Part shown: one piece after another, positions 1 to 64,000 of the stretch
Numbering within the stretch: position 1 is the first letter of the stretch
Layout of the letters: every line of letters starts with the position of its first letter
Virus record (IMG/VR): IMGVR_UViG_3300030328_002321
Span: 21,959-85,958 of that record
Source: a virus
Reading direction: 5' to 3' (one strand)
Length of the DNA stretch: 64,000 bases
Translations under genes and position numbers: made by a program
The notes under the pieces: generated by a model
The model's input: only the letters and a program-made list of their open reading frames with translations
Databases searched by the model: none
What the model was told of the DNA's origin: nothing

Positions 1-1533
1 ATAATAATCTGCTAACATAAACAAATTTCTGTTATAATCATCTTGTGTATGTGGTCTTCCTACATATGATGCTACAATTATATCATCTGGTTGTGATAAA
101 TTGTTAGGTCTTTTTAATACATATGCTGATCCTAAAGATGTGCTATCTGCAGATTGATTTTGACCATAAGGGTCATGGCATATTACATATAAATTTACTG
201 GAACTTGTTGTTGTTCATTTCTATAAGGTGATTCATATATTACAACTGCCCCTGTTTTATCATCATCTTTTCTGTGTGGAAATTTAGTAATAGGTTTTAA
301 ATCACCATCTATTTTAAACTTAACTTCTCCTTTTTCGTTATGATATAATTTACCTGCAGTACCTATTGCTTGTAAATTTCTAGCTTTTACATTATTATAT
401 TGTTCTTGTAATGATGCAATATCAAATAGGTTAGCTGTTATTTGTAATGTAGCTTCTTGGGGAGAAAAGGGGTGCTCAGCTATATATTGGTCTAAAGATT
501 TTGCATCTGCAGCCCCTTTTTTCTTTTCCCTCATTGTTTCTTCATATTCTATAGCTTCTTGTTGCTTAGAATTACCGTCATCATCTATAAATCCATCTAA
601 ATTCTTTTGTATTGGAATAAAGTATCCACATCTTGTACCTAGTGCTCCTTCATCCCATATATTTTCATAATCCATACAATCATATGCTGCTGGATTATAA
701 AATATTTCTTCCATAGCTTCAAAATCAGATCCTTCTGTACCACCTGTACCAAAAGCTACCATCATTCCTAAAGTTTTAGCACCTTGTCTCATTGTTGGCA
801 TTGTTACCTCCCATGCTTTTAATAATCCTGGAAATGATCCTGCTTCTTCAAAGAAAACTAATTCACCTGCCTTACCCCTTACTTTATCTGGATTATCTTT
901 TAAAGATACCCCCATAATTTGAGACTTCATCCCCATTTCTATCTCCATTCCATTTATCTTTTTCTTATATCCAGACATTTTATGCATTTCTCTATCTCTT
1001 AACCGAGGTTGAGCCCAAGCAGTATGATCATCTATAAAAGATAAAAACTCCCAAGCTTTTGAGAGTAATCCATCACCAATTAAAAATTCTTTAGAGGATG
1101 CAAATACAAAGTTTTTACTATTCCTAACAAAAAAGTAATTTCTAGCAAGCATAGATCCGGCTTTATAGGAATATCCCTTACGCCTTGCTTTTAAAACTAT
1201 CATATGCTTATTTTCTGCTCTAGCTTTATCTATTTCATGAAAATATTCATAATCTCCATCATAAAATCTTGGGAATGTACGTTCACGTTTTGCTTGTATT
1301 GATCCATCAGGTAATACTTCATCTACAGCTCTATCGATAGGACAATAGTTTAAATAAAAGTAATGAAAACCTGTGATATGTAATTCATCTATAGTATACC
1401 CATACATACATCTATTTTGTTCTTCATCCCAGAACTCATAGTATTCTCTAGTTCCTGGAAGTGCAGATGTATAGTGTCCGTATTTTATAAAGTTAACGGC
1501 GGCAGGTCTGACTCTGTCTGTTTCTTTGAGCAT
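1..1533 (-). CDS. terL: Terminase large subunit (3' part runs off the window)
   Basis: Not in the ORF track; translated by hand from ATG at 1533 and open to position 1. MLKETDRVRP..., with Walker A-like LKARRKGYSYK, Walker B VFFEEAG, motif III-like FGTGG and nuclease-domain ICHDPY, typical of crAss-like TerL. Confidence 0.95.
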   Translation of the reverse strand, partial: MLKETDRVRPAAVNFIKYGHYTSALPGTREYYEFWDEEQNRCMYGYTIDELHITGFHYFYLNYCPIDRAVDEVLPDGSIQAKRERTFPRFYDGDYEYFHEIDKARAENKHMIVLKARRKGYSYKAGSMLARNYFFVRNSKNFVFASSKEFLIGDGLLSKAWEFLSFIDDHTAWAQPRLRDREMHKMSGYKKKINGMEIEMGMKSQIMGVSLKDNPDKVRGKAGELVFFEEAGSFPGLLKAWEVTMPTMRQGAKTLGMMVAFGTGGTEGSDFEAMEEIFYNPAAYDCMDYENIWDEGALGTRCGYFIPIQKNLDGFIDDDGNSKQQEAIEYEETMREKKKGAADAKSLDQYIAEHPFSPQEATLQITANLFDIASLQEQYNNVKARNLQAIGTAGKLYHNEKGEVKFKIDGDLKPITKFPHRKDDDKTGAVVIYESPYRNEQQQVPVNLYVICHDPYGQNQSADSTSLGSAYVLKRPNNLSQPDDIIVASYVGRPHTQDDYNRNLFMLADYY

Positions 1534-1784
1534 TTATCTTTTATTTTAACTAATTCTGAACATTTTTCATATTCTTCTGTACTTGTAAAATATTCTATTA
1601 CAATATCTATTATATCTGGAGTTCTACCATCATCTATGATTGGATCAAAGGGTAAAGGAAAGCGATCTATGCTATCATTCTCTAAATCATAATAAATATC
1701 GTCAATAGTCTTTTTTTTAGTTATTATCATGTAAGCATTTTGCATTGCCTCATTATAAAGCTCTATATCTTCTAAATAATCCAT
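1485..1784 (-). CDS. Hypothetical protein with C-terminal UVR-like motif
   Basis: Acidic 99-aa ORF with EYFTSTEEYEKCSEL, resembling the UvrB/UvrC coiled motif; coupled to its neighbours. Confidence 0.6.
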   Translation of the reverse strand: MDYLEDIELYNEAMQNAYMIITKKKTIDDIYYDLENDSIDRFPLPFDPIIDDGRTPDIIDIVIEYFTSTEEYEKCSELVKIKDKCSKKQTESDLPPLTL

Positions 1785-2305
1785 TACATACTATATTTAT
1801 TCACTTCTATTCCACCTCTATTTGTATTAGCGGCTTGTTCTTCTTTTTTAACTATTTCTTCTAAATTTCTAAGACCATCTACTACCTTACCCATTTTTTC
1901 TAAGTTATTAATTAGGTCTTTAGCATGAAAAATTGGTCGACCATTATCATCTATTAAAGTTAAATCTATATCTCTAAAATATTTTTCTAATTTTATTACA
2001 GATTCTCTTGCAGCTCTTAATAATCTAACTGCAGATGTTTCTATTAATTTATCATACTTTTTACACGCTGCTAATATTTTAGGGGTAGGTGTAAACTTAC
2101 TTTCTGCTCCAAATATACTATTTTTTACTTCAACTATACGCTGTTCCCATTCATAAACAGAAAAAGGTGATTTATGATCTGTTGTAAAGTATACAAAAGC
2201 AAGTTCTTTTGGTTTTAATTCTTTGAATTCTAATATAGTTAAAGCATATCCACTAAGAACAGCTTTATTATCTACTATGTGTATTAAATCATCTCTCAGA
2301 CTCAT
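1784..2305 (-). CDS. Conserved crAss-like protein upstream of terL (possible small terminase)
   Basis: 173-aa helical ORF ending NRGGIEVNKYSM, close upstream of terL; the function is inferred from synteny only. Confidence 0.55.
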   Translation of the reverse strand: MSLRDDLIHIVDNKAVLSGYALTILEFKELKPKELAFVYFTTDHKSPFSVYEWEQRIVEVKNSIFGAESKFTPTPKILAACKKYDKLIETSAVRLLRAARESVIKLEKYFRDIDLTLIDDNGRPIFHAKDLINNLEKMGKVVDGLRNLEEIVKKEEQAANTNRGGIEVNKYSM

Positions 2306-2555
2306 TTTCTTTTTTTAAATTTTCTAAAGCTTGTAATATTGTAGGAAATTGCATACAATAATCATATAATATCTTTTCATCTTCTGTATGCTTTTTCTTA
2401 TTGTTATGTATTAAAACATATTTAAATAAAGCTTCTATATTATTTTGTAACTGTTTTTCTTGATTACGTATTAGCATATATGCATCATAATCAATTTTCT
2501 TAGGTGCTCCATTAAGGAAAATTTTTTTCTTAGTTTTCTTTTGACTCTTTATCAT
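2289..2555 (-). CDS. Hypothetical protein
   Basis: 88-aa ORF overlapping both neighbours in the operon. Confidence 0.6.
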   Translation of the reverse strand: MIKSQKKTKKKIFLNGAPKKIDYDAYMLIRNQEKQLQNNIEALFKYVLIHNNKKKHTEDEKILYDYCMQFPTILQALENLKKENESER

Positions 2556-2772
2556 TATTTTTTTTATTTTTTAAAGCAGTTAAATATTTAACTCTATTTG
2601 GATTCACAGAAAACTTACCAAAATAAGGAAGTCTTACCATTTCAAATTTTCCCTTTTTCATAACTTTCTCTACAAATTTAAACTGATGATTTACTATTTG
2701 TTCTATTTTTTGTAGAGGCAACTTATATTTAGTTGCTAGTAGCTGTATTATCGCCTTTTTGTCTTTGGCCAT
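2530..2772 (-). CDS. HU/IHF-like DNA-binding protein
   Basis: Basic 80-aa protein with two N-terminal helices, then VRLPYFGKFSV matching the HU/IHF 'V.L.GFG.F' signature. Confidence 0.75.
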   Translation of the reverse strand: MAKDKKAIIQLLATKYKLPLQKIEQIVNHQFKFVEKVMKKGKFEMVRLPYFGKFSVNPNRVKYLTALKNKKNNDKESKEN

Positions 2773-3046
2773 CTAATATTTGTTTTTTCCATCTTTGTGG
2801 TTTATCTGGACATGTAGTTGTTTTCCACTTTGCTTTATGTTCTAATAAACATCCACATAATCCGCATCTCATCTGAGGCTTTAAAACATGTTCACAATTA
2901 TTACACGCTTCTAATCTTTGTACATAATCTTCTGTTGTTACATTTGGTGCTCCTTGTTTTACATATTCTTTTAGATCTCTTGCAAAAGAACTAATCATAT
3001 TAAATAATGAAGGCGGTTGTATCTTAGGATCTTCTGGATTATTCAT
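2729..3046 (-). CDS. Cys-rich metal-binding protein (DUF6171-like)
   Basis: RLEACNNC...RCGLCGC...KAKW...CP...RW pattern. Confidence 0.7.
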   Translation of the reverse strand: MNNPEDPKIQPPSLFNMISSFARDLKEYVKQGAPNVTTEDYVQRLEACNNCEHVLKPQMRCGLCGCLLEHKAKWKTTTCPDKPQRWKKQILDGQRQKGDNTATSN

Positions 3047-3155
3047 AATAATTTATTTTAATCGTTAATAATTCTCCATTTCTATCTTGTAGTATTATTA
3101 TTTCCATATCTCCTATTTCAAAATAGGATGGAACTATTTCTTCGAATATTCTCAT
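3039..3155 (-). CDS. Small hypothetical protein (38 aa)
   Basis: Hand-translated MRIFEEIVPSYFEIGDMEIIILQDRNGELLTIKINYYE; fills the gap with overlapping start/stop codons at both ends. Confidence 0.55.
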   Translation of the reverse strand: MRIFEEIVPSYFEIGDMEIIILQDRNGELLTIKINYYE

Positions 3156-3502
3156 TAGTCTTTCTTTATTATTACTTCTACAAAAGAAGTATCTGGATTT
3201 AAAAAAGGATTTAACGAATATATATTATTATTTTTATTCAAAACTCCTTTATCCTTAAATCTTTTTACATAATTATTTAAAGTATTATAATCTTTTATTC
3301 CTACTATCCTTGCAACCTCTCTTTTATTTTTTACACTGCATATATTTTCTTCACTAGTAATATTCTGTACATCTATAAATGCAGATAGTATTTGCATACC
3401 TTTTTCCGTTAAATTAAAAATACCATTCCATAATTGTACGTATTTATACGTAGTATCTATATTAACAGTAATTTTTTTCCTATTTTCTTTTTTCTTTGTC
3501 AT
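3155..3502 (-). CDS. RepL-like winged-HTH protein
   Basis: KREVARIVGIKDYNTLNNYVKRFKDKGVL...YSLNP, an HTH followed by the Y.LNP ending seen in RepL-like proteins of crAss-like phages. Confidence 0.65.
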   Translation of the reverse strand: MTKKKENRKKITVNIDTTYKYVQLWNGIFNLTEKGMQILSAFIDVQNITSEENICSVKNKREVARIVGIKDYNTLNNYVKRFKDKGVLNKNNNIYSLNPFLNPDTSFVEVIIKKD

Positions 3503-3683
3503 TTTCTAGTATTTTAATAAGACCATTTTGTGTGTTTAACGGTCTTGAGTTTTTAAATGTACGGTATTCTTCAGGATTAAATATAAGTTTAACTTCTCTT
3601 ACTAATTTATTATCATCATATTTTACAATCCATCTATTTTTATAGTGCATTTTCTTTCTTTTCAACTGTGCTAAATAACTCAT
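3480..3683 (-). CDS. Hypothetical protein
   Basis: 67-aa ORF with an ATGA-type overlap to the upstream gene. Confidence 0.55.
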   Translation of the reverse strand: MSYLAQLKRKKMHYKNRWIVKYDDNKLVREVKLIFNPEEYRTFKNSRPLNTQNGLIKILENDKEKRK

Positions 3684-3919
3684 TTCTTTTGCATTTTAAC
3701 TGTTCCGTTTGTATCTATTTCAATAATAGAAGATTTAGATTGTTTATTAAACTCTGTAACATATGGGGCTATATCCGTACGAGTTACTAAAAATGATAAG
3801 AATACTTGTAATTCTTTTAATAATCTATCACTTTTTTCTTGTAACTCAATAGTTTTTATCTTAGCATCTAATAATGCATGATAATCTTCAAGTTTTAGAG
3901 TAACTTGGCCTTTTACCAC
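3680..3919 (-). CDS. Hypothetical protein
   Basis: 79-aa ORF coupled to groES. Confidence 0.6.
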   Translation of the reverse strand: MVKGQVTLKLEDYHALLDAKIKTIELQEKSDRLLKELQVFLSFLVTRTDIAPYVTEFNKQSKSSIIEIDTNGTVKMQKK

Positions 3920-4182
3920 TTTCCTAATATTTGATGTTCTGATATAATTAAATATAACTGACCATCAATCTCTGTTCTTGCAGCTTCTGATCTAGGATCT
4001 ACCATAACAGTATCCCCTTTTTCTACAAAATGACAATTAGGTCCAACAGCTAGCGCCTCCAAAACGTTTGATCGCTTTGCATTTTCCTTAGCTGTAGCCT
4101 CATCTAAGATTATTCCTGATTCTGTTTCTGTAATTACTGGGTCTGGAAGGACAACCCACGATCCACTTGGTTTAAAATTCAT
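3913..4182 (-). CDS. groES: GroES/Cpn10 co-chaperonin
   Basis: MNFKPSGSWVVL...TESGIIL (mobile loop)...AVGP...VEKGDTV...IDGQLYLIISEHQILG is the classic Cpn10 signature. Confidence 0.9.
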   Translation of the reverse strand: MNFKPSGSWVVLPDPVITETESGIILDEATAKENAKRSNVLEALAVGPNCHFVEKGDTVMVDPRSEAARTEIDGQLYLIISEHQILGKW

Positions 4183-4199
4183 ATCTATATATTTTTATG

Positions 4200-4232
4200 C
4201 AAATATATAAACAAATTTTTTATAGTTCCAAA
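4200..4232 (-). promoter_or_regulatory. Bacteroidota sigma-A promoter for the groES-terL operon
   Basis: On the minus strand, TTTG (4232-4229), a 21-nt spacer, then TATATTTG (4207-4200), matching the -33/-7 TTTG/TAnnTTTG consensus, just upstream of the groES ATG. Confidence 0.8.
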
Positions 4233-4256
4233 TATTTTAAAGAAAAGTTTTAATAC

Positions 4257-4510
4257 GAGAGAATTAGATATAACTCTCCCCCTTGAGGATTCTATTTCAA
4301 GTTGTGATTTCACTCTAGCAGTGCTCCGTTTTACGGGACCCAAGGATACTAAAACTGGTGTTAATTCACCGCACTTACCTGTGTGCATTGTATCCTAACT
4401 AGAGCTTATACGTTAACTCTTTTGCAACTACCGGAGAAAACTCTATCTCTATTTGAGACTACAATCCGATGTCTAATCCCTTTTTTGTTTACCGGGGGAT
4501 GATAATGTTG
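4257..4510 (-). ncRNA. Candidate large structured noncoding RNA (about 250 nt)
   Basis: GC-enriched island between two leftward promoters with many nested helices (CUCUAG/CUAGAG, AGGAUAC/GUAUCCU, GGUG/CACC, GCAC/GUGC, AGUUG/CAACU, GGAUU/AAUCC, GGAUUAGA/UCUAAUUC) and crossing pairings; family not recognised. Confidence 0.6.
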
Positions 4511-4515
4511 CAGTG

Positions 4516-4546
4516 CAAAATTAATAAAAATATATTACAATGCAAA
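4516..4546 (-). promoter_or_regulatory. Bacteroidota sigma-A promoter upstream of the candidate ncRNA
   Basis: Minus strand TTTG (4546-4543), 19-nt spacer, TAATTTTG (4523-4516); predicted TSS near 4510. Confidence 0.75.
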
Positions 4547-4606
4547 TAAAAACACACAAATCATTAATAAAATATATATGACAGGAGAAATATCAAATTT
4601 TTTCAT
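4535..4606 (-). CDS. Putative 23-aa leaderless membrane peptide
   Basis: MKKFDISPVIYILLMICVFLFAL; the ATG lies 5 nt downstream of a TATATTTG -7 box (4618-4611). Confidence 0.45.
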   Translation of the reverse strand: MKKFDISPVIYILLMICVFLFAL

Positions 4607-4787
4607 ACTACAAATATACCTACCCTGATCTCTAGGGATGTTAAGGAAATGTTAAATTTTAAAATAAAAAAAATTTTTTTTGATGGGTTTGTGAACGTGT
4701 GAACCAACACAATCAAAGACCCCCGCTATGCTACGCACTTAAAACACCCCGCATTGGGATTGTTAGTGTTAATACATAATTTGCCTT

Positions 4788-5042
4788 ATGGATAATCCAA
4801 TTTTAGCGACGTATATACGTCCAACTCAATCACTCAACCACGTAATGGTTGCGTATCAACCTAATATATTCTCTACTAATAAGATTATTGCTTATGTAAA
4901 GAATAGTGACTTTTTTAAATCCTTTGTTAAAGGACAAGAGTTTAAATTACCAGCTAATCCTCGTCCTGAATTTCGTTTCACCGAAGATGGAGAGAGATAT
5001 GAGTATTCTGATGGTACACCGCAAGTGTATTTAGAGTGGTAA
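4788..5042 (+). CDS. Hypothetical early protein
   Basis: First plus-strand ORF (84 aa), followed by a terminator. Confidence 0.65.
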   Translation: MDNPILATYIRPTQSLNHVMVAYQPNIFSTNKIIAYVKNSDFFKSFVKGQEFKLPANPRPEFRFTEDGERYEYSDGTPQVYLEW

Positions 5043-5045
5043 GAT

Positions 5046-5066
5046 AAGGGACTTTGTCCCTTTTTT
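5046..5066 (+). terminator. Intrinsic terminator
   Basis: AAGGGAC-TTT-GTCCCTT stem followed by a T-run, directly after the stop codon. Confidence 0.7.
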
Positions 5067-5221
5067 CTACCACAATCAAAACAATTACGCACACACGGTC
5101 AACAGACCTTTGCTAAACTTCGCAAGTTTGTAAGTGTGCAAGTCAGGTCGTATTCACCACTTTTTACCACAATCTGACACTCAATCAATTTAATCACATA
5201 ACATAATATAACATTAGTAAT

Positions 5222-5578
5222 ATGAAATACGTTAGAACACAACTAAAAGATGCTCACACTACAAGAGATGGTGTAGTATCTAAAATAGCTGACCTTACAA
5301 CTAGTCATTTAAATAACATTATAAAGTTTTGGACAATAAGAGCATATCATGGAGTATCAGTATCATATCCACCAATGGATGATGGTAAAGGAAATGTATG
5401 TGAAGATGGTGGCAAGCTTTATTATGACGGAGTAGCTATATTAAGAGAAATAAGTTTATTATCATACATTATAGAATACAATAAAAGAGATAATTGCTTT
5501 GCTGATTACAATGCAATATGTAAAGAAGTTGGCGGTAATGGTAGTATTCGTGATGAATATCCTTATGACTGGGATTAA
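5222..5578 (+). CDS. Hypothetical early protein
   Basis: 118-aa ORF with an A-rich leader. Confidence 0.65.
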   Translation: MKYVRTQLKDAHTTRDGVVSKIADLTTSHLNNIIKFWTIRAYHGVSVSYPPMDDGKGNVCEDGGKLYYDGVAILREISLLSYIIEYNKRDNCFADYNAICKEVGGNGSIRDEYPYDWD

Positions 5579-5604
5579 ATTATTAACTAAACATAAATAA
5601 AGAA

Positions 5605-5880
5605 ATGGAAACAATAGTATTTTTATTAGGCATTCTATCTGCCTACGCATTTGGCTTTATGTCAGGCATATTATTTGATAGATATAAATATAATAAATTA
5701 ATAGAAAAAGATATAAAACTGCAACAAGCAGAAGAATTATCTAAAACTAGAAAGAATAAAACTCCAAGACCTATTAGTAAAAAGATAGTCTATGATTTAA
5801 ATGATGATAGATTACCAACAGGTTTTGGCACATTTGGAACAGGGAACAGTAATGGTCCATCTAAAGAAGCAACAATATAA
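5605..5880 (+). CDS. Hypothetical membrane-anchored protein
   Basis: N-terminal hydrophobic helix IVFLLGILSAYAFGFMSGILF followed by a charged tail. Confidence 0.65.
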   Translation: METIVFLLGILSAYAFGFMSGILFDRYKYNKLIEKDIKLQQAEELSKTRKNKTPRPISKKIVYDLNDDRLPTGFGTFGTGNSNGPSKEATI

Positions 5881-5977
5881 TAACTATGAGTAGGGTTTTT
5901 GTTAATGTCAATCTTATTTAGTCGTAAACTTAGACATTATTTTTTGTTTTCATAATACTTGTTCCTACTCATAGTTA
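5881..5977 (+). other. Intergenic long stem-loop (family member 1)
   Basis: Perfect 14-bp inverted repeat TAACTATGAGTAGG (5881-5894) / CCTACTCATAGTTA (5964-5977), with inner TAATGTC/GACATTA. Confidence 0.75.
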
Positions 5978-6121
5978 CCTTTAAAAAGACTCACAAACTC
6001 TACTTATCATCACTACTTTGATAGATGATGGGAGTATGATAAGAGTCTTTTATCCTTTAACAAGGTTTGTGATATACCTTTTTAAAATCACTAATTAATC
6101 CATTTAAAACCAATTAAACAA

Positions 6122-6787
6122 ATGGCAAATCAATTAAACAGTGGTAGTCTTAACACTTTAAAATTAGACGAAACTTTACTATCTCATGTACAAAAAGCAG
6201 CTAATGATTCATATCAAGCTTGTTTTGTCGAGAGAATTGACCGTAATGGTACACCACCAACAGATTCAGATAATGATGAAATAGATGCATTATCTACTCT
6301 AAACTATGGTGATTCAAGATTTCAAAGAGGCAGTTTAACTTATGTGTATACAAGAATTACACCAGAGAGTATTGCTTTAATGAATATCAAGAATGCTGAC
6401 GGTTCAAACTTTGACCTTGATGCAGCTGAATTTTCAGCTAAAACTACAAAAGCAGGTAAAGTTGTACAAGCGTGTGATTTAAATATCTTAAATCCTACAA
6501 TTCAAGAATCTACTCATCCAGCAATGGGAATGAGATACAGAGTTAAGCTTGTAGAAACTCATGAGCCAACACAATGGCAGTTAGACAACAGTGCACATAA
6601 AATTAATCCTTCAACTAAAGAAGAATTAACTGTAACTGACCCAGCAACTGGTGAAGTTAAGAGAATTTATAGTGGACATAAAATGGTATTTGCTACAGCT
6701 AACCCTAAACATATGCTTATTGCACATGATAGAGTAGCAGTAACTAGTGAATCTAATGTTGTTCAAGAAGAAATGAGTATGATATAA
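6122..6787 (+). CDS. Hypothetical protein (221 aa)
   Basis: Long ORF preceded by the AACCAATTAAAC motif; function unknown. Confidence 0.75.
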   Translation: MANQLNSGSLNTLKLDETLLSHVQKAANDSYQACFVERIDRNGTPPTDSDNDEIDALSTLNYGDSRFQRGSLTYVYTRITPESIALMNIKNADGSNFDLDAAEFSAKTTKAGKVVQACDLNILNPTIQESTHPAMGMRYRVKLVETHEPTQWQLDNSAHKINPSTKEELTVTDPATGEVKRIYSGHKMVFATANPKHMLIAHDRVAVTSESNVVQEEMSMI

Positions 6788-6809
6788 CAGATAAGGCAAT
6801 CTGTGTATT

Positions 6810-6888
6810 GATATAAAATGAGGGAGGAAAATCTGGTTTGTACCTATAGGTGCTGTAATCTCAACCCAGTGCTCCCTTGTTTTGTATT
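6810..6888 (+). other. Intergenic long stem-loop (family member)
   Basis: GATATAAAATGAGGGAG (6810-6826) pairs with CTCCCTTGTTTTGTATT (6872-6888) over 17 bp; all four non-Watson-Crick positions are G-U on the + strand. Confidence 0.7.
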
Positions 6889-6905
6889 TAATTTAAAATA
6901 AGTTT

Positions 6906-7154
6906 ATGGCAAAAAGATATGATATAGAGATACCATCAGTTGTGGAAAGGACTGTGGTACACGAAGAAATTATTTTTAAAGGAAAGAAAATAATTAGAGA
7001 AAGAATTGTAAAGAAAATAAAACTACCTAAAATAATCACGAATGATTATAGTTATGAAATGTTAATGGGATTTAAGCCTGGTCTCCCAAGATATGGGAAT
7101 AAAACTACAGGAATAGAATCAGTTAGTGTCAACATAAATAATCATTCGATTTAA
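6906..7154 (+). CDS. Hypothetical protein
   Basis: 82-aa ORF in the early operon. Confidence 0.6.
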   Translation: MAKRYDIEIPSVVERTVVHEEIIFKGKKIIRERIVKKIKLPKIITNDYSYEMLMGFKPGLPRYGNKTTGIESVSVNINNHSI

Positions 7155-7176
7155 TTTAGGATTTAAAAATTTAAAC

Positions 7177-7293
7177 ATGGAATTAGATACTACAAGAGAA
7201 ATAGTTATTAATGTAGCAGAGGTAAAATTATTATGGTTATGCTTAGGTATAATGTTAGGATATGTGCTCTGCGAAATAAAAAATAGACAATAA
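7177..7293 (+). CDS. Small membrane protein (38 aa)
   Basis: Hand-translated MELDTTREIVINVAEVKLLWLCLGIMLGYVLCEIKNRQ; TAATG overlap with the next gene. Confidence 0.55.
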   Translation: MELDTTREIVINVAEVKLLWLCLGIMLGYVLCEIKNRQ

Positions 7294-7550
7294 TGGGACA
7301 AATGAAATGGATAGTTAGTCTTGCAGAAGATGGGAGACTAGAAGAATACATGAAAGTGTATTATGAAAATTTAGCTAATAACTGTGCTGGCTTTACATAT
7401 GATGGAAAGTTTTTAAGTATGATGAGAGCTACAGCGGTATTAAAGTTATTAAAAGAAGCTAGTTCAAAATATAATTCGTATCTTGAAGAGCGAGCTGAAC
7501 AAGAGCAAGCACAACGAATATATAATAACGAAATAGACGCAAGAAAATGA
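7293..7550 (+). CDS. Hypothetical protein
   Basis: 85-aa ORF with an ATGA overlap to polA. Confidence 0.65.
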   Translation: MGQMKWIVSLAEDGRLEEYMKVYYENLANNCAGFTYDGKFLSMMRATAVLKLLKEASSKYNSYLEERAEQEQAQRIYNNEIDARK

Positions 7551-9445
7551 TTTATTTAGTAGATGGGTCAGTAGAAACGATACCTTCTCCACATTATCAG
7601 TTGGCAACGATTGATGATGTGGTTAAGTATTGTGAGAACAAAGAAATACTTGGTGTAGACACGGAGACTGAAGGTTTTGACTTTACTTGTAAAAAGATGA
7701 TTATGTTTCAAATTGGTGACAATGAAAAACAATTTGTAATTGATACTCGTATTATAGGTATTGAACCTTTACGCCAAATACTAGAAAATAAAACAATCAC
7801 TAAAATATTTCATAACGCAAAGTTTGACTACAAATTTATTAAACGATGGTCTAATATAGATTGTGAAGGTATTTATGACACCTTTTTAACTGAGCGTGTT
7901 CTTAATTGTGGTAAAGATAAGTATGGATATGGATTGAAAGATGTATGCAAAAGATATTTGAATGTAGATTTAAATAAAGATGTGCGTAATCAGTTTATAG
8001 GACTTACAGGTCAACCATTTAAAGATGATCAAATTGTGTACGGTGCAAAAGATGTAGAATATCTTATTAAAATACGTACGCATCAACTACCTCTTATAGA
8101 TAAGTATAAACTACATAATGTAGTTGAACTTGAAAATAAAGTAGTATCCTCATTTGCAGATATAGAATACAATGGTTTAGAACTAGATGTAGAACAATGG
8201 TCAAAGTTAGAAGCTCTTAACACTGACAATGCTAATAAATTAGAACAAGATCTAGATACCATGATTAGAAATGATTACAGAGTTAAACACTTTGTATCTA
8301 AATATGTGCAAACAGATATGTTTACTCCAATTGAAGAAATTAGAGATATAGATATAAAATGGACATCACCTAAACAAGTGTTAGAAGTTTTTAAATGTCT
8401 TATTCCTAATCTTGACAATGTTAATGGTAAACAAATGTATAAATATAGATTTAAGTTTCCTCTTATTGATAAATATGTAAAATATAAGGAAGCTATGAAA
8501 TTATGTACATCTTATGGTGATGCATTCTTTAAAAATCTAGCAAGTGATAACAAAATACATACAAACTTTCATCAGATACTAGATACTGGTCGTGTAAGTA
8601 GTAGTAAGCCTAACATGCAACAGATACCTGCAGATAATATGTATAGAAATTGTTTTACAGCTCCAGATGATTGGAGTTTTGTAAGTTCTGACTACAGTTC
8701 ACAAGAATTGAATGTAATTGCATTTGGCTCTAAAGATCCTGTATGGCTAAAAGCTTTAGAACAAGAACAAGATCTACACTCAACATGTGCAGAGCTAGTT
8801 TATGGGGAAGAATGGATTAATGCAGCTGAAGACAATTGCCTTTATATGAGTAAAAAACAAAAGTGTAATTGTCCTTCACATAAAAAATTAAGAACAAATG
8901 TCAAAACTATTAATTTCGGGCTTGCTTATGGGATGGGCCCTAATAAGCTTTCTGATACTCTTAACATCAGTTTGGATGCAGCTAAAGAGCTCATCGAAAA
9001 GTATTTCCAAGCGTTCCCAGCAATCAAAGGGTTCCTAGATAAGCTAGGTAACTTTGGTAAGAAATTTGGATATATTAAAACATTTCCTCCATATAATAGG
9101 AAAAGATGGTTTAGTAATTGGTATCCAAAGATTTGGAACAATAAATCATCTATGATGGAGCTTGGTAGCATCGAGCGTGCTAGTAAGAATACACCTATAC
9201 AAGGTGCATCTGCAGATATGACTAAACTTGCACTTATACTAATGCGAGATTATATAAAAATAACTGATTGTCCTGTAAAACTAGTAATGACAGTGCACGA
9301 TCAGATAGATACTATATGTAAAAATGATTATATAGATACGTGGACAGTTAAAATGCAAGAATTGATGGAACTAGCTGCAAATCAAATAGTAACAAACAAT
9401 TTATTAAAAGCAGAAGTAACAGTTAGTAATTGTTGGGAAAAATAA
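7547..9445 (+). CDS. polA: DNA polymerase family A with 3'-5' exonuclease
   Basis: ExoI DTETEG, ExoII HNAKFD, ExoIII YGAKD; TGRVSSSKPNMQQIP; motif A DYSSQEL; motif B RTNVKTINFGLAYG; NTPIQG; motif C VHDQI. Confidence 0.97.
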   Translation: MIYLVDGSVETIPSPHYQLATIDDVVKYCENKEILGVDTETEGFDFTCKKMIMFQIGDNEKQFVIDTRIIGIEPLRQILENKTITKIFHNAKFDYKFIKRWSNIDCEGIYDTFLTERVLNCGKDKYGYGLKDVCKRYLNVDLNKDVRNQFIGLTGQPFKDDQIVYGAKDVEYLIKIRTHQLPLIDKYKLHNVVELENKVVSSFADIEYNGLELDVEQWSKLEALNTDNANKLEQDLDTMIRNDYRVKHFVSKYVQTDMFTPIEEIRDIDIKWTSPKQVLEVFKCLIPNLDNVNGKQMYKYRFKFPLIDKYVKYKEAMKLCTSYGDAFFKNLASDNKIHTNFHQILDTGRVSSSKPNMQQIPADNMYRNCFTAPDDWSFVSSDYSSQELNVIAFGSKDPVWLKALEQEQDLHSTCAELVYGEEWINAAEDNCLYMSKKQKCNCPSHKKLRTNVKTINFGLAYGMGPNKLSDTLNISLDAAKELIEKYFQAFPAIKGFLDKLGNFGKKFGYIKTFPPYNRKRWFSNWYPKIWNNKSSMMELGSIERASKNTPIQGASADMTKLALILMRDYIKITDCPVKLVMTVHDQIDTICKNDYIDTWTVKMQELMELAANQIVTNNLLKAEVTVSNCWEK

Positions 9446-9518
9446 GTATGAGTGAGGTCTAATTAATCGGGTGTTTAAGAGACATCCTTAATATTAAATG
9501 TTTGCCTCACTCATATTT
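9444..9518 (+). other. Intergenic long stem-loop (family member)
   Basis: TATGAGTGAGG (9447-9457) / CCTCACTCATA (9505-9515), with an inner GGGTGTTT/AGACATCC hairpin. Confidence 0.7.
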
Positions 9519-9532
9519 AACAATACAAGTAA

Positions 9533-9621
9533 TTACGGCGGGACGGGCATAAAGAAAATAGAGCTGCACGAAGTGGTAACTAATTCATAACCCGTTAATA
9601 CTATTGTCCGTCCCGTGGTAA
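9533..9621 (+). other. Intergenic GC-rich stem-loop
   Basis: GCGGGACGGGCA (9538-9549) / TGTCCGTCCCGT (9605-9616) with G-U pairs, enclosing a 55-nt loop. Confidence 0.7.
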
Positions 9622-9636
9622 ATTAAATTTAAAATT

Positions 9637-9909
9637 ATGAAAGAAGAAACTAAATATTTTATAGAAGAACTAGAGCGTAGACAGCATCTAGAAGAATTAT
9701 ATAATCAAACTTATATTGAGTTTGATACTTATTTTAAAGATAGTGGTAAAATAGAAGTAAAAGCTAGAAATTATAGCTACGATGATACAAATTATAGTAA
9801 AATTGTTAAAGCTCCTGAAGAATATGTAGAGCCTCCAACACTTTTAACTATTAAAGAGGAGAATGATATGACTAAATATAAACTTAAAAAAGATAGAGTG
9901 GTATGGTAA
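9637..9909 (+). CDS. Hypothetical protein
   Basis: 90-aa ORF with an A-rich leader. Confidence 0.65.
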   Translation: MKEETKYFIEELERRQHLEELYNQTYIEFDTYFKDSGKIEVKARNYSYDDTNYSKIVKAPEEYVEPPTLLTIKEENDMTKYKLKKDRVVW

Positions 9910-10166
9910 AGAAAATTAGACAGACTCAAGTAGAGTCTTTAAAAAAGACACAAAAAAATATAGGAGAAAAACAACAAACTGTTTACTCCGTAATAAAATC
10001 TAAAGGTGGGGCTACTAATAGAATGATTGCCAAGCATTTAGGATGGGACATTAATAGAGTCACAGGTAGAGTAACAGAACTTGTAAATATGGGAATGGTT
10101 ACAACTACAGGAACATTTAAAGATAAAGAAACTAATAGAACAGTTACATTATGGCAAGTGTTATGA
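9903..10166 (+). CDS. Winged-HTH DNA-binding protein
   Basis: QQTVYSVIKSKGGATNRMIAKHLGWDINRVTGRVTELVNMGMV is a winged-HTH pattern. Confidence 0.8.
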   Translation: MVKKIRQTQVESLKKTQKNIGEKQQTVYSVIKSKGGATNRMIAKHLGWDINRVTGRVTELVNMGMVTTTGTFKDKETNRTVTLWQVL

Positions 10167-11311
10167 GTAAAATAAATGCAATAAGAGATAAAGAACAAAA
10201 AGCTGCCTTAAATGCATGGGCTAAACAAAACTTTATTGGTTCTATAATTGCAGGTACAGGTTTTGGTAAGTCTAGATGTGGTGTATTAGCAGTAGAATAT
10301 GCACTTAAAGATGGAGGAAATGCTTTGATACTTGTCCCTACTGTACAATTGCAAGAACAATTTGTAGAAGAATTTGAGAAATGGGGTGTATCTACAGATA
10401 ATGTAGAAATACTTTGTTATCAAAGTGCATATAAATTAAAGCGTAAAAGTTACACTATAGTTGTATGTGATGAGATCCATTTAGGTTTATCTCCAGAATA
10501 TCGTAAATTCTTTGAAAATAATGCTTCTAAAATGCTATTGTGTATGACTGCAACTCTTCCAGAAGAGCAAGAATACAAAGATATACTTTCTAAAATGGCA
10601 CCAACAGCTTATAAAATTACATTAGATAGATGTGTAAAATTAGGATTTGTAAGTCCTTATAAGATTACTTGTATACCGGTTAAATTAACTAGCGAAGAAA
10701 AAGAAAATTATAAAAAAGTAAATAATTCTTTTGTTTATAATAAATATCAGCTGGGACAATTTGACGCTTTTAATGAGGCAAGTAGAATATTAAAAAGTAA
10801 AACTGCAACTGGTCCTCAAAAAAGAGCTGCAGTATTATTTTGGAAAGCTATTAGAGATCGTAAAGCTATTGTAGATTATGCAACAAATAAAATAAAAAAA
10901 TTTAAGAGCATTTATTATAAAAATACAGATAAGAAAATACTTGTATTTGGAGGTGCTAATGATTTTACAGATCAATTGTGTGATTCTATAGCTCCTTATG
11001 CAATGGCCTATCATTCTAAAAAGACTAAAAAACAAAGAGATGTGGCCCTTGAATTATTTAAAACAGGAGATATAAATGTACTTTGTTCAACAAAAGCTCT
11101 TAATCAAGGTTTTGATGTTCCTAATGCAAATATGGGTATAATTTGTGGTATTACAAGCAAAGCTTTATCTATGATACAGCGTGTTGGACGCCTTGTTAGA
11201 TTTCAGGAAGGCAAAATAGGGGAAATCATAATATTGTATGTTGCTGATTCTCAGGAAGAAAAGTGGTTAAAGAACGCTACAAAAACATTAAAGAATGTTG
11301 TGTGGAAATAA
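10151..11311 (+). CDS. Superfamily 2 (DEAD/ResIII-like) helicase
   Basis: GTGFGKS (I), DEIH (II), MTAT (III), QGFDVP (V), QRVGRLVR (VI); the true start may be 10163 (ATGA overlap). Confidence 0.92.
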   Translation: MASVMSKINAIRDKEQKAALNAWAKQNFIGSIIAGTGFGKSRCGVLAVEYALKDGGNALILVPTVQLQEQFVEEFEKWGVSTDNVEILCYQSAYKLKRKSYTIVVCDEIHLGLSPEYRKFFENNASKMLLCMTATLPEEQEYKDILSKMAPTAYKITLDRCVKLGFVSPYKITCIPVKLTSEEKENYKKVNNSFVYNKYQLGQFDAFNEASRILKSKTATGPQKRAAVLFWKAIRDRKAIVDYATNKIKKFKSIYYKNTDKKILVFGGANDFTDQLCDSIAPYAMAYHSKKTKKQRDVALELFKTGDINVLCSTKALNQGFDVPNANMGIICGITSKALSMIQRVGRLVRFQEGKIGEIIILYVADSQEEKWLKNATKTLKNVVWK

Positions 11312-11323
11312 TTATTTAAAATA

Positions 11324-11355
11324 TTTGTATATAATAACAGAATTTATTATATTTG
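11324..11355 (+). promoter_or_regulatory. Bacteroidota sigma-A promoter upstream of the replication genes
   Basis: TTTG (11324-11327), 20-nt spacer, TATATTTG (11348-11355). Confidence 0.8.
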
Positions 11356-11407
11356 CTTTAGATTTTGAAAATAGTATAATAGAACTTTTTATAACCTTTA
11401 CTGCCAT

Positions 11408-11959
11408 ATGAATGTTGATATAGATTTTGAAGTGTTAGAGCAGACAGGAATGTCTGCAGACGATTTTCTATATCTTTATATAATACATAAGGAAAGTTAT
11501 ACTAAATTAATCAATCTTAATCTTAAACCAAATTTAGAGAAGTTACAAGAAGAAGGATATATTAAGCTAGGCGAAGCACCTGATCAACATTTTATTAGAC
11601 AAGAGTTTATAGATCTCTTTTCTTCTAATTTTGATCAGATGTTTGCTGAGCTTATAGGTACATATCCTATGAAAGTAATGACTACTGATAGAGGTATTAG
11701 AGTGTTACATGCTAAGGATCCAGATGCTAAGGCCAATGCTAAATGTAAAGCAAAGTACAAAAAGATTGTAGGAGAAAAAGTATATAAACATAGACATATA
11801 ATGAAATGTTTAGATACACAACTTACATTAGAAAAACATAATCTTGCATACATGCAAAACTTAGAAACATGGATTAATAACCATACTTGGGAAAAGTATG
11901 AAAACTTAGACGAAAATGACACAAAACAAGAAACTAACAGAATCACAAGATCCCTTTAA
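11408..11959 (+). CDS. Putative replication initiator / helicase loader
   Basis: Directly upstream of and overlapping dnaB; F.EL...YP.K and LETWIN..TWEKY resemble replisome-organiser C-terminal motifs. Confidence 0.6.
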   Translation: MNVDIDFEVLEQTGMSADDFLYLYIIHKESYTKLINLNLKPNLEKLQEEGYIKLGEAPDQHFIRQEFIDLFSSNFDQMFAELIGTYPMKVMTTDRGIRVLHAKDPDAKANAKCKAKYKKIVGEKVYKHRHIMKCLDTQLTLEKHNLAYMQNLETWINNHTWEKYENLDENDTKQETNRITRSL

Positions 11960-12860
11960 GAACAAAGGGTTTAAAAGCATAAGAAAAGCAATTAGCGCAT
12001 CGCTACATCAAGTAGCAGATGGAATGAATGGTAAACGTCAAGTTTATCCTACTAAATGGACAAGACTAAATAAAAATTTATTAGGTGGTTTGCAGCCAGG
12101 TAAAATGTATGTAATAGCTGGTCGTCCAGGTGTAGGTAAATCAGCGTTTAGTAATCAATTAATTTTTGACTTATTAGATAAAAATATAGGTAAAAACCTA
12201 TTAGTATTATATTGGTCTTTTGAGATGCCGGGTTATCAGCAGATACTACGTGCAGGTTCAAAAGGTATAAATAAACAAGTAGGAGAATTATTATCTGTAG
12301 GTAAAAAATTAGAAAACGAAGCATACCAAAGATTTAAAGAAGAAGTTATGAAATATGGGAACTATCCTGTTTATTTTAACAATGTTCCAAGAGATATAGA
12401 ATTTATTAAAGAAGCTAATGTAGATATAGCTAACAGACGTCCAGACTCAGTTGTAGTTAATGTGTTTGACCACTCTCGATTAATTTTAAGTAATAGAGAT
12501 ATGGAATTACAAAAACTAAATGATGTGAGTAAAGGGTGTATGTGGATGCAAGCAAATTTAGGTTGTATTAATATATTATTATCTCAGCTTAATCGTAATA
12601 TAGAATCTGAACATAGAGCTAAAGCACAATATCAGCCTTTGTTAACAGATTTATTTGGTGGAGATAGTATTGGTCAAGATGCACATGTAGTAATGATGCT
12701 TCAACGGCCTAATGATTTGTATGGTATTACAGATAAATACTGTAATGAAGATCCAATAGGATTATTAGCTGTACATATAGAGAAGAATCGTGATGGTTTA
12801 TTAGGTATGATACCTTATCAAGCAGAAATGTCAACATTTACAATAAAAGAAAGATTATGA
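11916..12860 (+). CDS. dnaB: DnaB-like replicative helicase (C-terminal ATPase domain only)
   Basis: AGRPGVGKS, SFEM, LSQLNR, DLFGGDSIGQDAH, IEKNRDG. Confidence 0.93.
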   Translation: MTQNKKLTESQDPFKNKGFKSIRKAISASLHQVADGMNGKRQVYPTKWTRLNKNLLGGLQPGKMYVIAGRPGVGKSAFSNQLIFDLLDKNIGKNLLVLYWSFEMPGYQQILRAGSKGINKQVGELLSVGKKLENEAYQRFKEEVMKYGNYPVYFNNVPRDIEFIKEANVDIANRRPDSVVVNVFDHSRLILSNRDMELQKLNDVSKGCMWMQANLGCINILLSQLNRNIESEHRAKAQYQPLLTDLFGGDSIGQDAHVVMMLQRPNDLYGITDKYCNEDPIGLLAVHIEKNRDGLLGMIPYQAEMSTFTIKERL

Positions 12861-12935
12861 TGTGGAGTAAATACTTATATGAACTATTTGTAAGAGAAAA
12901 TACAGATGAAAAATTATTAAAAAATATAGAAAAAT

Positions 12936-13097
12936 ATGAGCAAAAGAAACGGGAGGAACAAGATAAAATTAGGAGTCTTAAACGAAATAAATCAGATAGA
13001 CAAAAGAATGAAACGCTTTAAAAACGATGAAGATAAAGTTTCACAATTATTGTCTAGAAGAAATACTTTAAGATCTAAATTAAAAACTAAAAAATAA
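12936..13097 (+). CDS. Small basic hypothetical protein (53 aa)
   Basis: Hand-translated MSKRNGRNKIKLGVLNEINQIDKRMKRFKNDEDKVSQLLSRRNTLRSKLKTKK; ends 7 nt before the next ATG. Confidence 0.5.
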   Translation: MSKRNGRNKIKLGVLNEINQIDKRMKRFKNDEDKVSQLLSRRNTLRSKLKTKK

Positions 13098-13104
13098 TAT
13101 ATAG

Positions 13105-13812
13105 ATGGAAATTATGGAATTACCAAAAGCAAAGGTTAAGGCGAGCCGTAAATCGCCTAAAAATATGATAATATATGGAGCACCTAAAATAGGTAAAACT
13201 ACTGTATTGTCAAAATTAGATAATTGTTTAATTATTGATTTGGAAGACGGATCAGACATGGTTGATGCTTTAAAAGTTAAAGCTCATAGTTTGAAAGACT
13301 TACAAGCTATTGGTTCAGCAATTATAAAAGAAGGACGACCATATAAATATATAGCTATTGACACTATTAGTAAATTAGAAGAATGGTGTGAAGGGCATGC
13401 TAAACAAATTTATATGAAAACTCCTATGGGTAAAAACTTTGATAAAAATAATCCTGGAGCATCAGTTCTATCATTGCCAAATGGCGCAGGCTACTTATAC
13501 TTAAGATTAGCATATAAAGAATGGATAGACAAACTGAATAAACTTGCGGATCACGTAATCTTAGTTGGACATCTAAAAGATAAAATGCTTGAAAAGAAAG
13601 GTAAAGAGGTTGCTGTTAAGGATCTTGATTTAACTGGAAAAATTAAGCAAATTACTTGCACTAATTCAGATGCTATTGGTTATATTTACAGGGAAGGAAC
13701 AGATACTATGATTTCTTTCGATTCCCTAGATGATATAGCTGCTGGTACTAGATGTGCACACTTAAAAGGTAAGGCCATGCCTTTAAAATGGTCAGAAATT
13801 TTTATAGACTAA
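13105..13812 (+). CDS. AAA_24 / Sak4-like ATPase (ssDNA-annealing recombinase)
   Basis: IYGAPKIGKTT, IIDLEDGS, IAIDTISKL, GAGY, ILVGH, DAIGY. Confidence 0.85.
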   Translation: MEIMELPKAKVKASRKSPKNMIIYGAPKIGKTTVLSKLDNCLIIDLEDGSDMVDALKVKAHSLKDLQAIGSAIIKEGRPYKYIAIDTISKLEEWCEGHAKQIYMKTPMGKNFDKNNPGASVLSLPNGAGYLYLRLAYKEWIDKLNKLADHVILVGHLKDKMLEKKGKEVAVKDLDLTGKIKQITCTNSDAIGYIYREGTDTMISFDSLDDIAAGTRCAHLKGKAMPLKWSEIFID

Positions 13813-13835
13813 TTATTAATTAAAACCAATTTAAC

Positions 13836-14204
13836 ATGATTGAAGCAAATGAACCAACTAATGGCACAGTTGTAAAACAAGCAACGCCACCAAAGATTAC
13901 CACTACACAGATTATAGAAGATCTAGAAAATGGAATAAATAGAGATGGAATCAAAGAAAAGTATAGTTTAGAAACTTGGATGGTTACACAAATGTTTCAG
14001 CATCCTACATTAAAAGGTAGAAAAGCTAAGAAAGTTAGAACATTACCTTTTGAGTTTGTAGATGATACTGAAAACACTATAGAGACTAGAATGAAGGAAA
14101 CTGGTACAATTATAGATAGTAATCAAACTAGTATTCCTGTAGAAACAGTAGAAACAGTAGAAACTATAGAAGATACTACAAATACACAATTTACACAATT
14201 TTAA
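13836..14204 (+). CDS. Hypothetical protein (possible HTH) with a low-complexity tail
   Basis: 122 aa; short VET tandem repeat near the C-terminus. Confidence 0.7.
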   Translation: MIEANEPTNGTVVKQATPPKITTTQIIEDLENGINRDGIKEKYSLETWMVTQMFQHPTLKGRKAKKVRTLPFEFVDDTENTIETRMKETGTIIDSNQTSIPVETVETVETIEDTTNTQFTQF

Positions 14205-14224
14205 TAACCAATAAATAAATAATT

Positions 14225-14998
14225 ATGGCAATACAAAGTAATGCAAGTACCGAAGAGGTATCAGGAGGAGGAAGAGAATTCTACTCTGGTTTAACAAATA
14301 TGAATGTTGTAGCGGTTAATCCTACAATGGCAGAATTACATGCACTAGATGTGAATGTAAAACAAGAACCTGCATATTCAGGAACTAGTAACGATCAAGC
14401 TTGGAATAAAGTAACATTTTGGCTAGCAAATGAAGATGGTAAATTTAAATTAGATTTGTTTTTAAAGAATAATCACAAAGAATCTCAAACTGGAAAGTTT
14501 TTATGGCTAAATAATGTAGGTCAATCTACATGGTCAACTGATGCACCAACTTATGACTGGTGGAAATCAGAAGGTCAAAGAAAAGCTTATGATGGTGAAA
14601 GAGAATTAATTGAATTTACTAAAGCTTGGGCTAATGTTGCTGCTGGCGGATCTGTATTTTATGATACAATGGCAGATATTGTAAATGGTAATGTAACAGA
14701 GATTAAAACTCTTGCTGCAGCGCTTAAAAGCAATCAACTTCGAGTATTAGTGGGTGTTAAAGATGATAAATATCAAGGTATTTATACTGGATATTTTGGC
14801 AGAGTTAAACCTCAAAGAGATGATTTATTTATTAAAGCGCTTAATGATGAGTATACTCAGTTCAAGAATCATGATTTTAATGCAGACCTTAAATGGGGTA
14901 AGCATGTATCAACAGCTAGTCTAGTTACACCGGACACTATTGATGAAAATGAAGATTGGACAGTTCCTGCAGATCCTCAAGAAGACGCTCCCTTCTAA
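14225..14998 (+). CDS. Putative single-stranded DNA-binding protein
   Basis: Sits between the Sak4-like ATPase and the primase; acidic C-terminal tail ending EDAPF, like SSB tails. Confidence 0.65.
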   Translation: MAIQSNASTEEVSGGGREFYSGLTNMNVVAVNPTMAELHALDVNVKQEPAYSGTSNDQAWNKVTFWLANEDGKFKLDLFLKNNHKESQTGKFLWLNNVGQSTWSTDAPTYDWWKSEGQRKAYDGERELIEFTKAWANVAAGGSVFYDTMADIVNGNVTEIKTLAAALKSNQLRVLVGVKDDKYQGIYTGYFGRVKPQRDDLFIKALNDEYTQFKNHDFNADLKWGKHVSTASLVTPDTIDENEDWTVPADPQEDAPF

Positions 14999-15999
14999 TG
15001 GCTATTGATCGTAGAGATAGTAACGATCACCTACATACCGATGTCATACTTAGTAAAATTACTGAGTATGACATTTTTAGGTATTATTGTCCCAGTTTTA
15101 AAATACTTGGTAAGAAATTTAAAAGTGATCTTAGAGAAGATAAATCACCTACGGTTTCTATAATACCTTACAATGGCAAATTATTGTATAAAGATTTTGG
15201 TTCTTCTGATCATACTTTTGATTGTTTTAACTATGTAAAATTTAAATACAATTGTGATTTCTACTCTGCGCTAAACATTATTGACAATGATTTTAATCTT
15301 AACCTCAGTTCTAAAAAAGCTGGTATAAAATTTACTATGGGTCTTATGGCTTATAGACAAAATAAAGTACCATCTTATACTAAGTCTGAGGTTATTATTA
15401 AAAAGAAACGTCGACAATGGACTAGAGATGATGCAAAGTTTTGGGTTCAATATTTGGTTAGTAAGAAAATATTAACTATGTTTGGAGTCGAACCTATAAG
15501 TCATTTCTGGGTAAACAGTACTAGATTTACTTGTAAATCAATTACTTACGCTTTTAGATTCAAAAATCGATATAAAATTTATTCTCCTTATGAAGAAACA
15601 AATAAGTGGTTAAGCAATACAAAAAAGACAGATGTTCAAGGCTATGACCAACTCCCGTATAAAGGTGAGAGACTTATCATTACTTCATCTCTTAAAGATG
15701 TTATGTGTTTGTATGCAGCAGGCTATAATGCTATTGCGCTACAAAGTGAGATGCAAATACCTTCAGAAAAATTAGTAAAAGATTTAAAAGATAGATTTAC
15801 TATAATAGATATTTTATACGACAATGATTTCGACAAAGTAACAAATCCAGGCCAGACAATGGCTAAAAAGATTTGTGACTTATATGGTTTTAATAATATC
15901 TGCATACCTGATTATTATCAGTCTAAAGATCCATCAGACTTAATTAAACAGATGTGTAGTTTTAATGAACTTAAAAACATATTAAATGAATCGAGATGA
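14998..15999 (+). CDS. DNA primase (crAss-like, TOPRIM)
   Basis: SDLREDKSPT...YKDFG...DCFNYV N-terminal domain; LIITSSLKDVMCL, ILYDND, KDPSD TOPRIM motifs; start taken at the TAATG overlap. Confidence 0.88.
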   Translation: MAIDRRDSNDHLHTDVILSKITEYDIFRYYCPSFKILGKKFKSDLREDKSPTVSIIPYNGKLLYKDFGSSDHTFDCFNYVKFKYNCDFYSALNIIDNDFNLNLSSKKAGIKFTMGLMAYRQNKVPSYTKSEVIIKKKRRQWTRDDAKFWVQYLVSKKILTMFGVEPISHFWVNSTRFTCKSITYAFRFKNRYKIYSPYEETNKWLSNTKKTDVQGYDQLPYKGERLIITSSLKDVMCLYAAGYNAIALQSEMQIPSEKLVKDLKDRFTIIDILYDNDFDKVTNPGQTMAKKICDLYGFNNICIPDYYQSKDPSDLIKQMCSFNELKNILNESR

Positions 16000-17155
16000 A
16001 ATTATTGAAAAATTTAGAAAACAAAAAGGGTGGTTAAAAAAAGGAGCGCAATGGTTAGCTGATAAATGGGAAGTAGATATTGCTATTATTAAAGATTGTA
16101 AAAAAATTGTATCTTCTGAAGAATGGGTACAAGAACGCATGAATAATGATAATGGTCATGAGCTTAGTCAAAGTCAAGCTTTTTCAAAACATTTACTAGA
16201 TAATGGTTTAACAATGGCAGATGTAAAGTCTGTTAAGTTTTGGCAAAATTTTAACGGGGAACAACGTTACAGTATAGTAACACACAATCAGTGGCATGAA
16301 CAGCCCCAAGTTAAAGAAGAATTGCTAAACTATATTAAATCTATATCACATAAAGTACCTAAATATAAATGGAAAAAAGCTAAAGATCCTATATGCTATG
16401 AAATATCTTTACCAGATATACATTATGGTAAAATTACAGATGAATCACCTGATGCATTAGAAAAACATTATATGCAAGCTATTGTAGATCTACATAGAAA
16501 AGCAGATGGTCTTGATATAGAAAGATTTTTATTGCCAATAGGTAATGATGGTCTAAATTCAGAAGGTTATTCACGAGCTACAACTAAAGGCACACCTCAA
16601 CAAGATAGTATGCTATGGCGTCAGTCTTTTAGAGGTTATTGGCATTTAGTTACCAAAGCTATTGATTATTTAACACAATTTGCCCCGGTAGACGTTGTTG
16701 TAGTACAAGGTAATCATGACTTTGAACGTATGTTTTATGCTGGAGAAGTTTTAGCTGCAGTATATAACAATAATAAAAACGTTACTGTAGATAATGGTTT
16801 AGATGCACGTAAATACTACGAGTATGGAACAAATATGATAATGTTTACACATGGGGACAAAGAAAAAGCGCAAGAGTTACCACTTTTGATTGCTACAGAA
16901 CAACCTGAAATGTGGAGTAGATGTAAAATTAGAGAAGTACACTGTGGACATAAGCATAAAGAAATGCTTAATGAGTACATGGGTACTAAAGTTAGATTTA
17001 TACCATCTATTTGTGCTAACGACGCTTGGCATAAAACAAAAGGTTATGTAGGGACACTTAGATGCGGACAAGCATTTATTTGGAATAAGAATAGAGGTCT
17101 GGAAGGGTACCTACAAACAAATATTATGAGCTATGGCTTGGAAGAGACGAAGTAA
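15986..17155 (+). CDS. Calcineurin-like metallophosphoesterase / nuclease
   Basis: PDIHYG, GND, QGNHD, THGD and GHKH motifs. Confidence 0.88.
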   Translation: MNRDEIIEKFRKQKGWLKKGAQWLADKWEVDIAIIKDCKKIVSSEEWVQERMNNDNGHELSQSQAFSKHLLDNGLTMADVKSVKFWQNFNGEQRYSIVTHNQWHEQPQVKEELLNYIKSISHKVPKYKWKKAKDPICYEISLPDIHYGKITDESPDALEKHYMQAIVDLHRKADGLDIERFLLPIGNDGLNSEGYSRATTKGTPQQDSMLWRQSFRGYWHLVTKAIDYLTQFAPVDVVVVQGNHDFERMFYAGEVLAAVYNNNKNVTVDNGLDARKYYEYGTNMIMFTHGDKEKAQELPLLIATEQPEMWSRCKIREVHCGHKHKEMLNEYMGTKVRFIPSICANDAWHKTKGYVGTLRCGQAFIWNKNRGLEGYLQTNIMSYGLEETK

Positions 17156-17573
17156 ATCTAAAACTAAAGTTAAAAATGCTAAAAAGTCTACATATAAAGG
17201 TTTAGATTTTAAATCTAACTTAGAATTACACTGTTATAAGAAATTAGAAACAGCTAAAATTGAAGTTAAATATGAAGAAGAAACCTTTACAATTTTTCCA
17301 GCAACAATTTACCCACAAGCATGCTATGAAGGTACCTCTAAAAAGCTTTACAATAAAGGTAGTAAGATTAGACCAATTACTTACACACCGGATTTTGTAG
17401 ATCCAAAAGGTAAATTTATTATAGAAACAAAAGGCTATGCCAATGAGTCTTTTCCTTTAAGATGGAAGTTATTTAAAAAACATCTTAAAGATAATAATCA
17501 TCACTATGTGCTTTTTATGCCAAGAAACAAAAAGCAAGTAGATGAGGTTGTAGAATTAATAAAACAGTTATAG
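17133..17573 (+). CDS. PD-(D/E)XK endonuclease (T7 endonuclease I / DUF1064-like resolvase)
   Basis: FKSNLE...YTPDFV...IIETKG. Confidence 0.88.
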   Translation: MAWKRRSKSKTKVKNAKKSTYKGLDFKSNLELHCYKKLETAKIEVKYEEETFTIFPATIYPQACYEGTSKKLYNKGSKIRPITYTPDFVDPKGKFIIETKGYANESFPLRWKLFKKHLKDNNHHYVLFMPRNKKQVDEVVELIKQL

Positions 17574-17672
17574 AGTAAACCTAGGTGGTTACCCCTAGAC
17601 GGGCATTATAGCGAATGATTGACAAAACAACGAGTTATATTCCGGTTATATGTAAGTCCGCGTTTATTCTAT
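17570..17672 (+). other. Intergenic multibranched stem-loop
   Basis: Outer ATAGAGTAAAC/GTTTATTCTAT, inner CTAGG/CCTAG and CGGGC/GTCCG helices. Confidence 0.65.
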
Positions 17673-17699
17673 TTATTAACCAATTAAACACTTTAAATT

Positions 17700-17900
17700 A
17701 TGGCTGAAACCGTTAGCCCTTGCTGTGGCTATGAATACAGCGAAGTAACATTTCCATGTGGATGCGAAATGTACCAATGTAACAATCCCAAATGTAACGA
17801 TCATTTTGATGAGCCTATAGATGACTATGAATATAGACAACAAAGGCTTGATGAAATTGCAGAAGCACGTGCAGATGAAGCTCGTGATATGGGATACTAA
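17700..17900 (+). CDS. Small Cys-rich (zinc-ribbon-like) protein
   Basis: SPCCG...CGC...YQCNNPKCNDHF; preceded by the AACCAATTAAACAC motif. Confidence 0.7.
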   Translation: MAETVSPCCGYEYSEVTFPCGCEMYQCNNPKCNDHFDEPIDDYEYRQQRLDEIAEARADEARDMGY

Positions 17901-17925
17901 TATAAACCAATTAAACACAAATTTT

Positions 17926-20670
17926 ATGAGTATTAAAACTATTGATAAGCCTATGCAAGGTAGCGCCGGCATAGCAAAGAAAATTAACAAAGGCGCTGAG
18001 AAGATGGTATTTGACATTCTTCAATCTACACAATATTCTATGCCAATTCAGTCTACTATTAGAGAACTTGTTACCAATGCATGTGACTCTCAGCGAGAAA
18101 AAGAAGTAGCAATAGAAATATTGACAGGTAAAAAGAAAGTTGAAGACTATTACATAGAACGCCATGGTGCGCAGTATGAAGATAGTAATTTTAATAAAAA
18201 TTATTATAATCTAGCACATTTACAACATGATAAAAATCATATTGATTTATTATATACACAAAATGAAGGTGTTGGATATTGTGATATATTTTCAGTTACT
18301 GATTATGGTGTAGGTATTGGATCAAGACGTTTAGAAGGTATATTGGAACTGGGTTATTCTACGAAAAGAAATACCAGTGAAAATTTTGGTGCCTTTGGTC
18401 TTGGAGCAAAAGCTGCATTATCAACCGGTGTAGATTTCTATACTATAGAAACTATATACAATGGTATGAGATTTAAATGCAACTGTTATAATTACAAAAC
18501 TGATTTTATTATACCAGCTTTTAATATAAAAACAGGAATGCAGAATAAATTTATAACTTTTAGTGACGGTAGTAAAGTATATTATGAGCATTCTAATGAA
18601 GTAAATCAAACTACTATATCATTTGGTGTAAAACGTCACAATCGTAATAAGTTTGAAGAAGCTATTGAAGAACAATTAATGTATTTTGACAACGTTAATT
18701 TTAATATTAAGTATGAGGGTGGTGAGTCTAGAGAAATGCATTTTAAAACTGAAGTACTTTACAACTCTAAAAACATAATAATTGGTGACAGTTACTATTT
18801 TAGTAAACCACATATTGTTCTTGTTAAAGATACAGATGCTTCTACAGGTATTAACTATGGTTTTATTGATTTTAAAGAACTAGAAATGCAACAAATGTAT
18901 GGTTGTGTTGCTTTCAAATGTCCTGCTAGACAAGTGGTCACTAATGAAGACGGTACAGAAACTGTATTACAAGAAGGTGTAGATGTTACTCCATCTCGTG
19001 AGAAAGTTATATGGAACGAAGCTACTAAAAAATACATTAAAAGTGTAATTGAGTCAGCTGCTCAAGAAGCTAGTGATATGGTGGAAGAGCAATTGGAAGA
19101 AACTGATTTCTTGAAATGGATTGATAAATGTAGATCTATTATATCTGGGGACTCTGGTGAAAATAAAATCTTAAGTAAGATTGCGCGGATTATTGATAAA
19201 GACTTAATTAAACCTAAGTTTGGTCCTGATCCTAGAATTAAATATAGTTCTATAACTAAATTATTTGATGGTCTAAAACTTATGAGACCAGTTTTAATAA
19301 ATAGTACTATGGAACGAGAACCAGTAAAAGATTGGGGTGGATTTGATGCTAAACATTTTTATGAAAGAAGAGAACAGTTTAGTAAATATAAAGATTCTTA
19401 TTTACAACAATTAGATATAGAAGATTCTTATCTATCTAATAAAGTTTGTACTTACACTTTAGAGGATTTAAACTCTAGATTTAGTGAGTCTATACTTAAA
19501 GCTACAGGTGATGCACAAGTTAAACTTTTGAATGAAAAAGCTAGAGTAACAGCTAAAAGAACAGCAGTTCTTAAGTTTATTGAAGCTTCTGAATGGTATA
19601 AAAACTATGATGAAGTAGAAGTACCTGAAGAGTTTATTACAAAATGTAAAGATATAGAAGAAGAGCAATTAGAAAAAGCTAAATATAATAATTTAACAGC
19701 TGCAGAGCGCCGTGAGATAGAAAAGCGGATGGTAGCATATACTGTTAGATGGGATGATCGTAAAGATGATAGGCTTACATTAGAAAAAATTGAGCCTAAA
19801 GCTAAAGATCTTATGGGTAGCTCTAATAGCATTTATTATTGTACTAAAGAAGATGAAGATAAAATGAAAGCTGCTGCTTTATTACTTAAAGAAGTTGTTC
19901 CACATTTTAAAGAAGTTTATCCAAATGCTAGTTGGCATGATAATGGTAATCAAAGAGAGTCTTCAAGTTATCCTATTTATTGGTATGAACATCCGCCAGT
20001 TAGATTTTTACAGTGGCAGCACAAAGGTGAGTATTATGAATGGGCTAATCCTAAACAAGGATGGGATACACCACAATTAATACGTGTTAGTCAAAATAAG
20101 GTTAAGTTTATTACACAAAACCCTAATGTTAAACACATTGACGAACTATTTTTACAATTAACAGATAATAACGGATATACTATGGACAATTCACTTATTA
20201 AATATTACACAGCACATAAATTAGAGAAAATAAATAAATTTAGATTTATGCAAGGTTTAAAATGTATACACCCTGAATTACAAGAAGATTATTGTGAACT
20301 CATGGATTTGAGGAATAATAATTATTCAGAATGGGAATACAGAGAGGTACGCAAAATGGCTCCCTCTATAATTAAGCATATGGATAAATTATATGAATTT
20401 CAAAAGTTTATAACAGACTGTGATGATTCAGATTTAATAGAAGAAAAGTCTAAAGAACTGTTTGTTTTGTCAGATATTAGTGAGGCTAAAGCTGCTGATT
20501 TGAATATATTAGCTAAGTATGATAATATAGTAGAATTTGCAGAAGAAGTTAAACCGCTATTAGATGAATTATCGTGTCTTGAGAGTAGAGAATGTGATAT
20601 GTCTCCTGAACTTGAGAAAGAGGTTAGAGTTTATTTAAGAGCTAAATCTAGAGAAGTATGGGAAGATTAA
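17926..20670 (+). CDS. rIIA: rIIA-like protein (GHKL/Hsp90-type ATPase N-terminus)
   Basis: IRELVTNACDS, DYGVGI, STKR...GAFGLGAKA and VDVTPSRE motifs of T4 rIIA-like proteins; start taken at MSIKTID after the AACCAATTAAACAC motif. Confidence 0.88.
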   Translation: MSIKTIDKPMQGSAGIAKKINKGAEKMVFDILQSTQYSMPIQSTIRELVTNACDSQREKEVAIEILTGKKKVEDYYIERHGAQYEDSNFNKNYYNLAHLQHDKNHIDLLYTQNEGVGYCDIFSVTDYGVGIGSRRLEGILELGYSTKRNTSENFGAFGLGAKAALSTGVDFYTIETIYNGMRFKCNCYNYKTDFIIPAFNIKTGMQNKFITFSDGSKVYYEHSNEVNQTTISFGVKRHNRNKFEEAIEEQLMYFDNVNFNIKYEGGESREMHFKTEVLYNSKNIIIGDSYYFSKPHIVLVKDTDASTGINYGFIDFKELEMQQMYGCVAFKCPARQVVTNEDGTETVLQEGVDVTPSREKVIWNEATKKYIKSVIESAAQEASDMVEEQLEETDFLKWIDKCRSIISGDSGENKILSKIARIIDKDLIKPKFGPDPRIKYSSITKLFDGLKLMRPVLINSTMEREPVKDWGGFDAKHFYERREQFSKYKDSYLQQLDIEDSYLSNKVCTYTLEDLNSRFSESILKATGDAQVKLLNEKARVTAKRTAVLKFIEASEWYKNYDEVEVPEEFITKCKDIEEEQLEKAKYNNLTAAERREIEKRMVAYTVRWDDRKDDRLTLEKIEPKAKDLMGSSNSIYYCTKEDEDKMKAAALLLKEVVPHFKEVYPNASWHDNGNQRESSSYPIYWYEHPPVRFLQWQHKGEYYEWANPKQGWDTPQLIRVSQNKVKFITQNPNVKHIDELFLQLTDNNGYTMDNSLIKYYTAHKLEKINKFRFMQGLKCIHPELQEDYCELMDLRNNNYSEWEYREVRKMAPSIIKHMDKLYEFQKFITDCDDSDLIEEKSKELFVLSDISEAKAADLNILAKYDNIVEFAEEVKPLLDELSCLESRECDMSPELEKEVRVYLRAKSREVWED

Positions 20671-21521
20671 TAACTAAAGATATAAGAAAAACATTTAAGA
20701 TTCGTGCTTCTGGACGATCTACAGATTTTATATCTCCTAGTTTTGGACATGGCTGTTTATATAATTGTTCTTATTGTTATATGAAACGTCATAAAGATAA
20801 AGGTTTGTCTATTGCTGTAAATACCGGTGATATATTAACAGCGATTAATAATCATGTATATTTTACAACAGTAGATAAACCTAATCAAACTCATGCAGAA
20901 TACACCACTTATGATATTAGCTGTAACGAAGATTTTGCGTTGCATGCTAAATATCATGATTGGAAAAGAATATTTGAATTCTTTAGAGATCATCCTATAG
21001 CTATGGGCAGTTTTGCAACAAAATTTGTAAATCCTGACTTAATTAACTTTGATCCTCAAGGTAAAATACGTATTAGATTTAGTTTAATGCCTCAGCATAA
21101 AGCAGATCTACACGAACGAGGTACTAGTAAAATAATAGATAGAATAAAAGCTATTGATGCATTTATTGATGCTGGATACGATGTACATGTTAATTATAGC
21201 CCTATTATAGTATATGATGGATGGCTAAAAGATTACAAATATGTATTTGATATGATGAACGATTATGTTACATATAAAGATCAAGTTTTAGCAGAATGTA
21301 TATTTTTAACTCACAATTTTAAGAAGCATGTTATAAATTTAGGTAGACACCCAGATACAGAAGTAGATTTATGGGTTCTAGACAAACAAGAAATAAAGCG
21401 CTCTCAATATGGAGGAGAAAATATTAGATATAAACTAGGAATGAAATCTGAATATATAAAACAATTTACAAAATTACATGAAGCAACAATACCGTGGAAT
21501 ACAATACGGTATATTTTTTAA
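20658..21521 (+). CDS. splB: Spore photoproduct lyase-like radical SAM enzyme
   Basis: GCLYNCSYCYM radical-SAM motif; DISCNED matches Bacillus SplB EASCTSD (catalytic Cys141 region); FATKFVN, IRFSL, E.GTS...RI.A and NYSPII also match. Confidence 0.85.
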   Translation: MGRLITKDIRKTFKIRASGRSTDFISPSFGHGCLYNCSYCYMKRHKDKGLSIAVNTGDILTAINNHVYFTTVDKPNQTHAEYTTYDISCNEDFALHAKYHDWKRIFEFFRDHPIAMGSFATKFVNPDLINFDPQGKIRIRFSLMPQHKADLHERGTSKIIDRIKAIDAFIDAGYDVHVNYSPIIVYDGWLKDYKYVFDMMNDYVTYKDQVLAECIFLTHNFKKHVINLGRHPDTEVDLWVLDKQEIKRSQYGGENIRYKLGMKSEYIKQFTKLHEATIPWNTIRYIF

Positions 21522-21538
21522 CCAATTAAATTTAAATT

Positions 21539-22705
21539 ATGATTACAATTAATGTTATTGAAAACAAAATCTGTGGAAGTTATGGTGATACGCCATTCAC
21601 AGTTGATTACAGTAAAGAACTGTATGATAGTATGAATGCCCTAGCAGTAGCTAGTGCTACAGTAGATACAATAGAAGAATACAATGAAATATTGGCTGCA
21701 TTTGCGCCTTTATGCGTTGTAGATTATACTAAAACTATTGAAACACAATGTGAATATATTCACGTTAATAAGGTTACAGGAGAATTCTTTCTTAAGCATA
21801 ATGGAGTGGTATCAACGATACCTATGCCACAAGCGTTAGTAGATAGAATATTTGATTCCTTAGATAAAGATCTAGACTTTATGCCTTTAATTAAAATGTG
21901 GACTAGATGGTTGCGTAACCCAATCTTGTGGAGAAAAATGAAGCAAGGTCATGGGAACGATTTCTGTGAGAGGTTCTTTAATTTTGTAAATATGCAATAT
22001 GTGCATCCAAAATATAAAGATGAGCTTATAGAACAAGGTCTTACTGATGAAGCAGCTTCTAAACGAGCAACAATGTACCAGATGAAAATCACCCATGAGG
22101 GATTACTAAATGGTTATAAAGTCTCAAGAGAAGTGCTTCATAAGTATGACGCAGAAACCGGTGAACAAATTGATCGTTACAAAAGAACGTTTAATGTTGA
22201 TACTGGTGAAATAGAAGGCAATGGATTACCAGAGCACGTAGAAGATAGATTGTTTGAACCAGCTGTTATGGGTAACGGTGGTGATGCATTTTTCTGTGAA
22301 GGTGCAAACGGTTACGCAAATCCAGGGCATTTTATTAAAGTAGGTTGTACCCATAGACTTGCAGATTGGAGTCAAGTTAACGTTAATGATACAGTATCTT
22401 GCGTTAAAGGTCTTCATATCGGTGGGTTAAAATATATTGCTTGGTATAGTGGAGAAATTCACAATATCTTTGTAGATCCTATGCATATCGGGGCAGTGCC
22501 TTGTGATGAAGACGGAGCTATTAGATGTAAGCAATATTTTGTTCATTCTTCCCTAGTGGGTGTGAATGGATCTATTTACCACAGCTCTAGCTATGCAGCT
22601 ATGACAGACGCTGAATGGGATGACATGCGCGCAAAAGCAGTGCAAGAAAGGTCTGAACGTAAAGCTCAAAGTGACAGGGAAGTTGCAGAGATCAATGCTC
22701 TGTAG
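21539..22705 (+). CDS. rIIB: rIIB-like protein
   Basis: PLIKMWTRWLRNP, ITHEGLLNGYK and CVKGLHIGGLKY resemble rIIB conserved blocks; downstream of rIIA. Confidence 0.8.
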   Translation: MITINVIENKICGSYGDTPFTVDYSKELYDSMNALAVASATVDTIEEYNEILAAFAPLCVVDYTKTIETQCEYIHVNKVTGEFFLKHNGVVSTIPMPQALVDRIFDSLDKDLDFMPLIKMWTRWLRNPILWRKMKQGHGNDFCERFFNFVNMQYVHPKYKDELIEQGLTDEAASKRATMYQMKITHEGLLNGYKVSREVLHKYDAETGEQIDRYKRTFNVDTGEIEGNGLPEHVEDRLFEPAVMGNGGDAFFCEGANGYANPGHFIKVGCTHRLADWSQVNVNDTVSCVKGLHIGGLKYIAWYSGEIHNIFVDPMHIGAVPCDEDGAIRCKQYFVHSSLVGVNGSIYHSSSYAAMTDAEWDDMRAKAVQERSERKAQSDREVAEINAL

Positions 22706-22723
22706 CTAGTGTTTAATTGGTAA

Positions 22724-22805
22724 GATATGAGGGGAGGTTAGTAATTTAATTAATAACTTTCAGCGGTTATACTTTGTGATAATTACAATTCCTCCCCTTT
22801 ATATC
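22724..22805 (+). other. Intergenic long stem-loop (family member)
   Basis: GATATGAGGGGAGG (22724-22737) / CCTCCCCTTTATATC (22791-22805), inner GTAATT/AATTAC and ATAAC/GTTAT. Confidence 0.7.
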
Positions 22806-22828
22806 GTTTACCTTAAAATTTAAAAAAA

Positions 22829-23581
22829 ATGACTAGAGATGAAAAAACGGCTTTAATTGATGGAGATAGTCTTATATATTATGAGATGAATAAATCAACA
22901 TTAGAAGAGGCTATAGATGGTATAGATATGAGAATTATTCAAATGCTTAATATAACTGGATGTACACACTACGCAGGTTTTCTAACCCAAGGTAAATGCT
23001 TTAGATACAACATAGCAACTACAAGACCATATAAATATAATAGAAAACGTGGTGATAAACCAATTATATTTCCAGCACTTAAAGAATATTTAAAACAAAA
23101 ATGGAAGTTTACATATATTCCTGAACTAGAAGCGGATGATTTAGTATCAGTATATCATGATCCTTTAAAGACTGTGATATGCAGTCCAGATAAAGATGTG
23201 TTATATCAAAATAAAGTACATAATTATAATTATGGTAAAGCAGAATTTGCAACTATAGATGAGAATGAATCTTTAAGTTTTTTATGGAAACAAGTACTAA
23301 TGGGAGACTCGACAGATGGAATAACCGGTATACCTAAAGTAGGTACGAAAACTGCAGAAGCATGGTTAGAAAATTTACTACCTGTAGAAATGCCTACATT
23401 TGTATTAAATAAATATATAGAAAAATTTGGATATTCTGAAGGAATTCATAGATTTACAGAAACATTTAAACTTATTTATATACTAAAAACTAAACAAGAT
23501 GTATTAAGAGAGACCGGTATAGAATTACCAGAGCTTGAAATACATAAAGTTGAACTTACAAATCAAGAAGAATTATGGTAA
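22829..23581 (+). CDS. 5'-3' exonuclease (T7 gp6 / PIN-like flap nuclease)
   Basis: LIDGDSLIY, FRY...YKYNR, LEADDL, SPDKD, GDSTDGITGIPKVGTKTA. Confidence 0.92.
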   Translation: MTRDEKTALIDGDSLIYYEMNKSTLEEAIDGIDMRIIQMLNITGCTHYAGFLTQGKCFRYNIATTRPYKYNRKRGDKPIIFPALKEYLKQKWKFTYIPELEADDLVSVYHDPLKTVICSPDKDVLYQNKVHNYNYGKAEFATIDENESLSFLWKQVLMGDSTDGITGIPKVGTKTAEAWLENLLPVEMPTFVLNKYIEKFGYSEGIHRFTETFKLIYILKTKQDVLRETGIELPELEIHKVELTNQEELW

Positions 23582-24348
23582 TACAATGTGATGAACTAAT
23601 ATATACGCCTGTAAATGCTTTAACATTTAAAATTACAGGAAACACTGTATGTTTAAAGCCTGTATACAAAAATAAAAAAATAGTTGCATTACAAGGGCCT
23701 GATAATATACTCCTTGATTTAGGTATAACTGTACTAGTTAAAAAATTAAAATACAAAGTTAATATTATAGAGAGAATTCCTAATGAGGTTCTCTCTATAA
23801 CTAACAAAGTAGAATATCATATATCGATGGCTAAAAGAACTAAAGCTTCTACATTTCTTATGCCTATGCTGCCAGGAAGTAAAAAACTTTATTTTTGGAA
23901 TAAATTATTTATGAATTGCTTTATAGCAACAGATGAAGATCACGATTGTATTGCTTTACTTTTTAGATGGTCTTCAGATTTAAGATTTATTAAATTTGAA
24001 AAATTACTTTCAACATTTAAAATGTTTAGACGTAGATATGATCCAAGCCCAAATCTTGTAATGTTTATTTTTGATATACCAAAAGGTTATAGAAGAGATT
24101 ATAGAGCATTTAGATTAGGTAAATATTCTAAATTGTCACGAGAATATAAAATAGATATTTTAGATTTTCATGACGCTGATATACAAGACGAAGTAGGACA
24201 AATATTGTTTAAAAGCGCTAAACGTAGAGAATTACTCGAAGCAAAATTAGATGCAGAGCTTCCAGAAGACTCGGAACTATTGAGTATTTTAGACGTTAAA
24301 ACAGAAACATATGATCCTAAAGTTTATAAATTAAAAAAATTATTATGA
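23575..24348 (+). CDS. Hypothetical protein
   Basis: 257-aa ORF coupled to both neighbours. Confidence 0.75.
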   Translation: MVIQCDELIYTPVNALTFKITGNTVCLKPVYKNKKIVALQGPDNILLDLGITVLVKKLKYKVNIIERIPNEVLSITNKVEYHISMAKRTKASTFLMPMLPGSKKLYFWNKLFMNCFIATDEDHDCIALLFRWSSDLRFIKFEKLLSTFKMFRRRYDPSPNLVMFIFDIPKGYRRDYRAFRLGKYSKLSREYKIDILDFHDADIQDEVGQILFKSAKRRELLEAKLDAELPEDSELLSILDVKTETYDPKVYKLKKLL

Positions 24349-24824
24349 AAATAGATGAAATAGTAAAATTAATAAGACATTCAAATTCTAGTACTAGAGG
24401 TGTTATAGGAAATAGATATAAAATAGTAGAACTTAAAAAAACAGAAGTTAAACTTTGTAGTGAAGAGACTGATGATCACTGTTTTTATACTCATCCTGAT
24501 AATGTAGAGCCTTTAGTACAATGTACCATTCCAGATTGGGTAGAAACACGTACGAGTACTTTACTAGAAGGCTCTTTTGAGGATAAATTAGATGAGGCCT
24601 CTAGTAATATTATAGAATTATTGAAAAGTAAAAACAAAGCTTATGGTAACACTGCATTAAATCCTGTTAAAATATTTAGTAGGCTTGATGCTACAGAAGC
24701 TTTATGTGCACGTATCGACGATAAAATTATGCGTATAAAAAATAAAGGTATTAATGATCAAACTGAAGATACAGTTGATGATCTTATAGGTTATTTACTT
24801 TTATTAAAAATGAGTATGCAATAA
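24345..24824 (+). CDS. Nmad1/DUF1599-like protein (nucleotide-modification-associated domain)
   Basis: C-terminal KNKAYGN...RIDDKIMRI...EDTVDDLIGYLLL. Confidence 0.75.
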   Translation: MKIDEIVKLIRHSNSSTRGVIGNRYKIVELKKTEVKLCSEETDDHCFYTHPDNVEPLVQCTIPDWVETRTSTLLEGSFEDKLDEASSNIIELLKSKNKAYGNTALNPVKIFSRLDATEALCARIDDKIMRIKNKGINDQTEDTVDDLIGYLLLLKMSMQ

Positions 24825-24853
24825 TGGGTATTGTTATATGGCCATCATAAATT

Positions 24854-24880
24854 AAAAGAGGGGGCAATTCCCCCTTTTTT
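24854..24880. terminator. Bidirectional intrinsic terminator at the convergence of the early and late arms
   Basis: AAAAGAGGGGG-CAATT-CCCCCTTTTTT with A/T tails on both sides. Confidence 0.85.
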
Positions 24881-24891
24881 ACAGCCCCCTT

Positions 24892-25455
24892 TTACTCTTT
24901 TATTTTTATTTCTATATCATGTGGAGCATATTCATTCCCCCCAAAATATGGATATAAATAGTACCGCCTTATTAAACCCCAATAACCTTCTGGTCTTCTT
25001 CTAACCATTGTAGTATCACCATCTATAATTATAACATAGTAAAATGTTGTTATATCTATTACCGCATTATAAATTACATTTGGTTCTATAGTTCTTATTG
25101 TGGCAGAACTGTGTCTACCTTCTTCGTGCCTCAACCAACAAAGCTCTAATTCATTATTTAAATACCTCCAACCAAGACGTATAGAATAGTTTTGATGTCT
25201 TACACCAAAATCACTCATGCCGTATATTTTATTTACATCGTGTTGGTTTTCTGGGATCTCTGAAGTATAGATTGCAGATTCAGTTAATATAAAATCAAAT
25301 TTTATTTTTGAATTAGTAGGATGACCAATAAAAGAACCAGAACTATGCTTGCCTTGCGGTATAGTATAAGTTCTAAACCCTAAATCATCTACCTCTTTTT
25401 TACACGATGTAAAAGTTAAAATGAATACTAACGCTAATCTAACGTAGTAAACCAT
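24892..25455 (-). CDS. Lipoprotein with a beta-sandwich (ConA-like) domain
   Basis: Signal peptide RLALVFILTFTS-C followed by KKEVDD; beta-rich, aromatic body. Confidence 0.75.
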   Translation of the reverse strand: MVYYVRLALVFILTFTSCKKEVDDLGFRTYTIPQGKHSSGSFIGHPTNSKIKFDFILTESAIYTSEIPENQHDVNKIYGMSDFGVRHQNYSIRLGWRYLNNELELCWLRHEEGRHSSATIRTIEPNVIYNAVIDITTFYYVIIIDGDTTMVRRRPEGYWGLIRRYYLYPYFGGNEYAPHDIEIKIKE

Positions 25456-28400
25456 TTATATGCTTCTTGTGGTGTTTGTGATTTAGTTAGTCCCCTAAAT
25501 ATAGGTAATAAGTCTTCAAAATCTTTTCTTATCTTACGATCTCCTTTTTCGTATCTACCTGTCTTTCTTTGATAAAAAATTTCTTTTTGGTCCCCTAGCC
25601 CTATTGCATATGCTCCTTCACTTAATAGTTGTGATAATAATTCTCCACCTTTTAGGATTGGTCTAGCTGTTGCTGTAGGAGACTGTAGTATTCTAAATGC
25701 TTCTTTTGTACCTACCAGCGGTGTCCATTGCATAATTTCTGTTTCATATCTTTTAGCTTGGTATAGTGCAAAATTAGATAGCCATGTTTCATCTTCATCG
25801 TCGAGATCTGCTAAGAATCCTACTAACACCATAGCTCCTAATAAAGATGATAGTTCTACTGCAGTTCTTTTAACGTTTTGCTGTTCCATTTCAGTCATTC
25901 TGTTATAAGCAAAAGACTTATCTTCTATACTTTCTTGTATAAGATTCCAAAAAGATACATACATACCTTGTGTAACTGCTCCAAGTTCTTCGTCTATATG
26001 TATAGTAGAACCTCCTAGGCCCCCATGTCCGTATCTTCTTCTAAATCCAGGTACCATCCAGTTACGGAATAACATAAACAATTTACCCCACCATCTTCTT
26101 TGTAGCATGTTAGTATGCATTTTACTCTTTATCTGGTTAGTTCTTCTACTTAATCCTTGCAGTTTCATTATAAAATCTAATCTACTAAAGTTAGCTACTC
26201 TAGGATCTACAGACATTTTACCTGTCTTTTCATCTATTATAAGTAAATCATATAAATTAGCCGGTTTACCATTTTCATTCATAATAACATTTCCGTCACT
26301 GTCTTCTAATTTACCTTCTAAATTTTTCATTAATGCTAGCATTCTTGTAGCAGATAATTCATGTTCAGCAGCTTGTTGTAAAAATAATAGATTACCACTA
26401 CTTGCAAGTTTTCTAGTTTTACCACCAACAATTTGATTGCCTTCAGTGTCTGTAAATTCTGTCAATGCATCAAAAAATTCTACTGCTTTTCCTATTTTAC
26501 TTTTTGGATCAAATCTACCTATATCTGTAACAGCCATCCCTGAACTCCAATATTCTCCTTTAGCCCATGCAAGATCTCCTTTTGACATAAATTGTCCCGC
26601 AACACTTTCTTGCATCATCATCATATTATCTAATATAGACTGGTTAGCACCTTGTAATAAGTTAAAAGATAAAGTACTTATTGCAGTAAAAGCATTTAAC
26701 GTTCCTACTGCTTCATTAGCAGAAAATGTTTTACCAAATACTGTAAAGTCTTTTTGTAGATTAGTTTGTCCAAACATTACAGAATCAAGCCATTCTTGTA
26801 CATGTTTAAAATTATAACTTTCTCCTTCTTTTAATTTAGCCAGAGGTATACCCATCTGCTTTGCGGCTTTTTGTAGTATTTGTATTCCTGCAGAGTTAGT
26901 TTCTAAAGTTTTTCTATTTTTTAAAATATCTTGGAAAAGCATAACCTGTCCAACAATTTCACTTTTAGCTTTAAAATTGTGTGCCATATGTCTAAATCTA
27001 TACAAACTACTAGCAACATCTTTAGAAACTTCCGAAGCTGGTACTCTATTAACTGCATAAATTGGGACCCTTTTTTCTACATCTCTATTATTTTCATTAT
27101 AAGTATAATAATCATGATTAGTGTCCTGTATAGTAAATCCATCCTTTAGTTTATCATCTATTGTATTCCAAATACCTTTTTCTTTTAATCTATCAACATC
27201 TTCTTTTCTATACGTTGGCATTAAATACGAGTATTTGTCCCACCCATTTTTATCCATTTGCTTAAGGCCAATCATTCTTTGCGCTGTTTGAAACTCTTGT
27301 ATTATAAAGTCATAGTATTCTTTTAGTCTAGGATCATTTTGGATAGCTGTATATCTTTCGTTTGTATATTTAGAAACTTTAGGTCTAATCCAATCCCCAG
27401 CTGGTTTCTCATTTATAAGATTTTTATTTAAAATTCCTTCTAATGTATTTTTACGAGTACGCGCATTTGCTAAAGCTTCTGATGTAAGATCTTTTTTAGC
27501 TTTTAATTCTGAAATAATGCTAGCTTGTATTTTAATTTCTTTTTTTATTTGATCACGCTCTTTTTGCCATCCCGGAATAGGTTCTGTATTTTCTTGGTTC
27601 CATTCAGATAATTTTTGGTAATATCTACCTCCTTTAGACTCATTATTTCCCCAACTGTTTAAATCTTTCTTAAAAGATGCATAATTAACTTCTCCTTTAT
27701 CATTAGTATAATCTTCTTTTCTAGGAATACCATATTGTTCTCCTAATCTAATTTTTTCTTCTTCTAAATCTTTATAATATCTTTCACTGTCAATTGGATT
27801 AACTAGTGCTAATCTTTTCATACCATTTACTTCTACAACTTCTAAAACTGGATCATTTAACTCTTCTACATTTGACTCATTTTGACCGGCTGCAAATCTT
27901 TCATATATAGGTGCTAACTTAGATTTTAAATCTAATGTCATATCGTTTGATTCTAAATTAGCTTGCTGTACTGCTTTAACTAATAACTGTATTCCTCGAT
28001 CACTAGAGTATACAATTGGATCAAAATAATAAGAAGCGGCACTTTTATCTTTATGCGCAGCTCTTAGTTCAACAACAAGATCTTTATAGTTTTTAAGGTC
28101 TTTTTGTTTTAATTGTTCAATATATAATTTTGATTTCTTAAGTTTAAATTCTTCTTTTGTAAATTCTCCCTTTCTATATCTATCTTGAAGTTCTATATAC
28201 TTTAAATCCGTTGGATCAATTCCTTTAGATCTAGTAAATTCTCTTGCATTATCTATCTTTTTTTGTATATCTGCTGATAAATCTTTATGTGTAAATCCAA
28301 TTAAACTTTGCGCTAACATAGGAAGAACGTTATCACTAAATTCAAGATCTAGTGATTTTGCTTCGTCTAAAATTGCATTTACTCTTTCTTCTAAAGTATT

Positions 28401-29855
28401 AAACTTTTCTATAGAACGTATCTCATCTGCAGATTTTTTTGCTTTTCTTCTTTTAGTAATTAATAAATCTTTTATACTTTGAAACATTTCTAAACTATCT
28501 AATTGTTTCTTAAGCTCCCACATTTTTTGTAGATTTTGTGTAGTACCTCTTTCATCTTCAGGTATTGACATAATCTCTTCATACTTACGTTCTGTTCTAT
28601 TGAAAGCATCTCCCATAGCATTTACAAGATCTAATAAATCTTCTACTTGTGAAACTCTTGTTAAACTATTTTCTAGTCTTCGTAATGTTGTTAATTGATC
28701 TTCATCAATTTGATCTTCAGGTAATTTTTGTAATTCAAATAACTCTTGTTTTATTCTAACACGAGCATTGTCAACTAATTCTTGTAGCTTGATTTCTTCT
28801 TTACTAGCTTGAACATACGGACTTAAAGGATTTATCATACCTTCAGCTCTTAATTTTCCTGCAAACATTTCTTCTGCAAGTATTGCAGCTGTATTAGGAC
28901 TAACTCCAAATAATTTACCTATAGCTCTAAATAATTTATTAAGTAATCTTTGTAGCTTGTTAGGATTTTTTCTAACAATTTTAGCTCCTTCTAGTCCAAT
29001 TGCAGTAGCTAATACTTCTTTATCTAACATTTCTCCTTGTAATTCAGGATACCTTTGCTCTACTTGTTTATATAAATCTGTATCTCTTAGTTCTAGTATA
29101 GCTTGCGCAACAACAGGATCACTTACACCTAATAAATCTATGTATATATGTCCAAACTCATGATATGTTGTATCTTTTTTAACTTTTTCTGGATTAATTC
29201 TTATTGTAGGATTTTGGCCTTCTACATAAGCATCAACTTGTCCAATATTCTCTATACTAGTATCAAATTCTACTTCAACTGTAATTCCTGCTTTAGCAAA
29301 TGATTCTTGTAATTCTCCCGCTACTCTATATGCATTTTTAAGTTCTTCCTCTTCTAAGTTAGAAAATTTACTATTACTAGTATTTTCTCTTCTTGCTAAT
29401 TCATCTAAAAATGCATCATCACGTTCTGCTCCTGGGACTTGTTCTGGAGCTACAAACCTTAAGTACTGATCTATTTCTGTTTGATTATCACTAGTAATAT
29501 CTGCATTATTTGGACCTTCAGCAGGTATCTCTTTTAAAAGCGCTTCATTTATAGTTAATACATGTAACTCTGCCGCTGGAGAATAAATTGTTTGAGGAGT
29601 CATTTTTACATACTCTGTAGAAATTAATCCTGGATACTTATTATTTATTCTTTTAATATCTCTAAGCGCAGATCTAAAATTACTTTGTTGTACATAAATT
29701 GTACCTTTATGTTTTTTAGTAGCTATATTATGGTCTCTTAATATTCTATGTAGATTGTTTACAGTTTTCTTTTCTGGCGCAGTAGTATCCATATACCCAA
29801 ATAAATCTGTGTATAATTTACTTTCAACTCCGTTTAAATAATATTTACATGCCAT
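25434..29855 (-). CDS. Virion cargo (ejection) protein with a zincin motif
   Basis: 1473 aa; HEFGH...E zincin motif; hydrophobic C-terminal segment; adjacent to the vRNAP as in crAss-like phages. Confidence 0.8.
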   Translation of the reverse strand: MACKYYLNGVESKLYTDLFGYMDTTAPEKKTVNNLHRILRDHNIATKKHKGTIYVQQSNFRSALRDIKRINNKYPGLISTEYVKMTPQTIYSPAAELHVLTINEALLKEIPAEGPNNADITSDNQTEIDQYLRFVAPEQVPGAERDDAFLDELARRENTSNSKFSNLEEEELKNAYRVAGELQESFAKAGITVEVEFDTSIENIGQVDAYVEGQNPTIRINPEKVKKDTTYHEFGHIYIDLLGVSDPVVAQAILELRDTDLYKQVEQRYPELQGEMLDKEVLATAIGLEGAKIVRKNPNKLQRLLNKLFRAIGKLFGVSPNTAAILAEEMFAGKLRAEGMINPLSPYVQASKEEIKLQELVDNARVRIKQELFELQKLPEDQIDEDQLTTLRRLENSLTRVSQVEDLLDLVNAMGDAFNRTERKYEEIMSIPEDERGTTQNLQKMWELKKQLDSLEMFQSIKDLLITKRRKAKKSADEIRSIEKFNTLEERVNAILDEAKSLDLEFSDNVLPMLAQSLIGFTHKDLSADIQKKIDNAREFTRSKGIDPTDLKYIELQDRYRKGEFTKEEFKLKKSKLYIEQLKQKDLKNYKDLVVELRAAHKDKSAASYYFDPIVYSSDRGIQLLVKAVQQANLESNDMTLDLKSKLAPIYERFAAGQNESNVEELNDPVLEVVEVNGMKRLALVNPIDSERYYKDLEEEKIRLGEQYGIPRKEDYTNDKGEVNYASFKKDLNSWGNNESKGGRYYQKLSEWNQENTEPIPGWQKERDQIKKEIKIQASIISELKAKKDLTSEALANARTRKNTLEGILNKNLINEKPAGDWIRPKVSKYTNERYTAIQNDPRLKEYYDFIIQEFQTAQRMIGLKQMDKNGWDKYSYLMPTYRKEDVDRLKEKGIWNTIDDKLKDGFTIQDTNHDYYTYNENNRDVEKRVPIYAVNRVPASEVSKDVASSLYRFRHMAHNFKAKSEIVGQVMLFQDILKNRKTLETNSAGIQILQKAAKQMGIPLAKLKEGESYNFKHVQEWLDSVMFGQTNLQKDFTVFGKTFSANEAVGTLNAFTAISTLSFNLLQGANQSILDNMMMMQESVAGQFMSKGDLAWAKGEYWSSGMAVTDIGRFDPKSKIGKAVEFFDALTEFTDTEGNQIVGGKTRKLASSGNLLFLQQAAEHELSATRMLALMKNLEGKLEDSDGNVIMNENGKPANLYDLLIIDEKTGKMSVDPRVANFSRLDFIMKLQGLSRRTNQIKSKMHTNMLQRRWWGKLFMLFRNWMVPGFRRRYGHGGLGGSTIHIDEELGAVTQGMYVSFWNLIQESIEDKSFAYNRMTEMEQQNVKRTAVELSSLLGAMVLVGFLADLDDEDETWLSNFALYQAKRYETEIMQWTPLVGTKEAFRILQSPTATARPILKGGELLSQLLSEGAYAIGLGDQKEIFYQRKTGRYEKGDRKIRKDFEDLLPIFRGLTKSQTPQEAYKWFTTLD

Positions 29856-29858
29856 ATA

Positions 29859-32800
29859 TTAACACTTTTTAATTATTGTATCTCCTTCTTCTACTTTTTG
29901 ATCTTCTGTTTGCTGTTCAAAGAAAAAAGTATTTGGTAATCTTTCTGTGTTGGTAGCACTTAGATTAAAATCAAAGACACTTTTATTTTCTATTTTTGTT
30001 GTTCCTACTTCTAAAAGTTTATTAGGAACTCCTAAAGGTGATAATTGTTGATAGGTAGAATCTCCTATATATACATACAATAAATCAGTTCCTTTTGCAT
30101 TAAAATATTGTAAATATCTTCCACCTGTAAATACTTTAGGATCTTCTGGGCTAAACTGTACCTTTCCTTCTGCTACATCTCTTGCCTTTATTTTTACTGC
30201 AGGTACAATAGGTTTTCCACCAATTAGTCTAGTACCATAGTTTCTTACAAACTCGTGTGTAAAGTTACTAAAACCTGAGTAATTAGGATCAACTAATTGC
30301 TGAATTTCTTGTTCAAAAAATTCTACAGGTGAGCCTTGGCCCGGATTTAATATATCTGTTGTAAATACTTCTGATGGTATTAAGTCTATATAACTACCAT
30401 ATGTAGGAGAAAATCCATTTGTTAAAAATTGGTTTGCTACTAAAAGTTTTCCAAAACTACTTATTTTAGGTATTGGACTATTTATCATCATAAGTAATCC
30501 ATTACTAAGTTCATTTTTATCAGCTGTAGATAAATCTGTACCAGTATCTAATATTATACGTGCTATTTTTGTTTCTGGATTAGTAGAATCTTCTCTTAAT
30601 AATCTATAAAATGGATTATTATTTAGTTCTGGATATTGTAATCCTAAAGATCTCATTAATAGTACTATGTTGTTTGGATTACTAGGAGTATATAAATTTG
30701 ATATAACTCCTCTAGAAAGTAAACCTACTTTTTCTCCTCGTTCTATCATTAAAGGACTGTGCGGTTGAGTCATAATAGATAAGTTTAATGCTCTATCTAT
30801 AAATTTATGTTGAGCTGCAGTAAGAATATCTATGTGTAGTGCTTCTCTAATTTTGTCTTTAGCTTCTTTAAAAGAATTGCTATTTTGTATAAAACCTAAA
30901 GTACTCATATTGTCTAGTACAATATCAAGAATTCCTCTGTATGCAACTCCTGTGTGATTTTGTGGTTCTGAAGTTCCTTGTTGATGTAATATATAGTCTT
31001 TTGCTCCTCGTACAAGACTTTCTCTCCCTAAATAAAAAGATTCTGTGTCTAAATGATTATTAATAGAAGAGATTTCATTAAGATTATCTAGATTTCCAGG
31101 TGTAATTATTTTATTTACCTTTTGTAAATGTTTACCTGCCATATAAAATTTTGCAAAATTTATTAAAAGTCTATTATCAGGAATACTGTTTGATGTTAAA
31201 GAATCAAAAGTCATATTAGTTACTACTTCATCTTTCATATCTATAGAGTCTAATAATTTATTTTCCGAAGTATCTTGTCTAAAACCATCTCTAACTAATT
31301 TTACAATTGCTGGCTGAGTTAAAAACTCTACTACTGTTGGAATTGGTACACCAACCATTAGCATTAATCCTGCAACAGGTATTGTATATTTATTATCATT
31401 TATATCTAATTGTATAGGAGATTTTGAAGCGTCTACAGCGGCAGATAAATACTCAGAAATATTTGCATCAGTATATTTACCTTCTAAATCTTTTGTTACA
31501 ATTTCAGACATTGTTACCCCATCAATAATAGGAGAAAACGTTCCTTCTATTCCTAAGACTCCTAATACTTCTGCTACATTTCTACCTGCAAGCATGTTTG
31601 ACCACAGACCTCTACCTGCAATACCTACTTTGTTTCTAGTTTCCATTCGTAGTTCTGATAAAGGATCGTTATAGTCTACAGCTTTACTAGATGTAGCTAA
31701 TCTATCTAGTGTAGTATTTGACACAGGAGTCATAACTTCTTCTAAATGCTTTTTATCTAAAAGTATAGTCTTAAATACATTATATATAATGTTATTTCTT
31801 TCTTGTCTTTCACTAAGTTTACCTGTTTCTTTAAATATAAGATGTAATTTATCTATATCAAAATCACTACCTTGTTGTATAGTTAAGGCCCCAGGAACCA
31901 TAATAGCTTTTTCATACTCTTGTGGTAAAAAGTCTACAACTCTAAATACCATTGCAGAGCTCTTACCTTGTTGTGGTATACGATACCCTATAAACTCTAA
32001 TCTAGGATCTCCTTCAAAGTCTGCAGGTGTTGCCTCTCTAGGGTTGCCTTCTTCATCTTTAAAACTTTCTAGTTCTTTTTTTGTAAATCCAAGAGTGCTA
32101 GCTTTTATTCTTACTTCTGCTCCTCCATTACTACCATTATACATTTGTAGTTCTCCACTACTAGCAAATCCTCCTAGTTCTGCTACTTGTACTGCTTCTA
32201 CGCCTTTTAAATTTTGATTATAAATTTCTTTACGGAATATTCCTGCAACCATTGTTTCAAACTTAGATGTAAAGTTTGGAAAACTTAGTGGTATTCTAAA
32301 TTTGTAATCAAATGGACCATTAGGCACTATATCTAACCCATCTAAATAGTTTTGAGGCAGGTCTTTATCTTTAATTTCTTGTTCTATCCTACTTCTAAGT
32401 TTCTGTAAATGTTCTAACTTAGCTTCTTTATGTTCTATACTTTCTTTATTTTGTATATTTAGTACTTTAGTTATCCCTAATTCTCTTTTTACTCTTTGTG
32501 TATCTTGCTTTATGTTTTCTGCTATAGCTTCCCCAAACAGTTCTTGTAGCATAGCCCCCGATATATTCTTTCCTTCATAAGAATACATTTCATTCTGAAA
32601 CACGTTAGTAATAATATTTTTTCTTATTTGTCTATTAAATACAACCTCATTCTTTTTTTCTGTAGGTATCATTTGTGGAAACCTAAGCTTAGTAGAATCC
32701 ATAACCATTGGATTAGAAGTATCTAATATTTTAGAATTTTGAAAGTCTTGTATATTAATTCTTGCTCCTTTTGTAGCAGTTTCTGTATGTACTACATGTA

Positions 32801-35800
32801 TATTATCTTTTGATTTAAATGCTTTAAGAATTTCAGATAAATATATATCGTTTTTTGCAAGTTGTGGAGTTACTACCATATATGAATTTTTATCCATATG
32901 CATAGTACTAAGATTATCTTTTACATTTGCTTGCTCATGATATGGCTTTAAAGGTATAACTGGTCTATTAAAATCACCACCTTCTTGGTATATTTTATAT
33001 GCAGCTTCATCTAAATTCATGTCCCATTTACCCATACCCATCATAATCCCGCGGTACATTTCTACACTAATAAAAGATTGAGCATCTGATTTAACTGTAT
33101 TTGCATATAACTCAGCTAGTTCTCTTTGTAGTCCATTATTAATTAAAGTTTGTACAAAAGCATCTGATTGTTCTCTGTCTGTATAGTTAAAATCTCTTAT
33201 TACTAATGCATTATATTGTGGCATCATACCATACTGCGTATTGTTTTGATCAAAACCTTGTATAGCTAGTTTGTTTCCAGGTGTATTTACAAGCCCCATA
33301 CGCTTATAAAAATCTGCATCGTTTTTTGCAAATGAATATCCACCTCTTATAAATTTAGTTATTTCTATTCTACTTACAAAGTCTTGAAAAACAAATTCTT
33401 TTATAAACTCACGTTGAGTATTGTTACTATTTAGATCATTACTAACATCTTGTTGTAAATTAATATTATATTCTTTTATAGCTTCCTCTAGTTGAGTTTC
33501 ATACTCTTTTAGTTTGCCTTTAACATATTGAACCTGTTCTGCTAATAATTTATTAAATGCTCTTAAATCTGTTTTATTTGTATCTACGTTTGGATCATTC
33601 TTACTTAAAAAATTCTCTAGTAAACTAGACATTCTATCACCATTTACTTCTATATCTTGTAGTCCATATATTTGTGTCATAGTAAAAGCAGAACCATCTG
33701 CAGCATAAGGAGAACTTCCTTTTTTATAATGATAACCTTCTATTAACTTTGAAAAATTATCTTCTTTTCTAGCTTGTTGTATTTGTTTATGTGCTTGGTC
33801 TATTCTAGCAAGATCTTGTATTATAAGTGCTTCTATTATTTCATCATTTTTTAAAGTAATTCCAAATTGTTTTAGTTTATTTATTTTAGCTATTTGTGTA
33901 AAACTTAAATTTGGACGATCCGCTTGTATGTGTAAAGCAGATAAAGAAAAATTACTACCTTTATTTAAAAATCCTATAAGTCTTCCTACTAAAGAATCTC
34001 TAGAATTTTGATCTTCATAGTCTTTGGCTTTAAATGTGTTTGATTTATATGAGTCTAATATGTAATTTACAAAATTTTCTTTAGCATTTCCTTTAGACGT
34101 TAGTAAAGTTTGAAGTAATAAAGATCTATATTTATTGTTTTCAGGTCTATTATCAGGTACAAATAAAGGGTCTTTTTGTAAATTGTTTAAATAGCTATTT
34201 AATTCTTCTCTTTGTTGAGGATCATTAATTAATTCGACAAGTTCATCTAAAGAAGTTGGTGTGTTAATAGGATAGTAAGCTTTGTTTGTACCGCTAATAA
34301 AAGTTCCAAAAGGTTTACTGTCAAATAGTATAGACAATTCAGCAAGTTTTTTAATTATAGTAGTTTCTTCTATATGAAAGTTTTCATTAGGTGCATTTTC
34401 TAAATATAATAAGAGTTTACCTAAATTTTGATTAGGGCTAAACACAAGCTCAGAAAAAAGATCTCTTCCAGTAAGTCCTACTTCATTACCATTTTCATAA
34501 TATAGTTTTAAATTTTCTCTTGTAGAGTCTAGAGTAGGTCCATAGTTTATTCCTAATTCCCATAAATATGTTCCTAAAGCATCTATTTGTGCATCGCTCC
34601 ATTCAGATAAACTACCTTGCGCTTGTTTTACAACATTCCAAGCATTTTTAATACGGTCTAGTTTTTCAGGTTTAACTGTAAGCACTCCATTAATTTCTTT
34701 ATATGGAGCTCTTTGGTTTTCTGTTATATATTCTACAGAATTATTTCTAAAATCTTTTTGAGATCTTTTTGTAACACTACTTTGATTAGAATTAATAATT
34801 AAGTTTTTAAAAGAACCGTCTTCTTGTTTTACTTTTTTAAACATTACAAATGTTTTATAAGTATTTTTAAAAGCTGTAAATATAGCAGCCTTTTGTCCTG
34901 AATTTAATCCTACTAGTCTTTCTGTAATTGCTTTTACTTCAGGTTTGTATACTGAATAATAATCTAGCTTAGATACCATAGCTTCAAAATTTGGTTGGCC
35001 AACCGCTGCTTCTGAGATAATAGCTACTACTCTAGATAAAGGAAGAGTTTCAGGGTATCCTAAAATGTTAGTTCCTACTTTAATATTTGTTAAAATGCTT
35101 TTAGCTCTAGAAGATAGTTTCTTTTTAGGATCTTCTTGTACTTTAGATATATTATAGACTCTTATAAACTCTTCGTCTATTTCTTCTATAAGAGAACTTT
35201 CATCTCTTATTTTTAAATTTTGTGAAGATAAACTGTCTTTTAAAAGGTCCTGTACTCCTACTGTTTGTATATTTCCTAATGCATCATATTTAGTGTCCCA
35301 TTGATCGTATGCACTTACAAAAACATCCCAACTTTGCCCTAATTCTATATTTTCATCTTCTATCTTTTTTATAAATTTATCATAGCCGTTTTCTCCTGAT
35401 GTTAGAGTGTCATACAATTCTTTTGCTTTTTCTATAGTAATACTATTATTAAATGCTGCTAGCAAAGTTTTGTTTTTTATAGCAGTAATTAAATTACCAC
35501 CCATTTTATATCCTACTTTTGTCTGTATACTATTTGCAAATCCCACTAAAGTATTTAGCAGTGCAGATTGTATCTCCATATTTTCTTTTTCAGATCTATT
35601 TAAATCAAGAATTTTATTTTTTTGTTTATTTGCTAAAGCTACATAAAATGATTTTTGCTCAATATTTATAAACTCGTATGTACCTATACCCTGAAATAAT
35701 TTAGGCTCATTATTTTCATCTAAGTTATTAGAAAATTGTTCTATTTGAGTTATACCTTCTTTTTCAAAGTCAAATTTATAAAACTTTTTAAACTCTTCTC

Positions 35801-35927
35801 CATATATACTTTCATACACAGCTTCTGCTTGTGCATTAGATCCTAAAGCATCTCTTAAATCTTTTAAAAGTTTTGAATCTTTACCATTAGGTAATATGGC
35901 TCTACCGTTTTCTATTCTACAACTCAT
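29859..35927 (-). CDS. Virion-packaged two-barrel RNA polymerase
   Basis: 2022 aa; YRIPQQGKSS and GSDFDIDKL catalytic loop as in phi14:2 gp66; also DAQSFIS, LKP and AAVDASK. Confidence 0.93.
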   Translation of the reverse strand: MSCRIENGRAILPNGKDSKLLKDLRDALGSNAQAEAVYESIYGEEFKKFYKFDFEKEGITQIEQFSNNLDENNEPKLFQGIGTYEFINIEQKSFYVALANKQKNKILDLNRSEKENMEIQSALLNTLVGFANSIQTKVGYKMGGNLITAIKNKTLLAAFNNSITIEKAKELYDTLTSGENGYDKFIKKIEDENIELGQSWDVFVSAYDQWDTKYDALGNIQTVGVQDLLKDSLSSQNLKIRDESSLIEEIDEEFIRVYNISKVQEDPKKKLSSRAKSILTNIKVGTNILGYPETLPLSRVVAIISEAAVGQPNFEAMVSKLDYYSVYKPEVKAITERLVGLNSGQKAAIFTAFKNTYKTFVMFKKVKQEDGSFKNLIINSNQSSVTKRSQKDFRNNSVEYITENQRAPYKEINGVLTVKPEKLDRIKNAWNVVKQAQGSLSEWSDAQIDALGTYLWELGINYGPTLDSTRENLKLYYENGNEVGLTGRDLFSELVFSPNQNLGKLLLYLENAPNENFHIEETTIIKKLAELSILFDSKPFGTFISGTNKAYYPINTPTSLDELVELINDPQQREELNSYLNNLQKDPLFVPDNRPENNKYRSLLLQTLLTSKGNAKENFVNYILDSYKSNTFKAKDYEDQNSRDSLVGRLIGFLNKGSNFSLSALHIQADRPNLSFTQIAKINKLKQFGITLKNDEIIEALIIQDLARIDQAHKQIQQARKEDNFSKLIEGYHYKKGSSPYAADGSAFTMTQIYGLQDIEVNGDRMSSLLENFLSKNDPNVDTNKTDLRAFNKLLAEQVQYVKGKLKEYETQLEEAIKEYNINLQQDVSNDLNSNNTQREFIKEFVFQDFVSRIEITKFIRGGYSFAKNDADFYKRMGLVNTPGNKLAIQGFDQNNTQYGMMPQYNALVIRDFNYTDREQSDAFVQTLINNGLQRELAELYANTVKSDAQSFISVEMYRGIMMGMGKWDMNLDEAAYKIYQEGGDFNRPVIPLKPYHEQANVKDNLSTMHMDKNSYMVVTPQLAKNDIYLSEILKAFKSKDNIHVVHTETATKGARINIQDFQNSKILDTSNPMVMDSTKLRFPQMIPTEKKNEVVFNRQIRKNIITNVFQNEMYSYEGKNISGAMLQELFGEAIAENIKQDTQRVKRELGITKVLNIQNKESIEHKEAKLEHLQKLRSRIEQEIKDKDLPQNYLDGLDIVPNGPFDYKFRIPLSFPNFTSKFETMVAGIFRKEIYNQNLKGVEAVQVAELGGFASSGELQMYNGSNGGAEVRIKASTLGFTKKELESFKDEEGNPREATPADFEGDPRLEFIGYRIPQQGKSSAMVFRVVDFLPQEYEKAIMVPGALTIQQGSDFDIDKLHLIFKETGKLSERQERNNIIYNVFKTILLDKKHLEEVMTPVSNTTLDRLATSSKAVDYNDPLSELRMETRNKVGIAGRGLWSNMLAGRNVAEVLGVLGIEGTFSPIIDGVTMSEIVTKDLEGKYTDANISEYLSAAVDASKSPIQLDINDNKYTIPVAGLMLMVGVPIPTVVEFLTQPAIVKLVRDGFRQDTSENKLLDSIDMKDEVVTNMTFDSLTSNSIPDNRLLINFAKFYMAGKHLQKVNKIITPGNLDNLNEISSINNHLDTESFYLGRESLVRGAKDYILHQQGTSEPQNHTGVAYRGILDIVLDNMSTLGFIQNSNSFKEAKDKIREALHIDILTAAQHKFIDRALNLSIMTQPHSPLMIERGEKVGLLSRGVISNLYTPSNPNNIVLLMRSLGLQYPELNNNPFYRLLREDSTNPETKIARIILDTGTDLSTADKNELSNGLLMMINSPIPKISSFGKLLVANQFLTNGFSPTYGSYIDLIPSEVFTTDILNPGQGSPVEFFEQEIQQLVDPNYSGFSNFTHEFVRNYGTRLIGGKPIVPAVKIKARDVAEGKVQFSPEDPKVFTGGRYLQYFNAKGTDLLYVYIGDSTYQQLSPLGVPNKLLEVGTTKIENKSVFDFNLSATNTERLPNTFFFEQQTEDQKVEEGDTIIKKC

Positions 35928-38900
35928 TATTTACAATTCTTTTTATTAAATTTATCTTTAAAATTTTGTGGAGCAATCTCTTTTGGATCTTTAGCTGCTG
36001 GACCTTCTGTAGATGTTTCTAGTTTAGACTCTTCAATAACCTCTTGTGCAGTTTTACCCATTATATTTCCTTTTTCAAAAACAACTTTAGGATTATTAAA
36101 TAGACTTTCATTTATACTTACAGTATCTACACTTAATATAGAATAATGCCCTTCTCCTTGTACTCTATCTCCAACTTCGCTAGGAGCAAATAAATAGTCT
36201 TGGTATGTAGGAAATCTTGCTCCTGTAACAGGACTAATATATTCCTCTGTAGTATTAGCTAATCCTCTATCTACGTGATACTTTTTATTATCTAAAAAAG
36301 CACTAAAATCTTCTTTAAGATTAAATTTTGAAGCTTCTGTATCTCTTTTTCCTTTAGATGTAAAACCATCTTCAGATGGTTCAACAATGCTGTACACAGC
36401 TTTTTGATCATTTAAAGCTTTAATCATTTCACTTTCTGTAACCCTTATTGTCTTTTCTAAATTTGGACTGTAATATACTAAATATTTTTCTCCACCTTTA
36501 AAGGAATCAAAAAATAAAAAGCTTGGATTTTTATCTGCATTTTGGGTTTGAGTGCTTACTGCTACTATTTTTGCAGCTTCATCATAGTTTTTATTCTTTA
36601 TTAACTCTTCAACTTTTTTCTTAGCTTTTTCAGATAAATTTGCTGTACTAGTTAGTATGATTCTAGGCTTACCTCCAGGCACATTTTCAGGCCTTGCAAT
36701 TACTGCTATTTGATCAATTCTACCTTCAGTTTGTTCTGTCTGTACAGCTGTTTTTATTTTAGGTAAATCTTTTTGGTTTTTATCAGGACTTACTTCACTT
36801 ACTTGCCACTGTATTATATCTGTCTCTCCAGGTACTCCTGCAGTAAATGCTAATAATATATTGTTTGTACTACCACCTCCAACTTCTTCTTGTATATTAT
36901 AAAAATAACTTGTGTTTGTTGCATCTGACAATACAGCATTATTATAATTATTAGCAATTACTTCAGATATTTTTGTAGTTACTTTTTCACCAGCTTTTAG
37001 TTTTTCTAATATTGCTGCTCTTTCTGCACTAGGGCCTGCTGGGAGTTTTCCTATAAGTTCGCCTTCTAATCTTATATATATAGGAGTTTGACTATTTTCA
37101 GTAGATTTACCTTTATGCTCTTTTACAAAGAAATCATTTTCTATAATTTCAAAAGTTACTTCTTTTCCTACAACGTCCCCAAGTAATACACTTTGATTAA
37201 TAACAATAGGTTTTCCATCAAGTGTGTCTTCTTCTTGTAAGTTAGGAACTCCGTTTCCATCTACTCCTACTTTCTTTTTATTAGTTACCCATAGAGTAGG
37301 ATTTTCTTTTAAACCAATACTTAACACTGGAGTTTCTTCTTGATCTTCCATTGGTAATACGTCCTCAAGACTTAATTGTGCAGGGTCTGAGTCTGGTTTT
37401 ACTTTAATTTCTCTTTTTGGAGGAGCGTCTTCTATTTCTACATTTTTTAAATCTTGTACTGGTTCTTCATCTTCTTTAGTTTTTTCTTTTGCAATCTCTT
37501 CTGGATTTTTTTCTTCATACTCTAATTCTTCAATTGCTTTAGTTAAACCTGCAAGCTCAGTTTCTGAAAGGTCTGCATGATCAATACTTTTAAGATTTGT
37601 AAGACGCACATCTAGAGGAAGATCTTCATTTAATTTTAAGTATCTATTTTTAGCTTCATCTTCTTTTTCTTTAAGCTCTTTTTTCTTTATTTCTGCATCA
37701 ACTTTTGTTTCTCCTTCAGCATCTTTTGCATTATTTTTAATGTCTTCTTCTGTTTTTGCATCTCTAACTGCTTGTTTATCTTTAAGATCTTTTGCTGCTT
37801 TAGCAGCTGCTGCTTCTCTTTCTTTCCTTCTTTTTTGATATTGCTGTTGGAAGTATTCGTCTGAGCTAAGTTTTTTGTAAGCTTCTACAGCTACATTATT
37901 ATTTGATAGTAATTGTATATAATCATTTGCCATATTTGCAAATTCTTTAACTTTAATAGGATCTGCATTTCTTTTTATTAAAGTACTTAATATTTCTTGA
38001 AGCTTACCTTTAACTTTATCTACTTCTTCTTTAGCATTATATTTTGCAGGATCACCTTCAATTTCAGGCATATTGTATAAACTAAGAACTCCGTCTCTCA
38101 TAGGAACCCCATTTACAAGATCAACCATTTCTGACATAAGATCATTCATGTTATCCTCTATTGATTTCATTCTACGATTACGATCTTTAATACCAAATAA
38201 ACCTAAAGTAAGATCTGTTCTAAGCGCGTATTGTTCACCAAGCATTTCTTGCTCTGCTTTTACTTCTTCTTCAGACATTCTAGTTTTACTAAGCCCTTGT
38301 TTTGCTGGTATAGGAGGAAAAGCGTCATTTATATCTTGATAAGTTTTTTTAAAAGTTTTCATCTTGTCTTTATGCTTATCAATTATTTCTTGTTTAGTCA
38401 GTCCTGTTTGTTCTTTTATACTTTGCTCAGGATTATACCCAAACTGTTTAGCAAATTCAGCGTCTTCCATTTGTGCTGCATCGTCTAGTTTTTGTAGATA
38501 TACATCATAGCCTCCATTTTCTAATACATCAAAAGCACCAATTGCTATTAAATCATTCTGTGCGTCTTTGTATGCTTTGTGATTACCTTCGAGTTTAGCT
38601 TTTTGCATTCTTGCTAAAGCATATATTTGGGCATTATAAGAAGCTCCTCTTCTTTGAGCATTTTGCATAAAACCTCCATTAAGTAAATCTGCTAAGTATT
38701 GAGCATTCTTTTTTCTTTGTGCATAAGGTTTACTTAATATACTTCCTCCGCCTCCCATTCCTGTCCCTACAATAGCTCCTACAAGCATAGACTCTAGTCC
38801 TTCTTGTGTTCCAAACGTTTGTGAAAGGCCTTTATACAGAGAGGAAAGCATATCTTCAGATCCTCCATCAAAATATTTATTTGTGTGATAATCTGTTGTT

Positions 38901-40048
38901 CCTATTTTAGCGGCAAATTGCATTCCTTCTTGAAATGCTTCTGTAAGAGAGCTTTTGCCAGCAGGTGTTAATCTTGATAGCCCATTTCTAAACATTCCTC
39001 TTGCTCCTAATTGGCTTATTGCTTTACCAGCTGCGTCTAAAACTACATCCTCATTTTGTTTTAATGCTGCTCTATATCCAGAAACTCTTTTTCCAAACAT
39101 AAGTAAATTTGTAGGAGCTAATACAGCTATATTCGCTAGAAAGTCTGCGTTACCTGCATCATAAGATGCTTCTCTAATATCAGCTAGTATTTTTTCTCCT
39201 AATTGATATTCACTTTGTAAACCTCTTTCTTCTAACTCTTTAGCAACTAAAGAATCGTATGCATTTCTTTGTGTTTCTCTTGCCTCTACAGAAGATTCTG
39301 CTAAAGACATATATATTCCCACTTCTGCTGTATTTAACGCATTAAGTAATCTTTTACCTTTACTTGCTTTAAAAGCTTTATCTGCTAATTGTGTACCAGT
39401 TGTCATAGCTTTTGATAAATCATACATTTTTTTCATCTTAGAAGCTTTTCCTACTAAACTAACTCCTTTCGCCATCATCCCTACTCCTCCGGTTAAATAA
39501 ACTGTAGCTAAAGAACCTATACTATATCCAAATCCATTAGCTACAGTATCTGCCCAAAAATTAGCTGTTCCAAGTTTTTGACCAATATGCATGTCATTTT
39601 CTGCTTGAGTTCTATAATTAGGCATAACCTCACGCATCCATTCATTTCCTTTATCTATACTTTTACCAACAAAATTATCATAGTATGCTCCTCCTGTAGC
39701 TAGCTCTCCTAGTCCAGCAATAACTCCTACTGTATTTTCTACCAAAGCTCCTACAGTTGTAACTAATGCTTTACTTATACCATTACGCCATTTTTCTCCC
39801 GTACTTTGAAGCCTTGCTCTTTGCTCATCCCAATTAAAATGTCTAGTAGTAGGAACATTGTACTTTTTATATTTACTTAAATCATCTGTATAAATATTTG
39901 TAAAATTTATAGAGTCATAAGGATCTATATTTCGCTTAATTATTGGAAGTCCTTCTATGTCTTCTGTTCTAATTTGAAAGCCTTTTTGCTTAGGTAGATT
40001 AGTTTTACTATCTAAATCTACATCGTTAGTCTGTAGTTGTATAGCCAT
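35927..40048 (-). CDS. Virion cargo (ejection) protein
   Basis: 1373 aa; N-terminal Gly/Ala-rich hydrophobic segments and coiled coil; immediately upstream of the vRNAP. Confidence 0.8.
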   Translation of the reverse strand: MAIQLQTNDVDLDSKTNLPKQKGFQIRTEDIEGLPIIKRNIDPYDSINFTNIYTDDLSKYKKYNVPTTRHFNWDEQRARLQSTGEKWRNGISKALVTTVGALVENTVGVIAGLGELATGGAYYDNFVGKSIDKGNEWMREVMPNYRTQAENDMHIGQKLGTANFWADTVANGFGYSIGSLATVYLTGGVGMMAKGVSLVGKASKMKKMYDLSKAMTTGTQLADKAFKASKGKRLLNALNTAEVGIYMSLAESSVEARETQRNAYDSLVAKELEERGLQSEYQLGEKILADIREASYDAGNADFLANIAVLAPTNLLMFGKRVSGYRAALKQNEDVVLDAAGKAISQLGARGMFRNGLSRLTPAGKSSLTEAFQEGMQFAAKIGTTDYHTNKYFDGGSEDMLSSLYKGLSQTFGTQEGLESMLVGAIVGTGMGGGGSILSKPYAQRKKNAQYLADLLNGGFMQNAQRRGASYNAQIYALARMQKAKLEGNHKAYKDAQNDLIAIGAFDVLENGGYDVYLQKLDDAAQMEDAEFAKQFGYNPEQSIKEQTGLTKQEIIDKHKDKMKTFKKTYQDINDAFPPIPAKQGLSKTRMSEEEVKAEQEMLGEQYALRTDLTLGLFGIKDRNRRMKSIEDNMNDLMSEMVDLVNGVPMRDGVLSLYNMPEIEGDPAKYNAKEEVDKVKGKLQEILSTLIKRNADPIKVKEFANMANDYIQLLSNNNVAVEAYKKLSSDEYFQQQYQKRRKEREAAAAKAAKDLKDKQAVRDAKTEEDIKNNAKDAEGETKVDAEIKKKELKEKEDEAKNRYLKLNEDLPLDVRLTNLKSIDHADLSETELAGLTKAIEELEYEEKNPEEIAKEKTKEDEEPVQDLKNVEIEDAPPKREIKVKPDSDPAQLSLEDVLPMEDQEETPVLSIGLKENPTLWVTNKKKVGVDGNGVPNLQEEDTLDGKPIVINQSVLLGDVVGKEVTFEIIENDFFVKEHKGKSTENSQTPIYIRLEGELIGKLPAGPSAERAAILEKLKAGEKVTTKISEVIANNYNNAVLSDATNTSYFYNIQEEVGGGSTNNILLAFTAGVPGETDIIQWQVSEVSPDKNQKDLPKIKTAVQTEQTEGRIDQIAVIARPENVPGGKPRIILTSTANLSEKAKKKVEELIKNKNYDEAAKIVAVSTQTQNADKNPSFLFFDSFKGGEKYLVYYSPNLEKTIRVTESEMIKALNDQKAVYSIVEPSEDGFTSKGKRDTEASKFNLKEDFSAFLDNKKYHVDRGLANTTEEYISPVTGARFPTYQDYLFAPSEVGDRVQGEGHYSILSVDTVSINESLFNNPKVVFEKGNIMGKTAQEVIEESKLETSTEGPAAKDPKEIAPQNFKDKFNKKNCK

Positions 40049-40051
40049 AAA

Positions 40052-42604
40052 TTAATATAAATATTTTGCGTAGGTATCTCCTTCATTATTAATTGGTTGG
40101 TCTAGTAGCCCTTCAAGAATTTTTAAACCTTCTGCTTTCGCGTGTGCCGTAGTAGTTATAACGCCCTCACTATTCATACTAGTAATTATAATAGGTTTAG
40201 AATTTTCTGAACCATTATCATTTTGATATTTAAATTCAACTTTACTACTTTCTTCTCCTTTAGGTCCTACTGTAAATATTTCTGGAGACCAGCTAGTTAC
40301 ATTATGCGCTAAGCCTTCTGCATATAATCTATTTACTTTAAATCCTGTACTATTTACGTGGTTATCTATTGTAGAGTCTCCGTCAGTATAAGCATTTATT
40401 TCTGATGCTGGTATAAATATATATTCAGTATCTCCTATATCTTTATCGTTTTTCTTTACTTTACTCTTTATAGAAACTGCAATCATAGGAACACCGCTTG
40501 GATTAGCTACATTTACAAGACCTGTTTGAGCTACATTTATTTCTACAACATCTCCTTCTCCATATGTTTCTCTTATATATTGCTTATACCCTATTTTCTC
40601 TTCACCTGCCATAGTAATAACAGCTATGTTATCATTAAGGCCTTCTTTAATTGCATTGTTTATAGCTGTTTTTGTTTCGTCTGTTGTATCTCCATAACTA
40701 GTATCTACAAGACCATCAAACTTAATAGTATCATTTTTTAAAGTAGTTTCTATTATGTCTCTATCTGACTGCATTGTTCGTCTAAACTCTTGTACAACAT
40801 TACCTAAAAATTTATTTCTTGCTTTTAATATATTTGGATCAACTTCTCCTTCGTCTCCATATAATGCATTTACAAACTCTCCATACCCTCGTCTTTTTAT
40901 TGTAGTTCCAGTACCCCCAGTAGGAGCGTAACTAACAGCTACATCACTTTCTCCTGTAAATGCTTCTTGACCTTCAAGGTAAGCTAAAGCATCATATAGT
41001 GTTGCACCTTCTTCAAGTGCCCCTGCTTTAATCAACCCTGCTAATATATCTTCACGCGATAAGTACTGATTCTGTTCTTTATACGGGAGAGTTGTTCCAG
41101 GTAATCTTTCAGGTTCTACAAGATCTTTAGATTTACGTTCTTTATAAGCTTGCTCAGTTTCACCATCTTTATATACTGAATTTTTTGCTTCGTTTAATCT
41201 AATATTTGCAAGAGTTTGTTTGTCTCTTGCTCTTCTAAGATTTTTAATATCTCCAATTAAAGTTTCTTTACCAACTTTGTTATCTTCAGGCATTAAAGCT
41301 AAAATTTCTTCTATTTCTGCATCTGTATCTGCATTGTATAATAGCTCAGCTGAAACATTTCTATCTGCATATTCTGTTGTAGTTTTATCTATGATTGAAA
41401 CTTGTTCAGCTAAATGCTTTTGTATTTGTGGTGTAGTAGTACCACCAATAACTACAGAAGTCATAGCACCGCTAACGCCTGTATTAAAAAATACTTGTGG
41501 TTTATCTTTATTGCTACCACCTGATCCTACACCATCTTCATCTAATACACTTGGAGTTTCTGAATAAGCTTCGTTTCTATAAACATATTTATTTTGTGCA
41601 TCTTTTAAATATTCTTTCTTTAAGTCATCATGAGTTACACCAACTAAAGTATTTCTAGCTCCGTTTGTTTCAACATTTTTTAGAATTCTTTCTTTATAGT
41701 CTTCATAGTATTGTACTGTTTCTGCTCTTTTCTCATCTGATAGATCTTTATCAGCAATTGTTTCATCTATTTTAGAATCTATACTAGCTAAAGAATTATT
41801 TATTTTTTCTTGTGCTTCTTCATCAGTAAGCATATAAGTACTAAGATCTGCTTCTTGTCTAAGATATGCGTGTACATCATCTCTTTTTAATACTGCATTA
41901 GTTACGTTTGCAACTAAGTTTGAATCTACTTCTCCTAGTATTTTTTTTCCTTTTTTAACTAGCCATACAGGATTTCCTGCTTTACTTTTTTCTACACCAT
42001 CTAAAGGGTATCTATCTAAAACTATTTCAAAGTCACCATCACGAAGTTCATATCCTTCATACTCACCTTCTCTTGCTACAACATCTTTCATAGCTTTAGC
42101 AAACTCAGCATTTACATCTACATAGTGAGCAACATTTTCTCCTTTAAAATAAGAGTCTCGATCTACAGTTCCTGAAGGAGTATACTGAATACCTTTATAT
42201 TTAGATTTAGATTGTGCTAATTTTCTGTCTTTTATTGAAGTTGTTATCAATCCTTTATTTACTTTCTCTTTTAGCATATTTTCATACGCAGTATATAAAT
42301 CTTTACTTTTTTTAATAGGAGTATAGTCTTTAATAAATGACATAGCATCTCTATGAATAGTCATACCTAAATTTTCATAATCTGTTCTTTGAGCTCTTTC
42401 ATCAATACCAGCATTGTATTTATCCGCTAAAGAATATAATGTTTCACTATCTTCTTCTAAAGCTTCCATATTCATAACAGATGTAGCTAGCGCATTATCT
42501 GCTTGCATATTAGCCATGTACTCTTTTCTTTTTAGCTCGTTAACTTGTACTGACCCAGTGTCTCTGTACATTGATTGTATTGGTTGTAAATCGTATTTTG
42601 CCAT
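40052..42604 (-). CDS. Putative virion cargo protein
   Basis: 850-aa ORF in the cargo gene cluster. Confidence 0.7.
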   Translation of the reverse strand: MAKYDLQPIQSMYRDTGSVQVNELKRKEYMANMQADNALATSVMNMEALEEDSETLYSLADKYNAGIDERAQRTDYENLGMTIHRDAMSFIKDYTPIKKSKDLYTAYENMLKEKVNKGLITTSIKDRKLAQSKSKYKGIQYTPSGTVDRDSYFKGENVAHYVDVNAEFAKAMKDVVAREGEYEGYELRDGDFEIVLDRYPLDGVEKSKAGNPVWLVKKGKKILGEVDSNLVANVTNAVLKRDDVHAYLRQEADLSTYMLTDEEAQEKINNSLASIDSKIDETIADKDLSDEKRAETVQYYEDYKERILKNVETNGARNTLVGVTHDDLKKEYLKDAQNKYVYRNEAYSETPSVLDEDGVGSGGSNKDKPQVFFNTGVSGAMTSVVIGGTTTPQIQKHLAEQVSIIDKTTTEYADRNVSAELLYNADTDAEIEEILALMPEDNKVGKETLIGDIKNLRRARDKQTLANIRLNEAKNSVYKDGETEQAYKERKSKDLVEPERLPGTTLPYKEQNQYLSREDILAGLIKAGALEEGATLYDALAYLEGQEAFTGESDVAVSYAPTGGTGTTIKRRGYGEFVNALYGDEGEVDPNILKARNKFLGNVVQEFRRTMQSDRDIIETTLKNDTIKFDGLVDTSYGDTTDETKTAINNAIKEGLNDNIAVITMAGEEKIGYKQYIRETYGEGDVVEINVAQTGLVNVANPSGVPMIAVSIKSKVKKNDKDIGDTEYIFIPASEINAYTDGDSTIDNHVNSTGFKVNRLYAEGLAHNVTSWSPEIFTVGPKGEESSKVEFKYQNDNGSENSKPIIITSMNSEGVITTTAHAKAEGLKILEGLLDQPINNEGDTYAKYLY

Positions 42605-42614
42605 AGTTTATTTT

Positions 42615-44561
42615 TTAGTCTCCTTGTGGAGTTTCAAACAGTCCAGATGCTATAAGAGCAATGTCTTGATCTGTATAATTCTGTCCGGTCTTTGGATTAA
42701 TTTTACCGCTTAGTAATGTTTTAAGTCTATCTCTTTCGTATATACCATATAAGCCTTGTGCTCGAGCTAGTCTTTCATCTGCTTTATATTGCATTGTATC
42801 TCCCATTACTGTTCCTACACCTTGAGCTAAAGTATTTAAAATATTCATTCTATTAGAAATCTTTTCATTCTCTTTCATGTTTCTTAATTGAATATTAGCA
42901 TTATCAACTGCTGCTCTTCTATCCGCTTCTTTTTGAATCAGTTGAGCATTTGTAGTTGCAGCTGTTAATTCATTTTGTACATTTCTAAGATTTGCTTGTT
43001 CTTCACTTTTCTTAGTTAGATTTTCAGCTGTTATTGCATCTTTAGATTCTTGTGCTCCTAACGTTCCTTCAGCTGCTATTTTTCTAGCAAATAGAGCTTG
43101 TCTATTAGACATAGTTGCGGCCCCTCCACCTGATGTGTCTAAAAATCTTTGCTCTCCTGTATAAGCACTAGCTAATCTAGCTCTTGCTTCATTTTGAGTA
43201 GGTGCTTCATATTTTAAACCTTTAACTCTTCCTGCTACAATAGGACTAGTAAATCCAGGAGTATATGTAAATTCTTCTGGATCTTTTTGCTTTGTAAGCA
43301 TTGCTCCAATAGTTGGTATAAATTGAGCGCCTAATCCTATTTTTGATTCTAAAGGCATTCCTGGGTTCATAACTTGATTACGTAACTTATCAAGAAGTTT
43401 TTGTTGTTCTGCTAGTTCTGTAGCTTTTTGTTCAGCTTCTTCTGGATATAACTTTGCAAACGCTTCAGGATTAGTTTGTTCTACAATTGCTTTTGTATCA
43501 AATCCATCTGGATCATCTGCTTCTACGTCCTGATCCATCCAGTCTGTATTATACATTGCGCTAAGTTGATCATATTGTATTTGTTGTTCTCCAGTAAGCT
43601 CTCTTCCTTGATCTACAAATAATTGTAAATTTTGTAACATTCTTCTTTCTCCCTCTTCTTCAGAAGGTCTTCTTTCATTCATTCTTCTTCTTCTTTCGTC
43701 TTTATAAGCTTCGGTATTTTTTTGTAAGTTTAATATTTCTCGACCATAATTAGGATATTGCCTCATAATTTCTTCTAGATCCATACGGCCTCCTTCTTCA
43801 TATTTCATAACACCCCCAAGTTTAGCTACTTGATTAGGATCTCTTCCTGCAGCTTTCTCTTGCATCTTTGCTAACATATTAACTTCTTCTTGTCCTCCTC
43901 CATTTTGTAATATATTTTTATGCATATCAGCATAAGATACTCCATCTTTCTTTAAATGTGAAGAAAAGAAATAATCTCTTTTACCCCCTGTTTTAGCCAT
44001 ATTTACTTGATCCATAGTTTCACCATCTTCTACTTCTGTATTTGCATCCACCATAATACCGCTATCTGATCCCATACCTGATTCATCATGCTGATTACCC
44101 ATAAACTCTACAGCATCACTTCCTGGTATAGGACTCATTATACCACCCGGCAAAGGTATTCCACCTGTTTGAAACATACTAGTTTTATTAGCCCATACAG
44201 AAGGTGTATGTTCTTTAACTAATCCTCCTGATGGTATAAATTGTGCTGTACTATCTCCACCTCCAAACTTATCACTTCCTTCTACATAGTTAGGGTTTTG
44301 TGTATATCCAGCTCTACCTCCTGAATATTCTTGTCCCTCTTTATACATTCCGTATAATGATGATGTAATTGCAACTGGAGCTACAGATCTACCTAAACCT
44401 GCCAAAAATCCAGAACCTGGTCCTGTTAGACTTGATGCAACTCTTGTTAATCCTTGCTTAATACCTTCCCCTACTCCTTTTTCACCAACCATTGTAGCTA
44501 AGTCTGTAAGTCCTCCTTTATTATATTTTTTACTTAATTTTTTTAGTATACTATTTTTCAT
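42615..44561 (-). CDS. Putative virion cargo protein with repeated xxGG motifs
   Basis: 648 aa; YNKGG, FQTGG, AKTGG, AKLGG, YEEGG; G..H...G....EVEDGET block; coiled-coil C-terminus. Confidence 0.75.
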   Translation of the reverse strand: MKNSILKKLSKKYNKGGLTDLATMVGEKGVGEGIKQGLTRVASSLTGPGSGFLAGLGRSVAPVAITSSLYGMYKEGQEYSGGRAGYTQNPNYVEGSDKFGGGDSTAQFIPSGGLVKEHTPSVWANKTSMFQTGGIPLPGGIMSPIPGSDAVEFMGNQHDESGMGSDSGIMVDANTEVEDGETMDQVNMAKTGGKRDYFFSSHLKKDGVSYADMHKNILQNGGGQEEVNMLAKMQEKAAGRDPNQVAKLGGVMKYEEGGRMDLEEIMRQYPNYGREILNLQKNTEAYKDERRRRMNERRPSEEEGERRMLQNLQLFVDQGRELTGEQQIQYDQLSAMYNTDWMDQDVEADDPDGFDTKAIVEQTNPEAFAKLYPEEAEQKATELAEQQKLLDKLRNQVMNPGMPLESKIGLGAQFIPTIGAMLTKQKDPEEFTYTPGFTSPIVAGRVKGLKYEAPTQNEARARLASAYTGEQRFLDTSGGGAATMSNRQALFARKIAAEGTLGAQESKDAITAENLTKKSEEQANLRNVQNELTAATTNAQLIQKEADRRAAVDNANIQLRNMKENEKISNRMNILNTLAQGVGTVMGDTMQYKADERLARAQGLYGIYERDRLKTLLSGKINPKTGQNYTDQDIALIASGLFETPQGD

Positions 44562-44573
44562 TCTTTTATATTT

Positions 44574-45632
44574 TTAATTACCGTATCTTGGAATTCCTAA
44601 TCTTAATCCTCCAAGTTTAGCGTTTATTCCTAGATCATATCCAGAAATAGTTTTACTTTTTAATTCTGAAGCTCTAGCACTTGCCCGTGCCGTTAAATAC
44701 TTTGATCTTTGTTTAGTTTCATAATTAGATATTTTTTTATCTCTTTGTGCAGTTAATCGTTTTTGTTCTCTTCTAGCTTTACCTCTTGAAAGAAGCCCTT
44801 TTCCTAAACCATATATTGCTCCTAATGCACCTCCTATTAAGGTTCCTGCTGGACCTAATGTAGATCCTGCAAGCATAGCTGCAGTTGCTGCTGCTCCAAT
44901 ACCGGTTCCAATTCCTGATAAAGTAGCTCCTGCTCCTTCACCAAAATTCAAAGTTGTAGCATCATCATCATCAGATAATTTAGTTACACCTGCTCCAGCT
45001 AAAGCAGCAATTGTTCCTATACCCGCTCCAGATTTAGCAAAACTACCAAGACCTTGTCCTAAAGATGTTAATCCTGCTTTACCTGCAGTACCCGCAGAAC
45101 TTGCCATTAATTGTCCAGATTTAATAGCTTGGTTAGTTGCTCTCTGAGCTTTATAAGCTTGACCGGCCTTTTTAAATGCTCCAAATAAAGAAGTACCTTT
45201 TCCTCCAATTCCTTGTTTTACAAAATCGTTAGTTGCAGGATCCCATATAATAGGATTACTTCCGGTCGCTCCAGTCCCTATTTTAGTAATATCTGTTTTC
45301 TCTTCTGGTTTTATAAATTGTTTAGCAATTTGTTTTGTTCCGCTTACAATAGCATCAGCTTGAGCGTCACTTTGCGCTGCTACACTTTCTATTTGTTGAT
45401 TTGCTGTTACCTCATCTTGTGCTATTTCCTCAGAAACATTTTGAGATTCCTCTTGTAAATTAAGAGTTGTTTGTTTTAATTTTTCTTCTTTAGCCTCTAA
45501 AACCTCTGGATTGCTTTCTTCTCGTACAAGATTAGTTGTATTAAGCCCAGGAGGTATTGTATTACTGTACATACCTCCAGCTGTATAAATTTTTCTTTTA
45601 GCTTTTTTCTTTTTAAGTTTTTTTAGTGCCAT
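44574..45632 (-). CDS. Putative virion cargo protein with membrane-like Gly/Ala helices
   Basis: Starts MALKKLKKKK; hydrophobic GIGAAATAAMLAG...LIGGALGAIYGLG; YTAGG and AKLGG motifs. Confidence 0.75.
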   Translation of the reverse strand: MALKKLKKKKAKRKIYTAGGMYSNTIPPGLNTTNLVREESNPEVLEAKEEKLKQTTLNLQEESQNVSEEIAQDEVTANQQIESVAAQSDAQADAIVSGTKQIAKQFIKPEEKTDITKIGTGATGSNPIIWDPATNDFVKQGIGGKGTSLFGAFKKAGQAYKAQRATNQAIKSGQLMASSAGTAGKAGLTSLGQGLGSFAKSGAGIGTIAALAGAGVTKLSDDDDATTLNFGEGAGATLSGIGTGIGAAATAAMLAGSTLGPAGTLIGGALGAIYGLGKGLLSRGKARREQKRLTAQRDKKISNYETKQRSKYLTARASARASELKSKTISGYDLGINAKLGGLRLGIPRYGN

Positions 45633-45633
45633 A

Positions 45634-48600
45634 TTATCTAGATACTTTTCGTGCACCTACGGATGTAGAATACAAATTTAATAAATTATTTTGTTTATTG
45701 TCACATATTAGGCGTATTCCTAACCATTTATCTGTAAATTTCCTCTGTTTATCCCAAGTTTTAGCCATATTTAAGTATAATGGATTTGGAGTTTCTACCA
45801 TACCTGCTACGTCAAACATAGTATTTGTAGAAGAAGTTGTTACAGTTCCCGTGTTAGTTCCCCCTAAAATGTTAGTGCTAGCTGACATATAATAAGAATT
45901 AGTATTAGTACTTAATGCTGCCATATCTCTAAACTTGTTAATAGTCCAGCTATTACCTACTCTCCTAGTATTTATTAAATATTCTATTTCAGTAGTTCCT
46001 GTAGCTTGTAATGTATTATATAAAAAGAAATCAGTAAATCCATGTTCTAATATATTAACATTAGCTTGATTAAATGTTTCTGATACATAACTTATATTAG
46101 AAATTAAAGTGTCTGTAGATTTATTTTCATTGTGAATAAACTCAATTTCAAAATCTACATATAAAGTACTAGCAGCACCACCTGCTCCTACAGTTCCTGT
46201 TCCTCCTTCTTGGTATAATATACCTCTATTAGCAGATGAATTATGTCTCCATATACCAGCATTACCAAACGTTGTATCAAATAATGTAGAGTTTACAGGT
46301 CTTGGATATTTATCTGTTAAAGAATAAAAATCTGTAGAAGTATTAAAATATATATAAGGTATGTAATCATGAAAGCTGGTCCAAGTACTTGCTTCTGGAG
46401 AATAAGATATAGTCCAACCTCCTTGATTAAAATATTGTTGATTTGTCCATTCTAACCTAGCCCCTGTAGAAATAATTTTAAATTTACTCATAGTAGGATC
46501 AAAAACAATGTCTGAACTATTTGAAATAAAATGTGGAGTAGGTTCATATTCTCTTTTAGTAAGAACAATTCTTCTGTTTTTAGGATCCCAAATAGAGGTA
46601 TATCCAAATCCAAATATAGGATTGTCATAAGTATTTATAAATCCATATTGTTCTAGAACAAATTTAAGATTAGTTTTAAACCAATCTTCCATACCTATTG
46701 CACTTATTTCTTGCAATTGTTCCCCCATTAAAAATACTTTTCTTGCTTTAGAGTCTACAAAAAAGTATCCGTATCTTGTTGTTAAGGCTGCCCACTGTGA
46801 GCTACTACCTGCATATCCTCCTTCTGTTTGTATCATCTCATCTGGCTCTTGTGCAAATATATCTCCACTACCTACAAAAGATTCACTACCATCTTTCATT
46901 TGTAACGATTGTTTACCTTTAGCAGCAAATAAACTTTCTTCCATATGGAAATACAATAGATTATTAAAAGTAGACAGATTCCAAAGTTCTCCTCTATTTT
47001 TAGGTAAATCTTTAAATTGATTTGCTAAGAATATTCTATAATTATCTATTAAACTAGTAGTATCTGCTTTAGCACTTCTTATTGTTCGTGTAGGAAAATC
47101 GTCTTGTAATACCTGTTTTAAAGGTAGAGGAAAAGCAGTTCTTAAATTATTAAGTTCTGAATAATTATCATTATATCTAGTATTTTCTTTATTAGTAAAA
47201 TCTTTAATTCCTATATATTCTAATACTTTTGTAGCAGGAGTTCCTGGAAAATACATACTATCAGAATCTTGTGTATGTCTAAAGTTTATATTATCTGTAC
47301 TTTCTACAATATGATAATGAATAGCTCTTTCTGGATTTGAATCTTGAGTTGGATTACTAGCTTTTAAAGCAGTACTTATCCCATATCTACAAAGATATGT
47401 ATCTCCTCCAAATATACCTTCATGTACTTCTCCATTAACTGTAGATAAATCATTTGTTTTAAAGTGTGCGTTAGTATTACTTATTTTAAAATATTCTAAA
47501 TCATCTCCTAATACTTCAAATCCTGTCCATATTAAATCTTGACTATCAATAGATTTATAAACATCTGTTTTAAAAGCTTTAAGATTTATAATAAGATCAT
47601 TACTTTTTACATTACCTCCAGTTCCTGTCCATGGTAGTGGATTTGTTAATATAGGTTCTCCTAATCCTACCTGTCCATATTCTCCTGCATTAGGAAAATT
47701 ACTTCCAACCCATCCTGCTGATTTATTATAAGGCCTACTTTGAGCGAATACAACAGGAATTTCATGATTATCTTTTAATGCAAATAGTATAGAAGTTTCT
47801 CCAAACTCATTAAATAATTTACCTCCAAATCCTAAAGCCTCTCCTTCAAAAATTGAATCTCCTGGTAAGTATGTTTTAGCTTTTTGATTTAATATTCTTG
47901 GCTGCATTGTATTAGAAATACTATCATATTGTTTTCCTATTAAAATAGCAGATTTAATATCTTGTGGATAACAATTAAATTCTGTATCCCATCCCCAATC
48001 TTCTACAAGACTGTCAGGAGTGGTAGTAGTATCAAGAAGAGTAACCATCTTTTTTTCTTGCTCAATCTTAGCTCCATTCCATGCTAAGTTTCTAACTTTA
48101 TATTGAACATCAATATGTGTAGCAGAAGATAAACTATTACGAGTTCTTAATAGATTAAAATCATGAAAACTAAATACTTTATATCCTTGAGTATCACTAT
48201 ATATAGTATTAGCATTATAATGCATTTGAGGATATGTTCCATACTCTGTAATACTTTTAGTAAAAGGTTCTATATTCCAAAAGTTTTCATCTTCATTTTT
48301 TAAAGTTTGTAATACTTCTAATGCGGTTCCTGAGTTTCCACCTGTTATAGCTTCTTTACATACTCCTATTTGAGCTATTTTAGGAGTAGAAGGAATTCCT
48401 ACAGACTGCCCTAAAATTGTTTTATCTGCATGATCTCTCTTTGCATAGTATATTCTAAATCCTTGAATTTTATCTTCAATCTCTTGTGGTATTCTTAAGT
48501 CATTTAATTCAAATCCTAATATATTAACATCATGAGAAATTTTTGCATCATTATAATCTTGTTGTGGAATACTAGCTGCAGTACTATTTACTCTAAAAGA

Positions 48601-50949
48601 TATAAAACTTTTACAAATAATTTTTTCATAAGAACCACCAAAAGTAGGGATTTGCAAGCAATCCCATTCTGGAGGAAGATATTCATTAGAACCAGCGTTA
48701 CAGTGTATAATACCACCATTTACCTCATCAGGCATATTAGATTGATAAGCTTTATCATTTCCATTACCTGAAGTTAACATATAACTTTCTAACCAAATGC
48801 TTTCTCCTGGCTCTAAAAGAACAGTCATAGTATCGTGCCTATTATAATCATCTCTAGTCCCTGCACACATATCATTTCCAAATGATTGTATTGTATCATC
48901 ACCTAATGTATGAATACCAGGACCTAAACTACTAGCATCAGTCTTACATTTTGTTTGTACGTCTTTAATAGATGCAATTGTACCAACTAAACGTTGATGA
49001 AACCAAACATTAAATATAACATCTACTGTCATTTGTTGATCAGCTGTAAATGTATCATTACTAGTAAAAAGATTATTAACTGCTTGCTCATGAACTGGCG
49101 TTATAATATTATTATTACTCCAATATCCTAAACTAAAACTAGTAGGCGGATATTTAGGTTTAATACTTCCGTTAAATCTATATCTAGTCCCTCCGCTTGT
49201 TACTTGTCTTACATCAGTAACATCTTCATCCCACTGCCAAACTAATTCTAGATTATTGTAGGTAAGTGGTAAATTAGGTGTTAGCATAGATCCAGCTGTT
49301 TCACAGTTATCTGCAGTAATACTTTTACGAGAACTGTTTTTATTAGACGGAAAATGATGATGTCTAACTCTTTTACCTTTTAATGTTCCAGATATTGTAC
49401 TACCATTGTGTATATCATAATCATCTGTATTAGGATATAATTCAGTAGCATTTTGCCAAAAATTCATTTGCCTATGGTCATTCCATGAGGCAGCTGGGTG
49501 TAAAGCTGTTCTATCTAAAAAATGAAAATTCTTTGTATATTTTCTATTTAACTTATAAAGGTCTGACCATAACCCTCCATTTAAACCTCCTCCTGCAGTT
49601 CTTAATTCTTCTGTTAATCCTTCTCTTCCTGGTATATGATAAGCATAAGACATACTACCATCTTTAAGTATAAATGCTATATAAAAAGCATATACTTCAT
49701 CTCGCATATATCCTTTGTATTTAAATATATTAGGTTGGTATCTATATGATTTTGTATTATCTACAGCTTGTTCTGAACCATCATATTCATCTACTCTAGT
49801 ATTATTAAACCCTGTATTTAAACCGTCTATTGTAGCATAATACTCATCAAAATTATCTATAACTTTAGTTACAGAGTGTAGCTTTATATCGTTTGCATAT
49901 TTTTGGTATCCTAAATCTTGATTACTAGTTACATTTCCTAAATATAAAACATTATCTAATTGTTGGATTGTTTTAGCAGTACTATAAGAAGCTGTGTCAA
50001 TAATAACATCATCTACTGAGGCAGGGCTAGAACCTTCTATACCACTAAAAGTTACATTTAAATTTGATGCAGATATTTCTACATCATTTAATCTAAACCC
50101 TTCTGTAGCATCTCCCATTTTTCTAATAACTACAGGCTTTAAATATTTATAATCTGTATTAAGATTATTAATTTTCCATTTAATAGATTTAGTTGTTTGA
50201 CTACCTTCTTTAGCTCCATCTTTTTTAGTGGTAGGTCTAGTATGATCAAACTCATCTACAATAGAAATAGGATTAGATACTGTTACAAAGTTAGTGGCTA
50301 CAAAATCATCATCTACATAAGCTAATGCTAAATAATAAACAGCTGTTAATAGTCCTCCACCTTCAATAACAGAAGATTGATGTGTAACTACAGAATCTAA
50401 TTCTACATGAGGAATATCTCCTGAATGTGGAAATAAATTTAATAGCTCTATATCATTTATTGTAGTCCCATATAATTGAGTAACTGCAGTACTTTCTCGC
50501 TGCTGTCTGTCTACATTAAAAGCTCTAGGAGGGTTTAAATCATCTGTAAAATATATAACTAAATCTCCTTTAGAATCTATTTTAAATGTACCTTCAATTG
50601 GATTACTTTCTTGAAAATTTAAATCTGTAGGTAAGTTAGGATTAAACAATATTGTATAAGTATCATTTTCCCAGATACCTATCTCGCTTCTACCAGGAGA
50701 ATTTACAACATCTTTTACAAAAAGAATTACTCTATTATTATTAACTTCTATTTTACCAAGTACTTTATCATCTTGAGCTCCTGTAGTAGGATTAGCCCCT
50801 AGGTGTCCAGCAATCTCTGTGCCTCCTTCATTAGAGATAGAGCCTTTTTTGTTGTTAGTAATAGCATTTTTAGCATACCTCCACGAGCCTTCTGGCTGAT
50901 CGATGTGTGCTGTATCTTTAAATAATCCTTTTATAAATCGTTTATCCAT
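45634..50949 (-). CDS. Tail muzzle / stabilisation protein (crAss-like)
   Basis: 1771 aa; MDKRFIKGLFKD...WRYAKN...ISNEGG start, YFTDDLNPPR, GYMRDEVYAF, GGDTYL, WTISYS...W.SFHDYIP. Confidence 0.85.
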   Translation of the reverse strand: MDKRFIKGLFKDTAHIDQPEGSWRYAKNAITNNKKGSISNEGGTEIAGHLGANPTTGAQDDKVLGKIEVNNNRVILFVKDVVNSPGRSEIGIWENDTYTILFNPNLPTDLNFQESNPIEGTFKIDSKGDLVIYFTDDLNPPRAFNVDRQQRESTAVTQLYGTTINDIELLNLFPHSGDIPHVELDSVVTHQSSVIEGGGLLTAVYYLALAYVDDDFVATNFVTVSNPISIVDEFDHTRPTTKKDGAKEGSQTTKSIKWKINNLNTDYKYLKPVVIRKMGDATEGFRLNDVEISASNLNVTFSGIEGSSPASVDDVIIDTASYSTAKTIQQLDNVLYLGNVTSNQDLGYQKYANDIKLHSVTKVIDNFDEYYATIDGLNTGFNNTRVDEYDGSEQAVDNTKSYRYQPNIFKYKGYMRDEVYAFYIAFILKDGSMSYAYHIPGREGLTEELRTAGGGLNGGLWSDLYKLNRKYTKNFHFLDRTALHPAASWNDHRQMNFWQNATELYPNTDDYDIHNGSTISGTLKGKRVRHHHFPSNKNSSRKSITADNCETAGSMLTPNLPLTYNNLELVWQWDEDVTDVRQVTSGGTRYRFNGSIKPKYPPTSFSLGYWSNNNIITPVHEQAVNNLFTSNDTFTADQQMTVDVIFNVWFHQRLVGTIASIKDVQTKCKTDASSLGPGIHTLGDDTIQSFGNDMCAGTRDDYNRHDTMTVLLEPGESIWLESYMLTSGNGNDKAYQSNMPDEVNGGIIHCNAGSNEYLPPEWDCLQIPTFGGSYEKIICKSFISFRVNSTAASIPQQDYNDAKISHDVNILGFELNDLRIPQEIEDKIQGFRIYYAKRDHADKTILGQSVGIPSTPKIAQIGVCKEAITGGNSGTALEVLQTLKNEDENFWNIEPFTKSITEYGTYPQMHYNANTIYSDTQGYKVFSFHDFNLLRTRNSLSSATHIDVQYKVRNLAWNGAKIEQEKKMVTLLDTTTTPDSLVEDWGWDTEFNCYPQDIKSAILIGKQYDSISNTMQPRILNQKAKTYLPGDSIFEGEALGFGGKLFNEFGETSILFALKDNHEIPVVFAQSRPYNKSAGWVGSNFPNAGEYGQVGLGEPILTNPLPWTGTGGNVKSNDLIINLKAFKTDVYKSIDSQDLIWTGFEVLGDDLEYFKISNTNAHFKTNDLSTVNGEVHEGIFGGDTYLCRYGISTALKASNPTQDSNPERAIHYHIVESTDNINFRHTQDSDSMYFPGTPATKVLEYIGIKDFTNKENTRYNDNYSELNNLRTAFPLPLKQVLQDDFPTRTIRSAKADTTSLIDNYRIFLANQFKDLPKNRGELWNLSTFNNLLYFHMEESLFAAKGKQSLQMKDGSESFVGSGDIFAQEPDEMIQTEGGYAGSSSQWAALTTRYGYFFVDSKARKVFLMGEQLQEISAIGMEDWFKTNLKFVLEQYGFINTYDNPIFGFGYTSIWDPKNRRIVLTKREYEPTPHFISNSSDIVFDPTMSKFKIISTGARLEWTNQQYFNQGGWTISYSPEASTWTSFHDYIPYIYFNTSTDFYSLTDKYPRPVNSTLFDTTFGNAGIWRHNSSANRGILYQEGGTGTVGAGGAASTLYVDFEIEFIHNENKSTDTLISNISYVSETFNQANVNILEHGFTDFFLYNTLQATGTTEIEYLINTRRVGNSWTINKFRDMAALSTNTNSYYMSASTNILGGTNTGTVTTSSTNTMFDVAGMVETPNPLYLNMAKTWDKQRKFTDKWLGIRLICDNKQNNLLNLYSTSVGARKVSR

Positions 50950-51833
50950 TAGCTTCTATATAAATCCTCTCTAGTATTTAATTGTTCAAATCCTACATCG
51001 TGTCTATTTATGTTAGGAATAAGTCTTACCCACTGATTCATGAAAGATTCATATCTATCTATGTCTGGATAGTTTGCAGCATTTCTAGCTTGTGTACAAT
51101 AGTACTTCCACTGCTGTTCTGCAAAAGTATAGTTAATACCATTCTTTTTAAAATCAGGTCTAGATAATAAAATCTTTTTATACACATACCAAAAAAGTGC
51201 TTCAGAAAAGCTTATATCGTCCGGTACTAGTGGGTAACAATCTTCATCAGTAGGAAATGCCATATAACTTAAACATATTTTTCCACTTTCAAAAGATGTT
51301 TTTATGTAATCATTATCTATAATATATGTATCTTCATAATTTATATTTTCATTTATACAATCATCACAATGCATACTTCTATGAAAAGTACTTGCCCCAT
51401 ATTGTAAAGGTTGCATATGATCACTACTTTTAAAATATATATTTTCTAATACAACAATTCTACTATTAATATCGTTTAATACAGATGTTGTACTTGAGTA
51501 TTCTAAACCGTCTGCTTGTGCATCAGCTATTTCGTCTTTTAATTCTTTTACTTTATCTATTAATGTATCTAGTTCTTTAGAAGAAACTGGAGATACTGAG
51601 TTATTTATAGCTACTTGATTAATGTAATATAAATCTGTAGGCAGTAGTACTTTATGATTTGCTACAGTTAATACACATTGTTTTTGTAGTAATTGTGTAG
51701 CAGAGCCTATATGTTCTAAAGCTTCTCCTACCCATTCAATAGCATCATCAATCCAATTATCATCTTGAGGTTTTAAATCTCTAAAGATCTTTCTTATTAT
51801 AGTCTTACTAGATTTTGTTTTATATACTGCCAT
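50949..51833 (-). CDS. Tail ring (tubular) protein
   Basis: IEWVGEALEHIG, YIKTSFESGKICLSY.AFPTDEDCYPLVPD, QQWKYYCTQAR; directly upstream of the muzzle gene. Confidence 0.8.
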   Translation of the reverse strand: MAVYKTKSSKTIIRKIFRDLKPQDDNWIDDAIEWVGEALEHIGSATQLLQKQCVLTVANHKVLLPTDLYYINQVAINNSVSPVSSKELDTLIDKVKELKDEIADAQADGLEYSSTTSVLNDINSRIVVLENIYFKSSDHMQPLQYGASTFHRSMHCDDCINENINYEDTYIIDNDYIKTSFESGKICLSYMAFPTDEDCYPLVPDDISFSEALFWYVYKKILLSRPDFKKNGINYTFAEQQWKYYCTQARNAANYPDIDRYESFMNQWVRLIPNINRHDVGFEQLNTREDLYRS

Positions 51834-51834
51834 G

Positions 51835-52311
51835 TTAGTGCTTTTTAAATTTTAAATAAGCTAAATCATCTTGTTTTAAAAGAGTAATTAACTTTTCTTT
51901 ATTTCCTTTTACGCCACGAGTAGTGTCAAATCTATACACTGATTTATTTGGTATTTTGCATTTACCTTTCCTCCAATAGTATTTGCAATAAAATTCATCA
52001 GTGTGATAGATATGCCACTTAACTCCTTTACCCGTTTCCGAGTTATATAACAATTGACCCTCTTCTAGGAGTTCTTTCTTATATTTATTACTCTCTCCCC
52101 AATCTAATCTTGGTGATCTAGGATCTCTATCCCTTCTAATGATAGATAACGTAGAAAGATTATTTCCCATATTAAATTCTTTCCCGTCTAAAATATACTC
52201 CATGATCATAATATTAAACTCTTGTATTATATCTGTATACAGAGCTTTATTTATATCTTCATCGTACTCTTTTTTATAATCTATGTATATGTCTTTAAGA
52301 GTATAATGCAT
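51835..52311 (-). CDS. Conserved crAss-like IHF-related protein
   Basis: FNIMIMEYILDG.EFNMGNNLSTLSI...LDWGES...YCKYYWRK; typical position beside the tail ring gene. Confidence 0.65.
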   Translation of the reverse strand: MHYTLKDIYIDYKKEYDEDINKALYTDIIQEFNIMIMEYILDGKEFNMGNNLSTLSIIRRDRDPRSPRLDWGESNKYKKELLEEGQLLYNSETGKGVKWHIYHTDEFYCKYYWRKGKCKIPNKSVYRFDTTRGVKGNKEKLITLLKQDDLAYLKFKKH

Positions 52312-52312
52312 T

Positions 52313-52465
52313 CTATAAATCGTCTAAATTTGGTGTTTTAGGCTCTATAGCAAATCCTCCTGTTTTATACATCATCATTTTTTTACCTCCACCTTTCATT
52401 TTTTTCTTACCTCCTTTCTTATAGGTTACTTTTTCTTCTTTTTTATTTTTCTTTTTTAAGTTCAT
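52313..52465 (-). CDS. Small Lys-rich protein with three xKxGG motifs (50 aa)
   Basis: Hand-translated MNLKKKNKKEEKVTYKKGGKKKMKGGGKKMMMYKTGGFAIEPKTPNLDDL; exactly fills the intergenic gap. Confidence 0.7.
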   Translation of the reverse strand: MNLKKKNKKEEKVTYKKGGKKKMKGGGKKMMMYKTGGFAIEPKTPNLDDL

Positions 52466-52481
52466 AGTATTATTTTATTAT

Positions 52482-53171
52482 TTATTTTTTAGGTCGTGCT
52501 TGTGTAACATCCTGCATACGATCATTAGTTGTATCACTCTTTGTACTAGACAAGAGTGCTAACTCTCCACTCAAAATACCTTGATTAATTTGACTTAACA
52601 TATCCATAGGAATTGGATAATCTGTAGCGCTGTCATCATAACATTGTTGACCATCACAGTCTCCAAATTTTGACACTACTTCCGGATCTTCAAATACTCC
52701 TCTAACGTTAATATATTCTAATCCTTCTGCGTTGTAAATATACAAATAATTTTCAATCATATAAGCTTTCATTTTTTTATTTGTATACTTATCATAAGGT
52801 AAAAATTGTATAGTATTAGATCCTACCATAGGTATTGTTCCAGTACCTGTTACATCTCCTACATATGTAATAGCCTCTTCAAAATTATATCTTATTGTTT
52901 TAGGTATAGCATCTACTCCTTGAGACACAATACATTCAGAAGGTAAGCTACAACATTTAGTAGCATCTACTCTTTGTAATTTAATACATCCTAAATCTTG
53001 TTCTACATGTCTACTAACAAAACCGTTTTTAGTATAGTCTCTTCTTATAAACATTGCTCTATAATGTTTAATGTTAAATTTAATTTGATCTAAAGATATA
53101 TTTTCATCATTATGTGATCTACCTCCTCTAACAAGATTAAGTAAATTGTAAGCTATTTCATTTAAAGTCAT
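52482..53171 (-). CDS. Tail/neck ring structural protein
   Basis: MTLNEIAYNL...QIKFNIKHYRAMFIRR...NVRGVFEDP...DYPIP, a crAss-like ring protein pattern. Confidence 0.75.
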   Translation of the reverse strand: MTLNEIAYNLLNLVRGGRSHNDENISLDQIKFNIKHYRAMFIRRDYTKNGFVSRHVEQDLGCIKLQRVDATKCCSLPSECIVSQGVDAIPKTIRYNFEEAITYVGDVTGTGTIPMVGSNTIQFLPYDKYTNKKMKAYMIENYLYIYNAEGLEYINVRGVFEDPEVVSKFGDCDGQQCYDDSATDYPIPMDMLSQINQGILSGELALLSSTKSDTTNDRMQDVTQARPKK

Positions 53172-53563
53172 TATTTTTTTCTTTTTTCAAATGACCTTCC
53201 CCCAAAATAGGCTCCAATCACTGTTATTAGTACTAACTGTAAAAGATCTACATATGAGTCTTTTACATTAAAGCGTAAATGTCCTGAATCTATAAATATT
53301 ATTAATACAGTACATATAACTAAAAATATTAAAACCATTGGTCTAACATTTTTACTTAACCATGAATCAGAATTCATATCTGCTTCCCATCGAGATGTTA
53401 CATTTTTTTCCATCTCTGTTTCATAGTTAGCTATTATTTCTTTTATTTTTCTTTGGGCCTCTAACTTCTCTTCTTTTGATGTAGTTAAATTATCTAAAAC
53501 CCCTCCAACATTCTTAACAAGCTCTCCAGCCCCTGAACTAAATATTTTACTTAAAACTCCCAT
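53171..53563 (-). CDS. Holin (3TM / GTA-type)
   Basis: RWEADMNSDSWLSKNVRP, transmembrane helices, GAYFGGRSFEK. Confidence 0.85.
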   Translation of the reverse strand: MGVLSKIFSSGAGELVKNVGGVLDNLTTSKEEKLEAQRKIKEIIANYETEMEKNVTSRWEADMNSDSWLSKNVRPMVLIFLVICTVLIIFIDSGHLRFNVKDSYVDLLQLVLITVIGAYFGGRSFEKRKK

Positions 53564-53775
53564 TATTTCTTAGCAAATTTTTCTAAACCACTTATACCAA
53601 AACATCCAAGAACTACAAATACAAATGAATCATATACAAATTCATTAATTGCTAAATCTCTTCCTAACCATCCTGTTATAAGGTCTACTATCATTATTAA
53701 ACACATTATTGCAAAAGCTATAAAACCTATTATAGACTTTTCATTCCACTCATTATTATCTTTAAATATTTCCAT
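53563..53775 (-). CDS. Small 2-TM membrane protein (possible holin/antiholin)
   Basis: Two hydrophobic helices; ends GCFGISGLEKF; adjacent to the holin. Confidence 0.7.
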   Translation of the reverse strand: MEIFKDNNEWNEKSIIGFIAFAIMCLIMIVDLITGWLGRDLAINEFVYDSFVFVVLGCFGISGLEKFAKK

Positions 53776-53787
53776 TATCTTTCTTGT

Positions 53788-54165
53788 TTAAAATTCTTGT
53801 TCAAAATTTATTATTACGTCAACTGTACTGTCTGCATCATTTAATTGCAACATTAAACTAAATTCTTTTGCATTATAATCAACTTCTCTAGGTTCTAAAA
53901 TTAATGTATTATTAGGAGTAATTTCTAAATCTCTCATTATATATAGAGTAGTAATATCAGCTGCTACTGCGTCCCAATTTCCATCTTTTCCAGGAGTATG
54001 AAAAGATTCATTTATTCTTTTTAAATATAAATCTACATATGTAGAATCTGTTGCATGATTATTACATATTGTTAATCCTCTAATATCAATATCTTTTTTT
54101 ATATTTCTTTCTACTAATGTTTGCTCAGTAGTTCCTGTTATATTTTTATGTATATACTCTTTCAT
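53788..54165 (-). CDS. Putative structural (fibre-associated) protein
   Basis: 125-aa beta-rich ORF (LTICNNHAT...VDLY). Confidence 0.6.
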   Translation of the reverse strand: MKEYIHKNITGTTEQTLVERNIKKDIDIRGLTICNNHATDSTYVDLYLKRINESFHTPGKDGNWDAVAADITTLYIMRDLEITPNNTLILEPREVDYNAKEFSLMLQLNDADSTVDVIINFEQEF

Positions 54166-54177
54166 TATTATTATATA

Positions 54178-54420
54178 TTAATCACTTGTTGTATCTTCTA
54201 TATACCATTCACCGTTTACATTATTTAATATTTCTAATATTTCTTCGTAAGTATATTGTGTTTTACCATCTAAAAAGCTAGGCGTATCTCCCGTAAACTT
54301 TACAAAAGTTTTTGTATTGTCTTTGTTCCATCTTAATGTATCTGCAGATGTTTCTTCTACTTTAGAAAAATCTACAGAACTTACATCGCTACTTGTTATT
54401 ATTACGTATTTTCTTGCCAT
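54178..54420 (-). CDS. Hypothetical protein associated with fibre genes
   Basis: 80 aa; VDFSKVEETSADTLRW...FVKF.GDTPSFL. Confidence 0.65.
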   Translation of the reverse strand: MARKYVIITSSDVSSVDFSKVEETSADTLRWNKDNTKTFVKFTGDTPSFLDGKTQYTYEEILEILNNVNGEWYIEDTTSD

Positions 54421-54421
54421 A

Positions 54422-55345
54422 TTACGGTGTATCTGAACTATCTATATCTTCAGTGTTATTTATTCTTAATGTTTTGCTATTACCTGAATCATCTGTTAGT
54501 GTAGAATCTTCGTCACTATAAGCTTCCATAGTATAATAAGCTATTAAACCAGAATGTGATTCTTCATCTGCTGGTGATCCTGAATTATATATTGCTGTAA
54601 CTTCAGAAGAAGTTAGTACATCACTAAAGAAAGCTATATCACTCATATGACCATTAAAATAAGCATTACTTTGTATATCGTTTCTACCAATAATAAAACC
54701 AGCATGACCACTTGCATCTGACCAAGTATTACCTATGGCATCTGAATCTGTTTGTGATCCGTCTATATATAATCTAACTATATTATTAGCAGATGTTTTA
54801 GAACCAGATTCCCACGTCATTACAACATGATGCCAAGTATCATCGTTTTCTAAACCGCCTCCAGAGTCAACAACATTTGCAGTACCACCAAACTTAACAT
54901 TACCTCTTATTCTTGCGGCTGCATTATTCCAAAGTAATATAATTTGATTATCAGTACCTTCTTCTGCTTTTATTTGCCATATAAATCCGTTGGCAGACAT
55001 TGAGTCTAATTTAACCCATAAACTAATAGATCCTATAGCCTCTAAATCAGTACCTATATTTCCTGATTGGAAATCTAAATAATCATTAGTACCATCAAAG
55101 TCAAAACTTTTACTGTCAGTGAAAGAAGTAAGATCATGATCATAAGCATAAAACTCAGACATTGCGTGCGGTGTACTACCATCAGGTCTATCACTAGAAG
55201 CGTTAGCTGTGTTAATAGTTGCTACACTGCCATCAGAGCAGTCTCCTAAACTGGCAGTTGTTGTTGCACTAGCATTATATGTATTAGTAGCTAACTCTGC
55301 TCTAATACCAGCTAAACTTAATGTACCACTACTTGGAACAGCCAT
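54422..55345 (-). CDS. LamG/ConA-like domain receptor-binding protein
   Basis: N-terminal MAVPSSGTLSL...MSEFYAY fibre-tip attachment-like segment; FDGTNDY, SISLWVK, WHHVVMTW, LYIDG, LTSSEVTAIYN LamG motifs. Confidence 0.85.
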   Translation of the reverse strand: MAVPSSGTLSLAGIRAELATNTYNASATTTASLGDCSDGSVATINTANASSDRPDGSTPHAMSEFYAYDHDLTSFTDSKSFDFDGTNDYLDFQSGNIGTDLEAIGSISLWVKLDSMSANGFIWQIKAEEGTDNQIILLWNNAAARIRGNVKFGGTANVVDSGGGLENDDTWHHVVMTWESGSKTSANNIVRLYIDGSQTDSDAIGNTWSDASGHAGFIIGRNDIQSNAYFNGHMSDIAFFSDVLTSSEVTAIYNSGSPADEESHSGLIAYYTMEAYSDEDSTLTDDSGNSKTLRINNTEDIDSSDTP

Positions 55346-57884
55346 TACACATTTCTTTTAATTCATCAATTTGTTTTTGTTGGTCTTTAATAGCTTCTAT
55401 TAAATAGCCTACTAAGTTACCATAAGCAACTCCTTTATAGTTACCATCATCTATAACTAACTCTGGAGCAACTTTTTCTATCTCTTGTGCTATAACACCA
55501 GAACTAGCTTTACCTGTATCTATACGGTCAAAACTAACACCTCGCATTTCTAAAACTTTTTTACCATCTAAAGTTTTAACATTTTCTTTTAGTTTTTCAT
55601 CAGAATAAGCTATTACATCTGCAGAACCTGTTATTGTACCTGCAGCAGTTAAAAGACCTTGTACAGCTGTAACTGATGCTGCACCTCTTCCTATCTCTAC
55701 ATCAACCTCATTATCAACGCTACCACCAGTTAATTTAAGACCAGTATTTTGACCACCATCATGACTAGCTACAACAAAGTTCATTTGCCCAGATTCTTGA
55801 CCAGAGGTTGCATCATGTATTTCTGTTAGTATTTTACCGTATATCTGTTCGCTTGGTGTACCATCGTCATAACCCCAAAATTCTATTTCACCAATATTAT
55901 CTCCATCTACCGCATCTACGCCTCTATGTTTTTTAAATGTAAGTCTCGCTCCTTGAGCATCGTTTGTAGTGTTTTGAATAATTACATTTGGATCATCAGC
56001 ATTAGCAGAGGAAAAAGTAACAGTATCTCCATTTACTGTTAAGTCACCAGTTATAGTTTTATTACCAGATGTTAAAGCTGTAGCAGTTGCAGCATTACCA
56101 GTAGTATTCTGATTACCTTCAGCATTTACACCTGGAAGAGTAATATTACCAGTTCCATCAAAACTTACACCACCAATAGTTCTAGCTGTTGCTAATGCAG
56201 TAGCAGTAGCAGCCTTTCCAGAATAACCAGCAGATGTTATTGTTCCTAATGAAGAACCAGCATCTGCAAACGTAATTGTACCACCATCAGCGTTAAGTTC
56301 TATATTACCATCTACATCTAAAGTAAAATGAGCGGCAGCAGCGGCCGCATCAACAGTTGTAAGAGTAGTTGCACCGTGTGTAGTTACGCTTATATCACAG
56401 TAATCACTAGAAGAATCACCACCGTCTTCAAATAGTCTAAAACCAGTACTACCACCACTTTCAGCATAAAAATGAGCATAAGTAGCAGTACCATTTTTAA
56501 AAGAAGTATATTCTCCGTCCTCCATTTCAATATTAACACCAGCCGCAGCATCTAATGTAATATTACCATCAGCGGCTACTTCAAAGTGACCAAGGGCCCC
56601 ACCACCATCAGTTGTAGTAAGAGTTGTTGCTCCATTTGCACCAGTAACTATAGTAAACGTATCACTAGTATCACCTGTTATTGTCAGTGTTTTAGCATTA
56701 AGATTAATATCATCAACTGTTAAAGCAGTAAGAGTTCCTAATGATGTTATATTTGTTTGTGCTGCAGTAGCTAACGTTCCTGTAATGTTATTAGCAAATG
56801 TCCAAGTCTCATCGTCTAAAGCATTTTTTAAAGCTGTCATAGTAGTAACACCAGTACCACCATTACCAACTGCTAAAGTACCTGTAACACCAGGAGTACA
56901 ATTAGCAGCTCCAGTAAAACCAGCTGTACTTGTACTTGCTAGATTTGTTCGGAAAGTTCTTGATGTAGCTAATGCAGTTGCTGTACTAGCATTACCTGCA
57001 AAAGTATCACATGTTAAAGTAGCAGTACTTGGATTATAAAGAAGATCACCGTCAGTCTCTAGACCTAAATTACCACCATCTGTATCACCACCTGCAACAA
57101 ATACAAGTGGATTAGTTTCATTAGTACTTTCGTTATCTGTAATTGTAACTGTAGTTGCTACAGAAGCTGTACCTACAAGATCTCCAGTAAATCTAGTTGA
57201 TGTTAGATTACCATTTGAAGGATTATAAGTAAGACCCGTATCAGTTTCAATACCTTGAGTTCCTGTAGCACCATCAACAAACGTTGGGTATACAGTTTCG
57301 TTTGTGCTATTATTAGCCGATGCAGTAACGTTAGTTGCCTCAGTTGCAGTAGCAGCGTTACCAGTGCAAGAGCCTGATGATCCGGAAGCGTTTCCTGTTA
57401 CATCTCCTGTTATATCTCCTACAAAAGTAGCAGCTAGATTACCACCAGCAACAGTTAAAGTATTACTACTATGTGTTAAGGTAACATCACCATTATTAAA
57501 GTTAACAACACTGCCTGATGCTAAAAAAAGATCAGACCACATTTTACTTGTAGATCCAAGAGCAACACCATCACTAGTTCCGGGTATAGCAGGAACATTA
57601 AACTCACATTTAGAGCTGTCCATAGTTATCCTAGTGCTACCAGCTGTTCTTAAAGATAAATCAGAATTACCACCAACAATTAAGTGATTACCACTTGTAG
57701 CACCTTCAATAACAGAGTTAGTGTGGCCAAAAGTTATTGTGTAGTCTGCTTTCATTACTAGACTATCAGCTCCATTTACCCTATATGTTATTTGATTATC
57801 TGTAGTAAAATCTAAAAGATTATCTGCGTCTCTACCAAACTTAATAGTACCAAGAAGATTACTTAAATACTTTATTGTACTCAT
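55329..57884 (-). CDS. Tail fibre with C-terminal peptidase S74 chaperone
   Basis: Gly/Thr/Ala-rich repeats; YSDEKLKENV...GVIAQEIEKVAPELV...LIEAIKD is the intramolecular chaperone signature. Confidence 0.9.
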   Translation of the reverse strand: MSTIKYLSNLLGTIKFGRDADNLLDFTTDNQITYRVNGADSLVMKADYTITFGHTNSVIEGATSGNHLIVGGNSDLSLRTAGSTRITMDSSKCEFNVPAIPGTSDGVALGSTSKMWSDLFLASGSVVNFNNGDVTLTHSSNTLTVAGGNLAATFVGDITGDVTGNASGSSGSCTGNAATATEATNVTASANNSTNETVYPTFVDGATGTQGIETDTGLTYNPSNGNLTSTRFTGDLVGTASVATTVTITDNESTNETNPLVFVAGGDTDGGNLGLETDGDLLYNPSTATLTCDTFAGNASTATALATSRTFRTNLASTSTAGFTGAANCTPGVTGTLAVGNGGTGVTTMTALKNALDDETWTFANNITGTLATAAQTNITSLGTLTALTVDDINLNAKTLTITGDTSDTFTIVTGANGATTLTTTDGGGALGHFEVAADGNITLDAAAGVNIEMEDGEYTSFKNGTATYAHFYAESGGSTGFRLFEDGGDSSSDYCDISVTTHGATTLTTVDAAAAAAHFTLDVDGNIELNADGGTITFADAGSSLGTITSAGYSGKAATATALATARTIGGVSFDGTGNITLPGVNAEGNQNTTGNAATATALTSGNKTITGDLTVNGDTVTFSSANADDPNVIIQNTTNDAQGARLTFKKHRGVDAVDGDNIGEIEFWGYDDGTPSEQIYGKILTEIHDATSGQESGQMNFVVASHDGGQNTGLKLTGGSVDNEVDVEIGRGAASVTAVQGLLTAAGTITGSADVIAYSDEKLKENVKTLDGKKVLEMRGVSFDRIDTGKASSGVIAQEIEKVAPELVIDDGNYKGVAYGNLVGYLIEAIKDQQKQIDELKEMCNGCSK

Positions 57885-57898
57885 TTAATTTTTTTTAA

Positions 57899-58201
57899 TT
57901 ACACATCGGTCATTGAATCGTAGTCAGACAAAGTCTTCATATTATTATAAGATTGTCTTACAAGGTTTTGCCCCGCAGTGTTCGCAACTGAGGGGGTAAA
58001 TATAAATTCTTTTTGATCATAATTATTATTAGGATCTGCATTATAAACAGCCTCATCTTTGTAGAATTTTACTAAGTATTGAGCTGATAAAGTTTTTACT
58101 CCCTCTGCACTATAATCAGCATAGTGAATTGCCCTTACAATAACAGCATGTGCTTCACCAATTGTTATTCCTTTATGTGTTAATTCTCCTTTTAAAGCCA
58201 T
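57899..58201 (-). CDS. Hypothetical fibre-associated protein
   Basis: 100-aa ORF between the two fibre genes. Confidence 0.65.
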   Translation of the reverse strand: MALKGELTHKGITIGEAHAVIVRAIHYADYSAEGVKTLSAQYLVKFYKDEAVYNADPNNNYDQKEFIFTPSVANTAGQNLVRQSYNNMKTLSDYDSMTDV

Positions 58202-58226
58202 TTTAATTTTTATTTAGTTAAACTTA

Positions 58227-60800
58227 TTAGTCTACTTTAGTTATTAATACTGTTATGTCACCAGATGCTGCAGCCGCGTTAGTATCGATTGTAACAGTAT
58301 TTGCATCTGTTCTAACTACTTGTGCATAAACAGTTTCATAAGAACTTGAATCATATAATTGTACAATAACATCTCTTGTTCCTAAACTGTGTGTAACAGC
58401 TATGTCTAAATCACTACCATCACCGATTGTAGTTTTATAACTTCTAGCAGCTAAGTTACCTGGAGTAAGAACTACTGTGTCACTTGATCCAGCTAATGCT
58501 TCAGCATCAGAAGCGTAAGCAACTCCTAAATTTGTTCTTGCATCAGCAGCGCTTGAAGCTCCCGTACCACCATGAGCTACTGCAACATCAGTTGCTGCCC
58601 AAGTACCAGTTGTAATTGTACCTGTTGTAACAAGTGAAGTATTACCTGCTGTAGGTCCAACTCCTATACTTGTTCTTAACGTTGCACCACTTTCTGCTAC
58701 AGGATCTGTAGTTCCATCTCCAACAATCATTTCACCATCTGCTAAAACAGCCATTGCTGTTACAGCCCCAGTTCCAGATCCTAATAGTATACCACCATCT
58801 GTTAGAGATGTTGCGCCTGTACCACCTTTAGCTACAGTTACTGTATCAGATAAGGTAGATCCTGCAGCTGTTACCGTAATATTTCCGGTTCCATCAAAAC
58901 TAACTCCATTTATATTTCTGGCAGTAGCCAAAGCTGTAGCCGTAGCTGCATTTCCAGAAGTATCTTGACTACCTGAAGTGTTTACACCTGGTAAATTAAT
59001 ATTCCCTGTACCATCAAATGATACGCCTCCAATATTTCTTGCAGTTGCCAAGGCTGTTGCTGTATCTGCATTACCAGTTAAATCACCAGTTACATCTCCT
59101 GTAAGAGTTCCTAATCTAAGATTACCATAAGTAAATCCTGATGATGTATCTACTGTAGTTGTTGGAGCTGCATGACTATTACCAGATGTTGCAAATAATT
59201 TCCAAGTATTAGAATCACTAGCATCTCTAAAGAGTCCAGTGTATTTAGCTCCAGATGATGTATATTTTGCATAGAAACCAACATCCACAGAATCAGCACC
59301 ATTTCCACTAGCTAATACAATTAAAGGATCTTCTACACTTAATGTAGCAGTATTAACTGTAGTTGTATCTCCTGATACAATTAAATCTCCAGTTACTGTT
59401 AAGTCATTACCTATTGTTACTACATCATTACTATCACCAATAGTTACTGCATTAGATCCAAAACCACCAGCTAAAGCTGTTTTTAGATTTGCAACAGAAA
59501 CATCGTCGTTAGCAGTACCAGCTATTGAGATACCTCCATCTGAATTTGTTATTGTAATATTTGAGCCAGCTGTTAAAGTTGCAACTGCTGGACCTGAAGA
59601 GCCACCAATTAATAGTTGACCACTAGTTGTCATAGCTACTGCAGCTAAAGTATCTGTTCCACTGTCTTGTGTTATAATAACAGATTTGTCTGCAAAAGAA
59701 GTAGCTCCAGTACCACCTTTTGCAACTGTAACTGTATCACTTAAAGTAGAACCAGCGGCTGTAACTGTAATATTACCAGTACCATCGAAAGAAACTCCGT
59801 TTATGTTTCTACCGGTAGCTAGTGCCGTAGCGGTTGCTGCATTACCTGTACATGAACCTGAAGACCCAGAAGCATTACCTGTAACGTTACCTGTTAAATT
59901 ACCAGCAAAAGCCGTTGCTGTTATTTTTCCTGTTGAAGGGTTATAGTGTGCATTGCCATCTGTTTCTAATCCTAAGTTACCACCATCAACATCACCGCCT
60001 GCGACGAATACAATTGGATTATCTTCATCTGTAGATTCATTATCAGTAATTGTTACTGTTGTTGCCACTGTAGCTGTTGATGCAGTTCCTGTTACGTTAC
60101 CTGTTAAGTTACCTGTGAATGCTGTTGCTGCTAAAGTACCAGAAGACGGGTTGTAAGTTAAATCACCATCAGATTCTAATCCTAAATTACCTCCAGTTTT
60201 AGCACCTCCAGCAGTAAAAATTACCGCGTTAGTTTCATTTGTGCTTTCATTATCTGTAATAGTTACAGTTGTAGCAACAGTTGCAGTATCCGCATTACCT
60301 TCTAATGCTCCATCAAACTTAGTAGCTTCTATTTCCCCTGATGCTTTAAATACTACACCATCATTAGCGCTTACTCTAAAAGTTATTTCATTATCAGTAC
60401 CAAACTTAATTAAATTATCATTTCCTCTACCAATATTTAAACTAGTGTTTGTTATAGATGTAATACCAGTTTGTGCCGCTGTTACAGCTACGTCATTTGT
60501 ATTGACTGTTATACCAGTACCAGCCCCAACAGTTACAGTTGCGGATCCAGAAGTTGCACCGCCTGTTAAACCATTACCTGCAACTACAGCAGTAATGTCA
60601 CCGGATGCTGATGAGAAAGTAACCCAATCTGATCCATCATAAAACTTTACTACATTACTTGAACTGTTATAGTATAATTGTCCTTCAACACCTGTTGGAT
60701 CTGAACTTAAGTGTTGTAGCTTCATATTAAGAAGCTGATTATCGTTTAGATCTATGTTACCACTTACATCTAAATCTACTAAAAATTTTAATTCTGCCAT
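58227..60800 (-). CDS. Tail fibre protein
   Basis: 857 aa; repeated GNAATATALATAR.I.GVSFDGTGNI and GGTGAT modules; C-terminal VTHSLGTRDVIVQLYD. Confidence 0.88.
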   Translation of the reverse strand: MAELKFLVDLDVSGNIDLNDNQLLNMKLQHLSSDPTGVEGQLYYNSSSNVVKFYDGSDWVTFSSASGDITAVVAGNGLTGGATSGSATVTVGAGTGITVNTNDVAVTAAQTGITSITNTSLNIGRGNDNLIKFGTDNEITFRVSANDGVVFKASGEIEATKFDGALEGNADTATVATTVTITDNESTNETNAVIFTAGGAKTGGNLGLESDGDLTYNPSSGTLAATAFTGNLTGNVTGTASTATVATTVTITDNESTDEDNPIVFVAGGDVDGGNLGLETDGNAHYNPSTGKITATAFAGNLTGNVTGNASGSSGSCTGNAATATALATGRNINGVSFDGTGNITVTAAGSTLSDTVTVAKGGTGATSFADKSVIITQDSGTDTLAAVAMTTSGQLLIGGSSGPAVATLTAGSNITITNSDGGISIAGTANDDVSVANLKTALAGGFGSNAVTIGDSNDVVTIGNDLTVTGDLIVSGDTTTVNTATLSVEDPLIVLASGNGADSVDVGFYAKYTSSGAKYTGLFRDASDSNTWKLFATSGNSHAAPTTTVDTSSGFTYGNLRLGTLTGDVTGDLTGNADTATALATARNIGGVSFDGTGNINLPGVNTSGSQDTSGNAATATALATARNINGVSFDGTGNITVTAAGSTLSDTVTVAKGGTGATSLTDGGILLGSGTGAVTAMAVLADGEMIVGDGTTDPVAESGATLRTSIGVGPTAGNTSLVTTGTITTGTWAATDVAVAHGGTGASSAADARTNLGVAYASDAEALAGSSDTVVLTPGNLAARSYKTTIGDGSDLDIAVTHSLGTRDVIVQLYDSSSYETVYAQVVRTDANTVTIDTNAAAASGDITVLITKVD

Positions 60801-60827
60801 TGTTTTTTTATTTTATATTTTATATTT

Positions 60828-61073
60828 TTAATTAAAGAAAGCTTTTCCTGAGAAAGAACCTTCAAAGTCTAGTGTAACTTGGTTGTCACTGTTATATGTA
60901 ACTTGACCTATTACCACTTCATTAGCGGAGTTAATAACTGTCACAGAACATTTTTTATTTAAATTATGTGTTACAACCCATTGTGCAGCCGGTGAACCTT
61001 GTGTGTGCACATAATTTGCATCTGTAGTATAAATATTATTTGTTAGCTTCTGCTGTTTAATCCACTTTGCCAT
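60828..61073 (-). CDS. Small fibre-associated protein
   Basis: YVHTQGSPAAQWVVTHNLNK, similar to the C-terminal domain of the adjacent fibre. Confidence 0.7.
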   Translation of the reverse strand: MAKWIKQQKLTNNIYTTDANYVHTQGSPAAQWVVTHNLNKKCSVTVINSANEVVIGQVTYNSDNQVTLDFEGSFSGKAFFN

Positions 61074-61074
61074 C

Positions 61075-61536
61075 TTAATCTAAGTCTATATATTGTATTG
61101 TTACTCCTTCATTTTCTACTGCTTCTGCTATAGAAGGATAAATTCTTTTATAGGCATTGCCAGAGCTACCTATAAATCCATTTTTGTTTATTTGGTTATT
61201 TTCCTGACTATCACCCACAAGTAAACACCCTGCAGTATGCTCATCAGAATTGCCAACATGAATGAGAATGTACTCAAAACCAGGTACATCAATGATATGC
61301 AGCATACCCCTATGAATACTAGAATATTTCTTACCATATCTTTTATTGAATCCTCCTTCATTTCTTAATTTTATAGTATACGTTCCAGCTGGTATTCTAG
61401 TTTCTTTACTTTTTTTAGTTTCTCTGTACTCATCTTCTAAAGTATAAGCAAGAAACTTTATACCATCTGTTACATCTAATAATAGTCCATTAGTAGAATC
61501 AGACTCACTACTGAATCTTAATACTTGTAATTTCAT
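61075..61536 (-). CDS. DUF5675-family protein (putative endolysin)
   Basis: YTLED...TRIPAGTY...VPGFEYILIHVGNSDEHTAGCLLVG. Confidence 0.85.
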   Translation of the reverse strand: MKLQVLRFSSESDSTNGLLLDVTDGIKFLAYTLEDEYRETKKSKETRIPAGTYTIKLRNEGGFNKRYGKKYSSIHRGMLHIIDVPGFEYILIHVGNSDEHTAGCLLVGDSQENNQINKNGFIGSSGNAYKRIYPSIAEAVENEGVTIQYIDLD

Positions 61537-61538
61537 AT

Positions 61539-61901
61539 TTATGCTTTTTTCCAGTATGCGTACTCTACATTACAAGTAGCAGTATCTGCTCTAGCTTCTA
61601 AACCAGCTCCGTCATTTATAGCAAAGAAAGTAAATTCTCCTGGACCTACTCTAGCATATTGTACACTAGCTGTAGTTTGAAGAACAACGAAATTTGTTGC
61701 ATCTAAATTTTTAAAGTAAAAATAGAATACTCCACTTGTTCCTTCATCTACTAATTCTTGGTTGTCAGCTGTTGTTATTGCTGTTCTAGACAATCCTACA
61801 CTAGGCGTAGTTGTTGACGCAGTATTTGTAACAGTAAGATTTAAAGCATCGCTTGAAATATTACTACTAGATAATGTTAATTTTGCTGTTAATGTTGCCA
61901 T
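61539..61901 (-). CDS. Putative structural protein
   Basis: 120-aa beta-rich, Ser/Thr-rich ORF in the late region. Confidence 0.65.
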   Translation of the reverse strand: MATLTAKLTLSSSNISSDALNLTVTNTASTTTPSVGLSRTAITTADNQELVDEGTSGVFYFYFKNLDATNFVVLQTTASVQYARVGPGEFTFFAINDGAGLEARADTATCNVEYAYWKKA

Positions 61902-61910
61902 AATTTTTAT

Positions 61911-64000
61911 TTATTTATTTTTAATTATTATTTTTCTTTTTACGCTTCCATCATCATACATATAAAATAGAAGTCTATTGTTAATTTTATTTACAGGTCT
62001 ACCTAATAAATCTGTAATTCCAATTAAATTTTTATCTGTCCTTTTAGGTAAAGGTCCTGACCAATTATCATTACAATGATCATATGTTAATTGACATATG
62101 TTATCCCAACTATTATTACAACAATATTCATCTACATCGATAACCCATGCATAACAAACATCGTTTAACCAATAAGGGTTACCTGGACCTGTAATACATC
62201 CTGCATCATATAAGCAAGATAAAGAATCATCTACATTAGCGAACGCATCATAGTTATAAGCATTTGCATCCATGCATCCTTCAATCGCAGTAATACATGA
62301 GCCATTATCTGTGTTAGCTGTTGAATCATAATTAATAGCCAAAGAATCAGTGCACCCATAAATAAAAGGAATGCAGCTAAAATCTTCAGTATTAGCCATT
62401 GGATCATAGTTGATACTATTAGGATTAGTACAACCAAATATAAAAGGAATACAACTTCCGTTATCAACATTTGCTAAAGGATTATAGTTAAACATAGTAC
62501 TATCTGTACAACCATATATAGGTAATATACAGGAGAAATCATCCGTATTTGCAAGTGGATCATAATTAAGTGCTACCGGATTAGTGCATCCATATATATA
62601 AGGTACACATGTTCCATTATCTACGTTTGCTAACGGATCGTAATTAAACATTGTACTGTCTGTGCATCCGTAGATTGGCAATATACAACTAAAATCATCA
62701 GTATTTGCATTAGGATCATAATTTAATGCACTAGGATTTGTACATCCTAATATTACCGGTACACAACTACCATTGTCTACATTTGCTAATGGATCATAAT
62801 TAAAGGCTGTTGAATCCATACACCCATAAATTGGTATTATACAAGAAAAGTCATCTGTATTTGCATTTGGATTATAATTTAAAGCCACTGGATTAGTACA
62901 TCCTAAAACAACTGGGATACATGTTCCGTTGTCTAAATTTGCTAACGGATTATAGTTAAAAGCAGTAGAGTCCATACATCCATATATAGGAAGTATACAA
63001 CTAAAATCGTCTGTATTTGCCGTTGCATCAAAATTTAATGCTATAGGATTTGTACACCCATAAATAAAAGGGACACAAGATCCGTTATCTACATTTGCTA
63101 ATGGATTGTAATTATACATAAGAGAGTCAGTACATCCATAAAGTATTGTTATACATGATCCATCATCAGTATTAGCATTTGCATCGTAATTTAAAGAAGT
63201 TGGATTTGTACATCCATATATATAAGGTATACAAGAACCGTTATCTGTATTAGCTAATGGATCGTAATTAAATTGTGTTGAATCAGTACATCCATAAATA
63301 AATGGAATACAACTACCATTATCTGTATTAGCAAAAACATCATAATTCCACATAAAAGGATCTGTACACCCATATATAAATGGAATACAAGAACCATCGT
63401 CCGTATTTGCTAATGGGTCAAAATTCCACATTGTTAAATCTATACAACCTAAAACTACAGGTATACAAGACCCATCATCGGTATTAGCTAAACTGTCATA
63501 ATTAAATGCAATTGGACTTGTACATCCATAAACAAATGGTATACAGCTTCCATCATCTATATTAGCAGCGCTATTATAATTAAACATTGTATTATCCATA
63601 CATCCATATACTACAGGTACGCATGACGCTGAATCATTAACATTAGCTAATGGATTATAATTAAATGCTGTACTATCCATACATCCAACAATAGTAGTTA
63701 CACATCCACCATCATCAACTGTAGCTAATGAATCATAGTTAAATGCAAGTGGGTTCATACAACCTAATATAATAGGTATGCATGTCCCATCATCTACATT
63801 AGCAGAGTCAGCGTAATTTAATGCCGTTGAATCTGTACATCCATAAACTATTTCTATGCAATTATCACCACAATAAGGTGTTGCATCATATATCATATAT
63901 TCAGGTGCTTCAAAGTTTTGCAGTGCACCTTGTCCATTATTATAAAATGGATTTGTTCCTTCAGCCATTAAAGTATCACCATAATCATTCACGAGTGTAA
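61911..64000 (-). CDS. Cys-rich tandem-repeat protein with a T9SS-like C-terminal domain (5' part outside the window)
   Basis: Frame open to the window edge; 21 repeats of about 26 aa; ends ITDLLGRPV...LLFYMYDDGSVKRKIIIKNK. Confidence 0.85.
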   Translation of the reverse strand, partial: TLVNDYGDTLMAEGTNPFYNNGQGALQNFEAPEYMIYDATPYCGDNCIEIVYGCTDSTALNYADSANVDDGTCIPIILGCMNPLAFNYDSLATVDDGGCVTTIVGCMDSTAFNYNPLANVNDSASCVPVVYGCMDNTMFNYNSAANIDDGSCIPFVYGCTSPIAFNYDSLANTDDGSCIPVVLGCIDLTMWNFDPLANTDDGSCIPFIYGCTDPFMWNYDVFANTDNGSCIPFIYGCTDSTQFNYDPLANTDNGSCIPYIYGCTNPTSLNYDANANTDDGSCITILYGCTDSLMYNYNPLANVDNGSCVPFIYGCTNPIALNFDATANTDDFSCILPIYGCMDSTAFNYNPLANLDNGTCIPVVLGCTNPVALNYNPNANTDDFSCIIPIYGCMDSTAFNYDPLANVDNGSCVPVILGCTNPSALNYDPNANTDDFSCILPIYGCTDSTMFNYDPLANVDNGTCVPYIYGCTNPVALNYDPLANTDDFSCILPIYGCTDSTMFNYNPLANVDNGSCIPFIFGCTNPNSINYDPMANTEDFSCIPFIYGCTDSLAINYDSTANTDNGSCITAIEGCMDANAYNYDAFANVDDSLSCLYDAGCITGPGNPYWLNDVCYAWVIDVDEYCCNNSWDNICQLTYDHCNDNWSGPLPKRTDKNLIGITDLLGRPVNKINNRLLFYMYDDGSVKRKIIIKNK
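62208..63851 (-). repeat. Coding tandem repeat, 21 x about 78 bp (GC[TM]D...NY.P.AN.D.GSC)
   Basis: Counted by eye in the translation; alternating A/B units in the middle of the array. Confidence 0.9.

Follow-up and report, generated by a model that had tools for sequence, protein, structure and literature searches.

The put RNAs of phage HK022 are cis-acting polymerase-utilisation antiterminators of about 70 nt with two hairpins, and the EAR element of the Bacillus eps operons measures about 120 nt and contains a pseudoknot. Like these elements, the RNA described in this study is non-coding, would be located in the nascent transcript between a promoter and a long operon, and is conserved in position and orientation. 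It differs from them in length (245-249 nt, compared with roughly 70-120 nt for put and EAR), in its ten helices and in the second promoter that often follows it; it matches neither by sequence nor by model, and antitermination is in this case a proposal. Large, strongly covarying RNAs without relatives are rare, and earlier ones led to riboswitches, ribozymes and RNP scaffolds. The phages that bear this RNA carry Bacteroidota-type promoters, and its sole cellular homologues found were in Flavobacteriaceae, a family of major importance in the degradation of algal-bloom carbon. Transcription and translation signals of Bacteroidota differ from those of model bacteria.

Genomic context

The window, that is, the whole stretch of 64,000 nt that was analysed, comprises bases 21,959-85,958 of an 85,958-bp IMG/VR virus record rated as complete by CheckV. 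The large terminase fragment at window positions 1-1533 was 42-44% identical to annotated crAss-like terminases (43.7% over 100% of the 511-aa fragment), and the DNA polymerase encoded at 7547-9445 was about 30% identical to crAss-like family A polymerases. A GC-enriched island had been claimed at the divergence point of this phage, between two leftward promoters, and the G+C content of positions 4250-4499 was indeed 0.39-0.44, compared with 0.20-0.27 in the flanks.

The RNA is located at the strand-switch point, adjoining the replication module. Leftward from it, on the same strand, lie a groES-like co-chaperonin gene (3913-4182, minus strand, start codon ATG at 4182; Cpn10 E 3.3e-6, PHROG co-chaperonin E 3.9e-11), which is the first gene of the leftward row, followed by small genes, terL and a series of large ORFs as far as genome position 69, about 26 kb in total. 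Portal and virion genes are also contained in the gene row headed by the RNA. No tRNA or tmRNA was found in the window.

Extent, fold and covariation of the RNA

Window positions 4267-4511 on the minus strand almost certainly encode a genuine structured RNA that was previously uncatalogued. As modelled, the RNA comprises 249 nt (4267-4515, minus strand) and was matched by covariance model R1 at 299.2 bits (E 5.6e-80), with support from covariation; this was the sole match both in the window and in the whole 85,958-bp genome, so that the RNA is present as a single copy per genome. The first base of the RNA is likely to lie near 4511, where P1 starts, which gives a length of about 245 nt, and on the 3' side conservation may extend to about 4262. 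The minus strand folded better than shuffled sequences (z = -2.71, with 2 of 200 shuffles as good), whereas the plus strand did not (z = -1.21, 23 of 200).

Covariation was evaluated on two alignments. Alignment A1, made with MAFFT and not fitted to the model, contained the window and 51 distinct full-length homologues (52 sequences); three of the 55 distinct sequences (L070, L073 and L075), whose 5' domain differs, were left out. RNAalifold predicted 54 pairs on the unfitted MAFFT alignment, 22 of them with compensatory changes. In the model-fitted alignment of 92 distinct sequences, which is biased toward the model but whose helices were the same as those returned by the unfitted alignment, standard pairs accounted for 97.6% of 4,911 pair cells and both-sided changes were found in 31 of the 54 pairs. 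The covariation score was 0.381, compared with 0.187 in shuffles (0 of 500 as high), and was 0.04-0.08 when the partners were slid by 1-3 columns. A search for homologues and covariation had been proposed as a check in the original prediction, and the 92 distinct homologues with compensatory changes in 31 of 54 pairs answer it in favor of the RNA.

The RNA consists of two domains with ten helices (P1, P2, P3, P3a, P4, P5, P6, P6a, P6b and P7) and five branch points in the model. In the 5' domain (4424-4511), P1 (4511-4507 with 4428-4424; 5/5 pairs compensatory) closes a three-way junction that holds P2 and P3/P3a. The P2 hairpin (4477-4499; 4499-4496 with 4480-4477) has a conserved 15-nt loop and compensatory changes in three of four pairs, and P3 (4470-4465 with 4435-4430, within 4430-4470; 4/6 compensatory) encloses an invariant UUUUC stretch and P3a (4459-4455 with 4449-4445, loop AAAUA), all five pairs of which are compensatory.

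The 3' domain (4299-4419) is closed by P4 (4419-4416 with 4302-4299; 3/4 pairs compensatory). Within it, P5 (4314-4403; 4403-4398 with 4319-4314), which is kept in the bacterial copies described below, has compensatory changes in four of six pairs and encloses P6 and P7; the junction strands on both sides of P5 are conserved. P6 (4343-4396; 4396-4390 with 4349-4343) is paired in 100% of cells, with three of seven pairs compensatory, is missing from the bacterial copies and carries P6a (4386-4383 with 4374-4371) and P6b (4370-4367 with 4360-4357), each with one compensatory pair. The P7 hairpin (4320-4340; 4340-4335 with 4327-4320) contains two bulges, and two of its six pairs are compensatory and four invariant. 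Two conserved elements mark the 3' tail (4262-4298) that follows, the UAUAUC motif and an AAGGGGG run (4284-4278) that is invariant; the G run could, in many relatives, pair with a pyrimidine stretch immediately downstream. An eleventh helix predicted in this tail showed one-sided changes only and gained no support from covariation.

Many unpaired bases of the RNA are invariant. A covariation scan of all column pairs returned one isolated tertiary candidate, a G-C/A-U switch between the junction strands flanking P5, which may represent one single event. Inspection by eye also revealed a 4-nt self-complementary stretch in the P6b loop.

About half of the helices that had been proposed from the sequence alone were recovered. 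UCUC/GAGA (P3a), CUCUAG/CUAGAG (P5) and AGGAUAC/GUAUCCU (P6) were supported by covariation among the 92 homologues, as were GCAC/GUGC (P6a), GGUG/CACC (P6b) and CCG/CGG (the tip of P7). P1 (GCAAC/GUUGC), P2, P3 and P4 are supported helices that the proposal had not contained. Other proposed pairings were not sustained in A1, where GGAUU.UA/UA.AAUCC was paired in only 70% of cells, the GUG/CAC hairpin in 58%, the GAG/CUC hairpin in 82% with no compensation, and AGUUG/CAACU, which competes with the covarying P1, in 80%. The crossing pairings GUUAA/UUAAC (77% paired) and GUUUUA/UAAAAC (64%) likewise had no covariation support in A1. For the crossing pairing UCCCCC/GGGGGA, 93% of cells were paired with one-sided variation, and its 5' arm is taken by the covarying local hairpin P2. 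As a set, GGAUU.UA/UA.AAUCC, AGUUG/CAACU and UCCCCC/GGGGGA scored 0.168 in A1, compared with 0.167 in shuffles, 201 of 500 of which reached the observed value. The pairing GGAUUAGA/UCUAAUUC, thought to close the ends, had no covariation support; part of it falls beyond the conserved block, and it was assessed by eye alone.

The strand of the RNA is the minus strand, because five pairs that are predominantly G-U (in 70-92 of the 92 sequences) would read A-C on the opposite strand. The caveat that a few helices extend better by G-U pairs on the plus strand fails for the same reason.

No family was recognised for this RNA at the outset, and the Rfam search agreed. None of the 4227 families of Rfam 15, which include pRNA, ROOL, GOLLD, OLE, 6S, tmRNA, RNase P and riboswitches, matched at gathering thresholds in the whole window. 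At E values up to 10, four chance-level matches (10.7-22.6 bits, against cut-offs of 52-100) were obtained in 4100-4800, none of them within the RNA; one of these, to RgsA at 4209-4288, overlaps only the last 22 nt of the RNA and is on the opposite strand. A full-text literature search, beyond whose reach supplementary motif lists lay, returned no description of this RNA.

Promoters and ends of the RNA

Two leftward Bacteroidota promoters had been placed on either side of the RNA, the second of which would give groES a promoter of its own. Both were recovered as strict matches to TTTG-N-TAnnTTTG on the minus strand, TTTG/TAnnTTTG being the consensus for Bacteroidota promoters. The promoter of the RNA (4516-4546) has its -33 element TTTG at 4546-4543, a 19-nt spacer and the -7 box TAATTTTG at 4523-4516, and the second promoter (4200-4232) is read from 4232 to 4200 ahead of the groES ATG. 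They are 2 of the 10 strict matches in the window, where shuffled sequences gave 5.06 and 5 of 100 shuffles reached 10; because the pattern is thus only mildly enriched, the promoter assignment draws mainly on conservation.

Of 62 distinct contexts, 58 have a TAnnTTTG box no more than 60 nt upstream of model position 1, and in 40 of these the box ends exactly one base ahead of that position. The box is one base off in a further context (1/62) and 4-19 nt upstream in 17, which belong to the divergent subtypes described below, and none was found in the other four. The usual promoter spacing in Bacteroidota would put the start of the RNA at, or adjoining, the first base of P1. The spacer ahead of groES contains a second strict promoter in 32 of 62 contexts, the present window among them. 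No terminator is conserved at the 3' end of the RNA, since a crude scan found a terminator-like hairpin in only 5 of 91 distinct 3' flanks.

Marine RNA libraries contain contigs of relatives that are 90-99% alike, and RNA-library contigs from two studies (X2 record 2 and X9 record 14) span the RNA-groES junction, which is a weak hint only because DNA is possibly present in those libraries. The four RNA-library runs compared provided contigs only, at a depth of about 5 (25 for X1, possibly DNA); such contigs give no starts, ends, strand or level, and are at most a weak hint that the region is not silent. In X5, a single aligned piece spans 4282-4545, the uncovered flanks of which are uninformative. 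A depth spike at 4644-4674 in X2, an oligo-dT library, coincides with an A/T run and was rejected as an artefact.

Homologues in marine crAss-like phages

An IMG/VR search with GroES yielded 94 relatives, of which the best 80 were kept. By blastn, the RNA element was found upstream of groES in 72 of these 80, ten of them clipped by a contig end. The remaining eight loci contained merely 0-369 nt upstream of groES and gave no model match, and they are uninformative either way. The RNA is therefore present in every relative that has enough sequence. Nucleotide identity of the element was 74-99% even where the identity of the GroES protein was 63-70%, and the sequence that separates the element from groES was not conserved.

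A pattern scan for the 3' domain returned at least 119 further stretches, and R1 confirmed 77 of 80 loci among the matches listed, the other three being chance pattern matches. The total set of at least 129 entries, from marine IMG/VR contigs, was reduced to 92 distinct sequences. Two divergent phage subtypes (129-161 bits) retain the 3' domain and the invariant pyrimidine stretch. In the first, a longer P2 with an inner stem replaces the P2 hairpin and P3 is compensated, the long P2 being found likewise in the bacterial copies; the second differs in its 5' domain.

In 73 of 76 oriented loci groES follows the RNA on the same strand, and the other three loci end too soon. Gene contexts were compared using ORFs of at least 50 aa with ATG starts only, and clusters present in fewer than five loci are not shown. 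An ORF begins 9-36 nt downstream of the RNA in 13 of 62 contexts, with no intervening strict promoter match; the product of the abutting ORF is either a Cys-rich protein of 62 aa or a protein of about 278 or about 72 aa. A few contexts show more than 1 kb of other genes between the RNA and groES, and the distance from the RNA to the next start codon is variable.

In 50,697 cultured-phage records no match was found, either by blastn of positions 4150-4800 or by tblastn of groES. A strict pattern scan of 185,579 species genomes gave 20 stretches, none of which was confirmed by R1, a result that is not proof of absence.

Shorter copies in Flavobacteriaceae islands

Among 151 sampled Flavobacteriaceae genomes, R1 gave one weak full-length match (34.2 bits), in genome G137. 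A second model, R2, was built from the 5' domain alone, using 55 diverse picks out of 89 distinct sequences together with the G137 match. R2 identified two copies in G137 and confirmed two in G397 and one, clipped by a contig end, in G349; it found none in G220, G188 or G280. Relatives of the module were present in 6 of 401 genomes of the family by DNA search. An R2 match in G019 (30.8 bits) was dropped as false, being inside a 497-aa ORF. The only stretch returned when viral contigs were scanned for the island-type 5' domain was also rejected, as it lies inside a 1479-aa ORF and had no model match.

The island copies retain P1, the long P2, P3, P3a, P4, P5 and the G-rich tail, are without P6 and P7, and contain one extra hairpin. 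A comparison that covered only four sequences identified seven compensated pairs. They too had no Rfam match. The elements that hold the copies are small and encode a tyrosine integrase, a ParB-domain methylase and cargo; the copies occupy one end of them, and two genes come next on the same strand, one of 64 aa and an excisionase-like HTH_17 gene of 70 aa. The 64-aa protein was found in 1 of 401 Bacteroidia genomes, namely G137 itself, and showed no significant likeness to small proteins of the phages (best E 0.025). No virion, packaging or replication genes were detected among the island ORFs scanned against Pfam.

About 60 nt downstream in the island leader, a hairpin with a U-run folds in all three copies compared. 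This hairpin was not flagged by the terminator scan, and its z scores were -1.88, +0.30 and -0.82, no better than shuffles in two of the three copies. In G220, an unrelated sequence of about 290 nt, for which neither a significant fold nor an Rfam match was obtained, occupies the slot of the RNA between the conserved flanks, and this swap suggests that the RNA behaves as a cassette. Because the shorter homologues sit in integrase-bearing bacterial islands, the role of the RNA does not appear to be tied to packaging; the assembly, packaging or decoy role put forward in the original prediction found no support and is accordingly weakened.

Possible functions

The explanation that we favor, with a probability of roughly one in three, is that the RNA is a cis-acting leader controlling transcription elongation into the operon. 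Host RNA polymerase would start at the -33/-7 promoter (4546-4516), and the first ~245 nt of the transcript would fold into the 5' three-way junction (P1-P3a) and the 3' domain (P4-P7), followed by the invariant G-rich tail. Once folded, the leader might, by itself or together with a factor from phage or host, affect the polymerase that is transcribing it and determine whether transcription continues into the ~26-kb groES-terL-portal-virion row, by a process of the processive antitermination or attenuation type. The flavobacterial island copies might gate their small excisionase-like operon likewise.

The cis-acting leader is favored because the RNA is abutted by ORFs in some genomes, lacks a conserved terminator and, in its island copies, precedes a small operon. 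It is further supported by the position of the RNA as first element of the same-strand groES row in nearly all oriented loci, by the retention of P1-P5 and the G-rich tail in island copies that again head a same-strand gene pair, and by the number of antisense targets in the phage genome, which was not in excess (71 ten-mers, compared with a shuffle mean of 76.4). The island leader hairpin with its U-run and two strong intergenic hairpins within the late row, on the strand of the row, are also consistent with it, as are, weakly, the RNA-library contigs that span the RNA-groES junction.

Several observations argue against the cis-acting leader. One is the frequent second promoter between the RNA and groES, from which groES could be transcribed independently of the RNA. 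The RNA is 3-4 times larger and far more ornate than known cis antiterminator RNAs, and its many invariant unpaired bases would be equally expected in an RNP component, a ribozyme or a ligand pocket. Scans of the late row found terminator-like sites to be no commoner than in shuffles (3 compared with 2.0 in one scan, and 7 compared with 6.4 in another), and the island hairpin was neither flagged as a terminator nor, in two of three copies, better folded than shuffles. No conserved 8-mer is shared between the RNA and the rRNA leaders of G137 and G397, and thus no boxA-like recruitment site is evident; the accessible part of an E. coli study (PMC10250234) gives no flavobacterial boxA motif. A possible likeness between the 3' tail and the 3' end of 16S rRNA was considered and dropped.

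Nearly as likely as the cis-acting leader is a stand-alone, trans-acting stable RNA, transcribed from its own promoter or cut from a leader. Together with a partner of phage or host origin, it would form an RNP or act as a ribozyme or scaffold. The promoter with its fixed -7 box is consistent with this possibility, and the second strict promoter seen in about half of the contexts means that groES does not need the promoter of the RNA and that polymerases starting at the second promoter never carry the RNA. The ten helices with their many invariant unpaired bases, the nucleotide conservation of the element where the GroES protein has diverged, and the cassette behavior seen in G220 also argue for a stand-alone RNA. 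Against it stand the rarity of terminator-like hairpins at the 3' end, the ORFs that abut the RNA and the lack of antisense targets above chance; furthermore, no partner gene co-varies with the RNA in presence, because the whole neighborhood is syntenic.

It is unlikely that the RNA is a riboswitch-like, ligand-sensing leader that ties expression of late or island genes to a host metabolite or signal. Its leader position would fit such a role, as would its size and conserved junction nucleotides, which resemble those of large aptamers, and a P1-P5 core common to phage and island copies with dispensable, peripheral P6 and P7. However, no consistent expression platform was seen, given the few terminator-like flanks and a start codon at no fixed distance, no Rfam riboswitch model matches, and the downstream genes give no hint of a ligand.

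Still less probable is a pre-primer or origin RNA, which would be transcribed from the divergence point, remain in a stable hybrid held by the invariant G run and supply the primer for leftward DNA synthesis by the phage family A polymerase. The RNA does adjoin the replication module that contains the DNA polymerase gene, its G5 run is invariant, a conserved A/T tract and a block of about 70 bp without an RNA fold lie alongside it, and a local minimum of cumulative GC skew is found nearby. However, the skew pattern tracks gene orientation and is not specific, the island elements have no replication gene among the ORFs scanned against Pfam, and ten covarying helices exceed the needs of a primer.

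Two readings of the segment, as a gene for a small protein and as a conserved DNA site with a chance fold, are refuted: a 67-aa ORF exists at 4185-4388, and in a few relatives its frame runs on into groES to give 151-aa ORFs, but a start codon in the same column followed by an open frame as far as the RNA's 3' terminus was kept in only 21 of 92 sequences (a check that the original prediction had suggested and that favors an RNA), stop-free frames were found in 0/92 sequences on the RNA strand and in at most 4/92 on the opposite strand, variation by codon position (9.83/10.12/8.95) was not 3-periodic, segment lengths modulo 3 were evenly spread (32/30/30), and 31 pairs contain compensatory changes. 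The claim that the minus strand encodes a multi-helix, non-coding RNA of about 250 nt with a promoter ahead of it is thus upheld by covariation, by the absence of a kept frame and by the fixed -7 box.

Should the leader indeed control elongation, this would be the first RNA of its kind in Bacteroidota and would also provide a ready-made control part for those organisms. A more specific version, which we regard as doubtful, is that the RNA represents a new, unusually large class of polymerase-modifying or factor-recruiting antiterminators common to lytic marine crAss-like phages and flavobacterial host islands, in which case the islands might read the late-transcription signal of the phage and time their excisionase-like operon to infection. 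Whatever its function, the RNA occurs throughout a widespread uncultured group of marine phages, at the switch point from which the packaging and virion genes are read, and its shorter copies in host islands suggest that lytic phages and islands exchange material or signals.

Comparison with known systems

The RNA is set apart from the systems compared here by the Rfam models, and from the cis antiterminators also by size and architecture. Like the pRNA of phi29, it is phage-specific, promoter-driven and multi-helix, of a similar order of size, and in this case is located in an operon with terL and portal genes. Unlike phi29 pRNA, it has no Rfam match and has homologues in islands without packaging genes among the ORFs scanned; moreover, the motors of pRNA phages are not known to include a nuclease-type large terminase, whereas the present operon encodes a crAss-type TerL. 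The pRNA forms a ring by way of two loops complementary between copies, and the one candidate for such a loop here is the 4-nt self-complementary stretch noted by eye in P6b.

ROOL, GOLLD and OLE, which are represented in Rfam, are also orphan, highly structured, strongly covarying and partly phage-borne RNAs. The comparison with these RNAs made in the original prediction holds with respect to complexity and nothing beyond it: they are 2-3 times larger, belong to other phyla and are often near tRNA genes, whereas the present RNA is matched by none of their models and lies in a window without a tRNA.

The ColE1 RNA II pre-primer and the P4 CI immunity RNA are, like the present RNA, structured and derived from the control region of a mobile element; RNA II shares a G-rich tract with it, and the P4 CI RNA shares an origin from a leader. 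Both of these RNAs regulate the replication or an operon of the element that encodes them, as the present RNA may do. They differ from it in that no antisense partner or target repeats were found here, and there is no sequence or model similarity.

In conclusion, the RNA forms a new family, with no match to an Rfam model and none found in the literature, and its mechanism may be of an already known type. The leader of the lambda PR' transcript (the '6S' RNA with the qut site) is likewise a stretch of about 200 nt between a late promoter and a long operon, in that case for lysis, head and tail genes, within which elongation is licensed. Control at PR' is exerted by protein Q at a DNA site and involves a defined terminator, whereas here there is no conserved terminator and no known Q-like factor; unlike the PR' leader, the RNA at the head of the groES row is itself highly structured and conserved.

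Sequences flanking the RNA

Among the relatives, there are some with an open reading frame (ORF) immediately downstream of the RNA, at the place where the groES promoter would otherwise stand. Three kinds of ORF were found to abut the RNA, encoding a 62-aa cysteine-rich protein, a basic protein of approximately 72 aa and a protein of approximately 278 aa. The ORF starts 9–10 nt past the RNA in the loci L092, L119, L140, L149, L082 and L096, and an ORF also directly follows the RNA in the relatives L090, L111, L122 and L137, as well as in L093, L104 and L108.

On the other side, the region at window positions 4535–4618 does not look conserved, because most of it was left out of the blastn alignments except in the closest relatives. 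Beyond the RNA promoter, window positions 4640–4760 hold an A8/T8 tract and, behind it, a block of approximately 70 bp, which are conserved across 28 distinct relatives. No consensus RNA fold was found for this tract and block on either strand among these 28 relatives. This conserved stretch is probably a site that acts at the DNA level, for instance a promoter used by another polymerase, an origin or a binding site. A spike in depth (up to 1334) at window positions 4644–4674 in the oligo-dT marine library falls on an A/T run and was rejected as a priming or low-complexity artefact.

Two hairpins were also located in the late gene row, outside the window (whole-genome coordinates, L239). An 18-bp G+C-rich hairpin at L239:13420–13459, on the minus strand, which is the operon strand, lies in the gap past a 482-aa late gene, and the second hairpin is at L239:9984–10001.

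Homologues in Flavobacteriaceae islands

Shorter homologues of the RNA were observed within small integrase-bearing islands of the Flavobacteriaceae genomes G137 and G397, at L221:1445–1700, L225:1385–1672, L229:2020–2303 and L235:1265–1548, all on the minus strand, and downstream of every one of them are two genes, one encoding a 64-aa protein and the other an HTH_17 gene. In a further Flavobacteriaceae genome, G220, the same island slot, with conserved flanks, holds in place of the homologue an unrelated stretch of approximately 290 nt (L228:1205–1500, plus strand), the end of which carries a similar UAUAUCUAAUU motif. This stretch had no match in Rfam, and its fold was no better than those of shuffled sequences.

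The rRNA operon leaders of G137 and G397 (L242 and L241, respectively) contain a TATATTTG box and then CACC, a box-plus-start layout identical to that preceding the phage RNA.
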